From NCBI GenBank assembly GCA_964459725.1, contig CAYWNT010000001.1, forward strand, positions 91,529 to 155,528: a stretch of 64,000 nucleotides of DNA, written 5' to 3'. How positions within the stretch are numbered: the first letter of the stretch is position 1; the number at the start of each line of letters is the position of its first letter. The position numbers and the translations under genes were made by a program. The DNA is from an uncultured Gammaproteobacteria bacterium (GTDB lineage Bacteria; Patescibacteriota; Patescibacteriia; Patescibacteriales; UBA12075). Shown here piece by piece: positions 1 to 64,000 of the stretch. Below the pieces are notes generated by a model, which was not told the DNA's origin, did no database searches, and worked only from the letters and a program-made list of their open reading frames with translations.

Positions 1-700
1 GCTGGTAAATTATTTTTGTCAGAATACTCTTTGGCCAATTCTGGATGAGTTACGGTAAGATTGTTTTTTGTCGTTGCTGCCCTGCCAGAACATGCTGGAC
101 ATCCATATCCTGATCGCGACCTATTACAACCCGTAGCTTGCCATTCATGCTCGCATCCAGGCTTTGAGCATCTCCACCAAATCATTTTATTTGTACCAGC
201 TATAATCTTATTAACTGGCAGTTCGTTTTTAGATGAATATTCTTTTGCTAAATCAGGATGAGATATGGCAAGATTATTTTTCTTTGTTGCTACTCGTTTA
301 GCACAACCTGGGCAGCCTGTCCCATTTATTGCTCTATCATATCCTGAAGCCCGCCATTCATGTTCGCAATTAGGATCAGAACATTTCCACCAAAGTTTTT
401 CAAATGTCTTAGCTATTACTTTGTTGGGTTGCAATTTATTTTTGTCGGAATACTCTTTAGCCAATTCTGGATGAGTTACGGTAAGATTGTTCTTGCTTGT
501 TGCTACACGACCAGCGCAAGCTGGACAACCAGTACCACGGGAAACTCGCCTTTCTCCAGTAAATTGCCATTCATGCTCGCAATTAGGATCAGAACATTTC
601 CACCATAGCTTTTTTGCCGTACCAGCTATAACCTGATCAGCTGGCAACTCATTTTTTTCTGAATACTCCAGAGCTAAATGTGGAATATCAGAGATATAAA
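1..700 (-). repeat. Tandem ~213-nt (71-aa) coding repeats, more than 3 copies, each a zinc-ribbon unit
   Basis: 24-64 and 451-491 are near-identical (tactcttt[g/a]gccaattctggatgagttacggtaagattgtt). More diverged copies start near 247 and 673. Reverse-strand translation repeats HPELAKEYSDKN..L....VIAKTFEKLWWKCSDPNCEHEWRASGYDRAINGTGCPGCA, which resembles the DUF4379-type zinc ribbon (family assignment from memory). Confidence 0.7.
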
Positions 701-1913
701 CCTTGGTCTGTATCTTCCGTATAACTTCGAGTACATCAAGCTGGAGATCGGTAAAGTTGAAACTAAAGGCTTTGCCTGACACTTGCAGTTTTTCTTTGGT
801 TAGATCATAGAGATCTCCTGTTATCTTTTTGATTCTTTCACCTAGCTGTTGAACCATGGCGACTCTTTCGTAATTGGCTACAAAATCAAGAACTATGACA
901 TTTTCTTTGCCAAGTATTTTCCTTAACCCTCTGCCAAATTGCTGCAAGAATATTCGCTTGGAATCAGTAGAACGTAAGAATACTATTACCTCAGCGTTAG
1001 GCACATCAATGCCTTCGTTGAACTTGTCGACAGACAAGACACAGGTTAATTTACCATCCCTGAAGTCATTTAAGACTCTTCTGTTTGCCTTGTCAGAATT
1101 CTTAGAGTGACAAGTGCGTGAGCCAGGAATAAACTGGCTGAAATTCTCAGCATGATCAATGTTCTCGCAGAAGATAATAGTTTTCTTTTTGAATCCCGGG
1201 TTGTAGCTCTCAATTATGCTCGCCACTTCTTCATCGCGCTTGTCAATGAAAATAGTTTCATTAAGCTGCTTAATTGAAATCTTTTTACCTTTTTCAAGTA
1301 CATCCGCTACTATCTTCTTGAGTGCCTTGGTGTTTAAGTTATCTGATATAACATGATAGATGACATTAGTGAGCCAACCTCGGCCAATTGCTTCTTCCAG
1401 GGAATAGTCAATTACCTCATCTCCAAAGATGTCTCTGATATCTTTTTCATCCATCCTGTCCGGAGTGGCTGTAACACCTAGGAGATACTTCGGTTTGAAA
1501 TAATTAATTACCTTTTTGTAAGTTTTGGCCTGAGAGTGGTGTGATTCATCTACAATTAGAAAATCAAATTCATCTTTGAAAAACGCTTTTCTCCAGTCTT
1601 TGAATGTTTGAAATGAGGCAAAGAGCACATCTACTTCGCCATATTCCTTTTCTTTACCATGAAATACTCCAAATCTCCCTTCACCATTCATGACTTTTTT
1701 GAATTCAGCCATGTTTTGTTCCAGGATGAAGTTGTCATGACACAAAAACAGTCCTCGCATTCCCTTCTTTTCAATCAAGTATTTAGCCCAAAAAGCAGCT
1801 ACAATTGATTTACCAAGCCCGGTAGCCATAACTACCAAGGCTATGGAATGCGTATGGAACCATTTTACCAATGCCCCAAGTGCTACTTTTTGATAATCAA
1901 ATAATTTGACCAT
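1..1913 (-). CDS. SF2 (DExH) helicase with a ResIII/Helicase_C-type core, fused to a C-terminal array of zinc-ribbon repeats; 3' end lies beyond the window
   Basis: Absent from the ORF track because it runs off the window edge. The reverse strand is open from the ATG (complement of 1911-1913) down to base 1. My translation gives MVKLFDYQKVALGALVKWFHTHSIALVVMATGLGKS (motif I), DEFDFLIVDESHHSQ (DExH motif II), GVTATPDR (motif III) and FLQQFGRGLR (motif VI). Repeated CxxC zinc ribbons follow. Confidence 0.8.
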   Translation of the reverse strand, partial: MVKLFDYQKVALGALVKWFHTHSIALVVMATGLGKSIVAAFWAKYLIEKKGMRGLFLCHDNFILEQNMAEFKKVMNGEGRFGVFHGKEKEYGEVDVLFASFQTFKDWRKAFFKDEFDFLIVDESHHSQAKTYKKVINYFKPKYLLGVTATPDRMDEKDIRDIFGDEVIDYSLEEAIGRGWLTNVIYHVISDNLNTKALKKIVADVLEKGKKISIKQLNETIFIDKRDEEVASIIESYNPGFKKKTIIFCENIDHAENFSQFIPGSRTCHSKNSDKANRRVLNDFRDGKLTCVLSVDKFNEGIDVPNAEVIVFLRSTDSKRIFLQQFGRGLRKILGKENVIVLDFVANYERVAMVQQLGERIKKITGDLYDLTKEKLQVSGKAFSFNFTDLQLDVLEVIRKIQTKVYISDIPHLALEYSEKNELPADQVIAGTAKKLWWKCSDPNCEHEWQFTGERRVSRGTGCPACAGRVATSKNNLTVTHPELAKEYSDKNKLQPNKVIAKTFEKLWWKCSDPNCEHEWRASGYDRAINGTGCPGCAKRVATKKNNLAISHPDLAKEYSSKNELPVNKIIAGTNKMIWWRCSKPGCEHEWQATGCNRSRSGYGCPACSGRAATTKNNLTVTHPELAKEYSDKNNLP

Positions 1914-2143
1914 TGCCAAATCCCCCTATATTCTTTCTTGAAATAATCTTTCTTTGTTTTTAAATGAGCTTGTTTTGTAAAATACAAAACATTGCATCAA
2001 CAATATTGATTATGCTGATTGTTTATTATTAGCATTATTTATTGGTTTTGTCAAGTGATTTTGATGATTAAAATTCATTTTAAATTTCTTTACTTTTATC
2101 CACAAAAAATGTCATAATATGTCTGTTTTTTGTGTTTTTTTTA

Positions 2144-2152
2144 TGCTATAAT
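2144..2152 (+). promoter_or_regulatory. Candidate extended -10 promoter element (TGcTATAAT) for the giant gene
   Basis: tgctataat at 2144-2152 in the AT-rich divergent intergenic region. There is no good -35. It would give a ~250-nt 5' UTR. Confidence 0.35.
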
Positions 2153-2202
2153 ATTAGCAGTTGTTGATAACTTATCAATGACCTAACTTCGCCAAAGTTA
2201 GG

Positions 2203-2363
2203 GGATGTTGCTTAAATATTGTTGCGAGTGAAATTTTTTGAATTTTTCGTCATTTTGGCTTTAAAATTTTTGAGGCAATATGGTAATATTAGGGAAAAAA
2301 TTTTAAAGCCAAAATGGCAGAAATACTAAAATTTCAGCCGTGGCAATATTATAAGCAGCATCC
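2203..2363. repeat. ~160-nt imperfect inverted repeat (long hairpin) just upstream of the giant ORF
   Basis: The left arm is ggatgttgcttaaatattgttgcgagtgaaattttttgaatttttcgtcattttggctttaaaattttt. The reverse complement of the right arm is ggatgctgcttataatattgccacggctgaaattttagtatttctgccattttggctttaaaatttttt. The central loop lies at ~2271-2293. Confidence 0.65.
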
Positions 2364-2412
2364 TTACTAATTATTTTGTTTTTGATGGTGGGCTAGTTCC
2401 ACCATATTATAC

Positions 2413-5400
2413 ATGCTTGTCAGATTTTTAAACAAAAATAGAATCGCATGGGTTTTTTTGGTTTTATTTTTAATATTTTCCATTGTTTTTTCTGCTAATT
2501 TTAAGGAAAATATTGAAATAGTAGGTGCTTTTGAAACAGATAGAATCAATGTTTACCCAGGAGAATTCTCAATTGAGAAAGAAAGACAGATTCCAGAATG
2601 GAAAAATATAGATAATTCGTTTGTTCAGGATTTATCAGAGGTTGAACACATAAGTAAATTCGACCAAAATAATTCTGCAAATATCATTATTGGCTTAGAA
2701 TTGCCACCAGAAGATGAAGAGTCTGGTGGTGGCAGTTCTGAGTCTTTTTTTGATGAAGAAAATAGTGATAATCAAGAATCAGAAAGCAGCGAACAGACTG
2801 GAGATGAAGAAACCGCAACTACTTCAGTGGAGGGTGGTGAGATAGAGGACGAGGAAGATGTGGAAGTAAATATTTCTACCAGCACAAATGATTCTTCGGG
2901 GGAAGAAGAAATAGCAGATACAGATGTAGTTGAGGAGCCAGTTATCACTGAAGAAGCTCCAGAAGAGACTGTTGAAGAAGAGATTGGTTCATCCACTGAG
3001 GAAGCAGAAGAGGATAATGACGTTTCAGTTTTTGATAAGGCAATTAGAGGATTTAAGTCTGTTATTGGATATACTAAATCATATTTTAGGGATTTTAGAT
3101 CAGCTCTAGCGCAAGACGCTACCTCTACCGAAGAGAGTGAAAATAATTTTGAAGGAGAAGAAATTGTAGAGGAGGAAATAATTATAGTGGATGAATATTC
3201 AAGCACTACTACCACTCAAAATGTAACTGCTACCAGCTCTGCTGACCTCGATTTGGTCCTGGACGAGAATGAGGCCACCTCTACCGTGCTTAACGAGGAA
3301 GAGGGGCAAGAAGTTGGGCCAACTGAAAGTAGGAATGAGCAAAAACTCAGCTCTAGTATTATTTATTCTGATTTTGGTCTACCAGAGGATTATGAAGAAA
3401 AGGAAATCTCCAATGTTCAATTGAGAGTATCAATGGCGGCCATGAGTAATAAGCTAGGTGATGAATTGAATTTTGCCTTTAGGACTGATTCCGAAGGAGA
3501 GTGGCTGGATATTAGTAATTATGATATCTACACTCCAATTTCCAATTTAAATAATAGCGGTTATTACCTGATCGGCATGCCTATTTTTGAGGGATGGAAT
3601 GATATTGACGATCTCCAGGTTAGGGTGAGCTACAAAAGTGAAGACAGGGAGCAGCATAAGCAAAAAACTAGTATCTATGTTGATGCCATGTGGTTGGAAG
3701 TAGATTCAATTTTGCCTAATGAGGTGATTTTTGAAGAAGAGGAAGAAGACGCGGAGCTCTTGGAGCTTAAAAAGAGATTTTCACTTGATTTATTGTCTGA
3801 AAAATTGAGTTTTGAACCTGGCGAAAGTCCTAAGTTCAAATTTAAGTTCAAGGAAAACAGAGGATTAATTAGAAGAATTGGCGCAGGCATGATGAGTGTC
3901 GTTCGAGATGAGTACTCTGATATTGAGATAGTGGCACATTTAATGAGAGGGAAGGAAGAAGTTAGAAGCTTTGATTTGAGTACGAATTATTTAAATGATG
4001 GAGAGTTTGAGCTTGATTTTGGCTCTGAGATGCGAGAGTTTCAGCCCGGAGAATATAGGCTGGAAATAGAGATCAAGGAAAATAACCTAACCCTTGGTCG
4101 CATCTTAGACTTCTCGCAAGACTTTAGTTGGGGGGTACTGGCAATCAATCCAAACAAAACAATTTATAATCTAGGTGAAACTGCTTATCTGCAAATGGCA
4201 GTTTTGGATGATCTGGGGCACACTATTTGTAACGCTGATCTCTCTTTGGAAATAATAAGTCCTGACGGATCTGTAGTTACACAAACAACAGAAGGGGAAC
4301 TCGTTAGAAATCCAGAATGTGGACCTGATAATGTCATTGACACTCCTGATTATTATAGTTTCTACGAGACTGAAGAAGAGGGAGAGTACACCATGCGTCT
4401 GGTAGCGACTACTACTACTGGAACCAAAGAGATATCGGACAAGTTTGAAGTGAGAGCCAATGTTCCATTTGAAATAGAAAGAGTAGGGTCGACCAGAATT
4501 TACCCTTGGGCAAACTATGAAATGCGTTTTAATATCAAGGTGAATGAGGATTATCAAGGTGAGTTTGTCGAATATGTGCCTAGATCATTTATGTTTGTTT
4601 ACAGAGATGGGGCTCGGGAAATTATCAATGGGGACACTAAGGAGCTTCACTGGGATGTAGATTGGAAAGCAGGCGAGATTCATAGCCTTCGATATATATT
4701 TGATGCTCCAAATATTTCTCCGGAATTCTTCTTGTTAGGTCCTGCGTCTCTGCCAGCTTCCGGGTTTGAGGAGATTCGAAAATGGCAGATAGCAAGTGAC
4801 GCCGAAATTGACTATGTGATAGCTGAGGCTATTGGGATTGATGCTGGAACTACTGATACCGTGAACTGGACTGAGGCAGTCAATGCTGGAGCAGGGTCAT
4901 TTACAGGTGGAGACAAGTATTTTGTATATGTAACTGCCGGATTCCTTGGTTCAGCTACAGCTGTTAACACTGATTTTGAAGTAAGATACGGCGCAACTCC
5001 TCAGTACACCGGTCTAGTTGAGGCTCCTGGATCAAATAGTGATGATTTTCAGATCTCATGGTTTGATGTCTATGACCAGCCTGGATCACCAACTGATATC
5101 TCTGTTCACTATCGCACCAATTCAGGTCAGTCAAACGCTCTGCATGCCCAGGTAATAGCTATTAACTTGAGTGATTTAAATAGTAGTGACTGGAAGTACG
5201 CCAGCAATACAAGTCTGACTCAGCATACTACCGGCTTTGTTGATTTTGTAAATGTTACCTTAGATGCTGCAGACGGATCTAAGGATTGGCTAGTATTTGC
5301 CATGGAGGACGTGATTATAGATTCAGCCGGAGTAAATTATCAAGGTGAGATCTATGATGGATCAACTTCTTATATGGGGTATAGTATGGAGGGTGAAAAT

Positions 5401-8400
5401 ACTGCTGAACAGTTGCCTTATGTTTTGATGGCTCCGTTTGATGATGTGGCCCAAGATGCGGTATTTAGTTTTAGGGCAAGAGATGATGCAACCGGCATCA
5501 ATGATCATAATGGAAGTAAGATATTTGCTCTTAATTTAGATGCCTTTGAATCACATAAGACCTATTATGCGGACACTAATACTGCAATAGCGGCCAGTCC
5601 ATCATGGACTGAGATTGGTAACCTTAATTCTGGGGGAAATTATCAACCTTCTACCACGGGAAATCAGTTTATATTTGCTTCCTGGATTGATGATGCTGCT
5701 AGTGCTTCAGCCGGAACTAATGACAGATTGCAGGTGAATGGGTCTACAGTTCCAACAGGATGGGATTGGGCACAGGGTGGAGCAGTAAGTAGAACTACTC
5801 ATGATGGAAGTGATGAAAATTTATTCAACATCTCTGCTGTAGCCAGTATTCCTACCACAGGAAATCCAATTGATATGGACGCTACGGAAATTATCAGAAA
5901 TTCTCAAATTGCAGATGAGGTCAGTATGACTGTCTTCTCTACGGAGTTAGTTGGTCAGTTAGCCCCAACCGGGAATTTTAATTCAGTTGCTCAAAAAACA
6001 GATGGTTCAAAAATAGTTGATATTTCTATTGAGATAAATGATGCTAATTCAGATAACATAACGGCTAGGATAGACTATGCAACAGGCACTACTTGTAGTT
6101 TTGTCTCTCCCGGAGATCCTACCCTGGAAGAAGCAACTACTACAATCATAGAAGATTTTGGTGATGTTCATATTGATAATGAAAGCACTTATCAGGTCGG
6201 TACAACTAGTTATGAAATTATAACTACAAGCGGGTCAAATACGGTTAATTTTGACTGGAATGCATATTTAGATTTGCCAGGAATTGAGGGAAGTTATTGT
6301 GTGCAGTTAACCGCCAATGACGGAACAGTTGATCAGAGTCCGGTAGCTACTACAACTATTTATATAGACAATATAAACCCTACAGCTCCCGGGGTCTGGA
6401 CAGTTGAAAATATTTATTATGACGCTATAGAGTTTAATTTTGGTGCTACCTCAAGTGATACGAATTTTTCTGAGTATAGAATTTATTACAAGGAAGGTAC
6501 TTCCGGAGTAAGTCAGAGTGATAACTATTGGGGATCAAGTAATGATTCTAACTTAGGCTATGATGATTTCAATGGAGCAACTAGTACCCGAGTTGGCATA
6601 CTAAAGCCTGATACTGACTATGTATTTGCAGTTTACGGTGTAGATATTTATGGTAATGCTGCTAGCTCCTTAGAGCTTACTGTCAAAACTGGAACCGGTA
6701 GAGCTAATACCGTTGTTTTCCCAGCAGGAGTTTATTCAGCTGATGGCACTACTGGGCAAAATACGGATACTGATTATACATTTAATACTTTTAATTTTGA
6801 CTTAGTTGAGACTGGGGTAAAAATTGAAAATGCTTTTGTAATCTTCGAGGCGCAATTCGAAGCTTATGTAAATAACGCTAATCCTTATACTGGTTACTCA
6901 CTTTACTTTGATACTTGTGCAGAGCCTTGTACTGCTAATGCGGTTAGCGGAACGGATGCTGCTTCTACTACCGATACTACAACTTTGGCCAATAATGAAT
7001 CGGAGAGTAATCAAGGTAAGATGATTTTTGATGTAACTGAGGAGGCTCAAATGGCAAGTTACACTGGTGGTCAAATGGAGGCACAGGTCGGTTATAGAAT
7101 AAATAATGGTCTAACTGCTAACTCTATAAGTGCTGCCCGGGCCAGGTTGGTTGTTACCTATTCTTATCATCCTGATTCAGAGTCGCTGACCAAGACAGTT
7201 GTCTATCCGCTGGAGTCGACTGCAGCAGGGGATAGTGGTTCTAGACAGTCATCTCAGGCTATATGTACGGTTGATAATAATTGTCCTTTCTTTACTTACA
7301 ACATGGATATTCCGGAGTTTAGCTCTTCTCTTGCAGATTGGTTTAGCGTGACTGGTGTTAGGGATGGTAGTACTGATTCAAGGATTGACTTAAATATTGA
7401 AGGAAATGACAACCCAAGCTCAGTCTATGTCCATGAAGGAGCACTTGGAGGTCAGCAATCAACCTATCCAAATTTGATATTTGATGATACTCCAGGATTT
7501 ACTGAGAACACAGATCAAACATTAGAATATCATGTTTACACTGGAGGAACTACTTATTTGATGGGTGGAGAAGTTTATGATACTTATACGGCTTCAGCTA
7601 CAGCTCCAATTAAAACAAGAACTGTAGTTTTTCCTGTCGGAGTTTTGAATAACGGGATCACTACCGCCACATCTTCTGGAGGGGTAGATGTTTATTTCCC
7701 AGAAAACGGAACAACAAATGGGAATGTAGATATCAAGAGAGCTTGGTTCAGGGTTAAGACCAATAATAGAGTTGATGGCTCTCAGTACATGTATCTGAGA
7801 TCAAGAGTGGGAAGCACTGCCTCTTCATCAATGTATAGTTATAATTATAGTCCAGGAGGGTCAGTTATTAAGCCAGTCTTTGATATTTATCATGTGCTTG
7901 CTACTACCACATACAGCGAGCTAGATAACGCTAACGCCACAACTCCGGTAAAGGTAAATATTGATACTAGAAACAGTACGGTTAACAACGGAGGAACTTC
8001 AGTAGAGCTGGTGGTGACATACACTTACTCTTCAGAAGCTGAAGGATACCTAACATCACTTCTTGTAAATGGTGGACAAGTTGACAAGGAAACAAATACA
8101 GCTCTAGCTACTGGAACTACTGCTGCCTTAGTATTCCCTGAGGATGAAAGTAAGAGAACCTTGCTTGCTGCTGGCATGAATGCTAGTTACTTAATCAGCG
8201 ACGGAGATGGCGGGGTGCCGGTGGGTTATACCATAGATATTAATATGTCTACCACCACTCCAGTTTGTTCGGACATATTTGAGTCTCCAACTGATGGAAT
8301 CAATGCTTTTATTGAATACACCAAGGATGTAACAGCTGCGATCTCTAACGCTCACAATACAACTTATAACACTTGTTATTCTAATGACCAGGGCGGGGAT

Positions 8401-11400
8401 GTAAACTTCGGTGGAGCCAAGGTGAATAGCACGGTTTTATATACTTACATGTATTACACCCCTCAGATGGTAAAGATAATGAGTCAGGACCAGAGAAAAG
8501 CTGATGATACAACCAGTATTCCAAATAACACCTGGACAGATGAGTCTGAGGTGAATCTTCATGCCAGCGCCTTGGACGTAAATGGTGGAACTAGTACGGA
8601 CTTTTATTTTGAGCTTATTGGAGCAGGTGACCCTTTCACCTCTACAACTACTGAGCCGGCTTCTGCTTGTGCTGACGGTACTGGGTATGCGGCTTGTTCT
8701 GAAAAGATTTGGACAAAAAATATTACAAAAACAGGTCAAGCTTCTTGGTATGACTCTAATTGGTCATATCGCTTACCGATCACCATAAATGCCTCAGAAG
8801 TAGTATCACATGAGTCAAATTTCCCAGTCCTGGCTACAGGTACGATTTCTGCATTGGCTTACACCGGGTCAGGGGGTAAGGTAGCTAGCTCTAGTGGGGC
8901 AGATATTGTGATTACTGATTCAAGCGGGACTACAACCTTAGGTTATGAGAGAGCGCTGTATGATAGTGCCACCGGTGAGTTTAGATTTTGGGTAAATGCT
9001 GATATATCTTCCACTACAGATACGGTTTTATATTTATATTATGGAAATTCAAATATTTCAGAAGACATGGCCTCAACGACTCTTGCTTGGAATTCAGGCT
9101 ATGACCTGGTTTATCACTTGGAAGAAGCTCCAGCGCCAGATGGTATTCACTATGATTCTACTGCTAACTCCTATGATGCTAATTTTAGAGATGCTAATAG
9201 TAATTCTGATACTAATGTGTCAGGTGTTATTGGAGGAGCAGATCTATTTAATGGAGATGCTGACTACTTGGCAATTCAGGATATGACTTATACCGCAGCG
9301 GGCATACCTGAGGTAACGGTTGAAACTTGGATCAATACAACCGATGGAGCTGATCAGATGATCGCTTCTTTTGATAGAAATCAATTTTGGAGACTGGAAG
9401 TAAACGGTACAGCCGGAGGTATTGGAGAAATTGGATGGGGCATCATGACTAGTGGTGGTCAGCTTGATTTCAATAGTAACACCAGGGTGGATGATGGATT
9501 ATGGCATCATGTAGCAGCCACTTATGACAATGGCTCTGTAGCAGTTTATATTGATGGTCAATCTGTAAATACCACTTCTATAGGAGCTACTTATGGTACG
9601 GCTGCTACTCGATATGGATACTTCGGTGTTGGTTCAGAGTCAGCTACCTTTGACAGTACAAAGGGGCCAACTAGTTATGTTGATGGCTATTTGGACGAGC
9701 TTCGTATTTCAAATGTTTCCAGAAGCTCAGGCTGGATAGCAACACAGTACAAGAATCACACCGATGTTGACTCTTTGATGAGCTTTGGCAGTGAAGAAAC
9801 TGAGTATTTTGACGGTTCAGTAAATATCACATCCATCCCAGATTCAGCAACAGGTTATAAATGGCAGATTAAGGCATGTAATGATAGTGGTGATTGTAGT
9901 ATTTGGGACGACTTCAATGCTGCTCCAAATTTTATGGTAGATGCTACCGCACCTACTGCGCCTGGTAATTTAACCGACGGAGGAAAAACTTTTAGAACAA
10001 TTACTGTGAACTTTGGTGGTCAAACTACAGAGACAAATTTTGCAGAGTACAAGATATTTTATGCAACCAGCTCAAATGTAACAGAAGCTGATAGTGAGCA
10101 TGATGATGGAGACCTAGATTTTCAAAATTATAACACTACAAGTGACACAACCATAACTGATCTCCAGCCAGATACTGATTATTGGATAAATATTTGGGCC
10201 TATGACCTGGCTGGTAAGAAAGCAAGTGCTACCCCTGTTCAAATTACAACCAATGCTTCACCTCGAGCAAAAACTGTTATGTTCCCAGCCGGTATTTATA
10301 CAGGTGATGGCACAACAGGACAAAATACAGATACAGACTATTCATTTACTTCATTTGATTTCAGCTTAGCTGAGGCAGGAGTAAGTATTGAAAACGCTTA
10401 TGTTGTATTAGAAGCTCAGTTTGAGGCCTATACTGATAATGCAGGGAATTATGATGGTTACACTATTTACTTTGATACCGATTCAAGTAGTGCTGATGCC
10501 ATAAACAATGGAGTTCAAGTTAGTGATACTAACATACTTGCTTATAATGAAACTGAAAGTAATCAGGTTAGAATTTTAGCTGACGTAACAAGCGAGGCTC
10601 AACTTGCAGCTTATTCGGGAGGAAGTGAACTAAAAGCCCAAGTTGCTTACAATCTAAGCAAGGGCGGAGCAACTGAAAATTCAATTGCCAGCGCCAAGGC
10701 GAAATTGGTTGTTACTTATACCTATGACGTAACATCAGAGTCTGTGACCAATACGGTCGTCTATCCTTTGGAGTCTACTGCTTCAGGAGATCAAGGAACC
10801 AGAGCTAATGTACAGAGTGATGATTGTACCAAAGATTCTGATTGTCCAACATTTGATTACAATATGGATATCGTGGAATATTCAGCTTCTCCAAACTCTG
10901 AGAGACTAGCATCCTGGTTTGAGACTTTCAATCAGAGTGATAATAATAGGGCTAATGATGTTAGTGTGGATGTAAATATTGAAAGTGCCGGAGATGAGTT
11001 TGATAGTTATACATTTATCCACGAAGGAGCCTTGGATGATCAGGTGTCTCTACCTAATATTTATTTCAGCTCACTGGATAATTATGTAGAGAATACAGAT
11101 CAGACTCTAGAGTATTACGCCACTTCTCCTGGAAGCGCTTTTTATTACTTAGTTGGTGGAGAAGTATTTGAAACCTATACAGCTTCAAGTTCTGCTAGTA
11201 CGAAGACAAGAACAGTTCGACTTCCATTGGGAGTAATAAACAACGGACTCACCACAGCCACAACAAGTGGAGAGATTGATGTTTATTTCCCAGAAAACGG
11301 ATCGGCCACAGGCACGGTCGAGATTAAGAAAGCATGGTTTAGAGTGATATCAAATAACTATGCAAGTGCTGCTAATAATATTTCAATTTCGACCAAAATG

Positions 11401-14400
11401 GGAGATAATTCTACTACCACCAATCAGGTTTATGATTATAATTCAGGAACTGTGGTGGTTAAGAATTCATTCAATATTATTCATGTGATCCCAGGCTCTG
11501 ACTATGCAGAATTGGAGAGTGCCAATGCTAATACTCCGGTTACGGTCCGTCTAAATACAAAAAATAGCAATGCTACAGCCCAGGGTGGTATGTCAGCAGA
11601 GCTCATGATTACTTATGCTTACAGCAGTGAGTCAGATGGATACCTAGCATCACTTAGCATATTTGGTGGTCAGACCACATCAGACGAGAGTACAGATTTT
11701 AGGAACTCTACTTCGTCAACAGCTAGCTTAATTGCTCCAGAAATGAAGTCTAAGAAAACTATGATTGGGGCCGGTATTTTATCAAGCTATCTTTACTCAG
11801 ATAGCGATGGAGGAGTAAATACTGGCTATACAATAGATTCTAATATCGCTCTCAGTTCTCCGGTATGTTCAAACTCTTTTGAGGCCTGGGCGGATGGTAC
11901 TAATAGTTTTACAGAGTATTATCAGGATGTATTGTCTGTATTAACCGTGGATCATGATCAGTCATACGAGACTTGTTTTTCAAATGATGGCGGAGGAGAC
12001 GGAGCTTCAGGTGGAGCTAAGGCAAATGCTGAGCTAATTTACACCTACTCTTATAATGATCCTCAGGATGTTTCAGTGGATGCTTATGCCCAGTACAAGA
12101 GTGATGGATCTACCCAGATAAGTAATGGAACTTATACCAATGAAAATCAAGTCATACTCTCAGCTCTAGGAAGTGATATTTACGGATCTGAGGATTTCAA
12201 TTTCTATTTTGAATTATTAGATTATAGCGGAAGTTTTGAAACAGACACCACAGAGCCAGTTGGGGCTTGCTCGTATGGTGATTCTTATGCTGGTTGTGGA
12301 GGCAAGATCTGGACAGTAGCAGCTACTTCTTCTCAGTCAGACTGGTACGATCAAAACTGGCTATACAGAAAAACTCTTACCATTGATGCTAGTCAGGTTG
12401 TGGGAAATGAAACTGATTTCGTGGCTTTGGCTACTACTACTGACTCTAATCTTCTTTCTTATGCTAGAAGTGACGGATTTGATATTTTGTTTACAGAGTC
12501 AGACGGGCAAACTAGACTGGATCATGAAAGAGTGTCTTACTCCTCCACAACTGGAGAGTTGATTGTCTGGATTGAAACCGATATATCAAGCACGTCTGAT
12601 ACTGATCTGTTTATGTATTATGGAAATCCGGCAAGCACAGATCAGTCTACCACAACCGGTACTTGGTCAAATGGATTTGAGGCTGTTTGGCACATGGAGG
12701 TTTCGCCTGATGGCACTAGTGATGAAATAGTGGATAGCACAGGAAATGGTAATGATGGTACAAGTTACAACATGGATGGAACTAATCAAAATTCTGACAC
12801 GATTGGTAGCTCATTGAATTTTGACGGAACTAGTGAGTATATTGCCCTAAACACAAATTACACCGGAGCAGGATCAATATCAGAGCTTACAGTCTGTGCC
12901 TGGTTTAATACTTCTTTTTCTGGAGGTGCTTATAATGATAACTGGGCGTTATTAGATTTTGACAGAAGTGACTATTTTGATTTTTATGTTCGAGGAGATA
13001 CAGGTGCTCTTGAGTTTTCTACATCTGATGGAACTGTCGATGACTTTATAGGTAACACATCAGGACATAATGATGGCAATTGGCATTATGGTTGTGCGGT
13101 TTATGACGGCACTGACAAGTATCTCTATATTGATGGTAATCCAGATGGAATTGATCTAAATTCCCATGGAGGAAGTGGGCTCGGTACTGCCAATACAAGA
13201 TATGGATTTATCGCTGATGGATCAGAAGCAACAACCTTTAATGGAGGTAGGAATGCTTTTTACTACGAAGGTGATATTGATGAGATGCAGTATTCTCTGA
13301 CCACCAGAGGGCCAAATTGGATAAAGACTAGTTTTAATAATCAAAAAAGCGCTGACAGTTTTGTAGGCTTTGGTTCTCAGGAGATTGGAGTATTCTCAAC
13401 TGAAGCAAAAGTAGCAATCACCAGCATCCCTGATTCTGACACAGGTTATAAATGGCAGGCCCTGGCGTGTAATGCTTCAAGCACTTGTAGCGCTTGGGAT
13501 GACTTTGATGTTCCACCGAATTTTTATATCGACACTACACCTCCTGATGCGCCTGGAAATTTAACGCTCGACTCAAAAACGACCAGAACAGCAACTCTAA
13601 ACTTTGGCTTTGAGTCAGATGATGCGCATTTCAGCCATTATCAAATATTCTACAAGGAAGGAACAAGCGGAGCTACAACTGATGACATAGAACACGTGGA
13701 TTCAAATCTAAACTACAAGAACTATTATGGAGCAAGTGACACTACCTTGACCGGGCTAGAGCCAGACACTAATTATGTTGTAAATATTTGGGCTTATGAT
13801 TCAGCTGGTAATAAAACTCCGGCAGCCACAGAGCTCACCTTTATGACTAATCCGGCACCGCGAGCCAAGACTGTGCAATTCTTGGCCGGAACATATAGCG
13901 CCGATGGAAGCACTGGTCAAAACACTGACACGAAATATGTTTATCCAACCTTTAATTTTAAGTTAGTTGAGAATGATGTTTATATAAGCAATGCCTATAT
14001 TGTTTTTGAGCCAATGTTTGAGGCCTATGCTGACAATGCAGGCAACTACACTGGGTATGATATAGCGTTTGATGTTTGTCAGGAGCCATGTACTGCTAAT
14101 GCGAGTTCATCTGCTGACATGATAGAGAAAAATAGCACATCAGTACTTGCCTACAACGAAACTGAAAGTAATGTGGCTAGAATTTTATTTGATGTAACAA
14201 ATGAAGCTCAAATGGTGGCCTATACTGGGGAAAGTGTGGAGCTGGAAGCTCAGTTCGCTTATCAGTTAAACAAGGGGTCAATCGAAAATTCCATTTCAGC
14301 TACCAAGGCCACTTTAGTAGTTACTTATACCTATGATGATACTTCACCTTCGTTTACAAACACTGTAATATATCCGCTTGAGTCCATGGGTTCTGGAGAT

Positions 14401-17400
14401 AGTGGCTCCAGACAGGCAGTTCAGACTGATGATTGTTCTCTGGATTCAGATTGTCCTTTGTTTTTCTATAATATGGACCTAGTAGAGTACTCAGCTGGAG
14501 CTAGTGGAAGACTTTCTCAGTGGTTCCAGACTTATAATCTAAATGATGCTCATGGAGCAAATGATATTTATATAAATGTGAATATTGAGGGAGATGATGC
14601 CACCTCTTCTACTTATATTCATGAAGCAGCTAATGGTGCAGAGCAAAATAGCACACCAATGACCATCTTTAGCTCTGTATCAGGATTTATTGAAAATACT
14701 GATCAGTATTTAGAGTATCAAGCTTATGACCCAACTGCTGGAGGTAATTATTATATGATTGGTGGCGAAGTTTTTGAGACCTATATTGCTTCTAGTTCAG
14801 CCAGCTCCAAGACCAGAACAGTGAGTTTCCCTATTGGAGTAATAAATAACGGACTGACAACAGCTACTACGACCGGGGCCGTAGATGTTTATTTCCCTGA
14901 AAATGGTTTATCAACTGGAAATGTTACCATCAAAAAAGCCTGGTTGAGAATGAAGAGTAATAACTATCTTGATGGATCAAATTCAATTAATATTGAAACG
15001 CAGGTGGGAGATAATGCTTCAAGCACTAACCTTGTTTATGACTATGTGTTTGGATCAAATATTGTAAAACCATCTTTTGATATTGTTCATGTGGTTCCAG
15101 GTTCTGACTATACTGAAATGGCAAGAGCGAATGTAAACACTCCAAAAAGAATTAATGTAGCTACTAGTAATACCAATGCCAATCAGGGTGGTATGTCAGC
15201 AGAGCTCATGATCACTTATATCTACACTGATGAGACAGAAGGGTATCTGACATCACTGAGTATTCTGGCAGGTCAGTCTGATGATGATTCCAATAGTCAG
15301 AATTCAACTACTAACTTTACTTCAATCTTACCTGAGTCAAGTGGGGCAAAAACTGTTCTTGGGGCTGCTTTACTTTCTAGTTATTTGCAGACTGATAGTG
15401 ATGGTGGAGTGACAGGTGCTCAGGGTCTAGTGGGGTCAAACATTGCTACCAGTTCTCCGGTTTGTTCAAACACATATAATTCTCGTGCTGATGGCATGAA
15501 TGGATTTGTAGAATATTATAACAATGTGACTGCCTCACTACTTACTACCCATAACCAAACTTATGAGGCTTGCTTCTCAAGTAATGGTCACACTGACACT
15601 TCAGGTGGTGCTAAGATGAATGGTCAGTTGGTCTATACTTACCAGTATTATGTTCCTCAGAATTTACTATTAACAATTGATAATCAGTACAAAGCAGATA
15701 ATGTATCAGTAATTCCAAATGGGGACTGGACTAATGAGTCAGAGGTAAATCTCAAGGCTTCCGCAGTTGATACTAGCGCCAGTTCTACTTATGTAGATTT
15801 CTTTTTCCAGACAATTCCTTCAGGCAGTTCATTCTCAACCACTTCAAAACCAACTGAGTACTGTGCTGACGGTACAGCTTATTCAAGTTGCTCTTCCAAG
15901 ATTTGGGCTGCTTCAACATCTCTTAGTACTGCCGCAGAATGGTATGATAGTGATTGGCTATACAGAAAGAAGCTAACAATAAATGCCACCAAGGTAGTGT
16001 CAAATGAAACTGACTTTCCTGTTTTTGCCTCAACTACACATTCTGACTTTGCTCATACCGATCACGCTGGTCATGTAGCTAGTTCGAGTGGGGCAGATAT
16101 CATGATTACTGCCTCAGATGGAACAACAGTGCTTAACTACGAGAGAGAGGTTTATGCCTCATCCACTGGACGATTAGGGCTTTGGATAAAAACAGATATA
16201 TCGTCTACTACAAATACAGAGCTTTATATTTATTATGGAAATTCTTCTGTGGTCTTAGATCAGGCTACAACAACAGGTGTTTGGGATGATGATTATGATA
16301 ATGTCTGGCATTTAAGTGAGGTTCCAGATGGGTCTTCTGATGAGATATTAGACAGCACAGGAAAGGGAGGGGATGGTACAACCTATGGAGCCATGGATGC
16401 AGCAGACTCTATCGAGGGACTTGGTGGTAAGGCCCTGGATTTTGATGGAGGCAGTGACTATGTAGCGCTAAATTCAAGTTTTTCTGGAGCCGGGTCAATA
16501 TCAGAGATGACTGTTTGTAATTGGTTTAATACCACTTGGAATGGAACTGGTTTTACTGATAATTGGGCTTTTCTTGACTATGATAGAAGTGAATATTTTA
16601 ACTTTTATTTAGCTGGAGATACTGACACCTTAGAGTTCTCTACCAGTGATGGCTCAATGGATGATTTTGTTGGGAATACTTCCGGATTGAATGACGGAAC
16701 CTGGCATTATGGATGTGCTGTGTATGATGGAACAGACAAGCACATTTATCTTGATGGAAATCCAGATGGAACACAGTTAGATCCACATGGGGGAAGTGCT
16801 CTAGGAACAGCCAATACTCGTTATGGATTTATCGGTGATGGATCAGAGGCAACAACTGCAAACGGAACTAGAAATAATATTTATTATCAAGGAAAAATTG
16901 ATGAAGTGCATTATTCTAGTGTGGCCAGAACTCCTGCCTGGATCAAGACTTCATTTAATAATCAGTCAGACGCTCCGACCTTTATTTCTTTCTCATCAAC
17001 AGAGGAGTCATACTCATCACCTTCTGTAAGTGGAGAAGTAAATATTACTTCTATCCCTGATAGTGCGACAGGTTATAAGTGGCAAGCTATGGCCTGCAAT
17101 GATGAGGATACCTGTTCTGAGTGGAAATTCTTTGATACAGCTCCAAACTTCCTGGTGGATTCAACCCCACCAACCACTCCTGGAGACCTGACTCTGTCAA
17201 CTACCACTGCTACAAGTTTCACAGTTAATTTTGGGGCTACTACGACTGAAGATAATTTCTCTACCTATAAGATTTTTTATAAGCAAGGACTTTCCGGAGT
17301 AGATGAAAATGACACAGAGCTTACAGACTCTAACCTAACTAATATTTTGTACAATGGAGCAACAAGTACAATTATCACAGGGCTTTCAGCCTATACTCAG

Positions 17401-20400
17401 TATGTGGTAAATATTTGGGCTTACGATTTAGCTGGAAATAAAACCGCAGCTACAGAGTTACAAATTATGACCGCGGAGGCTCCTCATGCCAGATCGAGAA
17501 CAGTAATGTTCCATGCAGGAAGTTTTTCTGGAACCGGGGCTACTGGTAAAAACTCTGATGAGGATAACGCCTTTAGCACATTTAATTTCCAGTTAGCTGA
17601 AACAGATGTTGATATTAGAAATGCTTATATAATATTCGAGGCGCAGTATGAAGCCTATGCTAATAATGCTGGTGACTACACTGGTTATGAGCTGATGTTT
17701 GATTCTTGTGCTGAGCCTTGTACGGCTGATGCTTTGACCGGGACAGATAGACTCTCAAAGACTGATAGCAATGTCCTCTCTTATGATGAAACAGAAAGTA
17801 ATCAAATCAGATTATTATTTGATGTAACTTCAGAAACTCAAATAGCAGCATATGGAGGAGACAATAGTCAGCTAGAAGCCCAGGTTGGATATAGTATCAA
17901 TAGAGGGACTTTGGTAAACTCCATCGCCAATGCCAAGGCGACTTTGGTTGTGACCTATGCTTATGATAGTGATAACTCAACAAACTATACCAACACTGTT
18001 ATCTATCCTTTAGAGTCAACCGCTGTGGGAGATACCGGTACAAAACAAGTTCAACAAAATGATGATTGTGTGTTAGACAGCAGCTGTCCTCTGTTTGATT
18101 ATAATATGGAGGTTCCTGAAATTGATACAGATTTAGGAGATTGGTTTGAAATGTATGGATTAAATGACAATGCAGGAGGAAATGATTTGAATATAACTGT
18201 TAATATTGAATCAGTAGATGTAGATAGTGATGTATACATTCATGAATCAGCCCTTGGAGGTGATCAGTCAGTGCTTCCTAAAATGATTTTTGATTCTGTT
18301 TGGGGCTTTAATGAAAACTCTGATCAGATATTGGAATACCATATGTATGATCCAACTGGTGGAGGAGCTTTCTTCTTGCTGGGTGGAGAGGTGGTTGATA
18401 CTTACACAGCCCCAGTGAACGCTACCACAAAAACCAGAACAGTTAGTTTTCCAATGGGAGTATTAACAGACGGGCAAACCACATCTCTTGCTTCTACCTC
18501 AATCGATGTGTACCTGCCGGAGAATGGATCAGGATCTGGAGTGGTTAGTGTCAAGAAGGCCTGGTTTAGAATTAAGGGAAGTGTATATGATGCCGGAACT
18601 TTGGCAGACGTCACTGTTTCGAGCAAGTTCGGAGACAATATTTTATCTGGCGATGAGGTTTATTATCTACGTCCGGGAAGTACGGTAGTTAAACCATCAT
18701 TTACGATTATTCATGTAGCATCAACAACTGATTTCACCGAGCTGGATCTGGCCAATGGAACTACTCCAAAAGAGGTGGTATTAAACGTTACAAATAGTAA
18801 TGCAAATCTTGGCGGCGTGTCGGCGGAACTCATGATTACCTATACATACACCAGTGAGGCTAATGGTTATCTAACAAGTTTAAATTTATTTGGAGGTCAG
18901 TCTGACTTGGACGGGAACTCTACAAGTGATACTCAGTCAGCAGCACTTTCCGTATTTCCAGAACTCCGTGGTGTAGAGACAGTTCGAGCAGCCGGTCTCC
19001 TTTCTAGTTATTTAATCAATGATAGTGACTTTGGAGTTCCTGCCGGATGGTTCTTGTCAGACACTAATATTTCTACTGGTACTCCAAGTTGCAGTGATAG
19101 TTATGGCACCAGAACTGATGGAATGAATGGCTTTACAGAGATGTATAAAAATGTATTTTTAAGCGTTGATAATATTGATCAGCAAGCATTTACAACTTGT
19201 TTCTCAATAAGTAATGCTGACTTGTCAGCCGGGGCGAAAATGAATAGTCAGTTTATCTATACTTATCAGTGGAATGGACCACCAACAGAGTTTACCCAGA
19301 CTAATTGGCGTTGGTATGAAAATATCGATAATATTACAGCATCAAGTTCTCTGGCAGCGGAAAAAACAGCTATTACTGGAGTGGATATAGGAGAAGCACT
19401 CAGACTCAGAATGAATATTGGTGTAGCAAATGAAAATCTGGCAATTTCTTCCCAGACATTTAAGTTAGAGTACCTGCTTGGATCAGATTGTTCTACTTCT
19501 ACCGGATGGACAGATGTAGGCGGTTTGGCAGGAAGTGAAGACTGGATTGGCTATAATAATCCAGATCCAGTTGATGGAGCAACTCTTCCTTCAGTGCTTC
19601 TTAGCGATTCAGATGTGGCTGAAACTTATGAGGAAAAAAATAACACATCAGTAAACCCTAATGCCTTAATGGTGGGAGAGTATGGTGAGTGGGATTGGGT
19701 AATCTATAATAACTCAGCAAGCTCTACTTCAGATTATTGCTTTAGAACAGTGAAGGGAGATGGTAGTGAGTTAGATGATTACTTAGGAGATTCTTATCCA
19801 AAACTAACTACAAACAAGTCCAATACTCAGCCTGAGGATGCTAGCTCCTTAGCTCAGTTCAGAGGTGATGGCACTACACAGATACCTAATGCAAGCTGGA
19901 TAAACGAAAATGATGTTAACTTGGTGGCAGGGGCAATTGATCCCAATATTAATGAAGTCATCACACTTTATTATGAATTAGTGCCAAATGCTAGTTCTAC
20001 TCTAACTGCTACTTCAGTGCCTATTGGGGCTTGCTCATCAGGCACTGCTTATGATTCTTGTTCTAGTAAGGTGTGGTATGTGACTTCTTCTCAGGGGGAT
20101 TATAGGACAGTGCCTTTCATAGGCACAACCAGTATTATAACTATTCCTGATAGCACCGCTGGTTATAAGTGGCAGGTTCTTGCTTGTGATGATGATAATG
20201 AATGTTCTTCCTGGGTAACTCCGGCATCAAATCCGAATTTCAAGATTGATACTATTGCCCCAACCATTCCTGGCGCCCTGATCGCTACTTCTGTTGCAGC
20301 TACCAGTATTACCTTAGAATTTGGAGCCACTACCACTGAGGACAATTTTGATACTTATAAATTATTCTATAAGCTAGGAACGTCCGGGGTTACTGAAACA

Positions 20401-23400
20401 GATAATGAATCAACAGATCCAAATTTAGAGAATATTTTATATAATGGTGCTGCTACTACAACAGTTATAAATTTATCTGCAAACTCTACTTATGTATTTA
20501 ATATCTGGGCTTATGACTTGGCAGGTAATAGCTCTAGTTCTACAATTGAAACATCCACTTCGACACTTAGCTCTTTTACAGCGCCAACTGCTGCTTTAGT
20601 CGATGTATCTCAGAAGACTGATGGGACAGGGGCGGTAGATATCGCTATCAGGGTAGATGACCTTGATAATGATGATGCTTTACGAGCCAAGGTGCTGTAT
20701 GCTGCTGGAGCAGGTTGTGTTTTTGGAGCTGGAAGTGATCCTACTCTGGACGAAACAGATGATAATATTACAGCTACTTACGGAGACCCTGATATCTACA
20801 ATAGTCAGGAATTCCAGGTTGGTTCGTCGTCTAATTGGATTATTACCTCTCCGGGGGAAAACTATGTATTATTTGACTGGCTAAGTAAAACAGAATCAAA
20901 TGGCTCTGATGGAACTTATTGTATTGGGTTGGTAGTTAGTGATGGAATGTTTACTATTGCCACCAGAACTCGACTCTTTATTCTAGATAATAAAGCCCCA
21001 AATGCTCCTGGAGCTTTAACTCTAGAAAATAAAGATTTCGACAGTGTAAAATTACAATTTGGATCACAAAGTAGCGATACTCGTTTTGATAGATATAGAA
21101 TATTTTACAAAGAAGCCGTAAGCGGTGTAGTTGAATCAGATACCGAGCACAATGATTCAAATTTGGCCTACGATGATTATAATGGTGCCACCACAACTGA
21201 AATCACCGGACTTTCACCTAACACCGAGTACGTCTTTAATATCTGGGCATATGACACAAGAGGAAATAGTACCAGCTCTGTTGAAATTAACGTAAAGACA
21301 AATGCAGTACCAACTAGTATTTTAGCAGATAACCAATTTAAAATTGATGAAGTAACAGCAGTTTCTAATAATACTTGGACAGATGAAGATAGTATAGTGC
21401 TTAGTGCTTCAGTTCATGACCAGGATGTGGCCGATGAAATAACTTTCTTTTATGAGTTAAGAGATGATAGTTCTTCCTTTTCCAGCCCAGCTACTGCTCC
21501 GGTCAATCCATGTGCTTCTTCTACTACGTATGCGGCTTGTTCAAATAAAATTTGGGCAGCCTCAACTACAAATCAGGTATTGCCGGCAAGTTGGCTTGGT
21601 TCAGATTGGCTCTACAGGAAGCAGCTCACAGTTAACTCAAGCCAGGTTGACTCAACAGAGAATAATTACCCGGTACTAGTAAATATAACTGATAGTGATT
21701 TAGCTCAAGACGCTAGATCTGATGGATTGGATATTGTCTTTACTAGTGATAATGGTACTTCTACTCTTAATTATGAAATAGAAAATTATAACTCTGGAAC
21801 AGGAGAGATTTCAGCTTGGATAGAGGGAGATGTTTCATCTACTACGGATTTAAATTTCTACATGTATTATGGCAATGGTGCAAATACCACGGATTATTCA
21901 ACTACTACTGGAGTTTGGGATAATGACTTTGTAGGAGTTTGGCATTTGGATGAAACAGTAGTAGATGAGTCAACAGCAGTAAACGCTCATTATGACTCTA
22001 CGGTTAATAATCAAAACGGTGATCAGGATGGAAACAATGAGCTAGCTGGTCAAGTTTATAGGGGTCAGGAATTTGACGGAGATGATTCAATTGATATTGG
22101 CAATGATCAATTGCTTGATATCGAGGATGATATCACTTTGTCAGCCTGGATGTATGTTGATGGTGAAACAACCTGGAAATACATTAGAAATATCACTCTT
22201 TCTCCTGCTACACCAGTTGATGACTATCAGATTAGAATAGAGCTAACGCCATCTAACTTTGATTACTCCAAGGCGAATATTGATGGATCTGATTTGCGTT
22301 TTTATGACAGCTCAGACACTTTGCTTGATTACTATATTGGCGCCTGGGACACAGCCGCTACATCTACTGTCTATGTCAAGGTAGAAAACTCTGGATCAAC
22401 TGCAATAGTGATGCACTATGGAAATGCTTCTGCCAGCTCCCTATCTGACGCTACCAGCACTTTTGAGTTCTATGAAAACTTCGAAGATGGTAGCATCAGT
22501 GATTGGACTACTTATGGGTCTGGTGATGTACAGATTTACTCAGGAGGATTTGATGGATCAGGATATGCAATTGAGAAGATCAACAATGGAGATCCTGCTG
22601 GTGGTTATAAGTCGTTAGGATTTACAATTGATGATTACGAATTGATTGCTAAGACCAATAAATACATGACTGCCAACCAGCTCAGAATGGGACTGGAAGA
22701 CAGTAGCCATAATGGTTATTCTTTGCAATTGACTAACCCATTTGGAGCCGGAAATCAAGCTATTGAAACTCGTACAGCAGGAACTGGAGGCAATGGAGAT
22801 GTGGCTAGTCAGGCTTTTTCTCCTTGGCTTGATGAATGGAGAGAGGTCAGACTTAGAAGATTTGGAGCTAATAATTTGGAATTTGATGTTTATACTGCCT
22901 CTGGAACAACATTACTTCAATCTGTAAGCGGAACTGACTCAACATACACATCCAATTTTGACAGAGTAGTAATCCATGGAGGTTTACCATACTTGGTTGA
23001 TGATATTATGATTAGGAAGTATTCGGCAAATGATCCGGCTATAACAATAGGAGAGGAGATTGGCGGAGGATTAGGCAAGCTGGGTTCATTTGGAATTTAT
23101 GCTAATCAAGCTTCAACCACAGCTCTTATTAATGGAACTTCAGTAAATGCTGGAGCAATATCTGATTGGAGTTTGGTAACAATGACTTACGACAAGGACG
23201 CGGCTAGCAATAACCTGAAATTATACATTGATGGAGTATTAGCAGCTAGCACAAACTACACTCAGTCAATCGGCACATCTTCAGCAGAATTGTTATTTGG
23301 TAATATGTTTGTTGGTCGATTGGACGAGGTTCAGCTGTCTAGCGCTGTTCGTTCTGCTTCTTGGATTAAGACAGCATATAATAATCAGAATAATCCGAGC

Positions 23401-26400
23401 AGCTTTATAACGGTAAGCAGTGAATCAAGAGTTGTTTCATACTTCGAGTCAATACTAGCTATCCAGCTACCAGAATCTCCTGATGTAAACTCAGGATATA
23501 AGTGGCAAGTAATGGCTTGTGACGATGATGATGATTGTTCATCCTGGACAAGCTTCAATCCGACTGTTCCGAATTTTAAGGTGGATACTATTTCACCGAC
23601 CACTCCGGGAGCCTTGAGCATGAGATCCAGATCAAGTAATTCTATTTCTTTGAATTTTGGTTCACAAACTACAGAAACTAATTTTTCTGAATATAGAATA
23701 TTCTACGCCACCAGTACGGCAGTTTCTGAGACTAGTTATGAGCTCATCGATGCAGATTTAGGATTTATTGATTATAATTCTACAACTTTTACCAGTGTTT
23801 CAGGGCTCACCCCGGACACTGATTATTATTTCAATATTTTTGCTTATGATGAGGTTGGTCATGTAGCCAGTTCGACCATAGTCAATATCAAGACCACAAT
23901 CCCTGTCTCAACTCCTGGTGTTAGTTTTTATCATAAAGGGGATCGTGTTCTCTACTATAAGATTTGGGACGGAACTGATTGGAGTACAGAGCAAACCGGA
24001 CCAACATTAGGAAGTGCTGCCGGAGATGATATCCGTCATATCAGGACGCTCAGAAGCGATGATGGATCCAAGATTGCTGTTTTGGCCAGAACTTCAGATG
24101 GAGGTTCACAAGAGTTCTGGGCAACAGTCTATCAATTTGCAGCAGATAGCTTTGTAAACACTTCTCAGCTTGGCTCAGCTCAAGCAGGAACAAATAACGA
24201 GCAGCTTATGTCTGGTTGTCTTGGGTCGTTGTCTGGAGGAGAGTTCTTTGTAGTTAGAAACAATAACGCGGCAGACGGCACCTTGGTATACTCATGGGAT
24301 TCTTCTGGATGGACAACTGAGGCAGCAGGACCAGATCCTATAGCAGTTTTGGCTAATTGTAAATTGGTACGTAGACCTGGAACGGATAATTATATTTTAT
24401 TAACTCATGATGATGACAATGACACTGGAACGGCTTACTACTATGGAGGTTCAACATACTCTAATAGTTGGACTCTCTGGACACAGCACTCAGGCACCGA
24501 GGAAGATCCTGATAATTTTGCCATTGATGCTTTCTTTGATGAGGGCGATAATACTCAAGGTGCCATTACTTATTCAGGTAGTGCTGCAAATTGGTATGGA
24601 ATTGGAAAGTACTTTATTGCCGGGGATAGTTCTCTGAATTTTGGTGCTACCGCCAATATGCCGACAGAGTGGACAGATGACTATGTGGATGGTGAATTTG
24701 CAGCTGACCCGGCAGGTTCTGGTATTGCTTATTTCATGGGAAGAGATGTTGATTATAGAGCTAGTGTTCTCCAGATTGATATAAGTTCTGGAGCGCCAGT
24801 CTGGTCAACTACAACTAATGGCACTAGTATTTCCGGAACCAATCTCTATCAGCATACCTTTGATTCTTTCAAGCCTTATGCAATTAACTTCTACAAAGAT
24901 AATAAAGGGTTAGCAATTTATAATGATCGAATCAATTCATTACCATATTATAGAATTATAAATGCAACTACTAATACTTTAGATGCAGCTAGCACCCAAG
25001 TTGAAGGGGCGACTAGTGATCTTTGGGTAAGAGTTAGAAGTTATAATGATCCACAGGAGGATGAATCCTTGATGTTGTTCCAAAATGATAATGAGGATTA
25101 CTATGCAGTATTTTGGAATGGCGGGAGTGAAAAGTTCTATAACACCGCAGATAATCCTAGCTCAAATCAGGTTTGGACTTCTATGGCGAGTGGCCTTACA
25201 GTAACCAATCCAGAAGATGAAAATGTTAGCTTTGCCTTTGCCGCCTATAACTCTCCACCATTATCTCCAACAGGATTAATGCAGTACAAGACGGATGCAT
25301 CAACCACTATAGCAAATACAGCCTGGACCAATGAATCTACAGTAAAGTTTGAAATATCTGCCAATGACCCTGATACAGCAGAAAATATTAGAGTCTTCCT
25401 TAATTTGGATACTGCTACCAGTACTTTCAGTTCTACTTCTACTATTCCTGATAATGCCTGTGCTTCTACCACTACTTTTTCTCTTTGTTCAAGTAAGATC
25501 TGGGAGGTTGCTTCGAGTACGGTTGGGGATTACAGTGTTACTCCTTTTGTTGCTACAGCAACGATTGCCGGTATTCCAGATTCATTTATTGTAACAGCAG
25601 GGTATAAGTGGCAAGCATTTTCTTGTGACGACGATGGCGAGTGTTCATCCTGGTCTGTGTTCAATGCCACAGTTCCAAACTTCAAGGTGGATACGGTTGT
25701 TCCCACTATTCCGGGTAGTTTATCAGTTGATAGTGTTACCAGCGATACTGTGACTTTGAGTTTTGGAGCTGAAACTAATGAAGATTATTTTAGTGAATAT
25801 AAATTATTTTATAAAGCGGGATTGTCAGGCGTAACAGATTTGGATTTAGAACATATTGATTCTGACTTGGGGTATATTAATTATAATGGTACCACTGATA
25901 CTACAGTAACCAGTCTGTCTTCTTCTACTCAGTATGTCTTTAATATTTTTGCTTACGATTTAGCAGGAAATGTAGCCAGCGCCACAGTGGAAGCTCTAGC
26001 TACTACCACAGCAGCAGCTAACCTGGTACAAGCTTCATACATCTTTGAAAATGACAATGCTAGTGATGTAAATAGTAATTCAGCCGCTGGAGCAATAGAT
26101 ACACAAATTAGTGATCTCCATATTGGCGAAAGAGTGTTGGCCAGAATTCAATTAGAGAATAATGGTGGAGACGAAGCAGCTAGCAAGAATTATGTCTTGC
26201 AATTCGAGAATCAAACAGATGATCCTGGAACCTGGACTGACATTGGCGCTGCTACGGAGCTAAGTTATTCAGAAGGACTATCTGGTGATAGTGGAGACTT
26301 TATTACTTCATTCAAGGCAGCGGCAAATGGCGCTAGTTGGATAAATGGTTATTGGTATGAAAATACTCACCAAACAACAAGCTTTACTATTTCTAACAAC

Positions 26401-29112
26401 GAATATACAGAATTTGTTTTCGCTGTTGAAACCAGTAATGCCTTACTTGGAAAGACTTATAGACTAAGACTTTATAATAATACTGACTCAATGCCTCTTG
26501 ATGTCTATACCAGCTATCCTACACTTACCTCAACCTCAACAGATGTTATAAGACACTCCAAGGAAACAATAACTAGCCTACCAACAGGGAATAATGATTA
26601 TAAGTATTTCTTGGATCCATTAGGCTATACAAATGTAAGTTCTGACAATGGAAGCAGAGACAGCATTACAACTTCTGCGCAGTATCCGGTTTATTATTTT
26701 GCTACCAAGCACAGCAATAATACTGATGCTTTAAACGTAATCTGGAATGGCCAATCTAGCGTGGATGGATCAGTGAGCAATATTGTTCTGCAAGTTTATT
26801 CTTATGGTTCTCCAAACCAATGGAAAACAATTAAAACGAATAGCACCAGCACAGCTGGAAATGACTTTAGCTTGACGGCTAATATAAACTCAGATATTAG
26901 TGAACATTACGATCTTTCTAATTGGACCTATTGGAGAGTTTATCAAGAAACAGGAAGTCAGACGCTTAGCACGGATTATTTTGATATTTCCTTTGCCCCA
27001 CCAGTTGAGAGTGTTGATCAGCTTCATTATAGATGGAGAGATGACGACGGAGGAGAGTCAGGGGCGACCTGGAGAGATGCGGAAGATGAAGGAGATCCAA
27101 CCGGAGGAAGTTCGCCGATTGAGCCTGGAGACAAGATTCGTCTAAGGGTAGAACTGGCTAATATTGGCGGAGGAGATGCTACAGATTATGAATATTATTT
27201 GGAATTTGCCACTACAACGGATAACTGTGTAGCTAGTTTTGGAAACTGGACCAAGGTTCCAACTAACACCAGCACGCATTGGAGAATTGCGTCAAGCACA
27301 AACTACTCTAACGGTGATAGCACTACAGCGCAATTGGCAAACTCTGAGAGTTATACTTTTGTAGCCGGCTCAATGATTGAGGATCCATATACCACTTCAA
27401 GTCCTGTTACTTTATCAGAGGATGAGTTTACTGAGGTTGAATATGACCTTACTCCGACTTCGAATTCACAAATTGGAGGAACATATTGTTTTAGAGCTAC
27501 TAATAATGGGGCAGCGCTCGATGCTTATTCTGTTTATCCAATAGTTACTCTGGGTGGTGTTACCAATACTTCTCCATACTTTACAGTTGAGCCGGTTGAT
27601 GGTAACTCTGCTTCTACTTCTCCAACTGACATGGGTCAGGCTGTGTCTTTTGCTGCCACCGCTGATGATCTCGAAGGAGATGACTATTATCTGGCAATCT
27701 GTAAGACCAATAGTATTACCGCGGGTAATGATGGACCGCCTACCTGTACTGCCGGAGATTGGTGTATTTCAGATTTAGCATCAAGTACTGACGAAGCAGC
27801 CTGTAACTATGTAACCGATGATGCAGGCGAAGTCTTGGATTGGTATGCCTTTGTCTGTGATAAGTATCCTGGATTTGGTGTAGCTAAGTGTTCAGCAAGT
27901 TCGCAAGGATCAGGAGATATTTTTGAAGATTCACCATTTGTTATTAACCATCCGCCAGCCTTCAGCGCAGTTTCTACCCTAGTAGACAACCAGGATCCGG
28001 GTAGCGCATTTACTATTTCTACTGTTTCATCAGATACAGATAGTGCTGGTGTTCAAGATACTTTGAGTCTATATGTTTGCTTGACCAATTCAGCATCATT
28101 TGCCGGATGTACTGGTGGGGCAGGTGATACGGTTTGTTCAGCAGTAGCAACTAGCTCACCAAATGCTAAGTGTAGCTTTAATGACACAGCTCCGAGTCCA
28201 CCTGGTGCGACAGCTTATTATGCCTTCCTCTATGATAGTCATGGGCTGCCGGCAACATCTAATTCCAGAAATAATAGTTATACTATAAATAACACAGCGC
28301 CTTCCTTGGGATCTCTAGTATTAAATTCAGGTAGTGACATTACCTTGTTTATGAAGGGAACTGATACAACAATCCAGACTATAAACTCATCTATCACTGA
28401 CCTGAATGGCTGCTCATCATTGGTGAGCGCTACTGCTGTTGTTTATATGTCAAACGTTACCGGCGGCTATAATTGTGCTCCGAATGACAATGATTGTTAT
28501 TTGGTGGGTACTTCGGATTGTGTGATAGGAGATTGTTCTGGTGGAGATGACATGACGGCAAGTTATACTTGTGATGCTGACTTGAAGTACTTTGCAGTCC
28601 CAACTGATAATTCAACCAATAATCCAAATGAGGCTTATAATTGGTTGTCATACATGAATGTTTATGACGGATCTAATTATGTAGCTACAACGTCTCAAGG
28701 AGTTGAGTTATTTACATTAACCGCCCTAGAAGTTCTAGAAGAAAATATTGATTTTGGCAGCAATATGATTTCAGGGTCTGATACTGGAAATGTGAATGCA
28801 ACAACCACAGTTGAAAATATCGGAAACTCACCAATAGATACCAGTCTCACAGGTACAGATATGACAGGAAATCCAAGTGGAACGATAACTGTTGGAAACA
28901 TAGAATGGAGCTTGAATAACTTCTCTTGGTCAGTAGGAACTGATTTGACTACCACGGGTGATGATGCTGGCTTAAACATTATAAAGCCAACTTCTGAGTC
29001 AGGTGAGTCAGATGCTGTTTATTGGGGACTGGGAGTGCCATTTGGTACAGATGCTAGCCAATTTACAGGAACTAATAGCTTCACAGTTCAGCTTTATGAT
29101 GGTGGTTGGTAA
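2413..29112 (+). CDS. Giant (8,899 aa) secreted or membrane-anchored modular surface protein (FN3-like, DUF2341-like, LamG/ConA-like and unassigned beta-rich modules)
   Basis: One uninterrupted ORF in the track. It has an N-terminal hydrophobic segment (RIAWVFLVLFLIFSIVFSANF) followed by an acidic E/D/S/T-rich stretch. Recurring modules are FN3-like (P[TD]APG...NFSEY[RK]I[FY]YK), paired ~300-aa units (TVxFPAGxY...FEAQFEAY...LVVTYTY and KTRTVxFPxGV...KKAWFRV...ELxITYxY), DUF2341-like (WYDxxWxYRxxLTI...FPVLA...LYIYYGN), LamG-like (WHxxxxVYDG...YIDG) and a Cys motif (GYKWQxxAC[ND]D..CSxW). Opposite-strand ORFs inside are short and low-complexity. Confidence 0.85.
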   Translation: MLVRFLNKNRIAWVFLVLFLIFSIVFSANFKENIEIVGAFETDRINVYPGEFSIEKERQIPEWKNIDNSFVQDLSEVEHISKFDQNNSANIIIGLELPPEDEESGGGSSESFFDEENSDNQESESSEQTGDEETATTSVEGGEIEDEEDVEVNISTSTNDSSGEEEIADTDVVEEPVITEEAPEETVEEEIGSSTEEAEEDNDVSVFDKAIRGFKSVIGYTKSYFRDFRSALAQDATSTEESENNFEGEEIVEEEIIIVDEYSSTTTTQNVTATSSADLDLVLDENEATSTVLNEEEGQEVGPTESRNEQKLSSSIIYSDFGLPEDYEEKEISNVQLRVSMAAMSNKLGDELNFAFRTDSEGEWLDISNYDIYTPISNLNNSGYYLIGMPIFEGWNDIDDLQVRVSYKSEDREQHKQKTSIYVDAMWLEVDSILPNEVIFEEEEEDAELLELKKRFSLDLLSEKLSFEPGESPKFKFKFKENRGLIRRIGAGMMSVVRDEYSDIEIVAHLMRGKEEVRSFDLSTNYLNDGEFELDFGSEMREFQPGEYRLEIEIKENNLTLGRILDFSQDFSWGVLAINPNKTIYNLGETAYLQMAVLDDLGHTICNADLSLEIISPDGSVVTQTTEGELVRNPECGPDNVIDTPDYYSFYETEEEGEYTMRLVATTTTGTKEISDKFEVRANVPFEIERVGSTRIYPWANYEMRFNIKVNEDYQGEFVEYVPRSFMFVYRDGAREIINGDTKELHWDVDWKAGEIHSLRYIFDAPNISPEFFLLGPASLPASGFEEIRKWQIASDAEIDYVIAEAIGIDAGTTDTVNWTEAVNAGAGSFTGGDKYFVYVTAGFLGSATAVNTDFEVRYGATPQYTGLVEAPGSNSDDFQISWFDVYDQPGSPTDISVHYRTNSGQSNALHAQVIAINLSDLNSSDWKYASNTSLTQHTTGFVDFVNVTLDAADGSKDWLVFAMEDVIIDSAGVNYQGEIYDGSTSYMGYSMEGENTAEQLPYVLMAPFDDVAQDAVFSFRARDDATGINDHNGSKIFALNLDAFESHKTYYADTNTAIAASPSWTEIGNLNSGGNYQPSTTGNQFIFASWIDDAASASAGTNDRLQVNGSTVPTGWDWAQGGAVSRTTHDGSDENLFNISAVASIPTTGNPIDMDATEIIRNSQIADEVSMTVFSTELVGQLAPTGNFNSVAQKTDGSKIVDISIEINDANSDNITARIDYATGTTCSFVSPGDPTLEEATTTIIEDFGDVHIDNESTYQVGTTSYEIITTSGSNTVNFDWNAYLDLPGIEGSYCVQLTANDGTVDQSPVATTTIYIDNINPTAPGVWTVENIYYDAIEFNFGATSSDTNFSEYRIYYKEGTSGVSQSDNYWGSSNDSNLGYDDFNGATSTRVGILKPDTDYVFAVYGVDIYGNAASSLELTVKTGTGRANTVVFPAGVYSADGTTGQNTDTDYTFNTFNFDLVETGVKIENAFVIFEAQFEAYVNNANPYTGYSLYFDTCAEPCTANAVSGTDAASTTDTTTLANNESESNQGKMIFDVTEEAQMASYTGGQMEAQVGYRINNGLTANSISAARARLVVTYSYHPDSESLTKTVVYPLESTAAGDSGSRQSSQAICTVDNNCPFFTYNMDIPEFSSSLADWFSVTGVRDGSTDSRIDLNIEGNDNPSSVYVHEGALGGQQSTYPNLIFDDTPGFTENTDQTLEYHVYTGGTTYLMGGEVYDTYTASATAPIKTRTVVFPVGVLNNGITTATSSGGVDVYFPENGTTNGNVDIKRAWFRVKTNNRVDGSQYMYLRSRVGSTASSSMYSYNYSPGGSVIKPVFDIYHVLATTTYSELDNANATTPVKVNIDTRNSTVNNGGTSVELVVTYTYSSEAEGYLTSLLVNGGQVDKETNTALATGTTAALVFPEDESKRTLLAAGMNASYLISDGDGGVPVGYTIDINMSTTTPVCSDIFESPTDGINAFIEYTKDVTAAISNAHNTTYNTCYSNDQGGDVNFGGAKVNSTVLYTYMYYTPQMVKIMSQDQRKADDTTSIPNNTWTDESEVNLHASALDVNGGTSTDFYFELIGAGDPFTSTTTEPASACADGTGYAACSEKIWTKNITKTGQASWYDSNWSYRLPITINASEVVSHESNFPVLATGTISALAYTGSGGKVASSSGADIVITDSSGTTTLGYERALYDSATGEFRFWVNADISSTTDTVLYLYYGNSNISEDMASTTLAWNSGYDLVYHLEEAPAPDGIHYDSTANSYDANFRDANSNSDTNVSGVIGGADLFNGDADYLAIQDMTYTAAGIPEVTVETWINTTDGADQMIASFDRNQFWRLEVNGTAGGIGEIGWGIMTSGGQLDFNSNTRVDDGLWHHVAATYDNGSVAVYIDGQSVNTTSIGATYGTAATRYGYFGVGSESATFDSTKGPTSYVDGYLDELRISNVSRSSGWIATQYKNHTDVDSLMSFGSEETEYFDGSVNITSIPDSATGYKWQIKACNDSGDCSIWDDFNAAPNFMVDATAPTAPGNLTDGGKTFRTITVNFGGQTTETNFAEYKIFYATSSNVTEADSEHDDGDLDFQNYNTTSDTTITDLQPDTDYWINIWAYDLAGKKASATPVQITTNASPRAKTVMFPAGIYTGDGTTGQNTDTDYSFTSFDFSLAEAGVSIENAYVVLEAQFEAYTDNAGNYDGYTIYFDTDSSSADAINNGVQVSDTNILAYNETESNQVRILADVTSEAQLAAYSGGSELKAQVAYNLSKGGATENSIASAKAKLVVTYTYDVTSESVTNTVVYPLESTASGDQGTRANVQSDDCTKDSDCPTFDYNMDIVEYSASPNSERLASWFETFNQSDNNRANDVSVDVNIESAGDEFDSYTFIHEGALDDQVSLPNIYFSSLDNYVENTDQTLEYYATSPGSAFYYLVGGEVFETYTASSSASTKTRTVRLPLGVINNGLTTATTSGEIDVYFPENGSATGTVEIKKAWFRVISNNYASAANNISISTKMGDNSTTTNQVYDYNSGTVVVKNSFNIIHVIPGSDYAELESANANTPVTVRLNTKNSNATAQGGMSAELMITYAYSSESDGYLASLSIFGGQTTSDESTDFRNSTSSTASLIAPEMKSKKTMIGAGILSSYLYSDSDGGVNTGYTIDSNIALSSPVCSNSFEAWADGTNSFTEYYQDVLSVLTVDHDQSYETCFSNDGGGDGASGGAKANAELIYTYSYNDPQDVSVDAYAQYKSDGSTQISNGTYTNENQVILSALGSDIYGSEDFNFYFELLDYSGSFETDTTEPVGACSYGDSYAGCGGKIWTVAATSSQSDWYDQNWLYRKTLTIDASQVVGNETDFVALATTTDSNLLSYARSDGFDILFTESDGQTRLDHERVSYSSTTGELIVWIETDISSTSDTDLFMYYGNPASTDQSTTTGTWSNGFEAVWHMEVSPDGTSDEIVDSTGNGNDGTSYNMDGTNQNSDTIGSSLNFDGTSEYIALNTNYTGAGSISELTVCAWFNTSFSGGAYNDNWALLDFDRSDYFDFYVRGDTGALEFSTSDGTVDDFIGNTSGHNDGNWHYGCAVYDGTDKYLYIDGNPDGIDLNSHGGSGLGTANTRYGFIADGSEATTFNGGRNAFYYEGDIDEMQYSLTTRGPNWIKTSFNNQKSADSFVGFGSQEIGVFSTEAKVAITSIPDSDTGYKWQALACNASSTCSAWDDFDVPPNFYIDTTPPDAPGNLTLDSKTTRTATLNFGFESDDAHFSHYQIFYKEGTSGATTDDIEHVDSNLNYKNYYGASDTTLTGLEPDTNYVVNIWAYDSAGNKTPAATELTFMTNPAPRAKTVQFLAGTYSADGSTGQNTDTKYVYPTFNFKLVENDVYISNAYIVFEPMFEAYADNAGNYTGYDIAFDVCQEPCTANASSSADMIEKNSTSVLAYNETESNVARILFDVTNEAQMVAYTGESVELEAQFAYQLNKGSIENSISATKATLVVTYTYDDTSPSFTNTVIYPLESMGSGDSGSRQAVQTDDCSLDSDCPLFFYNMDLVEYSAGASGRLSQWFQTYNLNDAHGANDIYINVNIEGDDATSSTYIHEAANGAEQNSTPMTIFSSVSGFIENTDQYLEYQAYDPTAGGNYYMIGGEVFETYIASSSASSKTRTVSFPIGVINNGLTTATTTGAVDVYFPENGLSTGNVTIKKAWLRMKSNNYLDGSNSINIETQVGDNASSTNLVYDYVFGSNIVKPSFDIVHVVPGSDYTEMARANVNTPKRINVATSNTNANQGGMSAELMITYIYTDETEGYLTSLSILAGQSDDDSNSQNSTTNFTSILPESSGAKTVLGAALLSSYLQTDSDGGVTGAQGLVGSNIATSSPVCSNTYNSRADGMNGFVEYYNNVTASLLTTHNQTYEACFSSNGHTDTSGGAKMNGQLVYTYQYYVPQNLLLTIDNQYKADNVSVIPNGDWTNESEVNLKASAVDTSASSTYVDFFFQTIPSGSSFSTTSKPTEYCADGTAYSSCSSKIWAASTSLSTAAEWYDSDWLYRKKLTINATKVVSNETDFPVFASTTHSDFAHTDHAGHVASSSGADIMITASDGTTVLNYEREVYASSTGRLGLWIKTDISSTTNTELYIYYGNSSVVLDQATTTGVWDDDYDNVWHLSEVPDGSSDEILDSTGKGGDGTTYGAMDAADSIEGLGGKALDFDGGSDYVALNSSFSGAGSISEMTVCNWFNTTWNGTGFTDNWAFLDYDRSEYFNFYLAGDTDTLEFSTSDGSMDDFVGNTSGLNDGTWHYGCAVYDGTDKHIYLDGNPDGTQLDPHGGSALGTANTRYGFIGDGSEATTANGTRNNIYYQGKIDEVHYSSVARTPAWIKTSFNNQSDAPTFISFSSTEESYSSPSVSGEVNITSIPDSATGYKWQAMACNDEDTCSEWKFFDTAPNFLVDSTPPTTPGDLTLSTTTATSFTVNFGATTTEDNFSTYKIFYKQGLSGVDENDTELTDSNLTNILYNGATSTIITGLSAYTQYVVNIWAYDLAGNKTAATELQIMTAEAPHARSRTVMFHAGSFSGTGATGKNSDEDNAFSTFNFQLAETDVDIRNAYIIFEAQYEAYANNAGDYTGYELMFDSCAEPCTADALTGTDRLSKTDSNVLSYDETESNQIRLLFDVTSETQIAAYGGDNSQLEAQVGYSINRGTLVNSIANAKATLVVTYAYDSDNSTNYTNTVIYPLESTAVGDTGTKQVQQNDDCVLDSSCPLFDYNMEVPEIDTDLGDWFEMYGLNDNAGGNDLNITVNIESVDVDSDVYIHESALGGDQSVLPKMIFDSVWGFNENSDQILEYHMYDPTGGGAFFLLGGEVVDTYTAPVNATTKTRTVSFPMGVLTDGQTTSLASTSIDVYLPENGSGSGVVSVKKAWFRIKGSVYDAGTLADVTVSSKFGDNILSGDEVYYLRPGSTVVKPSFTIIHVASTTDFTELDLANGTTPKEVVLNVTNSNANLGGVSAELMITYTYTSEANGYLTSLNLFGGQSDLDGNSTSDTQSAALSVFPELRGVETVRAAGLLSSYLINDSDFGVPAGWFLSDTNISTGTPSCSDSYGTRTDGMNGFTEMYKNVFLSVDNIDQQAFTTCFSISNADLSAGAKMNSQFIYTYQWNGPPTEFTQTNWRWYENIDNITASSSLAAEKTAITGVDIGEALRLRMNIGVANENLAISSQTFKLEYLLGSDCSTSTGWTDVGGLAGSEDWIGYNNPDPVDGATLPSVLLSDSDVAETYEEKNNTSVNPNALMVGEYGEWDWVIYNNSASSTSDYCFRTVKGDGSELDDYLGDSYPKLTTNKSNTQPEDASSLAQFRGDGTTQIPNASWINENDVNLVAGAIDPNINEVITLYYELVPNASSTLTATSVPIGACSSGTAYDSCSSKVWYVTSSQGDYRTVPFIGTTSIITIPDSTAGYKWQVLACDDDNECSSWVTPASNPNFKIDTIAPTIPGALIATSVAATSITLEFGATTTEDNFDTYKLFYKLGTSGVTETDNESTDPNLENILYNGAATTTVINLSANSTYVFNIWAYDLAGNSSSSTIETSTSTLSSFTAPTAALVDVSQKTDGTGAVDIAIRVDDLDNDDALRAKVLYAAGAGCVFGAGSDPTLDETDDNITATYGDPDIYNSQEFQVGSSSNWIITSPGENYVLFDWLSKTESNGSDGTYCIGLVVSDGMFTIATRTRLFILDNKAPNAPGALTLENKDFDSVKLQFGSQSSDTRFDRYRIFYKEAVSGVVESDTEHNDSNLAYDDYNGATTTEITGLSPNTEYVFNIWAYDTRGNSTSSVEINVKTNAVPTSILADNQFKIDEVTAVSNNTWTDEDSIVLSASVHDQDVADEITFFYELRDDSSSFSSPATAPVNPCASSTTYAACSNKIWAASTTNQVLPASWLGSDWLYRKQLTVNSSQVDSTENNYPVLVNITDSDLAQDARSDGLDIVFTSDNGTSTLNYEIENYNSGTGEISAWIEGDVSSTTDLNFYMYYGNGANTTDYSTTTGVWDNDFVGVWHLDETVVDESTAVNAHYDSTVNNQNGDQDGNNELAGQVYRGQEFDGDDSIDIGNDQLLDIEDDITLSAWMYVDGETTWKYIRNITLSPATPVDDYQIRIELTPSNFDYSKANIDGSDLRFYDSSDTLLDYYIGAWDTAATSTVYVKVENSGSTAIVMHYGNASASSLSDATSTFEFYENFEDGSISDWTTYGSGDVQIYSGGFDGSGYAIEKINNGDPAGGYKSLGFTIDDYELIAKTNKYMTANQLRMGLEDSSHNGYSLQLTNPFGAGNQAIETRTAGTGGNGDVASQAFSPWLDEWREVRLRRFGANNLEFDVYTASGTTLLQSVSGTDSTYTSNFDRVVIHGGLPYLVDDIMIRKYSANDPAITIGEEIGGGLGKLGSFGIYANQASTTALINGTSVNAGAISDWSLVTMTYDKDAASNNLKLYIDGVLAASTNYTQSIGTSSAELLFGNMFVGRLDEVQLSSAVRSASWIKTAYNNQNNPSSFITVSSESRVVSYFESILAIQLPESPDVNSGYKWQVMACDDDDDCSSWTSFNPTVPNFKVDTISPTTPGALSMRSRSSNSISLNFGSQTTETNFSEYRIFYATSTAVSETSYELIDADLGFIDYNSTTFTSVSGLTPDTDYYFNIFAYDEVGHVASSTIVNIKTTIPVSTPGVSFYHKGDRVLYYKIWDGTDWSTEQTGPTLGSAAGDDIRHIRTLRSDDGSKIAVLARTSDGGSQEFWATVYQFAADSFVNTSQLGSAQAGTNNEQLMSGCLGSLSGGEFFVVRNNNAADGTLVYSWDSSGWTTEAAGPDPIAVLANCKLVRRPGTDNYILLTHDDDNDTGTAYYYGGSTYSNSWTLWTQHSGTEEDPDNFAIDAFFDEGDNTQGAITYSGSAANWYGIGKYFIAGDSSLNFGATANMPTEWTDDYVDGEFAADPAGSGIAYFMGRDVDYRASVLQIDISSGAPVWSTTTNGTSISGTNLYQHTFDSFKPYAINFYKDNKGLAIYNDRINSLPYYRIINATTNTLDAASTQVEGATSDLWVRVRSYNDPQEDESLMLFQNDNEDYYAVFWNGGSEKFYNTADNPSSNQVWTSMASGLTVTNPEDENVSFAFAAYNSPPLSPTGLMQYKTDASTTIANTAWTNESTVKFEISANDPDTAENIRVFLNLDTATSTFSSTSTIPDNACASTTTFSLCSSKIWEVASSTVGDYSVTPFVATATIAGIPDSFIVTAGYKWQAFSCDDDGECSSWSVFNATVPNFKVDTVVPTIPGSLSVDSVTSDTVTLSFGAETNEDYFSEYKLFYKAGLSGVTDLDLEHIDSDLGYINYNGTTDTTVTSLSSSTQYVFNIFAYDLAGNVASATVEALATTTAAANLVQASYIFENDNASDVNSNSAAGAIDTQISDLHIGERVLARIQLENNGGDEAASKNYVLQFENQTDDPGTWTDIGAATELSYSEGLSGDSGDFITSFKAAANGASWINGYWYENTHQTTSFTISNNEYTEFVFAVETSNALLGKTYRLRLYNNTDSMPLDVYTSYPTLTSTSTDVIRHSKETITSLPTGNNDYKYFLDPLGYTNVSSDNGSRDSITTSAQYPVYYFATKHSNNTDALNVIWNGQSSVDGSVSNIVLQVYSYGSPNQWKTIKTNSTSTAGNDFSLTANINSDISEHYDLSNWTYWRVYQETGSQTLSTDYFDISFAPPVESVDQLHYRWRDDDGGESGATWRDAEDEGDPTGGSSPIEPGDKIRLRVELANIGGGDATDYEYYLEFATTTDNCVASFGNWTKVPTNTSTHWRIASSTNYSNGDSTTAQLANSESYTFVAGSMIEDPYTTSSPVTLSEDEFTEVEYDLTPTSNSQIGGTYCFRATNNGAALDAYSVYPIVTLGGVTNTSPYFTVEPVDGNSASTSPTDMGQAVSFAATADDLEGDDYYLAICKTNSITAGNDGPPTCTAGDWCISDLASSTDEAACNYVTDDAGEVLDWYAFVCDKYPGFGVAKCSASSQGSGDIFEDSPFVINHPPAFSAVSTLVDNQDPGSAFTISTVSSDTDSAGVQDTLSLYVCLTNSASFAGCTGGAGDTVCSAVATSSPNAKCSFNDTAPSPPGATAYYAFLYDSHGLPATSNSRNNSYTINNTAPSLGSLVLNSGSDITLFMKGTDTTIQTINSSITDLNGCSSLVSATAVVYMSNVTGGYNCAPNDNDCYLVGTSDCVIGDCSGGDDMTASYTCDADLKYFAVPTDNSTNNPNEAYNWLSYMNVYDGSNYVATTSQGVELFTLTALEVLEENIDFGSNMISGSDTGNVNATTTVENIGNSPIDTSLTGTDMTGNPSGTITVGNIEWSLNNFSWSVGTDLTTTGDDAGLNIIKPTSESGESDAVYWGLGVPFGTDASQFTGTNSFTVQLYDGGW
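6379..17169 (+). repeat. Three tandem ~3.6-kb (~1,200-aa) coding super-repeats inside the giant gene; a truncated fourth copy continues to ~19290
   Basis: The P-[TPD]-x-P-G motif that opens each FN3-like domain recurs at 6379, 9952, 13543 and 17170, giving periods of 3573, 3591 and 3627 nt. The domain order is the same in each unit. Units are diverged, roughly half to two-thirds identical in protein by eye. Confidence 0.8.
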
Positions 29113-29149
29113 TGAAGAGCATAAACTAATCTAAAAAAATAAAAAAAAA

Positions 29150-29179
29150 CAGATCCCGTGAAGAAGGATCTGTTTTTTT
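29150..29179. terminator. Bidirectional rho-independent terminator between the giant gene and the convergent 192-aa gene
   Basis: An A-run precedes the stem cagatcc (29150-29156) / ggatctg (29166-29172). A T-run follows at 29173-29179. Confidence 0.75.
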
Positions 29180-29262
29180 CAATATATCAAAGAATAAATG
29201 TTTTTAGCGGCTAACTCCTAAGTTAAACGCTAAATAAATATTTAAACTAAGATGAAGATAGA

Positions 29263-29841
29263 TTAGAATGAATATAAACGGATGTTATTTTTTGTCTTCA
29301 GTACATCAGTTCCGAATCCGTCATTGGCCAGAACCATGGAGTTATCATCAAACTTAAAACCATTCCAAGTGGCGTCTGGTGATTTTTGGGTCTTAAAGGA
29401 TATTTGAGCTATTGGAGATTCTACATTTATTCCTGGGTAAGGCTTTCCGCATTGGATACTTATCTTTCCCTCTTTATTATCGATAGTGTGCTCGATGAAT
29501 AAGTCGCAAAATGAGTTTTCGATATTAATAGAAGTAGCTTCCAGGGTGGAAGTTGAGAAAAATATAAAGACCCCAACAGCATTTATTGACTGCCCGCCGG
29601 GATCTACGCTGATATCGAGAAGAATTTCATCAGATGAAGTAGAGTCTCCTAGGTCCATATTGAGAATTGCAGTGGAACTGGTTGCTTTCACAGGTGTTCT
29701 TACTGTATTTTCACTTTTGACTAAAGTCGGGGATGAGAATATCAAAAATAAAGCAATAATTATAAGGAGGATAATCTTTACTACTCGAAAAAATTCACTT
29801 CGAATGAATATTTGTGTTTTTAGCATGTTAGCAGTTTTCAT
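29263..29841 (-). CDS. Membrane-anchored cohesin-like domain protein
   Basis: ORF track entry. It has an N-terminal TM segment (VVKIILLIIIALFLIFSS). DISVDPGGQSINAVGVFIFF...SMVLANDGFGTDVL resembles the cohesin-domain proteins common in CPR genomes. This is recalled similarity, not a search result. Confidence 0.5.
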   Translation of the reverse strand: MKTANMLKTQIFIRSEFFRVVKIILLIIIALFLIFSSPTLVKSENTVRTPVKATSSTAILNMDLGDSTSSDEILLDISVDPGGQSINAVGVFIFFSTSTLEATSINIENSFCDLFIEHTIDNKEGKISIQCGKPYPGINVESPIAQISFKTQKSPDATWNGFKFDDNSMVLANDGFGTDVLKTKNNIRLYSF

Positions 29842-29919
29842 ATTGTTGATAACTGCCCCTTCTTTTGAGTTATGTTTTCACATCCGGGGCCTTAAGTCAA
29901 TAGATGATTGCAAATTTGA

Positions 29920-30336
29920 TTAATATTTTATTTCTACTTCCTCTTTTATTTGACTATTTGTCTTTGTAAATTTTTTTCCATTAACATAGATTTGCATATT
30001 GGTGGTGATGTCCAGTCTCTCGTTGCTGGTTTTGTATATCTCATACCAGCCTTGTACTGTGGCGGACATTTTTACACTTGTTGGTATTGAGGAGGTAGAT
30101 GTGGTTATTTCAATTTTATTTGTTTGAGGTATTGAAGCCTCAGATTCTGTTTTTGCCTGTACAAAGTAGAGGGAAGAAACTAGGGCTATGGTAGATATGA
30201 TAAATATTGATCCGATTTTTATGCGTTTAGCTGGCTTTACATTTTCTTTCTGTGGTTTTTTTAGATCTATCACAAAATCATTTCCTGGAGAATCGTGCTT
30301 ATTTATTATTTTGTTGAATAATTTTTTACCTAACAT
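29920..30336 (-). CDS. Hypothetical single-pass membrane protein
   Basis: ORF track entry with a basic N-terminus followed by a TM segment (IGSIFIISTIALVSSLYFV). It is in the same orientation as the cohesin-like gene, 78 nt upstream of it. Confidence 0.55.
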   Translation of the reverse strand: MLGKKLFNKIINKHDSPGNDFVIDLKKPQKENVKPAKRIKIGSIFIISTIALVSSLYFVQAKTESEASIPQTNKIEITTSTSSIPTSVKMSATVQGWYEIYKTSNERLDITTNMQIYVNGKKFTKTNSQIKEEVEIKY

Positions 30337-30357
30337 GTGATTCTAAATAAAACAGGC

Positions 30358-30390
30358 AGTGAACCCCACTGCCTGTTTTGTATAATAATT
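30358..30390. terminator. Strong hairpin flanked by A- and T-runs, 25 nt upstream of the start of the minus-strand 138-aa gene
   Basis: aacaggcagtg (30361-30371) pairs with cactgcctgtt (30377-30387). An A-rich run lies 5' and a T-run 3'. On the minus strand it reads as a terminator directly in front of the ATG at 30336. Confidence 0.55.
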
Positions 30391-30431
30391 CCTAGTTTAA
30401 GTTAGAATTAAACAAAGTTTTATAAAATAGT

Positions 30432-30526
30432 ATTTGTGGTGGGTTCGCTACTAGCTCAACATTATTCTATTAGCGACCAGTTAGAGAATAATGTTTCTTA
30501 GCTTCAGTGGGGAGCTCCCCCTTTTT
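30432..30526 (+). ncRNA. Candidate ~95-nt structured small RNA of unknown class
   Basis: A perfect 11-bp stem pairs aacattattct (30458-30468) with agaataatgtt (30485-30495), extended by agct/agct. It is followed by the self-complementary ggggagctcccc plus a T-run (~30507-30526). tataaaat at 30421-30428 is a possible -10. No ORF is present. Confidence 0.25.
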
Positions 30527-30733
30527 GTTTTAATGATCTTCTCTCCTTGCCTCATGTTTAATATACCAGAAGCATGTTAACATAGAATTAATTAAAAATT
30601 ATAATAAGATTAAATATTATTAAGCCTTGGCTTATAAGATGTTTTTACTAAAATTTTCTGTTATCATTGCAAATATTAGATAATTATATTATTATAATAA
30701 TTAATAATAAATTGTTTTATTTATAGTAAAAAT

Positions 30734-31435
30734 ATGTTTAAATTTAGAAATAAACCAAATTCAGTCTTTAATTTATTTAGCATTAGCAAGTCAGATAGAC
30801 ACGATTTATGTGAATACATTATTGATTCTTCAGCGCCGAAAAGCGATTTTTATTTTTTGGTAATTTTATCTACCTTGATAGTGTCTTTAGGCCTTGTTGC
30901 CAATAATGTTATTTTAGTTATTGGGGGGATGTTGGTAACCCCTTTACTTTCTCCTATTTTAGCTATCTCTCTCGGTCTAGTTATTACCAATTTGAAAGTT
31001 TTTATAAGAAGTTTTAGAATAGTGTTTGTTTCATTTTTTCTTTCAGTTTTAGTTTCTTTTATAACGGGTTATTTGGTTGAATTTAATATAAACAACATTG
31101 ATTTGATAAAAATAATGGAGCCGTCAATTTTTACCCTGGTGGTTGCTTTTATTGCCGGGCTGGCTGCTAGTTTTACCTGGGCCAAACCAGAGCTGAGCAA
31201 TACCTTGCCTGGTGTAGCCATTACCGTTACTTTGATTCCGCCGATTACAGCTATTGGTCTTTCAATCGCCGCACAAAACTTGGTAGTATTACAAAGTACT
31301 TTTTATGTCTTGCTTATCAATATCTTTGGAATAATTGCTGCTAGTATTTTGATATTGTTGGTTATGGGATTTTATAAAGAAGAGAAGAAGGTGTTAGCAG
31401 AAATTAAAGAAGAGGAAAAGGAGTTGAGTAATTAA
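30734..31435 (+). CDS. DUF389-family integral membrane protein
   Basis: Multi-TM protein containing VIGGMLVTPLLSPILAISLGLV, typical of DUF389/TIGR00341-type proteins (recalled). Confidence 0.6.
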   Translation: MFKFRNKPNSVFNLFSISKSDRHDLCEYIIDSSAPKSDFYFLVILSTLIVSLGLVANNVILVIGGMLVTPLLSPILAISLGLVITNLKVFIRSFRIVFVSFFLSVLVSFITGYLVEFNINNIDLIKIMEPSIFTLVVAFIAGLAASFTWAKPELSNTLPGVAITVTLIPPITAIGLSIAAQNLVVLQSTFYVLLINIFGIIAASILILLVMGFYKEEKKVLAEIKEEEKELSN

Positions 31436-31468
31436 AGTTAATTATTTAGATTTTAGAATTTTAATATT

Positions 31469-32689
31469 ATGTCAAAAGTAATTACAAATAAAGAACAAGT
31501 AAATGAATTGATTAGCAGGGGTGTCGAGGCTATTTATCCTAGCAGAGAGGACTTGGAAAAGAAGTTGCTTTCTGGTGAGAGAATTAGACTTTATTGCGGA
31601 TTTGATCCTTCAGCTGACTCTCTTCATATTGGAAATGCAATCATGATCAATAAGCTGGCTCAGTTTCAAGCCATGGGGCATGAAGTGATTTTCTTAATCG
31701 GAGATTTTACCGGCATGATTGGTGATCCTACAGATAAGTCTGCCACCAGAAAGAAGCTTACCAGAGAAGACGTGCTAAAGAATTGCAAGAACTACCAAAA
31801 ACAAGCTTCAGCTTACTTGGATTTTGATGGGGAGAATAAGGCCGAGGTAAAATACAATAGCAAATGGCAAGACAAGATGACATTTAAGGACTTGATTGAG
31901 GTGTCATCTCATTTTACAGTGCAGCAAATGATTCAAAGGGATATGTTTCAACAAAGACTTAAGAGTGAGAAACCAATTCATCTACATGAATTTTTATATC
32001 CACTAGCCCAAGGTTATGACAGCGTAGCCATGGATGTTGATTTGGAAATTGGGGGAAATGATCAAATGTTCAATATGATGGCAGGGCGTGATCTTATGAA
32101 ATCAATGGGAAAGAAGGAGAAGTTCGTTTTGACTATGAAGCTCCTGGCAGACGATAAAGGAAGCAAGATGGGTAAGAGCGAGGGGAATGCTGTATTTATG
32201 AACACAGATTCAAATAATATGTATGGTATTATCATGAGCTGGCCGGATGGCACAGTGCCTGTTGCTTTCGAGCTTTGTACTAGTGTTCCTATGAGCGAGC
32301 TCGAGGGAATTTACAAAGATATTAAAAATCCAGAATTAAATCCAAGAGATTTGAAAATGAAACTGGCTTACGAAATAACAAAGATAATTCATGGCGAGAA
32401 AAAGGCGAAAGAAGCAGAGGAACATTTTATAAAAACAGTACAAAAAAAAGAAATACCAACAGAAGTTGAAAGTCGAAAGCTAAAAGTCGAAAGCATGAAT
32501 ATTATTGATTTATTAGTTGAGACTGGGTTAACAACAAGTAAGAGTGAGGCGAGGAGGATGATAAAGCAAAATGCGGTAAAAATTGATGAGAAAGTGGTGA
32601 ATGATGAAAAGGCGGAGATTAAGATAACGGAAGAGGGGATTTTGCTGCAGAAGGGCAAACGAGGATTTGTAAAAGTAGTAAAAAAATAA
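31469..32689 (+). CDS. tyrS: Tyrosine--tRNA ligase
   Basis: Class I signatures GFDPSADSLHIGN (HIGH) and KMGKS (KMSKS), plus a C-terminal S4-like domain (SKSEARRMIKQNAVKIDEKVV). Length is 406 aa. Confidence 0.9.
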   Translation: MSKVITNKEQVNELISRGVEAIYPSREDLEKKLLSGERIRLYCGFDPSADSLHIGNAIMINKLAQFQAMGHEVIFLIGDFTGMIGDPTDKSATRKKLTREDVLKNCKNYQKQASAYLDFDGENKAEVKYNSKWQDKMTFKDLIEVSSHFTVQQMIQRDMFQQRLKSEKPIHLHEFLYPLAQGYDSVAMDVDLEIGGNDQMFNMMAGRDLMKSMGKKEKFVLTMKLLADDKGSKMGKSEGNAVFMNTDSNNMYGIIMSWPDGTVPVAFELCTSVPMSELEGIYKDIKNPELNPRDLKMKLAYEITKIIHGEKKAKEAEEHFIKTVQKKEIPTEVESRKLKVESMNIIDLLVETGLTTSKSEARRMIKQNAVKIDEKVVNDEKAEIKITEEGILLQKGKRGFVKVVKK

Positions 32690-33109
32690 ATGGGAATTCC
32701 AACAAGAGCTGTTAAGGCGATAATTAAAAATGAAAAAGAGGAGGTTCTTATGATGAAAAGCCCAAATGGTGTATGGGACTTGCCAGGAGGGTTGATTGAC
32801 GACGGAGAATCAGAGGAAGAAGCAATGATTAGAGAGATCGGGGAGGAAACTGGTTTGGAGGCAGAAATTATAAGTAGGTCTGGAAAGTGGAGGCTCTTAA
32901 GAGAGAAAGATAATAACTGGGTGGATATGCAGAACTTTTTATGCAGGATTGTTGGCGGAGAGTACAAAGAAAGTGATGAGCATGAAGTTGGCGAATGGAA
33001 AACCTATGAAGAAATAAAGGGATTAAAGATAAAACATGAAAGTTTTCTTAGGGCACTTGAAGAGGAGATTGGCCCGAAGTGGGATGAGTTGAAGAATATG
33101 TCACGTTAA
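32690..33109 (+). CDS. NUDIX hydrolase
   Basis: Nudix box GGLIDDGESEEEAMIREIGEETGLE. The start codon abuts the tyrS stop codon. Confidence 0.85.
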   Translation: MGIPTRAVKAIIKNEKEEVLMMKSPNGVWDLPGGLIDDGESEEEAMIREIGEETGLEAEIISRSGKWRLLREKDNNWVDMQNFLCRIVGGEYKESDEHEVGEWKTYEEIKGLKIKHESFLRALEEEIGPKWDELKNMSR

Positions 33110-33131
33110 ATAATTTAATTCTATATTAAAA

Positions 33132-33154
33132 GTCGCCTTTCGGGGCGATTTTTT
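33132..33154 (+). terminator. Rho-independent terminator after the NUDIX gene
   Basis: gtcgcctttcggggcga hairpin followed by tttttt. Confidence 0.65.
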
Positions 33155-33193
33155 AAATTTAAGACTGAGACGCAAGCCAATGAAAAAATAATT

Positions 33194-33229
33194 ATCTACG
33201 TAGATGTCTACGTAGACATCTACGTAGAC
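33194..33229. promoter_or_regulatory. Three abutting 12-bp palindromes (NTCTACGTAGAN x3); candidate operator array upstream of argS
   Basis: atctacgtagat / gtctacgtagac / atctacgtagac. Each contains the perfect palindrome tctacgtaga. The array lies ~30 nt upstream of a candidate promoter (TTGAAA 33260-33265, TAGAAT 33282-33287). Confidence 0.5.
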
Positions 33230-33316
33230 AGATACTAATAAAATGTATAAATTTACTCCTTGAAAAATATGAAAAGTATGTTAGAATTAGGAAACAATAG
33301 TAAAAAAGTTGAATAA

Positions 33317-35029
33317 ATGTATTTTTTAGACAAAGTAAAATTGGAAATAACAGAGAAAATTAATAAGGCACTTGGAAGTGATTTGGTTCAAGTGACTGAT
33401 TTGTCATATCCGCAATTGGGCGAGCATGGCGATATTAGCTTTGCTTGTTTTATTTTATCCAAGGAGTTGAGCAAGTCTCCGGCTGACATAGCTAGTGAGT
33501 TGGTAGGCAAGATTGGAGCCGATGGATGTATCTCTGGTGTAAATGCGCTAGGGCCTTATTTGAATTTTACTTTAGAAAAAGAATATTTAGCAAAAGAAGC
33601 TTTGAGTGAGGTTGAGACACAAAAAGATAATTACGGAAGAAATAAGGATCTCAAGGGCAAGAGAATTATGATAGAGTTTGCTCATCCCAATCCTTTTAAG
33701 TCATTTCACATCGGTCACCTCAGGAATATTATCTTGGGCGAGTCAATTGTTAGATTACTGGAAGCGCAAGGAGCAGAAGTTATTAGAACAAATTATCAGG
33801 GGGATGTAGGAATGCATATTGCTAAATGTCTTTGGTCCTTCAAGGACGTGAAGGTTGAGGACTATCCAGAAAATGCAGATGAGAAAGTAGCCTTGCTTGG
33901 CAAGTGCTATGCAGAGGGGGCCAAGGCTTTTGAAGAGAACGATGTTGCGCAGCAGATGACTAAGCTCATTAATGAAAAAATTTATAAAAAAGACGACGAA
34001 GAGGTAGATAGATTGTGGGAGACAGGTAAGAAATGGAGCTTGGAAAAATTTCATGAGATTTATGATCGTGTTTATTCTCATTTTGATAGGGAATATATGG
34101 AATCAGAAGTTATGGAAGACGGAGTAAAGAGGGTTAATGATGCGTTGGATAAAGGAATTTTGGAAAAAAGCGAGGGAGCAATAATTTTTAATGGTAGTAA
34201 ACACAAGTTAGATACCAGAGTTTTTATGAATTCTCAAGGTTTGCCAACATATGAGGGCAAAGAGATTGGCTTAGCGTTTAGAGAGTTTAGCGATTTTGGT
34301 GACATAGACTTATGTATCCACGTGGTCGCTGTTGAGCAAATTAGCTTTTTCAAAGTCACATTCAAAGTCGAAGAATTATTGGACGAAAAGTTATTCAAAG
34401 GCAAGCAATATCATCATGCTTATGAATTTGTGGGTCTTAAAAAGGGAAAAATGTCATCAAGGAAGGGTGATGTTGTCTTGGGGAATGATATTTTGAATGA
34501 GGCAGTGGATAGAATCAAGGATTTAGTAACAGAGAAAGGAGCTACTACAGACGTAGGGAAAGTTTCAGAAATTGTAGGCGTGGGTGCTATTAAATATTCG
34601 TTTTTGAAAATTAGCCCATTCAAATATTTAGCTTTTGACATGGAGGAGAGCATAAGTTTTGAGGGTGATTCAGGACCTTATATTCAGTATACTAATGTGC
34701 GTATAAATAGCATCTTAGAAAAAGCAGGAAGAATTAACAAAGATACTGATTTGAGTTTAATAAAAGAGGAAAAAGAGTCTAAGTTGGTAATGCACTTGGC
34801 AAAATATCCTGAAATTGTTAAAAAGTCAGCAAAAGAGTATAACTCTTCTGAAATGACAAAATATCTATTCGAATTAGCGCAGTTTTTTAACGATTATTAT
34901 CATAGCGTGCAGATACTTAAGTCAGAGAAAAAAACACGTGATGCCCGATTAGCTTTGTGCGTCTCAGTTTCACAGGTAATAAAAAACGGGCTCGACCTCC
35001 TAGGTATAAAAGTCGTAGATAAAATGTAA
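33317..35029 (+). CDS. argS: Arginine--tRNA ligase
   Basis: HPNPFKSFHIGHLRN (HIGH region), 570 aa, and a C-terminal DALR-type anticodon-binding region (YLFELAQFFNDYYH). Confidence 0.9.
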   Translation: MYFLDKVKLEITEKINKALGSDLVQVTDLSYPQLGEHGDISFACFILSKELSKSPADIASELVGKIGADGCISGVNALGPYLNFTLEKEYLAKEALSEVETQKDNYGRNKDLKGKRIMIEFAHPNPFKSFHIGHLRNIILGESIVRLLEAQGAEVIRTNYQGDVGMHIAKCLWSFKDVKVEDYPENADEKVALLGKCYAEGAKAFEENDVAQQMTKLINEKIYKKDDEEVDRLWETGKKWSLEKFHEIYDRVYSHFDREYMESEVMEDGVKRVNDALDKGILEKSEGAIIFNGSKHKLDTRVFMNSQGLPTYEGKEIGLAFREFSDFGDIDLCIHVVAVEQISFFKVTFKVEELLDEKLFKGKQYHHAYEFVGLKKGKMSSRKGDVVLGNDILNEAVDRIKDLVTEKGATTDVGKVSEIVGVGAIKYSFLKISPFKYLAFDMEESISFEGDSGPYIQYTNVRINSILEKAGRINKDTDLSLIKEEKESKLVMHLAKYPEIVKKSAKEYNSSEMTKYLFELAQFFNDYYHSVQILKSEKKTRDARLALCVSVSQVIKNGLDLLGIKVVDKM

Positions 35030-35084
35030 TTTTTTTAATAATTAAATTCCTGCCCGTCCTTTGGCGGGATTAAATTTAAAATCT

Positions 35085-35771
35085 ATGAATAAAAAAACAA
35101 CCATTATAGCTGTAGCAGTTATTGTAATTATTGGTGGCTTATTTTTAGTCTTCAATAAAAGGGATGGAAATCGAAATGTCGGATTAAATATGGCAAGTGA
35201 CACTGATCAGAGTATTCTTTCTTGGTTAAACAAGGGAAAGGCAGTTGAGTGTGAGTTTGGCTCAGAAGAGGGTAATGTCAGAATCAGAACCAAGGATGGA
35301 AAAGTTAGAATCGATGGTATTCCCTATGCATTTGGCGGAGAAAAAGCCACCCCAGGATCTTCTATAACTAATGGAGATTGGATGTATATGTGGAGTGGGA
35401 AAAAGGGTGCAAAAATGAACATAAAAGAAATGGAAGAAATAGGTAGAAAGTTTGACACAGAGGAAGAATCAGATTATAGTGAAGAAAATCCTTCATGGGA
35501 AGAATATGTTAAGGGCTGGGATGAAAAGGAAGTAGATTATGATTGTCATGAAACAAGATTTTCTGATGAAGTAATGGTCCCACCTACTGATGTAGAGTTT
35601 ACCGATCTTAATCAAGCAATGAAGGGACTGGAAGCTATGAGTGAGAACCTTTTAAAGATGCAAGAGGGTGGAGAGAGTATGAATTTTGAGGATATTAATG
35701 AAAAATTGGAAGAAGGAGGATTTGGTGACTTAATGAAGGGCATGACACCACCGGAGACAATACCTGAATAA
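35085..35771 (+). CDS. Hypothetical membrane-anchored protein
   Basis: The track ORF starts at TTG 35061. I prefer ATG 35085 (MNKKTTIIAVAVIVIIGGLFLV), which gives an N-terminal TM anchor. I recognise no family. Confidence 0.6.
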   Translation: MNKKTTIIAVAVIVIIGGLFLVFNKRDGNRNVGLNMASDTDQSILSWLNKGKAVECEFGSEEGNVRIRTKDGKVRIDGIPYAFGGEKATPGSSITNGDWMYMWSGKKGAKMNIKEMEEIGRKFDTEEESDYSEENPSWEEYVKGWDEKEVDYDCHETRFSDEVMVPPTDVEFTDLNQAMKGLEAMSENLLKMQEGGESMNFEDINEKLEEGGFGDLMKGMTPPETIPE

Positions 35772-35809
35772 AATCAATATAAAATTATTAGGTTCATTTG
35801 AAATAAAGG

Positions 35810-35837
35810 CTAAGCAGAGATATTGCTTAGTCTTTTT
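35810..35837 (+). terminator. Rho-independent terminator
   Basis: ctaagca (35810-35816) pairs with tgcttag (35824-35830), followed by tcttttt. Confidence 0.6.
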
Positions 35838-35839
35838 AT

Positions 35840-35867
35840 TTGACTATTTTTATTATCAATGTATAAT
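35840..35867 (+). promoter_or_regulatory. Sigma70-type promoter of the glyQS leader
   Basis: TTGACT at 35840-35845, a 16-nt spacer, and TATAAT at 35862-35867 with TG immediately upstream. Confidence 0.6.
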
Positions 35868-35874
35868 TATATTC

Positions 35875-36019
35875 ATAAGGGAGATTGGCACCCCTTTAGA
35901 AAATAGAATATATTGAGGTGCCCCGACGCAAGGTCGGGGAAACTAGATGGAACCGCGGGAAAAAAATCTCGTTCTAGTAATTTAGGAACATTTTTTAAAT
36001 TGCTTGAACGAGTTTTTTT
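35875..36019 (+). promoter_or_regulatory. T-box riboswitch leader (glycine-specific by context) with terminator/antiterminator
   Basis: Stem III pairs ccccgac with gtcgggg (35921-35939). The antiterminator has actaga (35942-47) paired with tctagt (35973-78), a 7-nt bulge UGGAACC (35948-54), and cggga paired with tctcg. The competing terminator pairs ctcgttc (35968-74) with gaacgag (36006-12) and has T7 at 36013-19. A GGC-A sits in the loop of a small hairpin (aaggg/ccctt, 35877-35896). glyQS lies downstream. Confidence 0.75.
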
Positions 36020-36037
36020 ATTTCAAATGTTTAATTC

Positions 36038-36060
36038 ATAATAATAATAATAATAATAAT
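36038..36060. repeat. (ATA)n microsatellite, ~7.7 units
   Basis: ataataataataataataataat lies between the T-box terminator and the glyQS start. Confidence 0.9.
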
Positions 36061-36076
36061 TTAGGTAATCAAAAAT

Positions 36077-37468
36077 ATGAAAAAAGAAAAAGATAATTTA
36101 ATGGAAAAAGTAGTCTCTCTTTGTAAGAGAAGAGGTTTTGTGTTTCCTTCTTCAGAGATTTATGAGGGATACGCTGCAGTTTACGATTATGGTCCTTATG
36201 GAGCTGAACTGGCAAACAATATAAAAGATTATTGGTGGAAGTCCATGGTTCATAAAAATGAAAATATCGTAGGCCTAGACTCCAGTATTTTTATGCATCC
36301 TAAGGTTTGGGAAGCCTCAGGTCATGTTGGAGGATTTTCTGATCCACTTTCAGAGTGTAAGAACTGTCACACTAGAAGCAGGGTTGACCACCTCTTGGAA
36401 GATATTGGTGTTTTTGCAGATGAGAAAATGACAGAAGACGAAATAAACAAGCTACTGACAGAGAATATGGAAAAGGTTAAGTGTCCAAAGTGTGGTCAAA
36501 GTGATTTTTCTTCAGCAAAGAGTTTTAACCTTTTAGTTAAGTCAAACCTTGGAAACTTTACCGGTGACTGGGAGAAGGACCCAACCTATCTTAGAGGAGA
36601 AACTTGTCAGGGAATATATATCAATTTCAAAAATGTTTTAGACTCAACCAGAATGAAAGTGCCTTTTGGTATCGCTCAGATTGGTAAAGCTTTTAGAAAT
36701 GAAATTACAGCAAGACAATTCATTTTCCGCAAAAGAGAGTTTGAACAAATGGAAATGCAGATGTTTGTCCACCCTGACAAGGAAATGGAAACCTATGAAG
36801 AATGGAGAGAAAAGAGATGGCAGTATTATTTAGATCTGGGATTAAAAGAAGAGAATCTAAGATGGCACGAACATGAGAATCTGGTTTTTTATGCCAAGGC
36901 AGCTTGGGATATTGAATATAATTTCCCTTTTGGATTTAAGGAGCTAGAGGGAGTTCATGCGAGAGGTGATTATGATCTCACTCAACATACAAAGTTTTCA
37001 GGAAAAGATTTAACCTATCGTGATCCCAAGACAAACGAAAAATTCACACCTCATGTGGTAGAAACATCTGTTGGAGTAGATAGGACATTTCTAGCGGTAA
37101 TTACTGACGCCTACACCGAAGAAAAACTAGAAGATGGGACCGAGAGACTAGTTATGAAATTTCCAAAAAACATCGCCCCGGTAAAAATCGCAGTTTTCCC
37201 ACTTCTCAAAAATAAACCTCAGCTAGTGGAAAAAGCAAAAGAAATCTTTGATTCACTTAAGGGTGATTTTATGTGCGAGTTTGATGACAACGGGAATGTT
37301 GGCAAGCGCTACAGAAGACAAGACGAGATTGGTACACCGTATTGCGTGACTATTGATTTCGACACAGTAGAGAAGGATGATACAGTGACGGTTAGAGACA
37401 GGGATACTATGGAGCAGGTTAGAGTGAAGGTAGAAGAGTTGGGCGCCTACTTTAAAGAAAAATTTTAA
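36077..37468 (+). CDS. glyQS: Glycine--tRNA ligase, dimeric (alpha2) type
   Basis: MEKVVSLCKRRGFVFPSSEIYEGYAAVYDYGPYGAELANNIKDYWWK is the typical GlyQS N-terminus. Length is 463 aa, with class II motifs (FRNEITARQFIFRKREFEQME). Confidence 0.9.
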   Translation: MKKEKDNLMEKVVSLCKRRGFVFPSSEIYEGYAAVYDYGPYGAELANNIKDYWWKSMVHKNENIVGLDSSIFMHPKVWEASGHVGGFSDPLSECKNCHTRSRVDHLLEDIGVFADEKMTEDEINKLLTENMEKVKCPKCGQSDFSSAKSFNLLVKSNLGNFTGDWEKDPTYLRGETCQGIYINFKNVLDSTRMKVPFGIAQIGKAFRNEITARQFIFRKREFEQMEMQMFVHPDKEMETYEEWREKRWQYYLDLGLKEENLRWHEHENLVFYAKAAWDIEYNFPFGFKELEGVHARGDYDLTQHTKFSGKDLTYRDPKTNEKFTPHVVETSVGVDRTFLAVITDAYTEEKLEDGTERLVMKFPKNIAPVKIAVFPLLKNKPQLVEKAKEIFDSLKGDFMCEFDDNGNVGKRYRRQDEIGTPYCVTIDFDTVEKDDTVTVRDRDTMEQVRVKVEELGAYFKEKF

Positions 37469-37475
37469 TACTTAA

Positions 37476-38330
37476 ATGAAAAATAATTTATTTAAAATAT
37501 TAATTATTTTCGGAATAATATTGATGACCTCAATATTATTTTTTTTATTTTTAAAACCTAATGAGCAAAGTAGATTGGAGGTCAGCTTTTTAGATGTGGG
37601 GCAGGGGGATAGCACCCTGATCCGAACTCCATTCGGTCAAAATATTTTGATTGACGGCGGGCCGGATGATTCTGTGGTCTATGGATTATCGCAGGAGCTT
37701 CCGTGGTGGGACAGGACTATTGATCTTGTTATCCTGACTCATCCTCATGATGATCATGTGTTTGGGCTTATTGATGTTTTGGAGAGATACAGAGTGAAAA
37801 AGGTGCTCTATACTGGCGCTTTGCACTCTTCGCCTGGCTACATTGCTTGGCTAGAGTTAATTAGAGATAAGAAAATTCCCCTAGCTATAATTAGGGGGCA
37901 GCAGAGGATAAACTTGGGAGATGGTTGCTATCTGGATATTTTGTATCCTAACGAGGACTTTGTTAATAAGGAGGTGGAGGAATTAAATAATACTTCGATT
38001 GTGACCAAGCTTGTCTATGGAGAAACAAGCTTTTTATTTACAGGAGACGCTGAGGCAGAGTTGGAAAATAAGTTATTAGAATTAGGCATAGATATTTCTG
38101 CTAATGTTTTGAAAGTAGCTCACCACGGATCAGACACTTCCAGTAGGGCAGATTTTCTTGTTGCAGTAGATTCAGATATAGCCGTTATATCTGTCAGTAG
38201 TGATAATGATTTTGGCCATCCGAGCGGCAGGGCGTTAAAAAGACTAGAGAGGAGTGGCGCAAAAGTTTATAGGACTGACAAAGATGGGTTGATAAAATTT
38301 AAAAGTAACGGGATGAGAATATATAAATAA
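37476..38330 (+). CDS. MBL-fold metallo-hydrolase, ComEC C-terminal-domain-like, membrane anchored
   Basis: VSFLDVGQGDSTLIRTP...ILIDGG, THPHDDH and VAHHGSDTSS motifs, plus an N-terminal TM segment. Confidence 0.75.
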   Translation: MKNNLFKILIIFGIILMTSILFFLFLKPNEQSRLEVSFLDVGQGDSTLIRTPFGQNILIDGGPDDSVVYGLSQELPWWDRTIDLVILTHPHDDHVFGLIDVLERYRVKKVLYTGALHSSPGYIAWLELIRDKKIPLAIIRGQQRINLGDGCYLDILYPNEDFVNKEVEELNNTSIVTKLVYGETSFLFTGDAEAELENKLLELGIDISANVLKVAHHGSDTSSRADFLVAVDSDIAVISVSSDNDFGHPSGRALKRLERSGAKVYRTDKDGLIKFKSNGMRIYK

Positions 38331-38334
38331 ACTA

Positions 38335-38362
38335 TTGATTTTTGTGTAAATAGTGTTATAAT
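38335..38362 (+). promoter_or_regulatory. Sigma70-type promoter with extended -10
   Basis: TTGATT at 38335-38340, a 16-nt spacer, then TGtTATAAT at 38354-38362. It lies 34 nt upstream of the receiver gene. Confidence 0.5.
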
Positions 38363-38395
38363 ATTATTTAGTTAAGACTAAAAAGTTTAAAAGTT

Positions 38396-38758
38396 ATGTC
38401 AAAAATACTTATAATAGAAGATGATGAAATGATCAGAAATATGTACCAGATCAAGCTTACACAGGAAGGTTATGAGGTGGCAATTGCCAAAGACGGTATA
38501 GAGGCAGTTAAAATAGCGAAAGAAGAGAATGCTGATTTGATCTTGTTGGATATTATTATGCCTGGAATGGATGGTTTTTCAGTTTTGGAGGAACTCCGAA
38601 TAAATCAAGGCATAACAGCACCAATTATAATGCTTACAAACCTAGGAACAGACGAAGATAAGGAAAAGGGTAAGGATCTGGGAGCTGATGGGTATTTGGT
38701 TAAGTCTAGCTTGACCCCTTCTCAGATTAGTGCTGAAATTAAAAACTATATAAAATAA
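38396..38758 (+). CDS. Stand-alone response-regulator receiver (CheY-like) protein
   Basis: ILIIEDDEMIRNMY...DLILLDIIMPGMDGFSVLEEL...GADGYLVKS. Length is 120 aa with no output domain. Confidence 0.85.
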   Translation: MSKILIIEDDEMIRNMYQIKLTQEGYEVAIAKDGIEAVKIAKEENADLILLDIIMPGMDGFSVLEELRINQGITAPIIMLTNLGTDEDKEKGKDLGADGYLVKSSLTPSQISAEIKNYIK

Positions 38759-38803
38759 TAAATAATTATTGGTCTGTAAATACATTTATTTATAGATAGG
38801 AAT

Positions 38804-38836
38804 ACAAATTTTGCAGATTGCGAATTTGTTTTTTTT
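38804..38836 (+). terminator. AT-rich rho-independent terminator
   Basis: acaaatt (38804-10) pairs with aatttgt (38823-29), followed by T8. Confidence 0.5.
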
Positions 38837-38901
38837 ATAAAATAAGGAGATTGTTTGAAATTGTAACAGAATTAATTTTATCAATTTCTAAATAAAGAAA
38901 T

Positions 38902-39504
38902 ATGAAACATCCAAAAAAAGAAAGATCATTTGTGATTATTAAGCCAGATGGCGTCCAAAGATCACTGGTAGGTGATATCATCTCTAGATTTGAAAGAGCC
39001 GGTCTAAAGATCGCAGCTATGAAATTTTTTGTTCCAGCCGAAGATCAGTGCTGGGATCATTATAATAAGAATGATGCTTGGTTTACGGAAAAAGGAGAAA
39101 ATATAGTAAAAGAAAGAGAAGCAGCCGGCATGTCAGTGGATAAAGAAGCTATTGAGTATGGAAAAGATATAATAGGACAATTAGCCTCTTTTATGACTTC
39201 CGGGCCTGTTGTGGGAATGATTTTGGAAGGAAATCAGTCTGTTGGAGTGGTCAAGAAGATTGTAGGAGGAACAGAGCCTCTAACTTCTGATGTGGGTACT
39301 ATTAGAGGGGATCTAACACTTGACTCTTATGCTTTGGCTGGAGTTGACGAGAGAGCGGTCAGAAACCTGATTCATTGCAGTGACAAACCGGAAGAAGCAG
39401 AAAGAGAAATAGAGATTTGGTTTGATAAAAAAGAGATTATTGATTATAGACAAGTTCAGGAGCAAATACTTTATGATGTGAATTTGGATGGAATTTTAGA
39501 ATAA
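38902..39504 (+). CDS. ndk: Nucleoside-diphosphate kinase with a ~40-aa internal insertion
   Basis: ERSFVIIKPDGVQRSLVGDIISRFERAGLKIAAMK, SGPVVGMILEG, GTIRGD and NLIHCSD (catalytic His context). The 200-aa length exceeds the usual ~140-150 aa. Confidence 0.85.
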   Translation: MKHPKKERSFVIIKPDGVQRSLVGDIISRFERAGLKIAAMKFFVPAEDQCWDHYNKNDAWFTEKGENIVKEREAAGMSVDKEAIEYGKDIIGQLASFMTSGPVVGMILEGNQSVGVVKKIVGGTEPLTSDVGTIRGDLTLDSYALAGVDERAVRNLIHCSDKPEEAEREIEIWFDKKEIIDYRQVQEQILYDVNLDGILE

Positions 39505-39529
39505 TATTTGTGGATAAATACTAAAAAAA

Positions 39530-39560
39530 CTGCTGGAAGCAAAATTTCCAGCAGTTTTTT
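39530..39560. terminator. Strong terminator after ndk
   Basis: An A7 run precedes ctgctggaa (39530-38) paired with ttccagcag (39546-54). T6 follows. Confidence 0.8.
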
Positions 39561-39621
39561 GTTTATTTTTAGCATTTTTTTTATGTATTGACTTATTGTA
39601 TGAACGTGTTAAAAATAAGAT

Positions 39622-39702
39622 ATGGAAAGAATCATTCAAACAATTTTAACAACAATTAAGTCTGTCCTGCTGGCAGGCGTTATTGTGTTGAAAAAAGTTT
39701 GA
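39622..39702 (+). CDS. Leaderless 26-aa hydrophobic micro-ORF (candidate leader peptide L1): MERIIQTILTTIKSVLLAGVIVLKKV
   Basis: The ATG lies 6 nt after a candidate -10 (aaaaat 39611-16). The -35 is TTGACT at 39588-93 with a 17-nt spacer. The stop codon lies inside the first arm of the downstream alternative hairpins. The ORF is below the 60-aa cutoff of the track. Confidence 0.4.
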   Translation: MERIIQTILTTIKSVLLAGVIVLKKV

Positions 39703-39770
39703 GTGGTTTAAGATGAAATAAACAAAAAGTTTAGATAAAGACCACTCAAACTAATTGAGCGGTCTTTTTT
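39697..39770 (+). promoter_or_regulatory. Antiterminator/terminator switch downstream of L1
   Basis: Seg1 is gtttgagtggt (39697-707, containing the L1 stop). Seg2 is (g)accactcaa(ac) (39740-51). Seg3 is ttgagcggtc (39755-64) followed by T6 (39765-70). Pairings 1:2 and 2:3 are mutually exclusive. Confidence 0.55.
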
Positions 39771-39795
39771 AACACAATCAATCTGGGAGGTGGTT

Positions 39796-40011
39796 ATGGC
39801 GAGTGGGCGATCAAATCATTTGGGCAAGGAAGTAAAGGGCAGAAAGCCTGTGAAAATTTCCTTTGGAATAGATAGTGCATTTCCGGTGAATTATCTTGAT
39901 GGTTATGAGTGTGCAAATAGTAATTGCAGATCAGAGGCTGTGGTAAGAGGTGAACGAAACGTTTTTTGCAACATCTGTGGGTCAACAAAAGTAGGAGAGA
40001 GGAGTGTGTAA
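39796..40011 (+). CDS. Small zinc-ribbon protein (71 aa)
   Basis: The GGGAGG RBS lies 5 nt before ATG 39796 (the track starts at GTG 39790). It contains CANSNC...CNIC Cys pairs. Confidence 0.6.
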   Translation: MASGRSNHLGKEVKGRKPVKISFGIDSAFPVNYLDGYECANSNCRSEAVVRGERNVFCNICGSTKVGERSV

Positions 40012-40217
40012 TGGAAAAGGGAGAGTCTGGGGTAAAGCTTTATGTTGAGGTTGGTTCTTTGGAGTTTGGAGGATCACAGGAAGAGAAAGTCCGCAGTTTT
40101 TCAGAACAAGCTAAAATAGGCCGAGATAAACGGGGGATGATTAATAAGCCAGGGTATAAACCAATTGAGACCAGAGGACCGGTTTCTAGACAGAGCGTAG
40201 AGAAAATTGATTGTTGA
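40011..40217 (+). CDS. Small hypothetical protein (68 aa), translationally coupled
   Basis: The ATG at 40011 overlaps the upstream stop (TAATG). The track ORF 39966-40217 is in the same frame. The protein begins MEKGESGVKLYVEVGSLEFGG. Confidence 0.5.
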   Translation: MEKGESGVKLYVEVGSLEFGGSQEEKVRSFSEQAKIGRDKRGMINKPGYKPIETRGPVSRQSVEKIDC

Positions 40218-40455
40218 AGTTGATCTTTTATTGATCTGTAAAATGAGCAAGAGGAAAACAGCCTCAGTGATAGCTTCTAAACTTCACCCATGAGTTTAGA
40301 AACAACTAGCACACTCATTTTAGAAATCTGAAACTTCTAAGTGAAAAACATTCATTTAAGAGGTAGCAATCGGGAGAAATAGTGATCCTATTTCTCCCTC
40401 CAATTCAATTATTATTTATTAATATAATATTATTCGTAGTTACAGATTATATTTT

Positions 40456-40533
40456 ATGTATTTTCAAGAGATATTAAATATTAGAATTATTTTGAGCCTC
40501 ATTATTCTGAGTGCGCTTTTTAATACCTCTTGA
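40456..40533 (+). CDS. 25-aa Ile/Leu-rich micro-ORF (candidate leader peptide L4): MYFQEILNIRIILSLIILSALFNTS
   Basis: No Shine-Dalgarno. TATAAT at 40423-28 and gattat at 40445-50 lie upstream. The stop codon TGA (40531-33) overlaps seg1 of the downstream switch. Confidence 0.35.
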   Translation: MYFQEILNIRIILSLIILSALFNTS

Positions 40534-40589
40534 AGACGAAAATAATTTAATTAGAAGTAGGTCGTCTTTCAAGGGAAGACGATTTTTTT
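40532..40589 (+). promoter_or_regulatory. Antiterminator/terminator switch downstream of L4
   Basis: Seg1 is gaagacga (40532-39). Seg2 is tcgtctt (40562-68). Seg3 is aagacga (40576-82) followed by T7. Seg1 and seg3 have the same sequence and compete for seg2. Confidence 0.55.
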
Positions 40590-40648
40590 AGTTAAAAAGT
40601 GGCGTGTTGTTCTTTGTAAGCATCTGCCAAACAAAGGGGGTATGAGTT

Positions 40649-40945
40649 ATGTATGATGATGAAAGCGGAAGCATTGGCGAAGATGCGGCGATCACCGAGA
40701 ATCAGATGAGGAAATCATTAGGATTAGGTGAGCCTAAAATCAAAGTACTAGAAATTTTTATGTCAGAGGAGGAGCTGAGGAATAAGTTGCCGGTTGGAAA
40801 GGTGGCTGTAGCGGGAAAAAGAAAAGGGCTATTGCATCTTCATAGTGACAGACCCCTTGATCCCAGTGAAGAAGATGTAAAATTTCATTTATCTGGAGCA
40901 AAAATGATTTTTGGTGAAAAAAATGTGGTTTTAGTAGAGAGCTAA
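40649..40945 (+). CDS. Hypothetical 98-aa protein
   Basis: ORF track entry. The GGGGG RBS lies 6-7 nt upstream of the ATG. I recognise no family. Confidence 0.55.
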   Translation: MYDDESGSIGEDAAITENQMRKSLGLGEPKIKVLEIFMSEEELRNKLPVGKVAVAGKRKGLLHLHSDRPLDPSEEDVKFHLSGAKMIFGEKNVVLVES

Positions 40946-40997
40946 TTTTTTCTACTTTATCACAACCTCCCCACGAGATAAAACTTGTGGGGAGGGA

Positions 40998-41025
40998 TTG
41001 ACTTTTATAAAAACTTTGATAATAT
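40998..41025 (+). promoter_or_regulatory. Sigma70-type promoter with extended -10
   Basis: TTGACT at 40998-41003, a 16-nt spacer, then TGaTAATAT at 41017-25. Confidence 0.55.
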
Positions 41026-41031
41026 ATTCAC

Positions 41032-41106
41032 ATGAAAAAAGTTTATGTAAAAAACTTATTATTAGGTTTATTGCTGCTTTTTACGAGCGGTCTTGTTTTT
41101 GTTTGA
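41032..41106 (+). CDS. Leaderless 24-aa Leu-rich micro-ORF (candidate leucine leader peptide L2): MKKVYVKNLLLGLLLLFTSGLVFV
   Basis: The ATG lies 7 nt after the -10. Eight of 24 codons are Leu, with runs tta tta tta and tta ttg ctg ctt. It lies upstream of a terminator and a LeuA-family gene. Confidence 0.45.
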   Translation: MKKVYVKNLLLGLLLLFTSGLVFV

Positions 41107-41133
41107 AAAAGTATAACATTTCTTACAAAAAAT

Positions 41134-41159
41134 AAGACTGCCAGAATAGGCAGTTTTTT
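41134..41159 (+). terminator. Attenuator terminator between L2 and the LeuA-like gene
   Basis: actgcc (41137-42) pairs with ggcagt (41149-54), followed by a T-run to 41159. The upstream gcggtctt (41086-93, inside L2) can pair with aagactgc (41134-41) as an antiterminator. Confidence 0.5.
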
Positions 41160-41205
41160 AATTGTTCTTTAAATCTATAATTCAACCAGCATAAAGGGGG
41201 AAGTA

Positions 41206-42828
41206 ATGAGGAAAATTATTTTACGTGATGTGCTCTTGAGAGAGTCTGACCAAGTTGAAGGCGGAGCAATGTCCCCTAGGGATCAGCTGAATTATGTTCA
41301 GCTTTTGATTGAGGGAGGTATTGACGAAATTGAGGTCGGTTATCCAAGTAGCACAGCAGAGCAGTTGGCAACTTGCAAAAGAATTATAGCATTTGTAGAT
41401 GAATTTTGTACTAGAAATCCGAAGTTAAATCGTCCTCTTTTGTCAGGACTTTCTGTGGCAAGAAAGAAGTCTATTGATGCGGTGGCAGAGGCCGGTTTGG
41501 ATATTTGTCATATTTACATTCCCGCTAGTGACGAGCTTCTTCAGGCTCAGTTTGGTGATATGAAGTATGGTGAAACTCAGGAAGAGAAACGCGATTGGGT
41601 AATTAGGCAAGCTGCCAAGATGGTGAAATATGCAAAATCATTAGACTTCAAAAAGGTTCAGTATTCTCCTGAGGATGCTGGTAGAACTGGTAAGGAGTAT
41701 TTACTCCGTGTTGTTTCGTCTGTGGCTTCGGCTGGAGTTGATTATTTGAATATTCCAGACACTACAGGACATTGTATTGGTTCAGAGTTTCGTGATTTGA
41801 TTAAATGTGTTTCTGATGCCCTTGTGGGTTTTAATCAAGTTGAGATATCTGTCCATTGCCACAATGATTATGATCACTCCGTGCCCAATGCTATTCAAGC
41901 AGTGCTGGGTGGGGCAACTCAGATTGAAGGTACTTTTTACGGATTAGGAGAGCGCAGTGGGATGACCAAGTTTGAATCTGTTCTTTTGGTAATGAGCTCA
42001 AGAAAAGATATTTTTGAGGATTTCGAGATAGGATTCAAAAAGCAGGGTACAGTAAAATTGGTAAATTTTCTGGGCAACGCCCTTGGCATGCCAGTTCCCA
42101 GACATTGGCCGGTAGTTGGTATTCAAAATGGCATATGTAGCTCAGGTACACATCAGGCTATTGAAGCTAGGGCTAAGGAGGCAGGAAAACCAAGTCCTTA
42201 TTATGGATGGGATCCTAAATCGTTTGGTCACGAAAGTGTAAAAATAGTGATCAATAAATCTTCTGGTAGAATTGGCATTGGCAAGAAACTGAGAGAGCTG
42301 GGCTTCTTGGTGGCCAAAAAGGATATCTCCTTAGTTTATGATAAGGTTATGGAGATATCAGAGGCCAAGGGAGGAAAAGAGGTCGAAGAAGCAGAGCTCA
42401 TTGCTATTGCCCAGGATGTTGTCTCAGAGATTCCCTTTTATATTAATATTGACTGGTGTCAGGTGGTTGGAGGGAGAGGAACAATTCCAACCAGTACTGT
42501 AAAACTGGAAGTTAAGGGAGAGGTAAAGATTGACTCAGCAGTTGGTGATGGAACTATTGATGCTATTATGAAAGCAGTCCTTAGGACAGCGAGACAGCAT
42601 TTTCCTGCTTTAAATGATGTTGAGATCGCCTTAGACCATTGCTCCTTTGTAGGTGTCACTAAAGGTTCAGATGCTCTGGCGGATTTTTACTGTAGAATCA
42701 GGGTGGAAAACGGAGAACCTCAGCTTTTTGCTGGAAGATCTGTTCATTTGGACACTTCTCAGGCAGCAGCACAGTCATTTGCTAACTGTATTAGTTGGTT
42801 TTTGGCATCGAAAAATGGGAGTGGATAA
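41206..42828 (+). CDS. 2-isopropylmalate/citramalate/homocitrate synthase family protein (HMGL-like domain plus a LeuA-type C-terminal domain)
   Basis: EVGYPSS, IPDTTGHCIG and HCHNDYDHSVPNAIQAVLGGATQIEGTFYGLGERSGMTKFESV match the DRE-TIM aldolase motifs of the LeuA/NifV/CimA family. The C-terminal GDGTIDAIMKAV region is like the regulatory domain. The GGGGGA RBS is present. Confidence 0.8.
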   Translation: MRKIILRDVLLRESDQVEGGAMSPRDQLNYVQLLIEGGIDEIEVGYPSSTAEQLATCKRIIAFVDEFCTRNPKLNRPLLSGLSVARKKSIDAVAEAGLDICHIYIPASDELLQAQFGDMKYGETQEEKRDWVIRQAAKMVKYAKSLDFKKVQYSPEDAGRTGKEYLLRVVSSVASAGVDYLNIPDTTGHCIGSEFRDLIKCVSDALVGFNQVEISVHCHNDYDHSVPNAIQAVLGGATQIEGTFYGLGERSGMTKFESVLLVMSSRKDIFEDFEIGFKKQGTVKLVNFLGNALGMPVPRHWPVVGIQNGICSSGTHQAIEARAKEAGKPSPYYGWDPKSFGHESVKIVINKSSGRIGIGKKLRELGFLVAKKDISLVYDKVMEISEAKGGKEVEEAELIAIAQDVVSEIPFYINIDWCQVVGGRGTIPTSTVKLEVKGEVKIDSAVGDGTIDAIMKAVLRTARQHFPALNDVEIALDHCSFVGVTKGSDALADFYCRIRVENGEPQLFAGRSVHLDTSQAAAQSFANCISWFLASKNGSG

Positions 42829-42841
42829 CTCTTGATGACAA

Positions 42842-42874
42842 TAGGGGCAATATGTTAATTATTGCCCCTATTTT
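42842..42874 (+). terminator. Terminator after the LeuA-like gene
   Basis: taggggcaat (42842-51) pairs with attgccccta (42861-70), followed by tttt. Confidence 0.6.
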
Positions 42875-42900
42875 ACTAATATTAGTTAAAATAACATCTA

Positions 42901-42929
42901 TTGAATATTTTTTTCAATTATGCTATATT
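42901..42929 (+). promoter_or_regulatory. Sigma70-type promoter
   Basis: TTGAAT at 42901-06, a 17-nt spacer, then TATATT at 42924-29. Confidence 0.5.
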
Positions 42930-42937
42930 AGTTTTAT

Positions 42938-43030
42938 ATGATTAAGACATTACAAAAAACTTATTTCTATTTTTGGTTCTTCTTCTTCCGAAGTCGGAGA
43001 TTAGTTTTTTGTGGTGTTTTAACTGATTAA
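42938..43030 (+). CDS. Near-leaderless 30-aa aromatic-rich micro-ORF (candidate leader peptide L3): MIKTLQKTYFYFWFFFFRSRRLVFCGVLTD
   Basis: The ATG lies 9 nt after the -10. Nine consecutive aromatic codons (tat ttc tat ttt tgg ttc ttc ttc ttc) are followed by a terminator. Confidence 0.4.
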   Translation: MIKTLQKTYFYFWFFFFRSRRLVFCGVLTD

Positions 43031-43055
43031 GTTTGCACCATTAGGGAAAACAAAA

Positions 43056-43090
43056 CTGGTCTCCATTACGGAGGCCAGTTTTATTTTTAT
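43056..43090 (+). terminator. Terminator downstream of L3
   Basis: ctggtctcc (43056-64) pairs with ggaggccag (43070-78) with one G-U pair, followed by ttttatttttat. The upstream ggaga (42996-43000, inside L3) can pair with tctcc, but this alternative is weak. Confidence 0.6.
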
Positions 43091-43115
43091 TAATAAAACA
43101 AAAGAGGAGGAGAAG

Positions 43116-43292
43116 ATGAAGGATATTTATGCATCGCCATGGTCAGAAGAAAGCTTGAATGCCGCCAGGGAGGAAGTCCAATCAAGCGCTGTGAAAGGAA
43201 CAGCTATAGAGGAGTCAAGAATAGGTTTGGCAATGCAAGTTAAAAATCCACCGTCAAGAATACAGGAGAAAGGAGGGGAAAATGCAGAGTAG
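43116..43292 (+). CDS. Hypothetical 58-aa protein (MKDIYASPWSEESLNAAREEV...)
   Basis: A strong RBS (AGAGGAGG) lies 6 nt upstream. The ORF is below the track cutoff and I translated it by hand. Confidence 0.5.
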   Translation: MKDIYASPWSEESLNAAREEVQSSAVKGTAIEESRIGLAMQVKNPPSRIQEKGGENAE

Positions 43293-43452
43293 GCCTGAAG
43301 TATTAACAAATGCAATGAAAGGCAGAGGCAAAGTTGCCGAGAATAGCGAAAAAACTGCTATTTTAAAGGCGAATGGAGAGCAAGTACCTCGCAAGCCTCC
43401 ACCCACAATAGAGCCAAAACCGACACATGCTGGTGATGATGCAGGTTTTTAA
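43282..43452 (+). CDS. Hypothetical 56-aa protein (MQSRPEVLTNAMKGRGKV...PPPTIEPKPTHAGDDAGF), overlapping the previous ORF by 11 nt
   Basis: The RBS AAAGGAGGGG is embedded in the end of the upstream ORF. The ATG at 43282 is in the +1 frame relative to it. Confidence 0.5.
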   Translation: MQSRPEVLTNAMKGRGKVAENSEKTAILKANGEQVPRKPPPTIEPKPTHAGDDAGF

Positions 43453-43462
43453 GGCAACAAAA

Positions 43463-43528
43463 ACCTCGGAAGCGTAGCTTCCGAGGTCGTTTTTTTTAAA
43501 CCATCAAGTTGTGCTTGGTGGTTTTTTT
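43463..43528 (+). terminator. Two back-to-back rho-independent terminators
   Basis: The first pairs acctcggaagc with gcttccgaggt (43463-87) and has T8. The second pairs aaccatcaag with cttggtggtt (43499-523) and has T7. Confidence 0.8.
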
Positions 43529-43929
43529 ATGGTTAATCAAAGACGATGGCCTTATTTAATTTTATATTAATATTTGACTAATACAATGCTAACATGGGTG
43601 TGGTTTAATAAAGGTGAAGATAAAAAGAGGGCACAAGAAATTGGGGATAAAAACAATTTTTTTGAGTACAAACCGAAAAAAAGAAAATCTCAAAAGCACT
43701 TGACAAAAAGAAATATTTAAGGTATGATAAACGATTCTAGCTCATTTTACCTTAAATAAGTTAATAGACTGTTAAAAAGTCTGTGCAAAACCCTGTGTAA
43801 AAAAATGGCAAAAATTGTTTAAAACTAGCCCAAAAACACCCTTGCAAAAAAATAAATTTTAGCTATAATATACACACAAACAAAAAACTAAAACACATAC
43901 ACACATTTTTCTTCCTGGAGGGGATGGAC

Positions 43930-43995
43930 ATGAAAGACAAAGCAAGACGGATGATTTACATCATGGACGTGGTTGCAGAAGAAGAAGGAAGATAA
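43930..43995 (+). CDS. Possible 21-aa micro-ORF (MKDKARRMIYIMDVVAEEEGR)
   Basis: The GGAGGGG RBS lies 6 nt upstream. It is preceded by a near-consensus promoter (cttgca..N17..tataat, ~43842-43870) and a CA-rich leader. A hairpin plus T7 follows (~44016-44058). Confidence 0.3.
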   Translation: MKDKARRMIYIMDVVAEEEGR

Positions 43996-44405
43996 AAGGC
44001 AATAATGCCAAAAAAAGTTTTTCGAGGGTTTTTAGCACAAGCTAACAGCCCTCTTTTTTTATTTAATTTTTCTATATTTTGTTAGTTAGGATAAAATATG
44101 GTAAAATTAGATTGAAATAGCTTTTTTAAGGTTTATTTCGAATTGTTCATTACAAAAACCAGAAAAAGGAGAGTCAATATATTTATCGTTAGCGGTTGAT
44201 ATTTTTTTAAATTTGCACCAGAGCAGAGTTAAAAAGGAAGAGTGAAGAGTGTAAATTTCTGAATGTGGTACAAATATGACAAACCAGATGTGATATTTCT
44301 CTAAAGAGTTATATGAGGGGTTTTATTCCAAGTGGCTTCTGATCAGGAAGCGAAGAAGTCAAGAATTTATAGTATTGTATTATAATACTAGGGGGAGGAG
44401 AGATC

Positions 44406-45593
44406 ATGTGTGAGTTTGAGAGTTTTAATCATATTCGAAAACAAATACAAGAAAACACTAGTGGCAAGGTAAAGAGGTACAAGAGATTAGAGGATCAATT
44501 TTGCCTAGGAGGCAAGGATGATCTAAAAAAGATAGTGAGCAATACATACATTAGTTTTTTTCTTGATGATGATTTAGATCGAGAAATGGTTTTTCAACGA
44601 TTGTCTCACTACGGAAAGATTTTTATGGATGTCAATGGCCTGAAAACCACTAATGAAATGACCAATCATGAGAAAGGAGATATTCATCTCTTGAGAATCG
44701 TCAGGTGTTTGATTTATGATGAGAAAATCGTCAGGTTCATAAAAAAATTCAATATCCATTTTCCGAAAAAGATAGCAAAAGACGAATATGTTTTTGTACC
44801 CTTTCAGGAGTTAAGCGAATCAGAAAGAAGGGATGTTTTTTATCAGGTATTTAGAGAAGGTGGAGATGAATTTTCTATGTTAATTTATTCTCCAGATCAG
44901 CCTTTGACTGATTGTATTTCTTCTGATGGCTGGCTTGATTGCAGTCCTGGCGACTGCTCTAAAAAGCGACCTATTATCCGTGTATTTTTGAGCTTGGTTG
45001 TAAATCAAATATCAAATATAAGGATAGACGATTTGGTTCCACTCAGTTGTATGAGAAGTAAAATGAGTGGTCATGAATTGGTAATGCTTGAGAAAGCAAT
45101 TAATGCCGGCTTTGTCCACACAGCCTCTGTTGCAGGATCAGAAGTTACGTTTGATTTTATTGTAAGCGATTATATCAAGCGCCACGATGTGCCTTACCTG
45201 GATTTTACACGAGCAGAGTGGGGAAACACCTTTATGGGCGCAACTCAAAATTATACCGACAAGATCGCAAATCGTCATAAGGCCATGTTCAAAAAAATGT
45301 GCAGAGAAAGCACCGATCCTAACGACAATCTTGAAGGACTCCTAATCACAAGAGGAGGGGAAGCGCAAATGCTCTATGGTCTTCTTAGGAAGCTTAAAGA
45401 AAGGATGAGGGGAGTAATTGAAAATTACATCTTTCAGCAGGCCATGCACATATCTGATCATGATCGGATATTGGATAGCAGTCAAAATTTTTCCCCTTCC
45501 AAAAAACTAAAATCAATTAACAAAAAACAAAAAGAAACATTGGCTTATTTAGAACAAACAACCGATAAGACAATGAATGAAATCGCAGCTTAA
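44406..45593 (+). CDS. Orphan GGDEF-fold nucleotide-cyclase-like protein (intact GGDEF motif, long insertions, no sensor or TM domain)
   Basis: KIFMDVNGLKTTNEMTNHEKGDIHLL (compare FxDxDxFKxxNDxxGHxxGD) and VFREGGDEFSMLIYS. The GGAGGAG RBS is present and TATAAT lies at 44381-86. Confidence 0.7.
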   Translation: MCEFESFNHIRKQIQENTSGKVKRYKRLEDQFCLGGKDDLKKIVSNTYISFFLDDDLDREMVFQRLSHYGKIFMDVNGLKTTNEMTNHEKGDIHLLRIVRCLIYDEKIVRFIKKFNIHFPKKIAKDEYVFVPFQELSESERRDVFYQVFREGGDEFSMLIYSPDQPLTDCISSDGWLDCSPGDCSKKRPIIRVFLSLVVNQISNIRIDDLVPLSCMRSKMSGHELVMLEKAINAGFVHTASVAGSEVTFDFIVSDYIKRHDVPYLDFTRAEWGNTFMGATQNYTDKIANRHKAMFKKMCRESTDPNDNLEGLLITRGGEAQMLYGLLRKLKERMRGVIENYIFQQAMHISDHDRILDSSQNFSPSKKLKSINKKQKETLAYLEQTTDKTMNEIAA

Positions 45594-45601
45594 TAGGCAT
45601 A

Positions 45602-45638
45602 GTGCCCCTCTGTTCATAGAAACGGAGGGGCACTTTTT
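45602..45638 (+). terminator. Rho-independent terminator
   Basis: gtgcccctc (45602-10) pairs with gaggggcac (45625-33), followed by T5. Confidence 0.75.
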
Positions 45639-45757
45639 AAATAGGGGGGGGTATGTTATTATGTCGCTTGACAGCAAGTCTTGACCGTTTGATTATTAAG
45701 GAATAATATAATCAATCATCATAAAATAATTAACTTAGAAGATGGGAGGGTATTAAA

Positions 45758-45997
45758 ATGAATCTGAAAAATTGTGCTCCTGCCGACATAAGCCTTATTC
45801 TCGAATTTAGAAGATTTTTACGAAGGTCGGATTTATTGAGAATGGGATGGTCCAAAGACGAACTTTTACCGACAGAAGGTGAAAAATTTTGGTTAAAAAG
45901 AAGAGGAGAGGAGGATGAAAAAATAAGAAAAAAAAGAATAAAAGAAGGTTTGAAAATTCTCTTAAAAAAAAGAGAAGAGGCAAAATCAAAAGAGTAA
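45758..45997 (+). CDS. Hypothetical 79-aa basic protein
   Basis: The GGGAGGG RBS lies 7 nt upstream and a strong terminator follows. The overlapping minus-strand ORFs (45730-46068, 45807-45989) are low-complexity. Confidence 0.55.
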   Translation: MNLKNCAPADISLILEFRRFLRRSDLLRMGWSKDELLPTEGEKFWLKRRGEEDEKIRKKRIKEGLKILLKKREEAKSKE

Positions 45998-46035
45998 AAC
46001 CCGAAGTAACAATAACTGTTATTTCGGGTTTTTTT
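45998..46035 (+). terminator. Rho-independent terminator
   Basis: aacccgaagtaaca pairs with tgttatttcgggtt, followed by T7. Confidence 0.75.
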
Positions 46036-46036
46036 G

Positions 46037-46045
46037 TGGTATAAT
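46037..46045 (+). promoter_or_regulatory. Extended -10 element TGgTATAAT
   Basis: tggtataat lies directly after the terminator, ~170 nt upstream of the next CDS. Confidence 0.4.
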
Positions 46046-46193
46046 ATACTTAAGTGCACAATTAGCATCGTGGCGAAAATTACATATTTTTAGGAAATTT
46101 ATTCAAAAATTTTTTAGGCAATATAGTAGTATTATTGTCTGGAAAATTTTTGGGAAAATTTACAAAAATAGGAGATTTGCAGAAGTAATAATT

Positions 46194-47624
46194 GTGTATT
46201 TAAGTCTCTTTCGATGTATGAAGTTAAAAATGGAACAAAACTTAGCACAGCCACTTAAGGAGTTAGAGGAAAAAGAGCAGGCTCCAAGTGAAGAAAAAAT
46301 CCATAATGGATTGAGTTTTTTGGACCGCAAGAGAAGGATCCACAAGGAAAGAGCAGCTCATGATATATTGTCTGAAATTTCTGAGAAGGATCTCATTACC
46401 AAGCATGATGCTGACAGGATTACAGAAACTATAAACGGTTATGATGGGCGGGTAGATGATGATGTGCTCCGAGAATTTGCTCTTGATTTGGTAGATACAG
46501 CCATGCTTAATTCAGCCAATGAGAAGTTGAATATTCCGGATTATTCTTTTATGCGTTCTGAGCTTTTCAAGTCTTTTGATAGGGTGAAAACAGAGGAGGA
46601 CCTCAAGAAAACTGCAGTTATATTTTTTGATCTTGATGGACTAAAATCTGTTAATGACAATGCTATTGGAAAATATGAGGGCCACCGGGCAGGAGACGAG
46701 TATCTAAGGAGGGCCGCAGAGGTTTTTACGCTTGGAAGAACTGCGAAATGGCTAAGTAAGATTGGGGTCAACTATGTCCCATCTCACAGATCAGGAGATG
46801 AGTTCTTGGTGTCAGTCATTGCCGAGTTCCCGATTACAGAAAAAATGAAATTCAAAGGAGTTGATGGAGAGGATGTTGATGATGTTTTTGCAGATTATGT
46901 CACTAGAAAGATTGAGGAGGATGTTGAGAACATGGAGGTGTCTGATATTATTGATTTTCAAAATGCTGATCAGAGAGCAAAATTTCATGGAGAGATAGGA
47001 AAGCTATCATCAGATCTCCACTTGGCAAACGATAAGGAGATGTCAGAAAAATTGATAGATGATGAACTCAAGAATATTAAATACAAAGCAGGAATAAGCG
47101 GAGGCTGGGCAAGCTTTGAAGATTCTTTTGTGAGTAGTGGCAAGGACGAAACCATAGATCCGAACGAGTTAGAATATGAGGATTACTTGAGGGCGATGTA
47201 TGGTAGAGTAATACATGTTTCAGATCTTAAAATGAAGGAGAGAAAAGAGGAGAGACAGAAACAGAGAAAGTCCGGAAGCAAAGAGGACAGAATACAGGAG
47301 GCCATCTTTAGAGCGGGCAGAAGTGGTAACGAAGAAGCAGTAAAGAGAGATGTAGAGGAAAAGCTCAGAGAACAGATGAAGCACTATGCGGAAAGCATAG
47401 CAGTAATGGATAAAAAAATAGCTGCCTACAATGAGAAAATCAGTGAACTGATTCGAGAGCTGACAGAGCTTGCCAAGATGGGCGCAGGCGGTGTTATTTT
47501 TTCAGAGGATGAAAAAGAGCGCCTAAGAGAGATCGAAGAGGAGATATCCAAGAATGAACAATTCAGGAATGGTTTAGAAGAAAATAAAAGTATATTATTA
47601 AAAATATTTTATGACAAACAGTAA
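46194..47624 (+). CDS. Degenerate GGDEF-fold protein (SGDEF motif) with a long C-terminal coiled-coil/charged tail
   Basis: AVIFFDLDGLKSVNDNAIGKYEGHRAGDEYL and SHRSGDEFLVSV. The C-terminus is K/E-rich. The track start is GTG 46194, the in-frame ATG at 46218 is equally plausible, and no clear RBS supports either. Confidence 0.65.
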   Translation: MYLSLFRCMKLKMEQNLAQPLKELEEKEQAPSEEKIHNGLSFLDRKRRIHKERAAHDILSEISEKDLITKHDADRITETINGYDGRVDDDVLREFALDLVDTAMLNSANEKLNIPDYSFMRSELFKSFDRVKTEEDLKKTAVIFFDLDGLKSVNDNAIGKYEGHRAGDEYLRRAAEVFTLGRTAKWLSKIGVNYVPSHRSGDEFLVSVIAEFPITEKMKFKGVDGEDVDDVFADYVTRKIEEDVENMEVSDIIDFQNADQRAKFHGEIGKLSSDLHLANDKEMSEKLIDDELKNIKYKAGISGGWASFEDSFVSSGKDETIDPNELEYEDYLRAMYGRVIHVSDLKMKERKEERQKQRKSGSKEDRIQEAIFRAGRSGNEEAVKRDVEEKLREQMKHYAESIAVMDKKIAAYNEKISELIRELTELAKMGAGGVIFSEDEKERLREIEEEISKNEQFRNGLEENKSILLKIFYDKQ

Positions 47625-48543
47625 TAATGCGGCAAAATTTGCCTTTTATTATCTACTCTCTTTAGTGGCGCTAGTTTTCATGTCGCTGTCTACGGGGATG
47701 ATAATTTTTCAAATCATTAATAAGTTTATCGTAGATGTGATAAACGAGTATAGCGGACGTTATTCAGACGAAGCTATGAAGTTTGCAATTTCCTCGATTT
47801 TTATTGCTGCTCCTATTTATTATTTTGTTTCTAGAGCTATCATGCAGAATATTTTTTCAGGTAAACTGGATAGAGAATCTCAGATTCGTAAATGGCTCAG
47901 CTATCTCATCCTGCTTATTTCTTCGGTTGTGATGATTGGGTGGTTGATTGGAACTCTGAATAGCTTCTTGGACGGAGAACTGACTTTGAAGTTCTTCCTC
48001 AAGGCACTGACAGCTGTAGGAATTTCTGCAACTATCTTTTCTTATTATTATCTTGAGATCAAGAGGCGAGAAGTTGTAGGAGTGAAGAGTAAGATGGTAC
48101 AGAGTTATTTCTGGGGATCGCTAGCAGTGGTGGTGATTGTTTTTGTTTCCGCGTTATTTATTGTTGAGTCTCCTAGGGAGGCCAGAGACAGAAAGATTGA
48201 TGAGAGAATATTGTCAACATTTAATTATATCGACAATGAGTTAAATAGATATTATAACGAGAAAGAAACTTTGCCGGAAAATTTGAAAGTTCTTAAGGAG
48301 GAATATCCTTATATCGAGGATGATGATTTTGAAAATCCAATTACCAAGGAACAAGTAGAGTACAGGGCAGTAGATGGGGCAAAATATGAACTATGTGCAA
48401 ATTTTCGGACTTCCAATAGGAATATTGAGAGCGATGATCGCATGTACGAAGATAAATGGCCTCATGACAAGGGAGATCAGTGTTTGAAGCAAAAAGTGTA
48501 CACAGATAATCATGACGATGTTTTGCCTCTGAGGCTAAAATAA
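47611..48543 (+). CDS. DUF5671-like multi-pass membrane protein
   Basis: AAKFAFYYLLSLVALVFMSLSTGMIIFQIINKF resembles the N-terminus of DUF5671 proteins (recalled). The start overlaps the upstream stop by 14 nt. Confidence 0.5.
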   Translation: MTNSNNAAKFAFYYLLSLVALVFMSLSTGMIIFQIINKFIVDVINEYSGRYSDEAMKFAISSIFIAAPIYYFVSRAIMQNIFSGKLDRESQIRKWLSYLILLISSVVMIGWLIGTLNSFLDGELTLKFFLKALTAVGISATIFSYYYLEIKRREVVGVKSKMVQSYFWGSLAVVVIVFVSALFIVESPREARDRKIDERILSTFNYIDNELNRYYNEKETLPENLKVLKEEYPYIEDDDFENPITKEQVEYRAVDGAKYELCANFRTSNRNIESDDRMYEDKWPHDKGDQCLKQKVYTDNHDDVLPLRLK

Positions 48544-48576
48544 GGTATAATATAGTAATAGTAAGGATAAAAGTAT

Positions 48577-49203
48577 ATGCCACAAAAAAAAGTAAAAAAA
48601 ACTAAGAAGAAGGCGCTTAAGCCACTAAAGAGAGTAAAGGTGCCAGCCAAGTTGGTGAAGTATCTTGATGCTGCCGGAGTGAAACATGATATTTTAGAGC
48701 ATAGGACGGTCTACACGGCAATTGATGCAGCCGCTACCCTGAAAAAGAAAATTAATGAGATAGCTAAATCGTTGTTGGTTAAGGCGGACAAGGATTATTT
48801 TTTGGTTCTGCTTCCAGGAGACCACAATCTTGATTTTGATAAGCTGAAAAAAATCATCGGTAAAACTCGCGGAAAAGATGTGAAGGTGATCAAGATCCCG
48901 GGGGAGAAAATCGTTGAGAAAATAATCAAGGCGAAGGCTATGAGCCTAACCGCTTTTGGAAAGCTGCACAAGGTGGAGGTAGTGCTTGAGAAAAAACTGG
49001 AAAAGGTAAAAAAGGCAGTACTAGCATCAGGCAGCCCGAATTATTCTATAGAAATGTCGATAAAGGATTTCATCAGATTAGAAGAAGCTGTTTTGGGAGT
49101 TTTCGGTAAAAAGAAAAAGATAAAAAAAGTAAAAACAATGAAACCGGCTCGGAAAGCGAAGAGCCCGGCTAAGAGTAAGAAAAAACAAGTACGGAAAAAA
49201 TAA
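48577..49203 (+). CDS. YbaK/ProX-type aminoacyl-tRNA editing-domain protein with Lys-rich tails
   Basis: LVKYLDAAGVKHDILEHRTVYTAIDAA...SLLVKADKDYFLVLLPGDHNLDFDKLKKI resembles the tRNA_edit (YbaK) domain. Both termini are K-rich. Confidence 0.5.
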   Translation: MPQKKVKKTKKKALKPLKRVKVPAKLVKYLDAAGVKHDILEHRTVYTAIDAAATLKKKINEIAKSLLVKADKDYFLVLLPGDHNLDFDKLKKIIGKTRGKDVKVIKIPGEKIVEKIIKAKAMSLTAFGKLHKVEVVLEKKLEKVKKAVLASGSPNYSIEMSIKDFIRLEEAVLGVFGKKKKIKKVKTMKPARKAKSPAKSKKKQVRKK

Positions 49204-49205
49204 TC

Positions 49206-49913
49206 ATGAATATAAAGTTTGAAAAATTCGAAGGTCCCCTAAGCCTCCTCTTGAAGATGATTGAAATGGAAGAGTTAGATATCACAGAGGTGAGTCTGGC
49301 TCAAATTGCTGATCAGTATGTGGATTTCATAAGAAATGATGAGAATATTGATCCTGATCATATGACTGATTTTCTGATAGTCGCAGCCAGACTTCTGTAT
49401 CTGAAGTCTAGGGCACTTTTACCTTATCTTGTTTTGGATGACGAAGAAGAGGAGAATATTGAAGAGCTAGAAAAGCAACTCAAGATGTATAAGGAATTTT
49501 TGCTTGCTAGTGAAAAAATCGAGGAGATACTCAAGAAAGAGAATATCATGTTTGCTCGAGAGTTCAATCGTAAGGTTGCCCTCTTTGCTAGCAAATTTTC
49601 TCCACCGAAAAATTTGAGCTCCAAGGACATGGCCAATGTTTTTGAGGAACTTCTAGTCAGAATAAAACCGGCTGAGAAAATGAAAGAGGAGATAATTGAG
49701 AGAAAGGTAAGTATGGAAGAAAAAATATTGCACATACAAAAGGTAATTTTAAATAAAATCAAGACGAGTTTTGATAAAATAGTTTCAAGTAATGCCTCAA
49801 AATCAGAAATAGTAGTGAGTTTCTTAGCCGCACTAGAATTGATGCGTCAAAAGGAGATAGTGCTTTCGCAAGAAGGATTGTTTGGTGAGATAAAAATTCA
49901 AAAAGCAGAATAG
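49206..49913 (+). CDS. scpA: Segregation and condensation protein A
   Basis: FEGPLSLLLKMIEMEELDITEVSLAQIADQYVDFI is the typical ScpA N-terminus. scpB lies immediately downstream. Confidence 0.85.
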   Translation: MNIKFEKFEGPLSLLLKMIEMEELDITEVSLAQIADQYVDFIRNDENIDPDHMTDFLIVAARLLYLKSRALLPYLVLDDEEEENIEELEKQLKMYKEFLLASEKIEEILKKENIMFAREFNRKVALFASKFSPPKNLSSKDMANVFEELLVRIKPAEKMKEEIIERKVSMEEKILHIQKVILNKIKTSFDKIVSSNASKSEIVVSFLAALELMRQKEIVLSQEGLFGEIKIQKAE

Positions 49914-49915
49914 TT

Positions 49916-50461
49916 ATGAATACAAAATCAAAAATAGAATCATTGTTATTTATTTCGGCTAAGCCAATGTCTGTAAAGCAGCTAGTCGACATAATTGGAG
50001 GAGACAAGAAAGATATTGTCGTAGCAGGAGAAGAGCTTATCTCAGAATATTCAGAAACCAATAAAGGGATTCAAATAATAAAGAACGGAAGCAAGTACCA
50101 GATGGTGAGCTCACCTGATAATACAGAGCTGGTGAAGAAATTTTTGAAAGACGAGACAACCGGAGAGTTATCCCGTCCGAGTCTGGAAACCCTGACCATT
50201 ATCGCCTATAAGGGGCCTATTAGTAAGGCCGACTTGAACCGAATCAGAGGCGTGAATTGCTCTATGATTCTTAGGAATTTGCTACTTAGAGGATTGGTCG
50301 AGACTGATAACGACTCTGAAACCGGTGAAGAACAGTATGTTATAACTATCGATTTTTTGAAATATCTTGGAATTAATGACGTCAGTCAATTACCTGACTT
50401 TGAGAGGCTTAGCAAGAGTGAGAGCATAGACAAGGTTTTAAATGAAGATAGTAGTGAATAG
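49916..50461 (+). CDS. scpB: Segregation and condensation protein B
   Basis: IESLLFISAKPMSVKQLVDI...LSRPSLETLTIIAYKGPISKADLNRIRGV is the ScpB winged-helix pattern. Confidence 0.85.
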   Translation: MNTKSKIESLLFISAKPMSVKQLVDIIGGDKKDIVVAGEELISEYSETNKGIQIIKNGSKYQMVSSPDNTELVKKFLKDETTGELSRPSLETLTIIAYKGPISKADLNRIRGVNCSMILRNLLLRGLVETDNDSETGEEQYVITIDFLKYLGINDVSQLPDFERLSKSESIDKVLNEDSSE

Positions 50462-50495
50462 AAAGTTTATAAAAAAATAAATAATACGTATCCCC

Positions 50496-51470
50496 ATGCG
50501 ATTTTTAGCCAAAATTTTTTTTGTTGTGTTTTTTTTGTATGCAGTTTTTTTGCTTGGAGTACCTTCATCCAATCATTATTTTTCAGATAGAGGTTATCCC
50601 GAAGGAAGAGTTTTGGGAGTGGATGAGGAAGAGGATGACTTTGAGCCTGTAGATTTTTTGAATAATTTTCCGGAAAACGATATTAAATCTTTACCACCTA
50701 TAAAAAAGGACGAGGATAATGAGTTTTATCTTGATAATGAAATTGGAGCAGTACTAGACTGCGAAAGTGGGGAAGTGATATATTCTAAATCAGCAGACAA
50801 GCAAGTTCCTGTAGCTAGCATTACCAAGCTGGCAACTGCATTAGTTTTTTTGGAAAATAATCCTGGGCTACAAACATTATACAAGGTAAGAAGTGGAGAC
50901 AGGGTAGAAGGAGGGCAGATATACTTGTATGGCGGAGAAGAGGTTCACCTGGAGACGCTTTTGAGACTTAGTTTGATTGCTTCAGCAAATACAGCTACGA
51001 TGGCTCTGGTACACTCAACTGGGATGACCGAAGCGGAATTTGTGGGTGAGATGAATAATCTCGCAAAGGAATTAGGCTTAGAGAAGACAAGCTTTGAAGA
51101 TCCGGTTGGTCTTGGAGCTGATAATCTGTCCACAGCAGAGGAAGTAGCCAGACTGATAAATGTCGCCTTGGAAAGAGAAGAGATTGAGAATGTACTATCA
51201 ATGAGCGAATATATTTTTACAACAAATGGAGGCAGAATAGGTAAGGCCTATAATACAAATAAGATTTTGGGAAAAAGCAGTGATAGATTTACAAACATTG
51301 CCGGTAAGACCGGTTTCACCAACTTGGCTGGATATTGTTTTGCGGGCAAGTTCGAGCTAGACGACGAAAAGAGTATAATATCCGTGATTTTGGGTAGTGA
51401 TAACAAAGGAGCTAGATTTTCAAAAGCAGAAAATATGGCTGAGTGGATATTTAAAAGTTATATCTGGTAA
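50496..51470 (+). CDS. D-alanyl-D-alanine carboxypeptidase (peptidase S11 family)
   Basis: SxxK (ASITK), SxN (SAN) and KTG (GKTGFT) motifs in the expected order, plus an N-terminal TM/signal segment. Confidence 0.8.
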   Translation: MRFLAKIFFVVFFLYAVFLLGVPSSNHYFSDRGYPEGRVLGVDEEEDDFEPVDFLNNFPENDIKSLPPIKKDEDNEFYLDNEIGAVLDCESGEVIYSKSADKQVPVASITKLATALVFLENNPGLQTLYKVRSGDRVEGGQIYLYGGEEVHLETLLRLSLIASANTATMALVHSTGMTEAEFVGEMNNLAKELGLEKTSFEDPVGLGADNLSTAEEVARLINVALEREEIENVLSMSEYIFTTNGGRIGKAYNTNKILGKSSDRFTNIAGKTGFTNLAGYCFAGKFELDDEKSIISVILGSDNKGARFSKAENMAEWIFKSYIW

Positions 51471-51509
51471 ATTATAAAAATTTAATAATATAATTAATCA
51501 ACAATAAAC

Positions 51510-52277
51510 ATGAAAGAAGAAAAAATAATAATTGCAAATTGGAAAATGAAATTGAGCCTGGCTGAGACTTCTGCCTTGGCTAAAAAGATGAAGACAAAGT
51601 TCAAGGCATTAAAAAATGGGAATATTGTAATTTGCCCTAATTTTTTGTCTCTTGTAGAAGTCAGTGAGATAATAAAGGGTAGCAACATCAAGCTTGGATC
51701 TCAGGATACATTCTGGGAAGACAAGGGAGCCTATACAGGCGAGGTATCACCAAGCATGCTTTTGGAAGCGGGATGTGAGTATGTGGTTATCGGTCATTCG
51801 GAAAGAAGAAAATTTTTGATGGTAAACTATGAGATGATTCACAAGGAAGTAAAAGCGGTTTTGAAACATGAGGATCTGACACCGGTGATTTGTATTGGAG
51901 AAAATTGGGATGAAAGAAAAACAGACCGAAGAGACTTTGTGCTTTTTGATCAGTTGCAACAAGCTTTGAGTGGAGTAGATATTGTGGGCAATCAGCAAAT
52001 AATAATCGCTTATGAGCCGATCTGGGCTATTGGATCAGGAACTGCTATTGAGCCGTCAGAAGCTGAATACGCTCACAAGATTATCAGACTGACTTTGAAT
52101 GATATGTTTGGATCAAAAATAGTAAATAATAACTTCAAGATTATTTACGGAGGAAGTATCAATAGCAAGAATGTTAAAGGGTTTACCAATTTAGAGAATC
52201 TGGACGGGATGCTCGTGGGTGGAGCCGGACTTGATGCTGATGAATTCTACAGTGTAGCTAAAGTTGTTTTTAAATAA
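51510..52277 (+). CDS. tpiA: Triose-phosphate isomerase
   Basis: IIANWKM, VIGHSERR and AYEPIWAIGSG motifs. Confidence 0.9.
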   Translation: MKEEKIIIANWKMKLSLAETSALAKKMKTKFKALKNGNIVICPNFLSLVEVSEIIKGSNIKLGSQDTFWEDKGAYTGEVSPSMLLEAGCEYVVIGHSERRKFLMVNYEMIHKEVKAVLKHEDLTPVICIGENWDERKTDRRDFVLFDQLQQALSGVDIVGNQQIIIAYEPIWAIGSGTAIEPSEAEYAHKIIRLTLNDMFGSKIVNNNFKIIYGGSINSKNVKGFTNLENLDGMLVGGAGLDADEFYSVAKVVFK

Positions 52278-52287
52278 ATAATATTTT

Positions 52288-53160
52288 ATGTTAGTACATA
52301 TTAGTAAGTTAATAAAAGATGCAAAAAAGGGAGGTTATGCTGTTGGCGCTTTCAATGTGCATGGGCTTGAGTCTATTTTGGGAGTAGCGCATGCTGCGGT
52401 GAAGGCCAAGTCTCCGGCCATCATTCAGGTGTCAGAAGGAGCTATTAAATATATGGGATTGAAGCCAGTCACGCATTTAGTTTCGACTGTTGCCAAAAAC
52501 ATAGCCGCAGAAGTTCCTATTGCTCTTCACTTAGATCACGGGCGAAGTCTTGATTCAGTCTTGGGGTGTATCAGTGCTGGATTTAGTTCTGTTCATATTG
52601 ATGCTTCTCACCTTCCTTTTGATGAGAATATTGCCCTTACACGACAAGTGGTAGAAATTGCTCACAGAAAGAAAGTCTGGGTTCAGGGAGAGGTTGGCGC
52701 TATTGTTGGCGGTCATGGAAAGATTGGGGGCAAGCTGAAGATTCCATTGGCAGATCCGAAGGATGTTATCGAATTTGCGAAAAAAACAAAGATAGATACC
52801 ATAGCTGCTGCCATTGGAACGGCGCATGGGATCTACAAAAGTCAGGATATTAAATTTAATTTACTCAGAGAGATAAAGCAAAAGACCAAGAAACCATTTG
52901 TTTTGCATGGTGGATCAGGAAATAGCGACGCTAAAATAAAAAGAGCTATCAAGGAGGGGGTAAATATTATAAATATCGGCACCAATATAAAGGTGGCTTT
53001 TTCTAAAACCTTGATTGGTAATTGTAAAAAAAATCCAAAAGAAACCGATCCTAGGAATTTACTGAAGCCTTCGATTGCGGCTGTAGAGAAAGTGGCCATA
53101 AAACATATGAAGTTATTTGGCAGTGCTGGCCGAATAGAATTTAATGACGTAGAAACTTAA
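52288..53160 (+). CDS. fba: Class II fructose-bisphosphate aldolase
   Basis: GGYAVGAFNVHGLE, ALHLDHG and VLHGGSG motifs. Confidence 0.85.
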   Translation: MLVHISKLIKDAKKGGYAVGAFNVHGLESILGVAHAAVKAKSPAIIQVSEGAIKYMGLKPVTHLVSTVAKNIAAEVPIALHLDHGRSLDSVLGCISAGFSSVHIDASHLPFDENIALTRQVVEIAHRKKVWVQGEVGAIVGGHGKIGGKLKIPLADPKDVIEFAKKTKIDTIAAAIGTAHGIYKSQDIKFNLLREIKQKTKKPFVLHGGSGNSDAKIKRAIKEGVNIINIGTNIKVAFSKTLIGNCKKNPKETDPRNLLKPSIAAVEKVAIKHMKLFGSAGRIEFNDVET

Positions 53161-53170
53161 TTTATTATTT

Positions 53171-54034
53171 ATGTACAATATAATACCTTTGATATTAATA
53201 TTAGTTAGTTTGATCGTGATCATCACGATCGTTATGAAGAAGTTTACTATACTTGCGAATTTGGATTTGGATACTATTCAGTCAGAAAGAGAGGCTGAGT
53301 TCAAGGAACGAATTATCGGCAATAGAATAAAGAGGAATTTTTTTAAGTATTATTCTAGAGTAGTAAATATGGTGAAGCCGCTCATTTCAGCTGTGGCCAA
53401 TGTTTCTAAAACAATGCATGACAAGCTTATAAACTTCAAGGAAACTTACAATAAGGAAAAAATTGTTAGAGATGCTCCGAATGAGGAAGTGCATGTTGAT
53501 AAGCTGTTTTTGGAAATTGAAGAGTTGATAGCCAAGAATGAAACCGAGGAGGCAGAAAAGAAGTATATTGATATCATAGGAATTGATAGCAAGAACATCC
53601 AAGCCTTCAAGGGGCTTGGGAAGTTATATTTTGAAAAGAAGAATTACAACGAAGCTAGACAGACCTATAGCCATGTTCTTCGACTTATAGAAAAAGATTT
53701 AGCTAGTGTATATGCTGATGAAAACAGTGATGAGTATAATGAATTGAATAGCCAGCTGGCGAGTATTTATTTTGATTTAGCGGCAGTAGAAAAGGCAGCC
53801 GAAAATACAGACAAAGCTTTCGAGAGTATCAAAAAGGCAATAGACATTGAACCAAACAACCCAAGATATCTTGACACAAAATTAGAGTTAAGTATAATTA
53901 GTAAAAACAAGGAATTGGCTCTCGAGGTATACGAAAAACTAAAAAGCGTAAACCCTGATAATCAGAAATTAGAAGAGTTGAAAGAACAGATTGATAATAT
54001 ATCAGGAGAAAGCGAAATAGTTACTCCAGAATAA
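53171..54034 (+). CDS. Membrane-anchored TPR-repeat protein
   Basis: N-terminal TM segment (IIPLILILVSLIVIITIVM). TPR-like repeats include AFKGLGKLYFEKKNYNEARQTY and AFESIKKAIDIEPNNPRY. Confidence 0.65.
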   Translation: MYNIIPLILILVSLIVIITIVMKKFTILANLDLDTIQSEREAEFKERIIGNRIKRNFFKYYSRVVNMVKPLISAVANVSKTMHDKLINFKETYNKEKIVRDAPNEEVHVDKLFLEIEELIAKNETEEAEKKYIDIIGIDSKNIQAFKGLGKLYFEKKNYNEARQTYSHVLRLIEKDLASVYADENSDEYNELNSQLASIYFDLAAVEKAAENTDKAFESIKKAIDIEPNNPRYLDTKLELSIISKNKELALEVYEKLKSVNPDNQKLEELKEQIDNISGESEIVTPE

Positions 54035-54068
54035 GTAATCAATAAAAAAGCAGAGAATAAATTAAATC

Positions 54069-54091
54069 ATACTGCAAGAGCAGTATTTTTT
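54069..54091 (+). terminator. Rho-independent terminator
   Basis: atactgc pairs with gcagtat, followed by T6. Confidence 0.7.
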
Positions 54092-54106
54092 AATAAAGCC
54101 GTTGTA

Positions 54107-54320
54107 GACCGACATAAAAGTCGGGACTCCGACCGAAGCGTCGGAGCTCAACCCGAAGGATCCCCCTTGGGGGCGGTACCCACCCGAAAGTCCCGTTCGG
54201 TATGGGCGGGGAGCATCCCGAGTACTCGGGAGAAGGTGTCGTAATTTGTTGAATAAAATTAAAGTATCTAGCTTGCATTTCGAAGTTTCCTGTCTGTCGA
54301 CAGGCAGATAGCGTAGTAGT
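54107..54320 (+). other. GC-rich, hairpin-dense non-coding segment of unknown class
   Basis: Visibly GC-rich against AT-rich flanks. Hairpins include ccgac-ataaaa-gtcgg (54109-24), ctccgac-cgaagc-gtcggag (54127-46), cccc-cttg-gggg (54162-73), ccgaa-agtcccg-ttcgg (54184-200), tcccgag..ctcggga (54216-31) and ctgtctg-tcga-caggcag (54290-307). gaaagtcccg recurs at 54186 and 54507. Confidence 0.5.
54289..54307. repeat. Member of a short GC-rich palindrome family (CCTGYCTGYCGRCAGRCAGG-like)
   Basis: cctgtctgtcgacaggcag. Related copies are cctgtctgccg...caggcag (54469-54507, in the T-loop of the tRNA-Thr-like gene) and cctgcctgccggcagacagg (56336-56355, in the tRNA-Tyr fragment). Confidence 0.55.
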
Positions 54321-54392
<72 letters not shown>

Positions 54393-54535
54393 CAAAGGGT
54401 GTAACAATAGAGCACTTCCATGCGTGCCCCGTGTTTATCTACGGGGGTAAGGAAGGGGTCTCGGGTTCCCTGTCTGCCGATTTATGTGCCTGTAGGCGTA
54501 CAGGCAGAAAGTCCCGACAACGGCTCAATAAAAAT

Positions 54536-54558
54536 CATGGCTTTCGCCATGTTTTTTT
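54536..54558 (+). terminator. Rho-independent terminator after the tRNA-Thr locus
   Basis: catggc pairs with gccatg across the loop tttc, followed by T7. Confidence 0.75.
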
Positions 54559-54676
54559 ATTTAGAAAAAACAATATTTAATCATTTTCTTACTTGATTTT
54601 TATGTAGTAAAATGATAAATTTAGGACAAGATGAAATGTTTTTAGTTTAAGATTTTTATAGAATTGAAATAAAAAT

Positions 54677-54799
54677 ATGAAAAAGCATCATAAAGTTGGA
54701 AATAGACCAAGTAGGCCTGGCTATAGAACACCTTCTGATTTTAAGGCCAGAAAAACACACGAAGTTTCAAAGAGTAAAACAATTTCAAAAAATAAATAA
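54677..54799 (+). CDS. Possible 40-aa highly basic protein (MKKHHKVGNRPSRPGYRTPSDFKARKTHEVSKSKTISKNK)
   Basis: Hand-translated ORF. It has no clear RBS and lies directly upstream of the GNAT gene. Confidence 0.25.
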   Translation: MKKHHKVGNRPSRPGYRTPSDFKARKTHEVSKSKTISKNK

Positions 54800-54828
54800 T
54801 AGGATTAGGCAAAGAGGGAGGGGTGAGA

Positions 54829-55392
54829 ATGGATGAAGACACAGTGTTCTTGAGTGGAGAAAGTGTTGATCTTTGTGTTCCGGATAAGGAGCTACACGCA
54901 GATTGTTGCCTTAAGTGGATCAACGATCCAGAAGTGAGCTCAATGCTTCTTATTGGAGTATTTCCAATTTCTGGAATGGTGGAGAAGGAATGGCTAAAAG
55001 TCATTTTGGAAGATAAAGATGACATTATGTTGATTGTTGTGACCAGGGAGGGTAAGCCAATCGGCACAGTCGGTCTTTACGAAATTGATTTTACAAACAG
55101 AATGGCAAAAATTAACGTATTGATCGGAGAAAAAGATGAGTGGGGCAGGGGCTATGGTAGTGAAGCAGAGAGATTATTAATTGAGTTTGCTTTTAGCTCC
55201 TTAAAATTGTTGAGAATAACTAGGTTGTATTGTGAGCAAAATATAGCCAGTAAGAGAGTGGGAGAAAAAAATGGTTTCACAGAAGAGGGTTTGTTACGAG
55301 GTCAATTCTGTGTAGCAGGAGAGTATGTAAATATCATGCGATCTTCAATATTCAAAAATGAATTTGAAGTCCAAAAAAGCTATTGCGGATAA
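54829..55392 (+). CDS. GNAT family N-acetyltransferase (RimJ/RimL-like)
   Basis: IGEKDEWGRGYGSEAERLLIEFAF and GEKNGFTEEGLLR. I prefer ATG 54829 (RBS AGAGGGAGGGG) over the track's GTG 54823. Confidence 0.75.
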   Translation: MDEDTVFLSGESVDLCVPDKELHADCCLKWINDPEVSSMLLIGVFPISGMVEKEWLKVILEDKDDIMLIVVTREGKPIGTVGLYEIDFTNRMAKINVLIGEKDEWGRGYGSEAERLLIEFAFSSLKLLRITRLYCEQNIASKRVGEKNGFTEEGLLRGQFCVAGEYVNIMRSSIFKNEFEVQKSYCG

Positions 55393-55408
55393 TGCGGTAG
55401 CTTTTTTT
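55379..55408 (+). terminator. Terminator overlapping the GNAT stop codon; a second hairpin plus T-run lies at 55465-55487
   Basis: gctattgc pairs with gcggtagc (two G-U pairs), followed by T7. Further on, aaatcc pairs with ggattt, followed by T7. Confidence 0.6.
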
Positions 55409-55498
55409 CTTTGTTTCTTAAAGTCTTGATTATTTTTTATGATTGTGTTATTCTCAATAATAAGAAATCCTTTGAGGGGATTTTTTTATGATTCTAAT

Positions 55499-55596
55499 GG
55501 GTCGATACTCAAGCGGTCAATCACCGCTTATAGCGGGACAAGCGAGGGCAGACTGCCACCGCCTTCGGCGGGGTGTCGTCTGGGCGACATAAATCT
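55499..55596 (+). pseudogene. tRNA-Tyr-like 5' two-thirds carrying two hairpin insertions
   Basis: gggtcgatactcaagcggtcaa[22-nt insert, 55521-42]cgagggcagactg[34-nt insert, 55556-89]taaatct. Outside the inserts it is identical to the intact tRNA-Tyr at 55906. It diverges after position ~41. Confidence 0.6.
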
Positions 55597-55606
55597 ACGT
55601 TATATT

Positions 55607-55852
55607 ATGTATAAGGCTTATATTTTATATAGTGAACAATTTGATCGATATTATATTGGCCATACAGATAATTTGGAAAATAGATTGAATAGGCACAATA
55701 AAGGATATGTAAAATCAACGAAGCCTTATAGGCCGTGGAAGGTGGTGCACACAGAAGAGTTTGAAACAAAACAGGAAGCATACAAAAGAGAGTTTCAAAT
55801 TAAATCATATAAAAAAGGAGCGGCATTTAAAAAATTAGTAACACAAATATAA
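55607..55852 (+). CDS. Small GIY-YIG nuclease family protein (81 aa)
   Basis: MYKAYILYSEQFDRYYIGHTDNLENRLNRHNKG...EAYKREFQIKSYKK carries the GIY / YIG / R / E pattern. The track ORF (55439-) extends upstream only by reading through the tRNA-like segment. Confidence 0.8.
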   Translation: MYKAYILYSEQFDRYYIGHTDNLENRLNRHNKGYVKSTKPYRPWKVVHTEEFETKQEAYKREFQIKSYKKGAAFKKLVTQI

Positions 55853-55905
55853 TATAAATTTTAAATAGTTAGTGACGATTCGCTAACTGTTGAGAGTTTA
55901 TAGCT

Positions 55906-55988
55906 GGGTCGATACTCAAGCGGTCAACGAGGGCAGACTGTAAATCTGCTGGCTTCGGCCTACGTAGGTTCGAGTCCTACTCGGCCCA
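55906..55988 (+). tRNA. tRNA-Tyr (anticodon GTA at 55940-55942), long variable arm
   Basis: The cloverleaf reads gggtcga ta ctc aagcggtcaac gag g gcaga ctgtaaa tctgc tggcttcggcctac gtagg ttcgagt cctac tcggccc a. No CCA is encoded. Confidence 0.9.
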
Positions 55989-55997
55989 CTAAAAAAA

Positions 55998-56024
55998 AGA
56001 GCACTGAAGTTTCAGTGCTCTTTT
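55998..56024 (+). terminator. Terminator after tRNA-Tyr
   Basis: An A8 run precedes agagcactgaa paired with ttcagtgctct, followed by tttt. Confidence 0.7.
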
Positions 56025-56075
56025 GTATTTAAAAATTTATTTTTATACCGATAAAGCTCTCTATTCGCAGCGGAT

Positions 56076-56164
56076 CAGACTGCCACCGCCTTTGGCGGGG
56101 TCCCGCAGCGGCGGGATAAATCTGCTGGCTTCGGCCTACGTAGGTTCGAGTCCTACTCGGCCCA
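56076..56164 (+). pseudogene. tRNA-Tyr-like 3' two-thirds with a 34-nt anticodon-loop insertion
   Basis: cagactg[34-nt insert, 56083-116]taaatctgctggcttcggcctacgtaggttcgagtcctactcggccca. Outside the insert it is identical to the intact gene. There is no intact 5' acceptor strand upstream, only a degenerate ccgata...gctc. Confidence 0.6.
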
Positions 56165-56204
56165 CATACAAAAGAACACTGTGAATGCAGTGTTTTTTTG
56201 TATG
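56165..56204 (+). terminator. Terminator after the tRNA-Tyr-like 3' copy
   Basis: catacaaaagaacactg pairs with cagtgtttttttgtatg (core aacactg/cagtgtt), followed by a T-run. Confidence 0.7.
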
Positions 56205-56227
56205 TTGTTGAGTAGATTGCTTGAACC
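56203..56227. repeat. Diverged inverted copy of the tRNA-Tyr 3' half
   Basis: tgttgttgagtagattgcttgaacc compares with the reverse complement of the tRNA T-arm/acceptor, tgggccgagtaggactcgaacc. Confidence 0.4.
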
Positions 56228-56327
56228 TAGTTGACCAAAGTGAATCATCAATCAATCATCAATCAAAGTAATAACAAGGGAAACAAATACGAGGTAATAC
56301 CATAATGATCGAAAAATGCTCTGCTTT

Positions 56328-56367
56328 TTCGAGTCCCTGCCTGCCGGCAGACAGGCTACTCGGCCCA
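56328..56367 (+). pseudogene. tRNA-Tyr 3'-end fragment (T-loop to discriminator) interrupted by a 20-nt palindrome
   Basis: ttcgagtc[cctgcctgccggcagacagg]ctactcggccca. A hairpin plus T-rich tract follows at 56381-56409. Confidence 0.6.
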
Positions 56368-56445
56368 CAACCAATATAAAACGGTACAATTTGTGCTGTT
56401 TAATTTTGTTTAATATTAGCAATAGTTATACAGTAAAGGATTTTA

Positions 56446-56474
56446 TTGACTTTTTTTATTTTTTGTAGTACTAT
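56446..56474 (+). promoter_or_regulatory. Candidate promoter of rpmG
   Basis: TTGACT at 56446-51, a 17-nt spacer, then TACTAT at 56469-74. A hairpin plus T6 (aacagac..gcctgtt, ~56486-56515) lies between it and the start codon. Confidence 0.4.
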
Positions 56475-56536
56475 GAACTCAACAAGGATAACAGACAGAT
56501 TATGCCTGTTTTTTATTATTAAGATTTGAAAATACT

Positions 56537-56692
56537 ATGTCTCAGGACAATATGATCAAGTTTGAGTGTACTGAATGTAAAAGGGTTAATTATTTTTCTA
56601 GAAAAAATAAAAAAACTTTGAAAGAGAGACTCAATCTCAAAAAATATTGTAAGTTTTGCAAAAAACATACAACACATAAAGAAACAAAATAG
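56537..56692 (+). CDS. rpmG: 50S ribosomal protein L33
   Basis: Hand-translated as [51 protein letters not shown], which matches the canonical L33 pattern with both CxxC pairs. It is below the track cutoff. Confidence 0.85.
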
Positions 56693-56729
56693 AAAAGTTT
56701 TGTTTCTTTTTTGTTAAATAATTCTAGTT

Positions 56730-57137
56730 ATGAATATTTATTCAAAAATTTTTCTAGTATTAATTGGTGTTTTGTTTATAAATGGATGTTCGGTTATGGA
56801 AAGTCTTAGAAATGCTGACCAGAAAATGGGAGACATGTATGAGGATTTTCAGGACAGCAGTGAGGAAAATGCGAATGACTTTATCAAGGATACAAAAGAA
56901 AATATTGGAGAAGTGGTTGAACTGTCAGAGGAGCAGAAAGGTAAAGTCGATAAATGGCTGGAAGGAAATGATTTCAATAAATTCGGTGATGCCCTCGGCA
57001 CAATGTATGCTGGCGGTACGCCGCTTTTCAACGAGGCAACAGGAGAAATTAAGGATAGGTTTGAATATATAATGGAAAAAATTCCAGATATTTTAGAAAA
57101 GATAAAGGAGATAGAATTGGAAGAATTTGCAGAATAA
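56730..57137 (+). CDS. Hypothetical lipoprotein
   Basis: Signal peptide with a lipobox (LIGVLFINGC). The mature part is acidic. Confidence 0.65.
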   Translation: MNIYSKIFLVLIGVLFINGCSVMESLRNADQKMGDMYEDFQDSSEENANDFIKDTKENIGEVVELSEEQKGKVDKWLEGNDFNKFGDALGTMYAGGTPLFNEATGEIKDRFEYIMEKIPDILEKIKEIELEEFAE

Positions 57138-57150
57138 AAATTAAGCAGAA

Positions 57151-57221
57151 GCGGGCGTGGTATAATGGTAGTACAAGAGTTTCCAAAACTTTTAGCGGGG
57201 GTTCGATTCCCTCCGCCCGTG
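57151..57221 (+). tRNA. tRNA-Trp (anticodon CCA at 57183-57185)
   Basis: The cloverleaf reads gcgggcg tg gtat aatggta gtac a agagt ttccaaa acttt tagc ggggg ttcgatt ccctc cgcccgt g. The acceptor stem has a G1-U72 pair. No CCA is encoded. Confidence 0.8.
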
Positions 57222-57629
57222 CAAAATATGAACAGGACTTTTTGTCCTGTTTTTATTTTGTGCGAGTGGAGCTTGAATCGAACACCTTTGAGAAATGTAA
57301 CATGAAATGATAAGTATAAAAACATGAATAAATTTTGCATTTCAAAATGAATATGTTTACCTGATTGAAAACGCCTTGGCTTTTCGATTCCCTCCGCCCG
57401 TGCAAAAATAAACAAGGTCACAAATTGTGATCTTGTTTATTTTTGTATGGGCTGATGCAGAATCGAATCCCGTTGATTATAGAATTTAATATAGGAAAAC
57501 TTTATTAAATAAAGTAAATTTTTAGAACGAAATAATAGTGAGCTGTATGATGGTGCTGGGGCTTGAACCCTTCGATTCCCTCCGCCCGTGCAAATATAAA
57601 ACAGTCCTGAGTACTCAGGGATGTTTTTT
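57202..57629 (+). repeat. Array of three copies of the tRNA-Trp 3' end, each with its own terminator, interleaved with inverted 3'-half-like copies
   Basis: ttcgattccctccgcccgtgcaaa occurs at 57202-225 (within the tRNA), 57383-406 and 57571-594, a spacing of 181 and 188 nt. Terminators lie at 57231-58, 57411-44 and 57602-29. Inverted diverged copies are tgtgcgagtggagcttgaatcgaacacc (57259-86), tgtatgggctgatgcagaatcgaatccc (57444-71) and tgtatgatggtgctggggcttgaaccc (57544-70). Confidence 0.75.
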
Positions 57630-57713
57630 ATATATTAAAGATTTGTTAACAATAATTAATAAATAATGGTATAATATAAATATAACTTAAATACATATTA
57701 TAATATAAAATTT

Positions 57714-59588
57714 ATGAAAAAATTGTTTATATTTTTAGCTTTTTTGCTCCTGCCATTATCATCTCAGGCAAGCGATGATTATGATTGGAATGATTTTAGT
57801 CAGTCTTGTTTTACTAAGACATTTAATATTTACTCAGTGGATGATGAGGTTCTAAAAGTTGAAGTTCCTAGGGAGAGTGACCTCTTTTTTGTGCAAAATG
57901 ATGCTTTATTGCCAAATAAAGTTTTTGATTATGGGACAGGAGAGTATATCGAGCATGATGTAGTGAGAGTGACTGGAGCTAGTTACACAAGTAAGGATAT
58001 AAGCTATTTAAATGATGGAAATTTACAGACTTCTCTTTACTTCAATCCGTATGCAGAAAGTAAAAAAGGAATCATTATTGATGCAAGAGAAATTCTGACT
58101 GCCAACTCATTTTCTTTTAAGTTCGATTACAAGGGGGATTACGCCCCTCATTATCATATATCAAAGGACGGCACTAGTTACATAGAGGTAGAAAATGTTG
58201 AGAACTACGATTTTCGATACCTTAAATTAATTTTTAGTGAGCACGAAGAAATCCCGAGTAAAAAGTTATCCATCCGAGAATTAGGGTTTCTTAGATATGA
58301 AAATTATACTTATTTAGTTAAGTCAAATTCGACTCAAGTGATAAGAGTTTTTGCCGACTATAAATGCGAAGACATTGAGAAGGTCCATCAGGCTATAAAT
58401 TTTGTTGGCAGTAAAACTCGTAATGCTGTGTTTGGCATTGATGCAAACACAAAAGAATATAAAATTTCTTTTAATGATAATCGATTTTATAATTCAGATA
58501 TAGATAGGGATACTATTTTAAATGATTATGACAATTGTCCTTTTGTTTATAATAAGGATCAGGTGGATTCTGATGCTGATTTTGTAGGAGATGAGTGCGA
58601 CTTGAATAATGAGGTGAAAAATTTCCATGAAAAAGACAGTGACAAGGATGGCGTGGGAGACTCAGAAGATAATTGTCTGAGTCTGTACAATCCTCAACAA
58701 TTAGATAGTAACGCCGACAAGAAGGGAGATCTCTGCAGCGATGATGATAAGGATGGGGTAATCGGTTATCTAGATAATTGTATTAATGTAAAAAATAAAG
58801 ACCAGGCAGATATTAATGTAAATTCAATTGGAGATGCTTGCGAGTTTGACAAGGATGAGGATGGAGTATTCGATGGTTTTGATAATTGTATAACCAGCCC
58901 AAATCCAAATCAAATAGATGAGGATAATGATGACATAGGTGATATATGTGATAACTGTAATTATTATAATCCTAGACAGATTGATAAAAACAATGACGGA
59001 GTAGGTGATAGATGCGAAGAAGAAAAGAGGCTGGAGCAGGACCGTGATAGTGATGGCATACTAAATGAGGATGATAATTGCCAGGACGTGATTAATTTTG
59101 ATCAAAAAGATAAGGACAAAGACGGTATAGGTGATAAGTGTGATAATTGTATAGATATTCAAAACTCTGACCAAAAGGATGAAAACGAAAATGGTGTAGG
59201 AGATCTATGTGAAGATGAGGATGGTGACAACGTCGTAGGATATCTGGATAATTGTCCAAAACATAAAAACACTGATCAGTCTGACCAGGATAATGATGGG
59301 GTAGGAGATATGTGCGAAGATGAGGATGGAGATAAATTTGTCGCCGCAGAAGATAATTGTCCGTTTGATTACAATAAAGATCAGTCAGATGTTGACAAGG
59401 ATGGAGTTGGTGATAAGTGTGACGAAAAGGACGATAGGTTTATTGAATCCAACAAAGAGCTATTCTTCAGTTTTATTATTGTGATTGTGTTAGTTTTTTC
59501 TGTTCTGATATTTTTTATGTTAAAAAAGATAAAGAACGATAGTCAGGGCGAGGGAGAAAATGAAAAAAATAACGATGAAATAATATAA
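57714..59588 (+). CDS. Secreted, C-terminally anchored thrombospondin type-3 (calcium-binding) repeat protein
   Basis: It has a signal peptide (LFIFLAFLLLPLSSQA). More than 12 repeats of DxDxDGxGDxCDNC / NxDQxDxD lie between ~58500 and 59430. A C-terminal TM segment (LFFSFIIVIVLVFSVLIFFML) is present. Confidence 0.75.
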   Translation: MKKLFIFLAFLLLPLSSQASDDYDWNDFSQSCFTKTFNIYSVDDEVLKVEVPRESDLFFVQNDALLPNKVFDYGTGEYIEHDVVRVTGASYTSKDISYLNDGNLQTSLYFNPYAESKKGIIIDAREILTANSFSFKFDYKGDYAPHYHISKDGTSYIEVENVENYDFRYLKLIFSEHEEIPSKKLSIRELGFLRYENYTYLVKSNSTQVIRVFADYKCEDIEKVHQAINFVGSKTRNAVFGIDANTKEYKISFNDNRFYNSDIDRDTILNDYDNCPFVYNKDQVDSDADFVGDECDLNNEVKNFHEKDSDKDGVGDSEDNCLSLYNPQQLDSNADKKGDLCSDDDKDGVIGYLDNCINVKNKDQADINVNSIGDACEFDKDEDGVFDGFDNCITSPNPNQIDEDNDDIGDICDNCNYYNPRQIDKNNDGVGDRCEEEKRLEQDRDSDGILNEDDNCQDVINFDQKDKDKDGIGDKCDNCIDIQNSDQKDENENGVGDLCEDEDGDNVVGYLDNCPKHKNTDQSDQDNDGVGDMCEDEDGDKFVAAEDNCPFDYNKDQSDVDKDGVGDKCDEKDDRFIESNKELFFSFIIVIVLVFSVLIFFMLKKIKNDSQGEGENEKNNDEII

Positions 59589-59609
59589 TTATTTACTCAC
59601 TTTTTTATT

Positions 59610-62600
59610 ATGATCAATTTAATAAATAGGATTGCCTGGTTCGTTAGTTTTGCGATGGGCTTTCTAATAACATTTTCTGTCGGCTTAATGTTTGATATGC
59701 TTGATGACAGATACTCCTTTGACGACAGCACTTTTATGTTTTGGATGATCGGCGTGGTGGTTTTTGGAAGTCTTTTTAAGAAATTATTTTTCGCCAAGTC
59801 TTATATTTTGTTTGCTATGGGCAAAAAGGAGGCGGAGATTGTAGGGAAGAAGAAGGAAGAGAGCATAGAGAGAGCTGAGAAGGTAGAGAGACCGGAGAGA
59901 GAAGAGAAGATTGAGGAGCCTACTGTGGAGAAATTTAGTGAACCTATGACCAGCGAAAGTATGCCTATTGCTGGGAGCGATAAAGCTGAGATAAGTGATG
60001 AGAGCCAGAGAAGGAAGGAAAATTCAGTAGAAGAGGAAATAGAAAAATATGAAACAAAGGAGGAGCGGCTTGCAGAGGAGCCTCGAGGACCAAACTTTAT
60101 TCAGAAGTTTTTTGCAGAGAATATGCTGGCAAAGGTTGGTGGTATTTTGTTATTCTTGGCAGTGTTGTTCTTGCTCCAGCTCGTTTATACCGTTATTGGA
60201 CCGATTGGAAAACTGATGATTGGCTTCTTGGTTGGATTTGTTATATTTGGAGTCGGTGTATTTATAGATGGGAAAGGATACAAAAAAGAATCTGGGATTC
60301 TCATGGGAACTGCGATTCTGATAAACTATCTCGTGATTTTATCTGGGAGATACTTGATTGGAGAGGAATTGTTTGCGGATAAAACAATATTAAATGAGAG
60401 CATGACTTTTCTTTTGTTGATTGTAAACACTGTGTTTGCAATCACTGTATCAATAGCCTACAATTCTCACGCCCTACTATTTTTCTCATTTGTGGTGGCT
60501 TACTTAAATCCGTTTTTGGTGGGAATGAAAATGACTCTTACGTTTTTTAATTCTCTTAGTTATGCTTTATTTGTTTCTTTTGGCGCTGTGCTTTTGAGTT
60601 ATTATTATAGAAACAAGAATAAGATATATTCTTACGGTCTTTTAAGTATTGCCTTTTTTGGTGGAAATATTTTGATATTAACTACGCCGTTTTCTAGCAC
60701 TGTTGAGTGGTTGGTGAAGTTAGGTGCGATGGCGATTCTATCCTTATTGTGCATTGTGGTTGCCTACAGAAGTAAAAATTCAGATCTCATTGGGAGTTAT
60801 TTTATGGGTCTTTATATGTTTTTTATCGGCTTATTGTTTTATGGTAATTACGAGCTTGGAAATTTATTTTCCTCGTCCAGTATAATGATTGGGTACTTAT
60901 TATTCATGGTAATTTCAGTAATTGGAGGAGCGTTTTTGTTCGCCTCCACATCCATTATTTCAGTATTCTATATACTCCTGTTGCCTATTTTCATTTTGTT
61001 GGGGTTGATGTATTCCGGGGTTTTATATGTGATGGATATTGGCCTAGTGTTGACGGGCACGATAATACTGTATTTATCCATCTTTGTTAAATTGACATCT
61101 AGAATGTTGATCCAAATGAAATATCTGATTTTTGCAGTCTTGGGAGTTTTTATTTTTCTGGTTAGTGACTATATAGGTGAAGCAATGAGAAGCAAGGCGA
61201 TGGTTGATGCAGATGTTGAAATTCAGGCCTACGGAGTGATAGCCGCGACTTTTATATTTTTAATTTTTTCTTATTATTTTTCAAGTAAGAAGAGTTTGGA
61301 ATATTTGTATACCCTTGGAACGATATTCAGCATGGTTGCTTTATTGCCTGTTATTGAGAGAGCTGGAAGTCTGAAAATGATCAGCGTCATAAGCATAGTC
61401 TTATTAATGGCTATTAATATAGCTACACCTTTCATAAATAAAGCTTTGTTGCTGAGCAGGGTCAGAAATCTGGCACTTGGACTTGTTTCAGGAGTTGTAT
61501 TTGCAACATTTGAGATATTTTATTTTTGGTACGGAGACGCAGATCAATCAAAGATTACAATTGGGTTAGCTATATTAATGTTGGCAGTTTTGTATTTTTT
61601 TGTTAGTTTTGCAATGCATAATAGGATAAAACGTTACAGAGAATCTCAGGTTGTTGAAGAGGGTAGGACGGTTAGCTTAGGAGCGTTTCATGCCTTGATC
61701 GGAGCTTCGATTTCGTTATTTTCACTATCAGTTGCTTATATTTTTTCTGAGAGCTCCGAAGTGATTTCCGCGATTTGGCTTTTTGAGTCTAGTCTTCTGT
61801 ATTATTTCTATGGCAAGACAAAGGACGTTAAGATTTATATTTTTGCTTTTATTTTGATGGTTGTAGGTTTGGTGAAATTATCTACCCTGTTGGGCGCAGT
61901 ACAGTCGAGGGAATATACCTCACTGATTTCTTTGTTTATTATCTTTTGGTCATTTGTGGCTAGTTTGAAATTTTTAAATTCAGAAAAAAAAGAAATTCGT
62001 TCCTTGCATGACTTTGGGCATATGGTTGGAATATTTCTAACTGCATGGATGTTGATTGAAATTATTCCTGATTATTGGTTTGGTTGGTATATTCTTGGTT
62101 TGTCTATTTTTGGTGTTTTGTTGTCTTTGGTTTATAGCAGGCTGTATACCGGGAAAATAAAATATTTTTATATTTTATTCTTGTCAGCTATATTTGTTGT
62201 TCAGATATTTAGCCTTGAAACTTTCTTTGCCAAGGCAGACGCGGTTGACATGTCGTATGTGCGCGTAGCCCAGTATTTGTCTACTGTCTTGCTTGGCATG
62301 GCATATTATATTTTTAATTATTTACAAAAGGTATTTAATCAAGAAAATAATGATAGAAATTTGTCTTATGCCCTAACGATTATATTTTCTCTCTATTTAT
62401 TTATTATAACTTCGCAGTATGTTTTCTTTCTGTTTAATGAAAATGAATTTGTGCTAACTATTTATTGGGGCGTGATATCTTTTGTATTTTTGAATATCGG
62501 AATCCAGAAGGATATAATAAGACTAAGAACAATAGGACTTTATATCCTGAGCCTAACAACAATAAAAATCCTGCTCTATGATATTTGGTCAGGACTTGAT

Positions 62601-62753
62601 GATGCTATTGTGAGAGTAATAGCTCTTATGATCGTTGGAGGAATAATGATAGCTGTTTCAACCATTTATTCAAAGAAGTATGGAGGAAATCTAAAAGGGG
62701 AATTTGACCTAGAGAATTTGAAGAATAAATTTCCTAATAATCCAAAAGAGTAA
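59610..62753 (+). CDS. Large polytopic membrane protein, DUF2339-like
   Basis: 1,047 aa. A Glu/Lys-rich linker is followed by FIQKFFAENMLAKVGGILLFLAVLFLL and more than 20 hydrophobic segments. The family call is from memory. Confidence 0.55.
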   Translation: MINLINRIAWFVSFAMGFLITFSVGLMFDMLDDRYSFDDSTFMFWMIGVVVFGSLFKKLFFAKSYILFAMGKKEAEIVGKKKEESIERAEKVERPEREEKIEEPTVEKFSEPMTSESMPIAGSDKAEISDESQRRKENSVEEEIEKYETKEERLAEEPRGPNFIQKFFAENMLAKVGGILLFLAVLFLLQLVYTVIGPIGKLMIGFLVGFVIFGVGVFIDGKGYKKESGILMGTAILINYLVILSGRYLIGEELFADKTILNESMTFLLLIVNTVFAITVSIAYNSHALLFFSFVVAYLNPFLVGMKMTLTFFNSLSYALFVSFGAVLLSYYYRNKNKIYSYGLLSIAFFGGNILILTTPFSSTVEWLVKLGAMAILSLLCIVVAYRSKNSDLIGSYFMGLYMFFIGLLFYGNYELGNLFSSSSIMIGYLLFMVISVIGGAFLFASTSIISVFYILLLPIFILLGLMYSGVLYVMDIGLVLTGTIILYLSIFVKLTSRMLIQMKYLIFAVLGVFIFLVSDYIGEAMRSKAMVDADVEIQAYGVIAATFIFLIFSYYFSSKKSLEYLYTLGTIFSMVALLPVIERAGSLKMISVISIVLLMAINIATPFINKALLLSRVRNLALGLVSGVVFATFEIFYFWYGDADQSKITIGLAILMLAVLYFFVSFAMHNRIKRYRESQVVEEGRTVSLGAFHALIGASISLFSLSVAYIFSESSEVISAIWLFESSLLYYFYGKTKDVKIYIFAFILMVVGLVKLSTLLGAVQSREYTSLISLFIIFWSFVASLKFLNSEKKEIRSLHDFGHMVGIFLTAWMLIEIIPDYWFGWYILGLSIFGVLLSLVYSRLYTGKIKYFYILFLSAIFVVQIFSLETFFAKADAVDMSYVRVAQYLSTVLLGMAYYIFNYLQKVFNQENNDRNLSYALTIIFSLYLFIITSQYVFFLFNENEFVLTIYWGVISFVFLNIGIQKDIIRLRTIGLYILSLTTIKILLYDIWSGLDDAIVRVIALMIVGGIMIAVSTIYSKKYGGNLKGEFDLENLKNKFPNNPKE

Positions 62754-62780
62754 TTACTACTAACATTGTTAAATACATAA

Positions 62781-62814
62781 AAAAATAATCAGCTTAACCA
62801 GCTGATTATTTTTA
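62781..62814. terminator. Bidirectional terminator between convergent genes
   Basis: An A-run precedes ataatcagct paired with agctgattat, followed by a T-run. Confidence 0.75.
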
Positions 62815-62825
62815 TCTTGATTGGA

Positions 62826-63845
62826 TTATCTGACAGCGCCACTATAAGCAATGGCACGAACCAGGTCCCAGTCAGAGGCCTCTACCGGTTTTTTGTTAAA
62901 AATTGACCGGTATATTTTTATTGCATTTTTTTCACTTTCTATATTTCTGTCAGCTGGGCGTAGTCCATAAGCTATTACCGTGACCGCGGCATTGTCTTTT
63001 GGGTTATCCATGTTTGGTTCTCTCTTATAAATAGCGCTAAAGTAGATGTCTGCAGCTTTTTCTTCTGACTCTTTGTCTCTTTGATTGGGCCAACGTCCAT
63101 TAGCTATTTTTATTACATCTTGCCATTCCAGGGTATTGGTGGGGAGCTTGTCAAAGACAGATAAATAAGAATTTAGAACACCTGCTCTTTCTCCCTCGCC
63201 TAGTAGAATTGTGGTAGGAGTGCCAGAGTCTATGAAATATGAGATGGCCCCCTTGTCTTGGTTTGTTAGGTCATGCGGACTTTTTACTATGATAAAAAGT
63301 GCAAGCCTTCGGGAGTTGTCGTTTTTTACTTCGTTTACAGTCCTGTTGTAGCTGAATACATAACCAGCCTCGCCCAGAGTTACTTCGTTTACTCTTTTAG
63401 CTGGTGAGCCGACAAGGGAGGAAGTCTCGCCACTTTTTGGTGGTGCAGGGTTTTCTCTTTCTTCTTCTTGGCTTATTTTGGGATTGTTTTTCCTGATTAC
63501 TGTGGCTTCGGAGCGATTTTCTGATTTATCTATAGAAAATAAAATATAATAGTAGGGGAGATTTTCTGCAAGATTGGTGTCCGTATAGCTCTCTTCTCTT
63601 CCTTCGTATATTTTATCACAAAATGCCTCCACTGCTTCATAGGTGAAGTAGTCCTCTATCAGGGTGTTAGATCGGAATAAAACACTTTTAGAAAATGTCA
63701 TAACATCCGGGTTCTCCCATGAAATTATTGAAGTTTTTGTATCTCCTTCAACTATAAAATTTACCGGCTTTTCTACATTGACCTTTGCCAGGGAGGGAAG
63801 GGGTATTAACAGTGTTATTATAATGAGAATATAAATTTTTTTCAT
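62826..63845 (-). CDS. Secreted repeat protein of unknown function
   Basis: It has a signal peptide (ILIIITLLIPLPSLAKV) and three ~45-aa repeats of the form [FY]xxI[FY]x[KR]xP....W[DQ]xVxxIAxG. Confidence 0.6.
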   Translation of the reverse strand: MKKIYILIIITLLIPLPSLAKVNVEKPVNFIVEGDTKTSIISWENPDVMTFSKSVLFRSNTLIEDYFTYEAVEAFCDKIYEGREESYTDTNLAENLPYYYILFSIDKSENRSEATVIRKNNPKISQEEERENPAPPKSGETSSLVGSPAKRVNEVTLGEAGYVFSYNRTVNEVKNDNSRRLALFIIVKSPHDLTNQDKGAISYFIDSGTPTTILLGEGERAGVLNSYLSVFDKLPTNTLEWQDVIKIANGRWPNQRDKESEEKAADIYFSAIYKREPNMDNPKDNAAVTVIAYGLRPADRNIESEKNAIKIYRSIFNKKPVEASDWDLVRAIAYSGAVR

Positions 63846-63864
63846 ATTTATATTATATAATATT

Positions 63865-64000
63865 TTATTTTCTTATCAAAGTAGAGAAATCATCACTTTC
63901 ACTATATTTCTCAGCACGTTCGTTTATTAGGAACACCTTTTTAGCTTCTTCTAGTGATAATTCAGTGTCTATCAGGTCTAGGTCAAAAGCGAGTTCATCA
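63865..64000 (-). CDS. 3' end of an unidentified CDS (the start lies beyond the window)
   Basis: The reverse strand reads ...DELAFDLDLIDTELSLEEAKKVFLINERAEKYSESDDFSTLIRK*, with the stop at 63865-63867. Confidence 0.4.
   Translation of the reverse strand, partial: DELAFDLDLIDTELSLEEAKKVFLINERAEKYSESDDFSTLIRK

Follow-up and report, generated by a model that had tools for sequence, protein, structure and literature searches.

A GC-rich double hairpin at the junctions of a putative tRNA-invading GIY-YIG cassette in Patescibacteria

In a 64-kb stretch of patescibacterial DNA (hereafter the window), two partial tRNA-Tyr copies each carry a 34-nt insert of two hairpins, and an intact tRNA-Tyr gene and a gene for a very small GIY-YIG nuclease lie between them. 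The insert is conserved and under structural constraint, and the resemblance is not accidental. It is probably the junction module of a small mobile cassette of the homing type that replaces part of a tRNA gene. This reading rests on the architecture of the locus, its recurrence, the orientation and structure-preserving evolution of the hairpin and a pair of filled and empty alleles, from which we infer a mechanism. If it is correct, a widespread family of selfish cassettes in Patescibacteria targets tRNA genes, the most conserved genes of the cell, and avoids killing the host by bringing a replacement for half or the whole of the tRNA. Such a family would account for the partial copies, hairpins and tandem remnants at tRNA loci and for the assembly breaks there; annotation pipelines should expect pseudo-tRNAs beside real ones. 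A literature search brought up analogues, but no account of GIY-YIG/tRNA/hairpin cassettes in Patescibacteria.

Architecture of the tRNA-Tyr locus

The features of the locus, in coordinates of the window, are as follows.

55499-55520 (+): displaced 5' remnant of tRNA-Tyr, tRNA bases 1-22, with 100% identity to 55906-55927 of the intact gene; repeat D11
55521-55542 (+): 22-nt single GC hairpin (caccgcttatagcggg core) in the D loop of the 5' remnant, seen as an alignment break
55543-55555 (+): second part of the 5' remnant, tRNA raw bases 23-35, the last being anticodon G34; 100% match to the intact gene
55556-55589 (+): HP1, the left double-hairpin module, ccaccgccttcggcgggg + tgtcgtctgggcgaca; 45.9 bits
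55590-55596 (+): 7-nt tRNA-Tyr stub (positions 35-41, taaatct) on the inner side of HP1; repeat D3
55607-55852 (+): GIY-YIG nuclease gene, 81 aa, catalytic domain alone; PF01541
55906-55989 (+): uninterrupted tRNA-Tyr (GUA), the working copy between the remnants; ARAGORN, Rfam 54 bits
56076-56082 (+): 7-nt tRNA-Tyr stub (positions 28-34, cagactg) on the inner side of HP2; repeat D3
56083-56116 (+): HP2, the right double-hairpin module, ccaccgcctttggcgggg + tcccgcagcggcggga; 50.1 bits
56117-56165 (+): displaced 3' remnant of tRNA-Tyr, raw bases 36-84; 100% match to the intact gene
56328-56368 (+): older outer 3' remnant of tRNA-Tyr (T arm and acceptor end); repeat D2

Raw position 35 of tRNA-Tyr is canonical G34, as ARAGORN puts the anticodon at raw position 35. 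The cassette (0.56 kb) occupies anticodon position 34/35 of the resident tRNA-Tyr and consists, in order, of hairpin, 7-nt stub, GIY-YIG gene, complete tRNA-Tyr with its terminator, 7-nt stub and hairpin. The halves of the old gene lie outside, each abutting a hairpin, and direct repeats of 48 nt (D3) flank the cassette. A promoter-like site (55826-55853) stands just upstream of the intact tRNA-Tyr, which is followed by a terminator (55995-56024). The 3' remnant has a diverged terminator of its own at about 56170-56200 (terminator repeat D7, 76% identity), and so has the outer remnant (56379-56401), in whose T arm a 20-nt GC hairpin lies at about 56337-56355. The D-loop hairpin of the 5' remnant folds with -6.9 kcal/mol (z = -3.4) and is matched weakly by the hairpin covariance model described below. 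Among related loci (L numbers), analogous D-loop hairpins occur in L005, L133, L144, L158 and L175, and similar tRNA stubs of 7-13 nt in L009, L133, L135 and L148. The D-loop hairpin, the third tRNA-Tyr remnant and the GIY-YIG ORF between the copies go beyond an earlier note on this DNA, which had described the two inserts.

Repeats that are collapsed or chimerically joined in metagenome assembly might simulate such a locus, and related contigs often end or have N gaps there (L004, L136, L138, L210, L211, L214). This explanation is hardly credible, however, because the sequence of the locus is 100% identical over 3.7 kb in three independent metagenome assemblies and over 60 unrelated assemblies, the complete chromosomes CP064992.1 and CP181398.1 among them, share the architecture.

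Structure and dispersal of the double hairpin

The sequences and coordinates of the two 34-nt two-hairpin inserts (55556-55589, 56083-56116) given in the earlier note are confirmed, and alignment to the intact tRNA-Tyr places both of them unambiguously after G34, since the flanking bases permit no shift. The note had also called hairpin 1 conserved and hairpin 2 different but pairing. Folding of HP1 and HP2 (-16.3 and -20.7 kcal/mol) agrees with this, yielding identical dot-bracket structures in which hairpin 1 is common and hairpin 2 pairs in both, yet 10 of its 16 bases differ between the left and the right copy. This divergence indicates that HP1 and HP2 are not a simple duplication from one event. 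The hairpin-1 pattern is found in exactly two places in 64 kb, HP1 and HP2 (shuffle expectation 0), and a covariance model built from relatives scores 45.9 bits for HP1 and 50.1 bits for HP2, with no comparable score elsewhere in the window. The occurrence of the hairpin solely at the two junctions is unlike what is expected of a randomly dispersing repeat.

The search for related inserts proposed in the earlier note finds homologues in many related genomes. In 26 homologous inserts from different genomes, 96.7% of the paired cells are paired and 6 of the 14 pairs show double-sided changes; pair 21-36, for example, covaries as CG (12 inserts), GC (12) and UA (2), and the bulged A is invariant. 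The observed covariation score is reached by none of 500 shuffles, and slid controls pair at 40-59%. The objection that the resemblance of the second hairpins might be due to chance is answered by this covariation.

From the structure-preserving divergence the note had suggested a functional RNA element, either intron-like or a protein-binding site. A structural constraint is borne out (26 inserts, 0/500 shuffles), but the intron-like character is contradicted by the truncated copies and by excision in silico. Removal of the insert from a tRNA-Tyr precursor as a small intron or intron-like RNA, or its use in joining the halves of a split tRNA, would fit the covariation of both hairpins and the location inside the anticodon loop; this reading is nonetheless largely refuted, and we regard it as very improbable. 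When the hairpin was excised from 165 related instances, no complete tRNA resulted, even with the boundaries moved by up to 2 nt. The 5' copy ends 7 nt past the insert and the 3' copy begins 7 nt before it, and an uninterrupted isoacceptor gene always adjoins; with an intact tRNA-Tyr at hand, splicing is unnecessary. Split tRNAs of Nanoarchaeum have complementary leaders, whereas the two copies here are directly repeated; the same element is also present in non-tRNA DNA. The note was right that 34 nt is too small for a group I intron, and no ribozyme core or Rfam match accompanies the insert: Rfam at gathering thresholds finds three tRNAs and no other family in the whole window, and at E <= 1 the region 54000-57700 gives tRNAs and noise matches to microRNAs and sRNAs, with no group I intron or ribozyme. 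The exon base next to the 5' splice site of a group I intron is usually U, whereas G34 precedes the insert here. The known tRNA group I introns, of 184-894 nt, are found in the same host phylum and also in the anticodon loop, 34/35 and 35/36 included, but they are spliced ribozymes in complete genes (PMC13011429), in contrast to coreless 34-nt inserts in truncated copies. The tempting misreading as a new class of mini-introns at anticodon position 34/35 is corrected accordingly. That position is also not fixed, contrary to the note: the hairpin family is found at 34/35 in Tyr, at 35/36 in Ser, in the D loop of other Ser remnants, in a syntenic relative between the variable arm and the T stem of tRNA-Tyr, and in many copies outside tRNA.

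The hairpin is present at no fewer than 120 loci across metagenomes, and its pattern had no match in viral contigs. A DNA-pattern scan placed a GIY-YIG gene within 80 nt of 17 of the 59 strict copies, and over 30 strict copies have neither a tRNA nor a nuclease gene around them. By our tally G is the last base of the left flank in about 45 of 58 copies; the right flank begins with AAA, AAG or TAA, which amounts to a preference for G^(T)AAA with no clear target-site duplication. Flanks that close into a stem are weakly enriched (36% vs 23% when pairings are shuffled; the highest of 200 shuffles gave the same value), a result on which nothing is built here. Hairpins are nested inside hairpin loops in L135 and L173. 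In L142, L145 and L162 the two sides carry the same hairpin down to the loops; in L157 hairpin 2 differs between the sides.

Such dispersal might be expected if the hairpin were a miniature palindromic repeat in its own right, akin to mitochondrial GC clusters, double-hairpin elements, REP and Rickettsia palindromic elements, which inserts at G^AAA or G^TAAA, often in loops. Dead tRNA remnants made by the cassette would tolerate a hairpin that comes later, insertions in working tRNAs would be lethal and hence never seen, and the link to the nuclease would be indirect or reflect mobilisation in trans. Besides the solo copies, the flank motif fits the anticodon loops of Ser (UUGAAA, UGGAAA), Tyr (CUGUAAA) and Thr-UGU, and the position in the tRNA moves with the motif, from 34/35 in Tyr to 35/36 in Ser. 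One remnant may have several different hairpins, in the D, anticodon and T loops. The nesting and the difference of hairpin 2 between the sides, in the window and in L157, point the same way, and the inner-side tRNA stubs are what insertion into a slightly longer remnant would leave. On the other hand, both copies in the window are at cassette junctions though many G^AAA sites must exist there, and the copies with identical left and right loops speak against independent insertion. Taken with the evidence from related genomes given below, we consider an independent repeat, the chief rival reading, rather unlikely.

The nuclease and its recurrent association with tRNA genes

The 81-aa protein matches PF01541 (E = 1.3e-15) over residues 4-69, and Y5, Y16, G18, R26 and E62 are invariant in an alignment of the family (19 homologues). 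It has no further Pfam or NCBIfam match and no recognisable DNA-binding domain of the kind present in I-TevI and Seg proteins; among solved structures it comes closest to the UPF0213 proteins 1ywl and 1zg2, which are also domain-only. A scan of a collection with one genome per species found 203 relatives in many groups of Patescibacteria. For the locus scan a narrower alignment (A2) was used, the broad one (A1) being too divergent.

The nuclease alone led to 81 loci, and in 72 of them an intact tRNA (for the most part Tyr or Ser) lies within 130 nt, downstream of the nuclease gene in 63 and upstream in 9. We estimate that, with about 45 tRNA genes per Mb, such an adjacency would arise by chance in about 1-2% of cases. 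In most of these loci the same tRNA is also present as a partial 5' copy. A match to the hairpin model ends 8-64 nt (mostly 14-33) upstream of the nuclease start codon in about 48 of 62 loci, a count that took in some minus-strand matches, affecting mainly palindromic hairpins of the D-loop type. Most nuclease loci with no such match have variant hairpins, and the canonical hairpin is absent from a few nuclease-tRNA loci (L190, L207, L209). The affected tRNAs across dozens of genomes are Tyr, Ser, Thr, Arg, Gly and Lys, and the same family of hairpin sequences accompanies related nucleases on different tRNAs. The orientation of the hairpin relative to the tRNA is constant; it always lies against the displaced remnant, whether the nuclease gene stands before or after the tRNA. 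Among syntenic relatives, in L009, for instance, tRNA-Tyr(1-34) is followed by hairpin, stub, GIY-YIG gene and intact tRNA-Tyr, and in L004 the order is intact tRNA-Tyr, GIY-YIG gene, stub, a hairpin of the same family and a 3' remnant broken between variable arm and T stem. The tRNA-Thr of L004 repeats the theme with a different hairpin, and the syntenic L005 (tRNA-Ser) has identical hairpins at both junctions. L176 has its tRNA on the upstream side, and there the hairpin follows the nuclease gene and abuts the 3' remnant.

An empty site is found in L210, where tRNA-Tyr directly follows tRNA-Thr with no nuclease gene, hairpin or half-tRNA. The filled locus L009 is 96% identical to it over 3 kb, and the tRNA-Tyr is 100% identical in the two. 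For an independent repeat that arrives after the cassette, it is awkward that the hairpin is already in the filled allele of this pair, that it is almost obligatory just upstream of the nuclease gene, that its orientation relative to the tRNA is invariable and that one hairpin family accompanies related nucleases across different tRNAs. A neighbour-joining tree of the nucleases, set against the type of tRNA and the hairpin subtype, clusters by tRNA type, although the protein is short and host phylogeny confounds the pattern, which does not decide between the two main explanations.

Another class of loci, in which a nuclease gene lies within 1 kb of solo hairpins, was set aside as largely an artefact: of nine loci with a distant nuclease that were re-examined, eight are N-terminally over-extended gene calls that contain a translated hairpin, and one (L073) is a real nuclease gene on the opposite strand.

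It is improbable that the repeats are attachment-site scars of an integrase-mediated integration into a tRNA gene, with the hairpin as the recombination core. The 48-nt direct repeats that flank the cassette, and a crossover of a circle in hairpin 1, which would give a shared hairpin 1 and differing hairpins 2, are compatible with this idea. Near the locus, tRNA-Trp (57151-57222) has two 3' remnants of the type left by integrases, and in L004 a large serine recombinase stands beside tRNA-Trp remnants. However, GIY-YIG is the sole ORF gene in 55556-56116, with no recombinase gene in or beside the 0.56-kb cassette; the gene tables of four related loci list no recombinase in the cassette, and the nuclease is its only conserved gene. 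Moreover, a target that already carried the hairpin would be a dead copy of an essential single-copy gene.

Possible mechanism and comparison with known systems

By analogy with T4 SegB and with free-standing homing-endonuclease genes that bring along a substitute for part of the gene they target, the nuclease may break an uninterrupted tRNA gene in or near a loop, and a filled allele may be copied to mend the break, the tRNA halves providing the homology. If cutting recurs and repair takes a wrong template, nested and tandem remnants might result. The host would keep tRNA-Tyr function via the uninterrupted inner copy, the outer halves being dead remnants. The hairpin presumably destroys the nuclease target in the displaced half and may also interrupt the homology of the remnant to the working copy, through which the cassette would otherwise be deleted; perhaps it also allows a nuclease with no DNA-binding domain to find its own element. 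The mobile cassette of the homing type has its own difficulties. With a bare catalytic domain lacking a recognisable DNA-binding domain, sequence-specific homing is not assured, and the inner uninterrupted tRNA, which has the same sequence as the presumed target, should also be cut. The more than 30 solo copies mean that the hairpin can exist, and presumably spread, alone. Extra hairpins in the D and T loops of remnants, and nested ones, look like secondary insertion. The divergence of hairpin 2 between HP1 and HP2 and the nuclease-tRNA loci that lack the canonical hairpin also count against the cassette.

We suggest only tentatively, as a somewhat doubtful proposal, a new kind of mobile element made up of the hairpin and the 81-aa domain, in which a minimal nuclease is guided by DNA structure in place of a DNA-binding domain. 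The nuclease might act on the loops of tRNA-gene hairpins as well as on its own hairpin, in which the bulged A is invariant. The element would invade essential tRNA genes and make up for the damage with the missing tRNA half that it carries; hairpins that stand alone would derive from it as non-autonomous forms. If the cassette reading is right, the very small nuclease and the defined 34-nt structured DNA or RNA element would make a tractable system for the targeting of bare GIY-YIG domains.

The homing-type cassette has several partial precedents. At atp6 of Allomyces mitochondria, a GIY-YIG ORF reportedly brings a replacement for part of the target, the displaced part being left as a pseudogene. 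As here, the target is split, the missing part is supplied, function is kept and the displaced piece remains, but such homing genes have protein-coding organelle targets and no obligatory junction hairpin. Phage T4/T6 SegB is a free-standing GIY-YIG homing endonuclease in a tRNA gene cluster (PMC2330249, PMC13096335), which cuts inside tRNA genes to cause recombination-dependent amplification of tRNA-Tyr and truncated copies (PMC13096335; PMC2330249). The two systems share a GIY-YIG gene beside tRNA genes and, if the reading proposed here holds, breaks leading to the inheritance or amplification of a segment with tRNA-Tyr and nuclease. They differ in that SegB is a phage protein with a C-terminal DNA-binding part, whereas an 81-aa catalytic domain encoded in a Patescibacteria genome is found here, in a cassette inside the tRNA gene and not between genes, with a GC-rich double hairpin at the junction that is not reported for SegB.

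The hairpin itself resembles organellar palindromes. Yeast mitochondrial GC clusters are GC-rich palindromic mobile repeats (PMC4478555), and, to judge from the references of that paper, Allomyces has double-hairpin elements and GC-rich palindromes flank Neurospora mitochondrial tRNA genes. Common features are short GC-rich hairpin units in AT-rich genomes, an apparent preference for a short target, changes that fall in loops or are compensatory, and copies that are solo, merged or nested. The organellar palindromes have no assigned enzyme, unlike the bacterial hairpin, which is tightly linked to GIY-YIG and to break points in tRNA. Closest in lineage are the GIY-YIG-encoding insertion sequences in rRNA genes of CPR bacteria (PMC11270868), which share the nuclease superfamily and the choice of structured-RNA genes as targets, are neither group I nor group II introns and lie mostly at the tops or bases of stem-loops. 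The interrupted rRNA genes presumably stay functional, in contrast to the dead copy and replacement tRNA of the present cassette, and tRNA cases and a hairpin module are not described in that report.

A second locus in the window, that of tRNA-Thr, shows the same pattern and consists of the following features.

54098-54527 (+): outer tRNA-Thr, riddled with hairpins, which encloses an intact tRNA-Thr
54098-54107, 54108-54245 and 54408-54527 (+): parts of the outer tRNA-Thr, namely its 5' end, hairpins and its 3' part
54321-54393 (+): intact inner tRNA-Thr, an allele unlike the outer one
54423-54446 and 54469-54508 (+): inserts in the 3' part, a 24-nt hairpin after the anticodon G and 40 nt in the T loop

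The acceptor and T stems of the outer and inner tRNA-Thr differ compensatorily, and the outer one matches the resident tRNA-Thr of relatives. The difference of the inner allele from the outer, relative-like remnant indicates replacement by imported DNA; cassettes of this type, if they move as proposed, would be a route for the horizontal replacement of tRNA alleles. The 24-nt hairpin (54423-54446) can indeed be placed at 34/35, as the earlier note had it, with an ambiguity of one G.

The tRNA-Tyr locus and its double-hairpin inserts

According to ARAGORN and Rfam, three tRNA genes in the window are uninterrupted, and the intact tRNA-Tyr gene lies amid partial copies of itself and a small GIY-YIG nuclease ORF. 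The locus sequence is the same in three independent assemblies.

Features of the tRNA loci (window coordinates)
54108-54245, 54423-54446, 54469-54508: GC hairpins in the outer tRNA-Thr
54321-54393: tRNA-Thr, uninterrupted (ARAGORN and Rfam)
55499-55520: 5' tRNA-Tyr remnant, tRNA bases 1-22
55521-55542: 22-nt hairpin insert in the D loop of the 5' remnant
55543-55555: 5' remnant, tRNA bases 23-35 in raw numbering, the last being anticodon G34
55556-55589: left 34-nt insert
55607-55852: GIY-YIG nuclease ORF, 81 codons (PF01541, E = 1.3e-15)
55906-55989: tRNA-Tyr, uninterrupted (ARAGORN and Rfam)
56083-56116: right 34-nt insert
56117-56165: 3' tRNA-Tyr remnant, 100% identical to the intact gene, with its own diverged terminator
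56328-56368: third remnant (T arm and acceptor end), with a 20-nt GC hairpin inside and its own terminator
57151-57222: tRNA-Trp, uninterrupted (ARAGORN and Rfam)

The 5' partial copy lies upstream of the intact gene; the left insert in it is followed by seven tRNA bases (taaatct) and then by unrelated sequence, and the nuclease ORF starts ten bases past this stub. On the 3' side, the intact gene is followed by its terminator, by cagactg (tRNA bases 28-34) and by the right insert. Alignment to the intact tRNA-Tyr bears out the coordinates, the 34-nt lengths and the 34/35 placement given for both inserts in the earlier note, and folding gives each of them the same two-hairpin structure, as claimed there. 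Hairpin 2, noted as divergent in sequence (tgtcg…cgaca versus tcccgc…gcggga), is still paired and belongs to a family-wide compensatory variation. The hairpin is real and under constraint: in an alignment of 26 homologous inserts from different genomes, standard pairs occupy 96.7% of all cells, both sides change in 6 of 14 pairs (pair 21-36 is CG in 12 inserts, GC in 12 and UA in 2), and the bulged A of hairpin 1 is nearly invariant. The observed covariation score is reached by none of 500 shuffles, and pairing falls to 40-59% in a control with slid partners. Directly past the tRNA break, the element opens with CCACC (55556-55560, 56083-56087 and all homologues), which recalls the CCA/CCACCA addition at tRNA-like 3' ends; this is probably a coincidence, since solo copies share the same start.

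While the observation is thus confirmed, its intron-like interpretation is not, because both carrier copies are cut short and the tRNA-Tyr between them is uninterrupted. Furthermore, in silico removal of the hairpin, allowing boundary shifts of up to 2 nt, yields a complete tRNA for 0 of 165 homologous hairpins in related loci, and Rfam detects neither a ribozyme nor any other family at the insert sites. The group I introns known from tRNA genes of Patescibacteria also differ in size, being 184-894 nt, and lie within complete genes (PMC13011429).

Recurrence of the cassette and the nature of the hairpin

Homologues of the nuclease are 45-74% identical and mostly unnamed or labelled 'Patescibacteria'. 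A scan with the nuclease alignment, using one genome per species, gives 203 relatives, the best 80 of which come almost all from many named groups of Patescibacteria, with a few from Ignavibacteria, Bacteroidetes, Omnitrophota and KSB1. Among these 80 loci and the window (n = 81), an intact tRNA directly adjoins the nuclease gene in 72, being downstream in 63 (Tyr 31, Ser 29, Thr 1, Gly 1, Lys 1) and upstream in nine. Most of the 81 also have a 5' piece of that tRNA, with the break at the anticodon or in the D loop, and many have at least one 3' remnant, up to a maximum of 12 tandem copies (L190). In about 48 of 62 loci, the hairpin covariance model has a match 8-64 nt upstream of the nuclease start codon; variant hairpins are present in most of the others.

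The syntenic relative L009 has the order tRNA-Tyr(1-34), 34-nt hairpin, stub, nuclease gene and intact tRNA-Tyr. In L004, another syntenic relative, the nuclease gene comes after the intact tRNA-Tyr, and the 3' remnant, broken at the junction of the variable arm and T stem, is abutted by the same hairpin family as in the window; the theme is repeated at its tRNA-Thr, where another hairpin, of 16 nt, and a second GIY-YIG gene are involved. tRNA-Ser(UGA) is the target in L005, an unrelated genome, whose two junctions have identical hairpins after G35. The hairpin lies upstream of the gene in most loci, but in L176, where the tRNA is upstream of the nuclease gene, it lies after the gene against the displaced remnant. 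Therefore, the constant feature is that the hairpin lies, always in one orientation, where the tRNA is broken, beside the displaced piece; its place relative to the nuclease ORF varies.

The main rival explanation is that the hairpin is a separate palindromic repeat, which settles secondarily in dead tRNA remnants. A DNA-pattern scan of metagenomes gives at least 120 loci, about one-third of which are chance matches in GC-rich DNA without hairpin 2. Among the matches listed, 59 are strict copies, of which more than 30 are solo, 17 have a nuclease gene within 80 nt and several others lie next to a tRNA as 3' remnants. The solo copies argue for a separate repeat, as do the frequent occurrence of several hairpins per remnant, the nesting of hairpins within hairpin loops, and a flank preference for a preceding G and a following AAA, AAG or TAA. 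The anticodon loops of Ser, Tyr and Thr-UGU agree with this preference, which accounts for the shift between positions 34/35 and 35/36. On the other hand, the nuclease gene is almost always accompanied by the hairpin, whose orientation does not vary; the 64-kb window has it at only the two junctions; and in L142, L145 and L162 the left copy is identical to the right one, even in the loops.

Units nested in the hairpin 1 loop of another unit are found in L135 (2413-2483) and L173 (2411-2487, 3214-3270), and some hairpin-2 loops are enlarged by AT-rich inserts. The hairpin translates as PPPxAGSR… (proteins P0003, P0006 and P0016; loci L015, L040 and L070), and some gene calls run through it, causing false tblastn 'nuclease' matches. 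A few solo hairpins appear to sit in coding-like sequence rich in lysine and glutamate, where they may be in-frame insertions resembling Rickettsia palindromic elements.

Filled and empty alleles and replacement of tRNA genes

L210, a tRNA-Tyr locus 96% identical to L009 across 3 kb upstream, is empty: tRNA-Thr, one base and tRNA-Tyr, without nuclease gene, hairpin or half-tRNA. The filled L009 carries the cassette in front of a tRNA-Tyr 100% identical to that of L210. L212 is likewise empty. In L009 (3521-3868) and L212 (6031-6387), one relative with the cassette and one without, tRNA-Thr and tRNA-Tyr are separated by an ORF of the 23S_rRNA_IVP family (PF05635); this family has also been reported from CPR rRNA insertions (PMC11270868).

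In the window, tRNA-Thr is nested likewise (54098-54527) without a nuclease gene. The outer, hairpin-riddled copy (acceptor stem GCCGTTG/CAACGGC, T stem TCGGG/CCCGA) surrounds an intact tRNA-Thr that is another allele (GCCATCG/CGATGGC, AGCGG/CCGCT), and the differences between their stems are compensatory. Since the acceptor stem of the outer copy, unlike that of the inner one, matches the relatives' resident tRNA-Thr, the working tRNA-Thr is, to judge from these stems, an imported allele. Downstream of tRNA-Trp, two of its 3' remnants (T arm and acceptor end; 57383-57403 and 57571-57592) each have their own diverged terminator and neither hairpin insert nor nuclease gene. In L004, tRNA-Trp remnants and GC hairpins are clustered beside a large serine recombinase gene (5782-7107), which the window lacks.

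Downstream of the nuclease-tRNA-Tyr pair of L190, the twelve perfect tandem copies (2951-3919; 86-nt period; the last 23 bases of tRNA-Tyr plus a spacer) look like a recent segmental amplification. Runs of N (L004 3687-3785; L210 5968-6086; L136; L138) and contig ends (L211, L214) in related assemblies fall exactly at tRNA/remnant loci, where repeats evidently defeat short-read assembly, so that cassettes are probably under-represented in MAGs.

Precedents and a possible mechanism

Free-standing homing-endonuclease genes with a replacement piece of the target are known. The closest experimental precedent for the mechanism suggested here is SegB of phage T4/T6, a GIY-YIG enzyme whose cuts lie inside tRNA genes and cause recombination-dependent amplification of a tRNA-Tyr together with the enzyme's own gene, truncated copies included (PMC2330249; PMC13096335). 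Mobile GC-rich palindromes are known in organelles (PMC4478555), as are non-intron insertions encoding GIY-YIG in CPR rRNA genes (PMC11270868). The combination seen here, in which a minimal GIY-YIG gene is accompanied by a replacement tRNA and, at tRNA loops, by a covarying double hairpin, is widespread in Patescibacteria; our literature search found no description of it.

Alongside the observed architecture, recurrence, covariation, filled and empty alleles and allele replacement, we propose that the nuclease would break an uninterrupted tRNA gene, and that repair would copy the filled allele with the tRNA halves as homology. Repeated cutting and misaligned repair would then leave nested and tandem remnants. 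The hairpin may disrupt the target and the homology within the displaced half, and may also provide a recognition point for a nuclease consisting of the catalytic domain only. The unlike hairpin 2 sequences at the two cassette ends fit either a second invasion after a first or a crossover inside hairpin 1.

Elsewhere in the window, a GC-rich hairpin (gccccgacgcaaggtcgggg; 35880-35990) with no Rfam match lies in the untranslated leader of a 463-aa ORF (36077-37468), and could be an unrecognised regulatory leader.

Follow-up and report, generated by a model that had tools for sequence, protein, structure and literature searches.

What kind of sequence repeats the 3′ end of a tRNA gene behind the gene itself, at a regular interval and with a terminator after each copy? 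In the 64,000-nt stretch of Patescibacteria DNA analysed here (the window), an intact tRNA-Trp gene is followed by two such units (Table 1). The 24-mer TTCGATTCCCTCCGCCCGTGCAAA has three exact matches on the plus strand, at 57202, 57383 and 57571, spaced by 181 and 188 nt; no further match was found in the 64 kb at up to three mismatches, and none is expected in shuffled sequence. These matches, and the start of the homology at the T-loop, had been reported from the letters alone (hereafter the sequence-only reading), and both statements hold: identity of the two downstream copies with tRNA-Trp begins at the first T-loop base. The first copy lies within the tRNA gene and runs just past its end. 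The intervals between the tRNA-end copies are 157-164 nt long and non-coding, with no ORF within the tRNA-Trp units. As the array region is 100% identical to the window in four independent assemblies (ENA, JGI, Logan), it is not an assembly artefact, and the units show no copy-number polymorphism among these four assemblies of the organism.

Table 1 Parts of the tRNA-Trp array in order along the window (position 1 is the first letter of the window).
Feature	Position	Strand	Basis
Intact tRNA-Trp, anticodon CCA, without encoded CCA end	57151-57222	+	ARAGORN; Rfam tRNA 62.9 bits
24-mer copy 1: T-loop, T-stem 3′ strand, acceptor 3′ strand, discriminator and CAAA	57202-57225	+	Exact match
Terminator 1: A-run, hairpin 57230-57252, T-run; bidirectional	57226-57259	+	Both-strand terminator scan; fold
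Antisense arm 1, GTGCGAGTGGAGCTTGAATCGAACACC; complements tRNA acceptor 3′ strand, T-stem and T-loop	57260-57286	+	Inverted repeat I5; p = 0.0012; long hairpin -54.9 kcal/mol, z -10.5
Unit A (W_A) interior, AT-rich; homologous to L007 and L031 unit interiors	57287-57382	+	Pairwise z 11.5 (L007) and 7.5 (L031); nhmmer E = 1.6e-17
24-mer copy 2	57383-57406	+	Exact match
Terminator 2: 14-bp hairpin centred at 57424, then T-run	57407-57444	+	Inverted repeat I2; fold
Antisense arm 2, GTATGGGCTGATGCAGAATCGAATCCC	57445-57472	+	p = 0.0002; long hairpin -51.6 kcal/mol, z -10.3
Unit B (W_B) interior, AT-rich; nearest relative is the L010 unit	57473-57557	+	blastn 69.5% over 223 nt; z 9.1; nhmmer E = 1.7e-20
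Small pre-copy hairpin GGGG-CTTGAA-CCC, directly 5′ of copy 3	57558-57570	+	Homologous hairpins in relatives
24-mer copy 3	57571-57594	+	Exact match
Terminator 3: hairpin 57605-57620, then T-run	57595-57631	+	Terminator scan; fold -16.6 kcal/mol, z -1.4
Promoter-like site of next gene, TTAACA-18-TATAAT, 11/12, with TG	57646-57675	+	Promoter scan

Each copy has a different hairpin terminator behind it, as had been proposed; the outer two were found by the terminator scan, and the middle one by the folds and inverted repeat I2, whose 31-nt arms are 87% complementary. The sequence-only reading had also placed inverted copies of the tRNA end after the first two terminators and directly before the third copy. 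Local alignment with the reverse-complemented tRNA end upholds the first two against shuffles (p-values in Table 1), and both rank in the top 0.1% of the 60-nt segments of the window. The third is at chance level (p = 0.21), and the segment is instead a small hairpin of a G-run, a loop and CCC, homologous to those in relatives. Its G-run matches the T-stem 5′ strand, and the GC hairpin is clear 5′ of copy 3 and poorly formed 5′ of copy 2. Downstream of terminator 3, alignment to the reverse complement of the tRNA end found no antisense arm. The promoter-like site that follows forms the downstream edge of the array, and the next gene (57714-59588) encodes a thrombospondin type 3 (TSP3) repeat protein (Pfam TSP_3). 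A TTGA(G/T)(A/T) motif is conserved 3′ of the arm; it was considered as part of an internal promoter, yet the promoter scan called no consensus promoter inside the units, and the candidate was dropped.

A tRNA-end copy, its terminator and the arm behind it fold as a hairpin of about 90 nt, with z-scores of about -10 in both units. Such long hairpins occur only where a unit follows: the energies there are -40 to -65 kcal/mol, compared with -13 to -37 kcal/mol at the other tRNA ends examined. When units are folded, all seven tRNA-Trp units and the tRNA-Tyr unit form a terminator hairpin and a long-range helix onto the 3′ copy. The partner of the copy in this helix is the arm in six of the seven tRNA-Trp units, including W_A and W_B in their minimum-energy folds, and in the tRNA-Tyr unit Tyr_2; in L013, its partner is a handful of bases at the 5′ margin of the arm region. 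Some bases of the 3′ copy pair elsewhere in the L010, L031 and Tyr_2 folds, as do a few in W_B. On whether the arm belongs with the upstream or the downstream copy, lineages with differing copies give conflicting answers. Since the arms sit 3′ of strong terminators, they would be present only in read-through RNA.

In the acceptor part of arm 1, three of the four departures from a perfect complement are G-U compatible on the plus strand, as the sequence-only reading had it for the inverted copy at 57259-57286. In most instances the plus strand folds about 10 kcal/mol better than the minus strand, with 33 against 10 G-U pairs, and these pairs are biased to one strand, that of the tRNA, in the tRNA-Trp unit and in the independent tRNA-Tyr unit, a bias inflated by the common ancestry of the units. 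Transcription-linked C>T and A>G mutation is another possible source of it.

Homologous units stand at the equivalent position behind tRNA-Trp in at least five other Patescibacteria lineages (L010, L007, L031, L016/L017 and L012/L013/L014); those other than L007 and L010 were found via homologues of ribosomal protein L33, the gene just upstream. Their spacings are 180-190 nt, and all tRNA-Trp units are mutually homologous and of one size by pairwise z-scores and nhmmer. Relatives have the units, in order, and the arms are more similar to the tRNA end than chance allows, two of the points on which the sequence-only reading had let its case depend. Relatives carry 0, 1 or 2 units, patchily distributed among related lineages, and scans of genome and metagenome contigs with 22-24-mers returned single-copy loci only, except L007 and L010. 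The two units of the window are diverged paralogues, and the terminators after successive copies are paralogous as well, with z-scores of 8.2 in L012, 5.4 in L013, 4.6 for the first two tRNA-Tyr terminators and 3.9 for terminators 1 and 2 of the window, to be read against a generic baseline of 2.4-3.5.

L007 and L031 are collinear from an AI-2E transporter gene (autoinducer-2 exporter family) through the unit. Identity is 76% in the coding sequence, 94% in the terminator, 86% in the arm, 62% in the unit interior, 96% in the pre-copy hairpin region and 100% over the first 16 nt of copy 2; the homology stops inside copy 2, with different genes beyond. At the level of these alignments, the terminator, the arm and the hairpin plus copy are shown to be kept above the coding level, and the unit to be inherited collinearly with the flanking gene. 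Pre-copy hairpins in relatives carry compensatory changes (GGGGC/GCCCC in L010 and GGCCT/AGGTC in L007 and L031), and 5′ of the copy lies a short remnant of the T-stem 5′ strand (GGTGTGG in L031, for example), followed by a 9-12-nt insertion. The acceptor part of the second copy is decayed in L012 and L013.

The arm pairs best with the tRNA allele of its own lineage in W_A, W_B, L017, L012 and L013. The match is accompanied by changes in the T-stem and acceptor that compensate one another, as read from the compared arm and tRNA sequences, and as far as these comparisons go the arm is shown to track the local tRNA allele. Hairpin-templated conversion could maintain such a match without function. 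For the L010 and L007 arms, a different tRNA allele fits better than the adjacent tRNA: both prefer the CCTACC-type allele, the type of their second copies. The L010 arm pairs best with the related L031 allele (CCTACCGCCC) and suits the adjacent tRNA better than it does the allele of its own copy 2. In sequence, the second copy of L010 equals the tRNA-Trp 3′ allele that L015 and L028 carry. The mismatches and the foreign-allele copy would likewise be accounted for by site-specific insertion.

A parallel had been drawn with the tRNA-Tyr locus of the same window, and it stands. Further tRNA-end copies lie there at 56117-56165 and 56328-56368, with a unit spacing of 176 nt; the repeat of copy 3 starts at the first T-loop base, and the arm yields a hairpin of -52.7 kcal/mol. 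Because the arms of this locus consist of tRNA-Tyr sequence, the apparent ends of a unit are local copies and not a family signature. In neighbouring pseudo-tRNA inserts, the segment 55511-55538 has the direct-inverted-direct pattern AAGCGGT / ACCGCTT / AGCGGGA.

The closest known case is the 178-bp repeat of E. coli tyrT/tyrV, with its RtT RNA (rttR; Rfam RF00391). In E. coli K-12 tyrT, the 178-nt period recurs three times, each unit ends in the tRNA-Tyr 3′ end, and the units have a 22-nt arm that is 86% complementary to the T-arm. The outer helix of the Rfam RtT structure is this arm paired with the downstream copy, which matches the division into units of about 150 nt, bounded by an inverted arm and a direct copy, that the sequence-only reading had drawn. 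Both arrays lie directly behind a tRNA gene, on the same strand and in tandem, with their parts in the same order and with similar periods. In both, the last part of the unit is a copy of the tRNA 3′ end whose first base lies within the T-loop; a remnant of the T-stem and an insertion at the T-loop stand before it, and an internal arm complementary to the T-arm and acceptor strand is able to pair with the downstream copy. However, the phylum and the tRNA differ, the copy is 24 nt without CCA here and 19 nt in E. coli, the units are AT-rich here and GC-rich there, and the E. coli units are 95% alike whereas those of the window have diverged. Each copy of the present array also has its own intrinsic terminator, so that the arm can extend it to the long hairpin; no hairpin plus T-run follows the E. 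coli tyrT copies. The RtT covariance model found no match in the window, either in 5 kb searched at E ≤ 1 or in 511 nt searched at E ≤ 10, compared with 133-138 bits on the E. coli locus as a control. The likeness is therefore architectural, and homology is not demonstrated.

In E. coli tyrT, transcription extends into the repeats and ends by Rho-dependent termination, and the small Tpr peptide is encoded in one of the units. The distal repeats of tyrT/tyrV were reportedly described by Egan and Landy in 1978. Their RNA product became known in 1991; to our knowledge the repeats have no settled function, and they have so far been treated as an enterobacterial curiosity. A Tpr-like small peptide was sought here and rejected: short ORFs cross copy 3 in the window and copy 2 in L010, yet they read the 24-mer in different frames.

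We tentatively hold that the locus may well be an RtT-like tRNA tail array, that is, tRNA-Trp followed by two tandem non-coding units of about 185 bp that evolve by local duplication and conversion and act in cis on termination or processing. On this view the array varies a known theme, the RtT-type tail repeat, and does not represent a novel class of mobile element; there is less support for scars of integration, for a MITE or for a decoy RNA acting in trans. From 5′ to 3′, a unit has a bidirectional intrinsic terminator, an arm that complements the final ~25 nt of the tRNA, an AT-rich spacer of ~70-95 nt, a GC hairpin and the tRNA-end copy. It would have originated by local duplication of the tRNA 3′ third, the terminator and the spacer. 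With the short tRNA-end repeats as sites of unequal crossing-over or gene conversion, units would then be gained, lost and homogenised. They would act in cis on the tRNA-Trp transcript, every unit being a terminator. In read-through RNA, the arm would zip up with a neighbouring tRNA-end copy, giving an extended terminator hairpin of ~40 bp with the upstream copy or an RtT-type closing helix with the downstream one. Such a stack would shield the next gene from transcription of the tRNA and leave RNA ends that are structured and open to processing.

Several other identities did not hold. The 75 nt upstream of each copy resemble the tRNA 5′ part only at the level of shuffles (p 0.31-0.98), so that an origin of the copies as decayed whole tRNA genes is not demonstrated; the tRNA model gave no match on the downstream copies even at E ≤ 10, and a D-loop match seen by eye, TATGATGG, failed the local-alignment test. 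Nor is the unit interior an inverted copy of the tRNA 5′ part or of its upstream flank. Among known RNA families, Rfam returned only the tRNA and spurious miRNA-hairpin matches at the array. Group I introns in tRNA have been reported for Patescibacteria (PMC13011429), but no intron model matched here and the inserts are far too short.

Among the mobile readings, the one with most to recommend it, though on balance we consider it unlikely, is serial site-specific integration into the tRNA-Trp 3′ end. Elements with a replacement 3′ end and a terminator of their own would be inserted by a recombinase whose gene lies elsewhere, shifting the older 3′ end downstream, and each unit would be the remnant of such an element or a miniature non-autonomous version. 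In all tRNA-Trp instances and in tRNA-Tyr copy 3, the first base of the repeat is indeed the first base of the T-loop, a position listed among the classical crossover sublocations of tyrosine integrases (Williams 2002, as cited in PMC9897764), and displaced partial tRNAs and stacked elements are well known. The junction is also variable in related strains: near-identical strains diverge right after ...CCCGTGC into three contexts, and a large serine recombinase gene abuts tRNA-Trp in L023, with the same sequence there in L018. Also in keeping with it are the L015/L028 allele in the L010 copy, the allele preference of the L010 and L007 arms and the end of L007/L031 homology within copy 2. Like integrase att scars (Williams 2002; Islander; tycheposons), the array has serial direct repeats of the tRNA 3′ part from a loop and a downstream region that varies in related strains. 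However, the intervals are ~160 nt instead of kilobases, neither an integrase nor a remnant of one lies between or beside the repeats, and the intervals are mutually homologous, conserved and vertically inherited, whereas random deletion remnants would differ. Pfam scans of 20 ORFs of the window, including most of those above 150 aa, revealed no recombinase, and no integrase or transposase was found in the 64 kb. Paralogous successive terminators in several arrays are unlike one element plus one host terminator, and the collinear inheritance of one unit with its conserved parts and the lack of polymorphism across the four assemblies also speak against integration. A phage or plasmid origin of the att-like sequence was rejected, the viral-contig scan having returned only phage tRNA-Trp genes; that scan also included an uncalled tRNA-like site, L046, with no integrase beside it. 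Serial integration had been one proposal of the sequence-only reading. Its other mobile proposal, a tRNA-mimicking miniature element, is not supported. Such an element, with ends like the tRNA 3′ part, would target tRNA tails, and we give it very little credence, whether as a MITE or as a PATE, a non-autonomous element related to IS200/IS605 with hairpin ends. In its favour, arm and direct copy make up imperfect terminal inverted repeats of ~25 nt around ~100 nt, hairpins lie near both unit ends, the one-strand G-T bias is expected for a single-strand intermediate and the distribution is patchy. Correia/ERIC-type MITEs are likewise ~150 nt long, with imperfect terminal inverted repeats, long RNA hairpins and possible terminator activity. 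Those elements, however, occur as numerous scattered copies that share a single set of ends and have a target duplication, whereas nhmmer found no unit outside tRNA-Trp tails in the 64-kb window and ~50 related loci, and the array units occur only at the tRNA that supplies their end sequence. Neither a target-site duplication nor a transposase is seen in the window, the tRNA-Tyr arms are tRNA-Tyr sequence and inheritance is collinear; on these grounds neither the MITE nor the IS200/IS605-type PATE is supported. An integron attC or cassette array was rejected, with no integrase and with hairpin ends TTCGATT / GAATCGAA compared with the attC core GTTRRRY / RYYYAAC.

The units might instead have no function, or a function in trans. 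As a mutational by-product, which we think improbable, the arm would arise by template switching at the terminator palindrome, which copies the tRNA end inverted, and the direct copies by slippage or unequal exchange between short repeats, with repeated conversion keeping the likeness. The agreement of the arm with the tRNA allele would follow from conversion, the arm begins right after the terminator T-run and mirrors the sequence before the A-run, and small direct-inverted-direct patterns also occur in the pseudo-tRNA inserts nearby. This account is hard to square, however, with a pre-copy hairpin and copy 2 start conserved at 96-100% in L007/L031, well above coding sequence and unit interior, with the compensatory changes in that hairpin and with a G-U bias to one strand in the tRNA-Trp and the independent tRNA-Tyr units; most other tRNA terminators examined lack extended palindromes, and the unit interior is neither an inverted nor a direct copy of local sequence. 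A trans-acting small RNA of ~150-180 nt from each unit, which would mimic the tRNA-Trp 3′ half or present the antisense arm and so titrate or guide a factor acting on tRNA-Trp (a processing enzyme, a nuclease or a tRNA fragment), seems to us distinctly unlikely. The strongly conserved 3′ module of hairpin and copy and the stable RtT-like fold predicted in every unit are consistent with it, and in E. coli the rtT RNA is a genuine product of processing from the analogous repeat, for which a link with the stringent response has been reported (Bosl and Kersten 1991, cited in PMC3318445 and bioRxiv 10.1101/2024.07.17.603846). Against it stand the strong terminator upstream of each unit, the lack of a promoter-like site inside the units, the poor conservation of the 5′ two-thirds of the unit (62%) and the decayed second copy of L012/L013.

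It is also conceivable, though we would not expect it, that arm and spare tRNA-end copy work together as an RNA switch, with independent origins in Proteobacteria (RtT) and Patescibacteria. In precursors that result from read-through, the arm would pair with the 3′ strand of tRNA-Trp itself and unfold the tRNA, or pair with the downstream decoy copy instead and leave the tRNA free. If so, the unit would tune tRNA-Trp maturation or release a tRNA-tail RNA. More radically, the hairpin of copy, terminator and arm would be a single-strand att site for cassette-like DNA units of ~180 nt.

From a practical perspective, tRNA tails of the RtT-like type that we favour give partial-tRNA and att-like signals that genomic-island prediction can misread as scars of integration, and the tails break short-read assemblies. 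They also offer a comparative handle on the function of the tail, with many diverged lineages that carry differing alleles. Finally, the same build in the remote phylum Patescibacteria, behind two tRNAs and with an allele-following arm and parts kept above the coding level, suggests that such tails may be a general, possibly convergent feature of tRNA transcription units.

The tRNA-Trp array is real and exceeds what chance would produce. Its source genome is a member of the Patescibacteria (CPR); the L33 protein encoded just upstream has its best matches in Parcubacteria, Falkowbacteria and Buchananbacteria bins. All three tRNA genes of the window (Thr, Tyr and Trp) lie on the + strand. As claimed from the sequence-only reading, the 24-mer TTCGATTCCCTCCGCCCGTGCAAA occurs exactly three times, at 57202, 57383 and 57571 (spacings of 181 and 188 nt); with up to 3 mismatches allowed, the window contained no further match, and none is expected by chance. 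The unit anatomy drawn in that reading was essentially right. Copy 1 is the terminal part of the intact tRNA-Trp, identity with this tRNA starts at the first T-loop base in both downstream copies, and its own hairpin and T-run directly follow each copy. Of the proposed inverted copies, the two antisense arms after terminators 1 and 2 exceed shuffled sequence and rank in the top 0.1% of the window background, whereas the segment just 5′ of copy 3 has no significant inverted copy (p = 0.21 against shuffles); it is a small hairpin with counterparts in relatives. Because four assemblies from three archives match the window exactly across the array, it is no assembly artefact. The copy-number polymorphism that the sequence-only reading proposed to look for was not seen among these four, and relatives either carry or lack the unit. 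Two short-read assemblies (Logan contigs L051 and L052) start at window position 56136, exactly inside the tRNA-Tyr repeat, unlike the tRNA-Trp array, which is assembled through; these breaks show how tRNA tails like these fragment assemblies.

Features of the window, with arm p values against shuffles
Feature	Position	Strand	Remarks
ORF	2413-29112	+	8,899 amino acids
Split tRNA-Thr-like sequence, colinear blocks	54098-54107, 54145-54150, 54408-54422, 54446-54460, 54509-54514, 54518-54526		within 54098-54551
tRNA-Thr	54321-54393	+	intact; acceptor GCCATCG/CGATGGC
tRNA-Tyr 5′ fragment	55499-55596		inserts in D-loop and anticodon loop
Small GIY-YIG nuclease gene	55607-55852		between tRNA-Tyr 5′ fragment and intact tRNA-Tyr
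tRNA-Tyr	55906-55989	+	intact; nested locus spans 55499-56368
tRNA-Tyr copy, anticodon loop to 3′ end	56076-56165		homologous 34-nt insert
tRNA-Tyr third copy, T-loop to 3′ end	56328-56368		split by 20-nt palindrome
tRNA-Trp	57151-57222	+	intact
Antisense arm 1	57260-57286		after terminator 1; p = 0.0012
Antisense arm 2	57445-57472		after terminator 2; p = 0.0002
Promoter-like site of next gene downstream	57646-57675

DNA-pattern scans and look-ups through L33 homologues yielded about 30 tRNA-Trp loci in relatives. A unit follows tRNA-Trp in L010 and L007 (second copy 182 nt downstream), L031 (180 nt), L016/L017 (190 nt) and L012/L013/L014 (181 nt in L013), as a module in which the terminator is followed by the arm, an AT-rich stretch, a small GC hairpin and the second copy; in many of the other loci this module is missing. 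The unit interiors are mutually homologous, with window unit A nearest to L007 (z 11.5) and L031 (z 7.5) and unit B nearest to L010 (z 9.1). Units A and B match each other at z 5.9 only and are therefore old paralogues rather than a fresh duplication. Collinearity between L007 and L031 extends from the AI-2E transporter gene (autoinducer-2 exporter family) on the upstream side across the tRNA and the inherited unit and ends inside copy 2, beyond which the genes are unrelated (radical SAM in L007, Fic in L031). Conservation between them is segment-wise: 76% identity in coding sequence, 88% in the 5′ part of the tRNA, 94% in the terminator, 86% in the arm, 62% in the unit interior, 96% in the 26 nt 5′ of copy 2 (the hairpin region) and 100% in the first 16 nt of copy 2. 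The pre-copy hairpin shows compensatory substitutions between lineages (GGGGC/GCCCC in L010, GGCCT/AGGTC in L007 and L031).

For the alleles CCCTCCGCCC, CCTAGCGCCC and CCCTCATCCC, the arm in each lineage pairs best with its own allele, with double substitutions (compared by eye) at T-stem and acceptor positions. Arm sequence follows the tRNA allele. The arms of L010 and L007 fit the CCTACC allele, the type of their second copies, better than the adjacent tRNA, and the second copy of L010 is identical to the 3′ allele found in the tRNA-Trp of L015 and L028.

The other two tRNA loci of the window are nested. The intact tRNA-Thr sits within a second, split tRNA-Thr-like sequence, whose acceptor strands (GCCGTTG at 54098 and CAACGGC at 54518-54526) are those of the tRNA-Thr allele of a relative (L003) and whose blocks are parted by GC-rich hairpin inserts at position 9/10 and in the D-loop, anticodon loop and T-loop. 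GC-rich islands with such inserts were found only around the three tRNA genes. At the similarly nested tRNA-Tyr, the inserts of the 5′ fragment and of the downstream copy show 81% similarity, one hairpin having changed in a compensatory way, and this copy is followed by a terminator, an antisense arm and the third copy. L015 likewise has a GIY-YIG gene (1277-1531) immediately 5′ of its tRNA-Tyr. The palindromic element CCTGTCTGTCGACAGGCAG and its variants (window 54289-54307 and 56337-56355; L028 4707-4745 and 4842-4868) were found only beside or inside tRNA-derived sequence. A related hairpin, CCTGTCGCTCGCGAGCGACAGG, flanked by a GCGGG duplication, marks the tRNA-Trp 5′ end of L028, and a 5′ tRNA-like fragment with the same hairpin lies ~130 nt upstream. 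In L010, the tRNA-Trp 5′ end is immediately preceded (6536-6631) by three GC-rich hairpin repeats in tandem, each of ~24 nt (GGCGGGCTAGCCTCGCC and variants), which resemble the 5′ acceptor strand GCGGGCG of that tRNA. Finally, segment 6944-7060 of a viral contig (L046, IMGVR_UViG_3300040801_001280) ends in GTGTGGGTTCGATTCCTACCACCCGTGCAAAA, matching the tRNA-Trp 3′ allele of L015 and L028; ARAGORN calls no tRNA in it and no integrase adjoins.

At the RNA level, copy, terminator and arm are predicted to form one continuous hairpin of ~90 nt (−54.9 and −51.6 kcal/mol, z about −10), and the last copy a plain terminator only (−16.6 kcal/mol, z −1.4). Such long hairpins are also predicted in relatives and at tRNA-Tyr and, in a set of 31 tRNA ends, were confined to those with a unit behind them. 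The tRNA-sense strand is ~10 kcal/mol more stable than its complement in most cases, with 33 versus 10 G-U pairs, a count inflated by the units' shared ancestry; the independent tRNA-Tyr unit has the same bias (6 versus 1). When each unit is folded from the first base after the tRNA to where the next copy ends, the predicted structure is in every case a terminator hairpin together with a long-range helix onto the 3′ copy. The arm is the partner in both window tRNA-Trp units (W_A and W_B), L010, L007, L031, L017 and the tRNA-Tyr unit (Tyr_2), with some 3′-copy bases pairing elsewhere in W_B, L010, L031 and Tyr_2; in L013, only a handful of bases at the arm region's 5′ edge pair with the 3′ copy.

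A similar arrangement was reportedly described by Egan and Landy in 1978 at E. coli tyrT, where a 178-bp sequence occurs 3.14 times and each repeat carries the last 19 bp of tRNA-Tyr. In the K-12 locus, we found three units of 178-nt period and 95% identity, plus a diverged fourth between tyrT and tyrV. Each of the three ends in AATCCTTCCCCCACCACCA and has a 22-nt arm whose complementarity to the T-arm of the tRNA is 86%. Rfam scores them as RtT (133-138 bits), a family in whose consensus the arm and the downstream 3′ copy form the outer helix. On direct reading, their 3′ part is a variable/T-arm fragment of tRNA-Tyr, its T-loop interrupted by a GC-rich insertion, which parallels the insertion before the T-loop in the Patescibacteria units. 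One unit is reported to yield a 171-nt rtT RNA (Bosl and Kersten 1991, as cited in PMC3318445 and in bioRxiv 10.1101/2024.07.17.603846). By analogy, we file the window units as probably working like RtT yet outside its family, because the order of parts and the period match, whereas the RtT model has no hit in the window even at E ≤ 10, and the window units differ in being AT-rich, in their tRNA and phylum, and in the intrinsic terminator behind every copy. Several Patescibacteria arms read GGTGAGAAYCC where they face the T-loop (57270-57286; L031 ~3462-3475; L013 ~4275-4290), and the E. coli arm (L053 1164-1185) reads GGATGAGAAGC there. Both have TGAGAA in place of the TTCGAA or ATCGAA of a perfect complement, which would set tandem G-A mismatches against the T-loop, by chance or under a shared constraint.

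In our leading, still tentative, reading, the array is a tandem repeat in the tRNA tail; unequal exchange or conversion between the tRNA-end repeats would alter it, and it would act in cis on the transcript. Observation covers the anatomy, the unit homology, the inheritance, the conservation by segment and the match of arm to allele; the origin by duplication, the homogenisation and the cis function are inferences. Terminators behind successive copies are paralogous in L012 (z 8.2), L013 (5.4) and at tRNA-Tyr (4.6), and weakly so in the window tRNA-Trp array (3.9), against 2.4-3.5 for unrelated terminators. Local duplication and exchange are favoured by this paralogy, by the membership of all units in one family of one size and by the window's lack of recombinase and transposase genes in Pfam scans of 20 of its ORFs, most of those above 150 aa among them. 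Three terminators in series stand between the strongly expressed tRNA and the next gene, and in read-through RNA each arm could zip onto a copy of the tRNA end, giving a long duplex or a closed domain of the RtT type. An origin of the copies as decayed whole tRNA genes was also considered and is not supported: upstream of the T-loop the similarity is no better than chance, apart from a short remnant of the T-stem 5′ strand and, after it, a hairpin-forming insertion of 9-12 nt (in L031, GGTGTGG, CCTTTTCAGGTC, then TTCGATT).

The units might instead be integration scars or miniature integrative units, which we consider unlikely. Integration is well known to leave displaced partial tRNAs, also in stacks (PMC9897764; bioRxiv 10.1101/2020.12.28.424599), and the repeat onset at the T-loop and the allele mismatches in L010 and L007 keep site-specific insertion in play. 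So does the tRNA-Trp 3′ end as a strain-level junction: L018/L023, L019/L024 and L020 do not differ in L33, in the AI-2E transporter or in tRNA-Trp as far as CCCGTGC, beyond which they enter three different contexts. In the first, tRNA-Trp is abutted by the end of a gene for a large serine recombinase (called in L023, with the same sequence in L018). The context of L020 has fragments resembling the T-arm, some in each orientation, and a type I restriction-modification gene. This 3′ end looks like an active insertion hot spot. For the array itself, the mobile-element interpretations offered earlier fare poorly. A unit profile search found no further copy in the 64-kb window or among about 50 related loci; a MITE or a PATE (a hairpin-ended non-autonomous relative of IS200/IS605) is very improbable. 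A neutral by-product of palindrome-driven template switching is doubtful, though less so than a trans-acting tRNA-tail RNA, which we regard as improbable.

RtT-like repeats are a known kind of element that lacks an explanation, and the window array is a further form of that kind. This would overturn nothing; what had been an enterobacterial oddity becomes a pattern across phyla, one that comparative and RNA-end data might be able to resolve.
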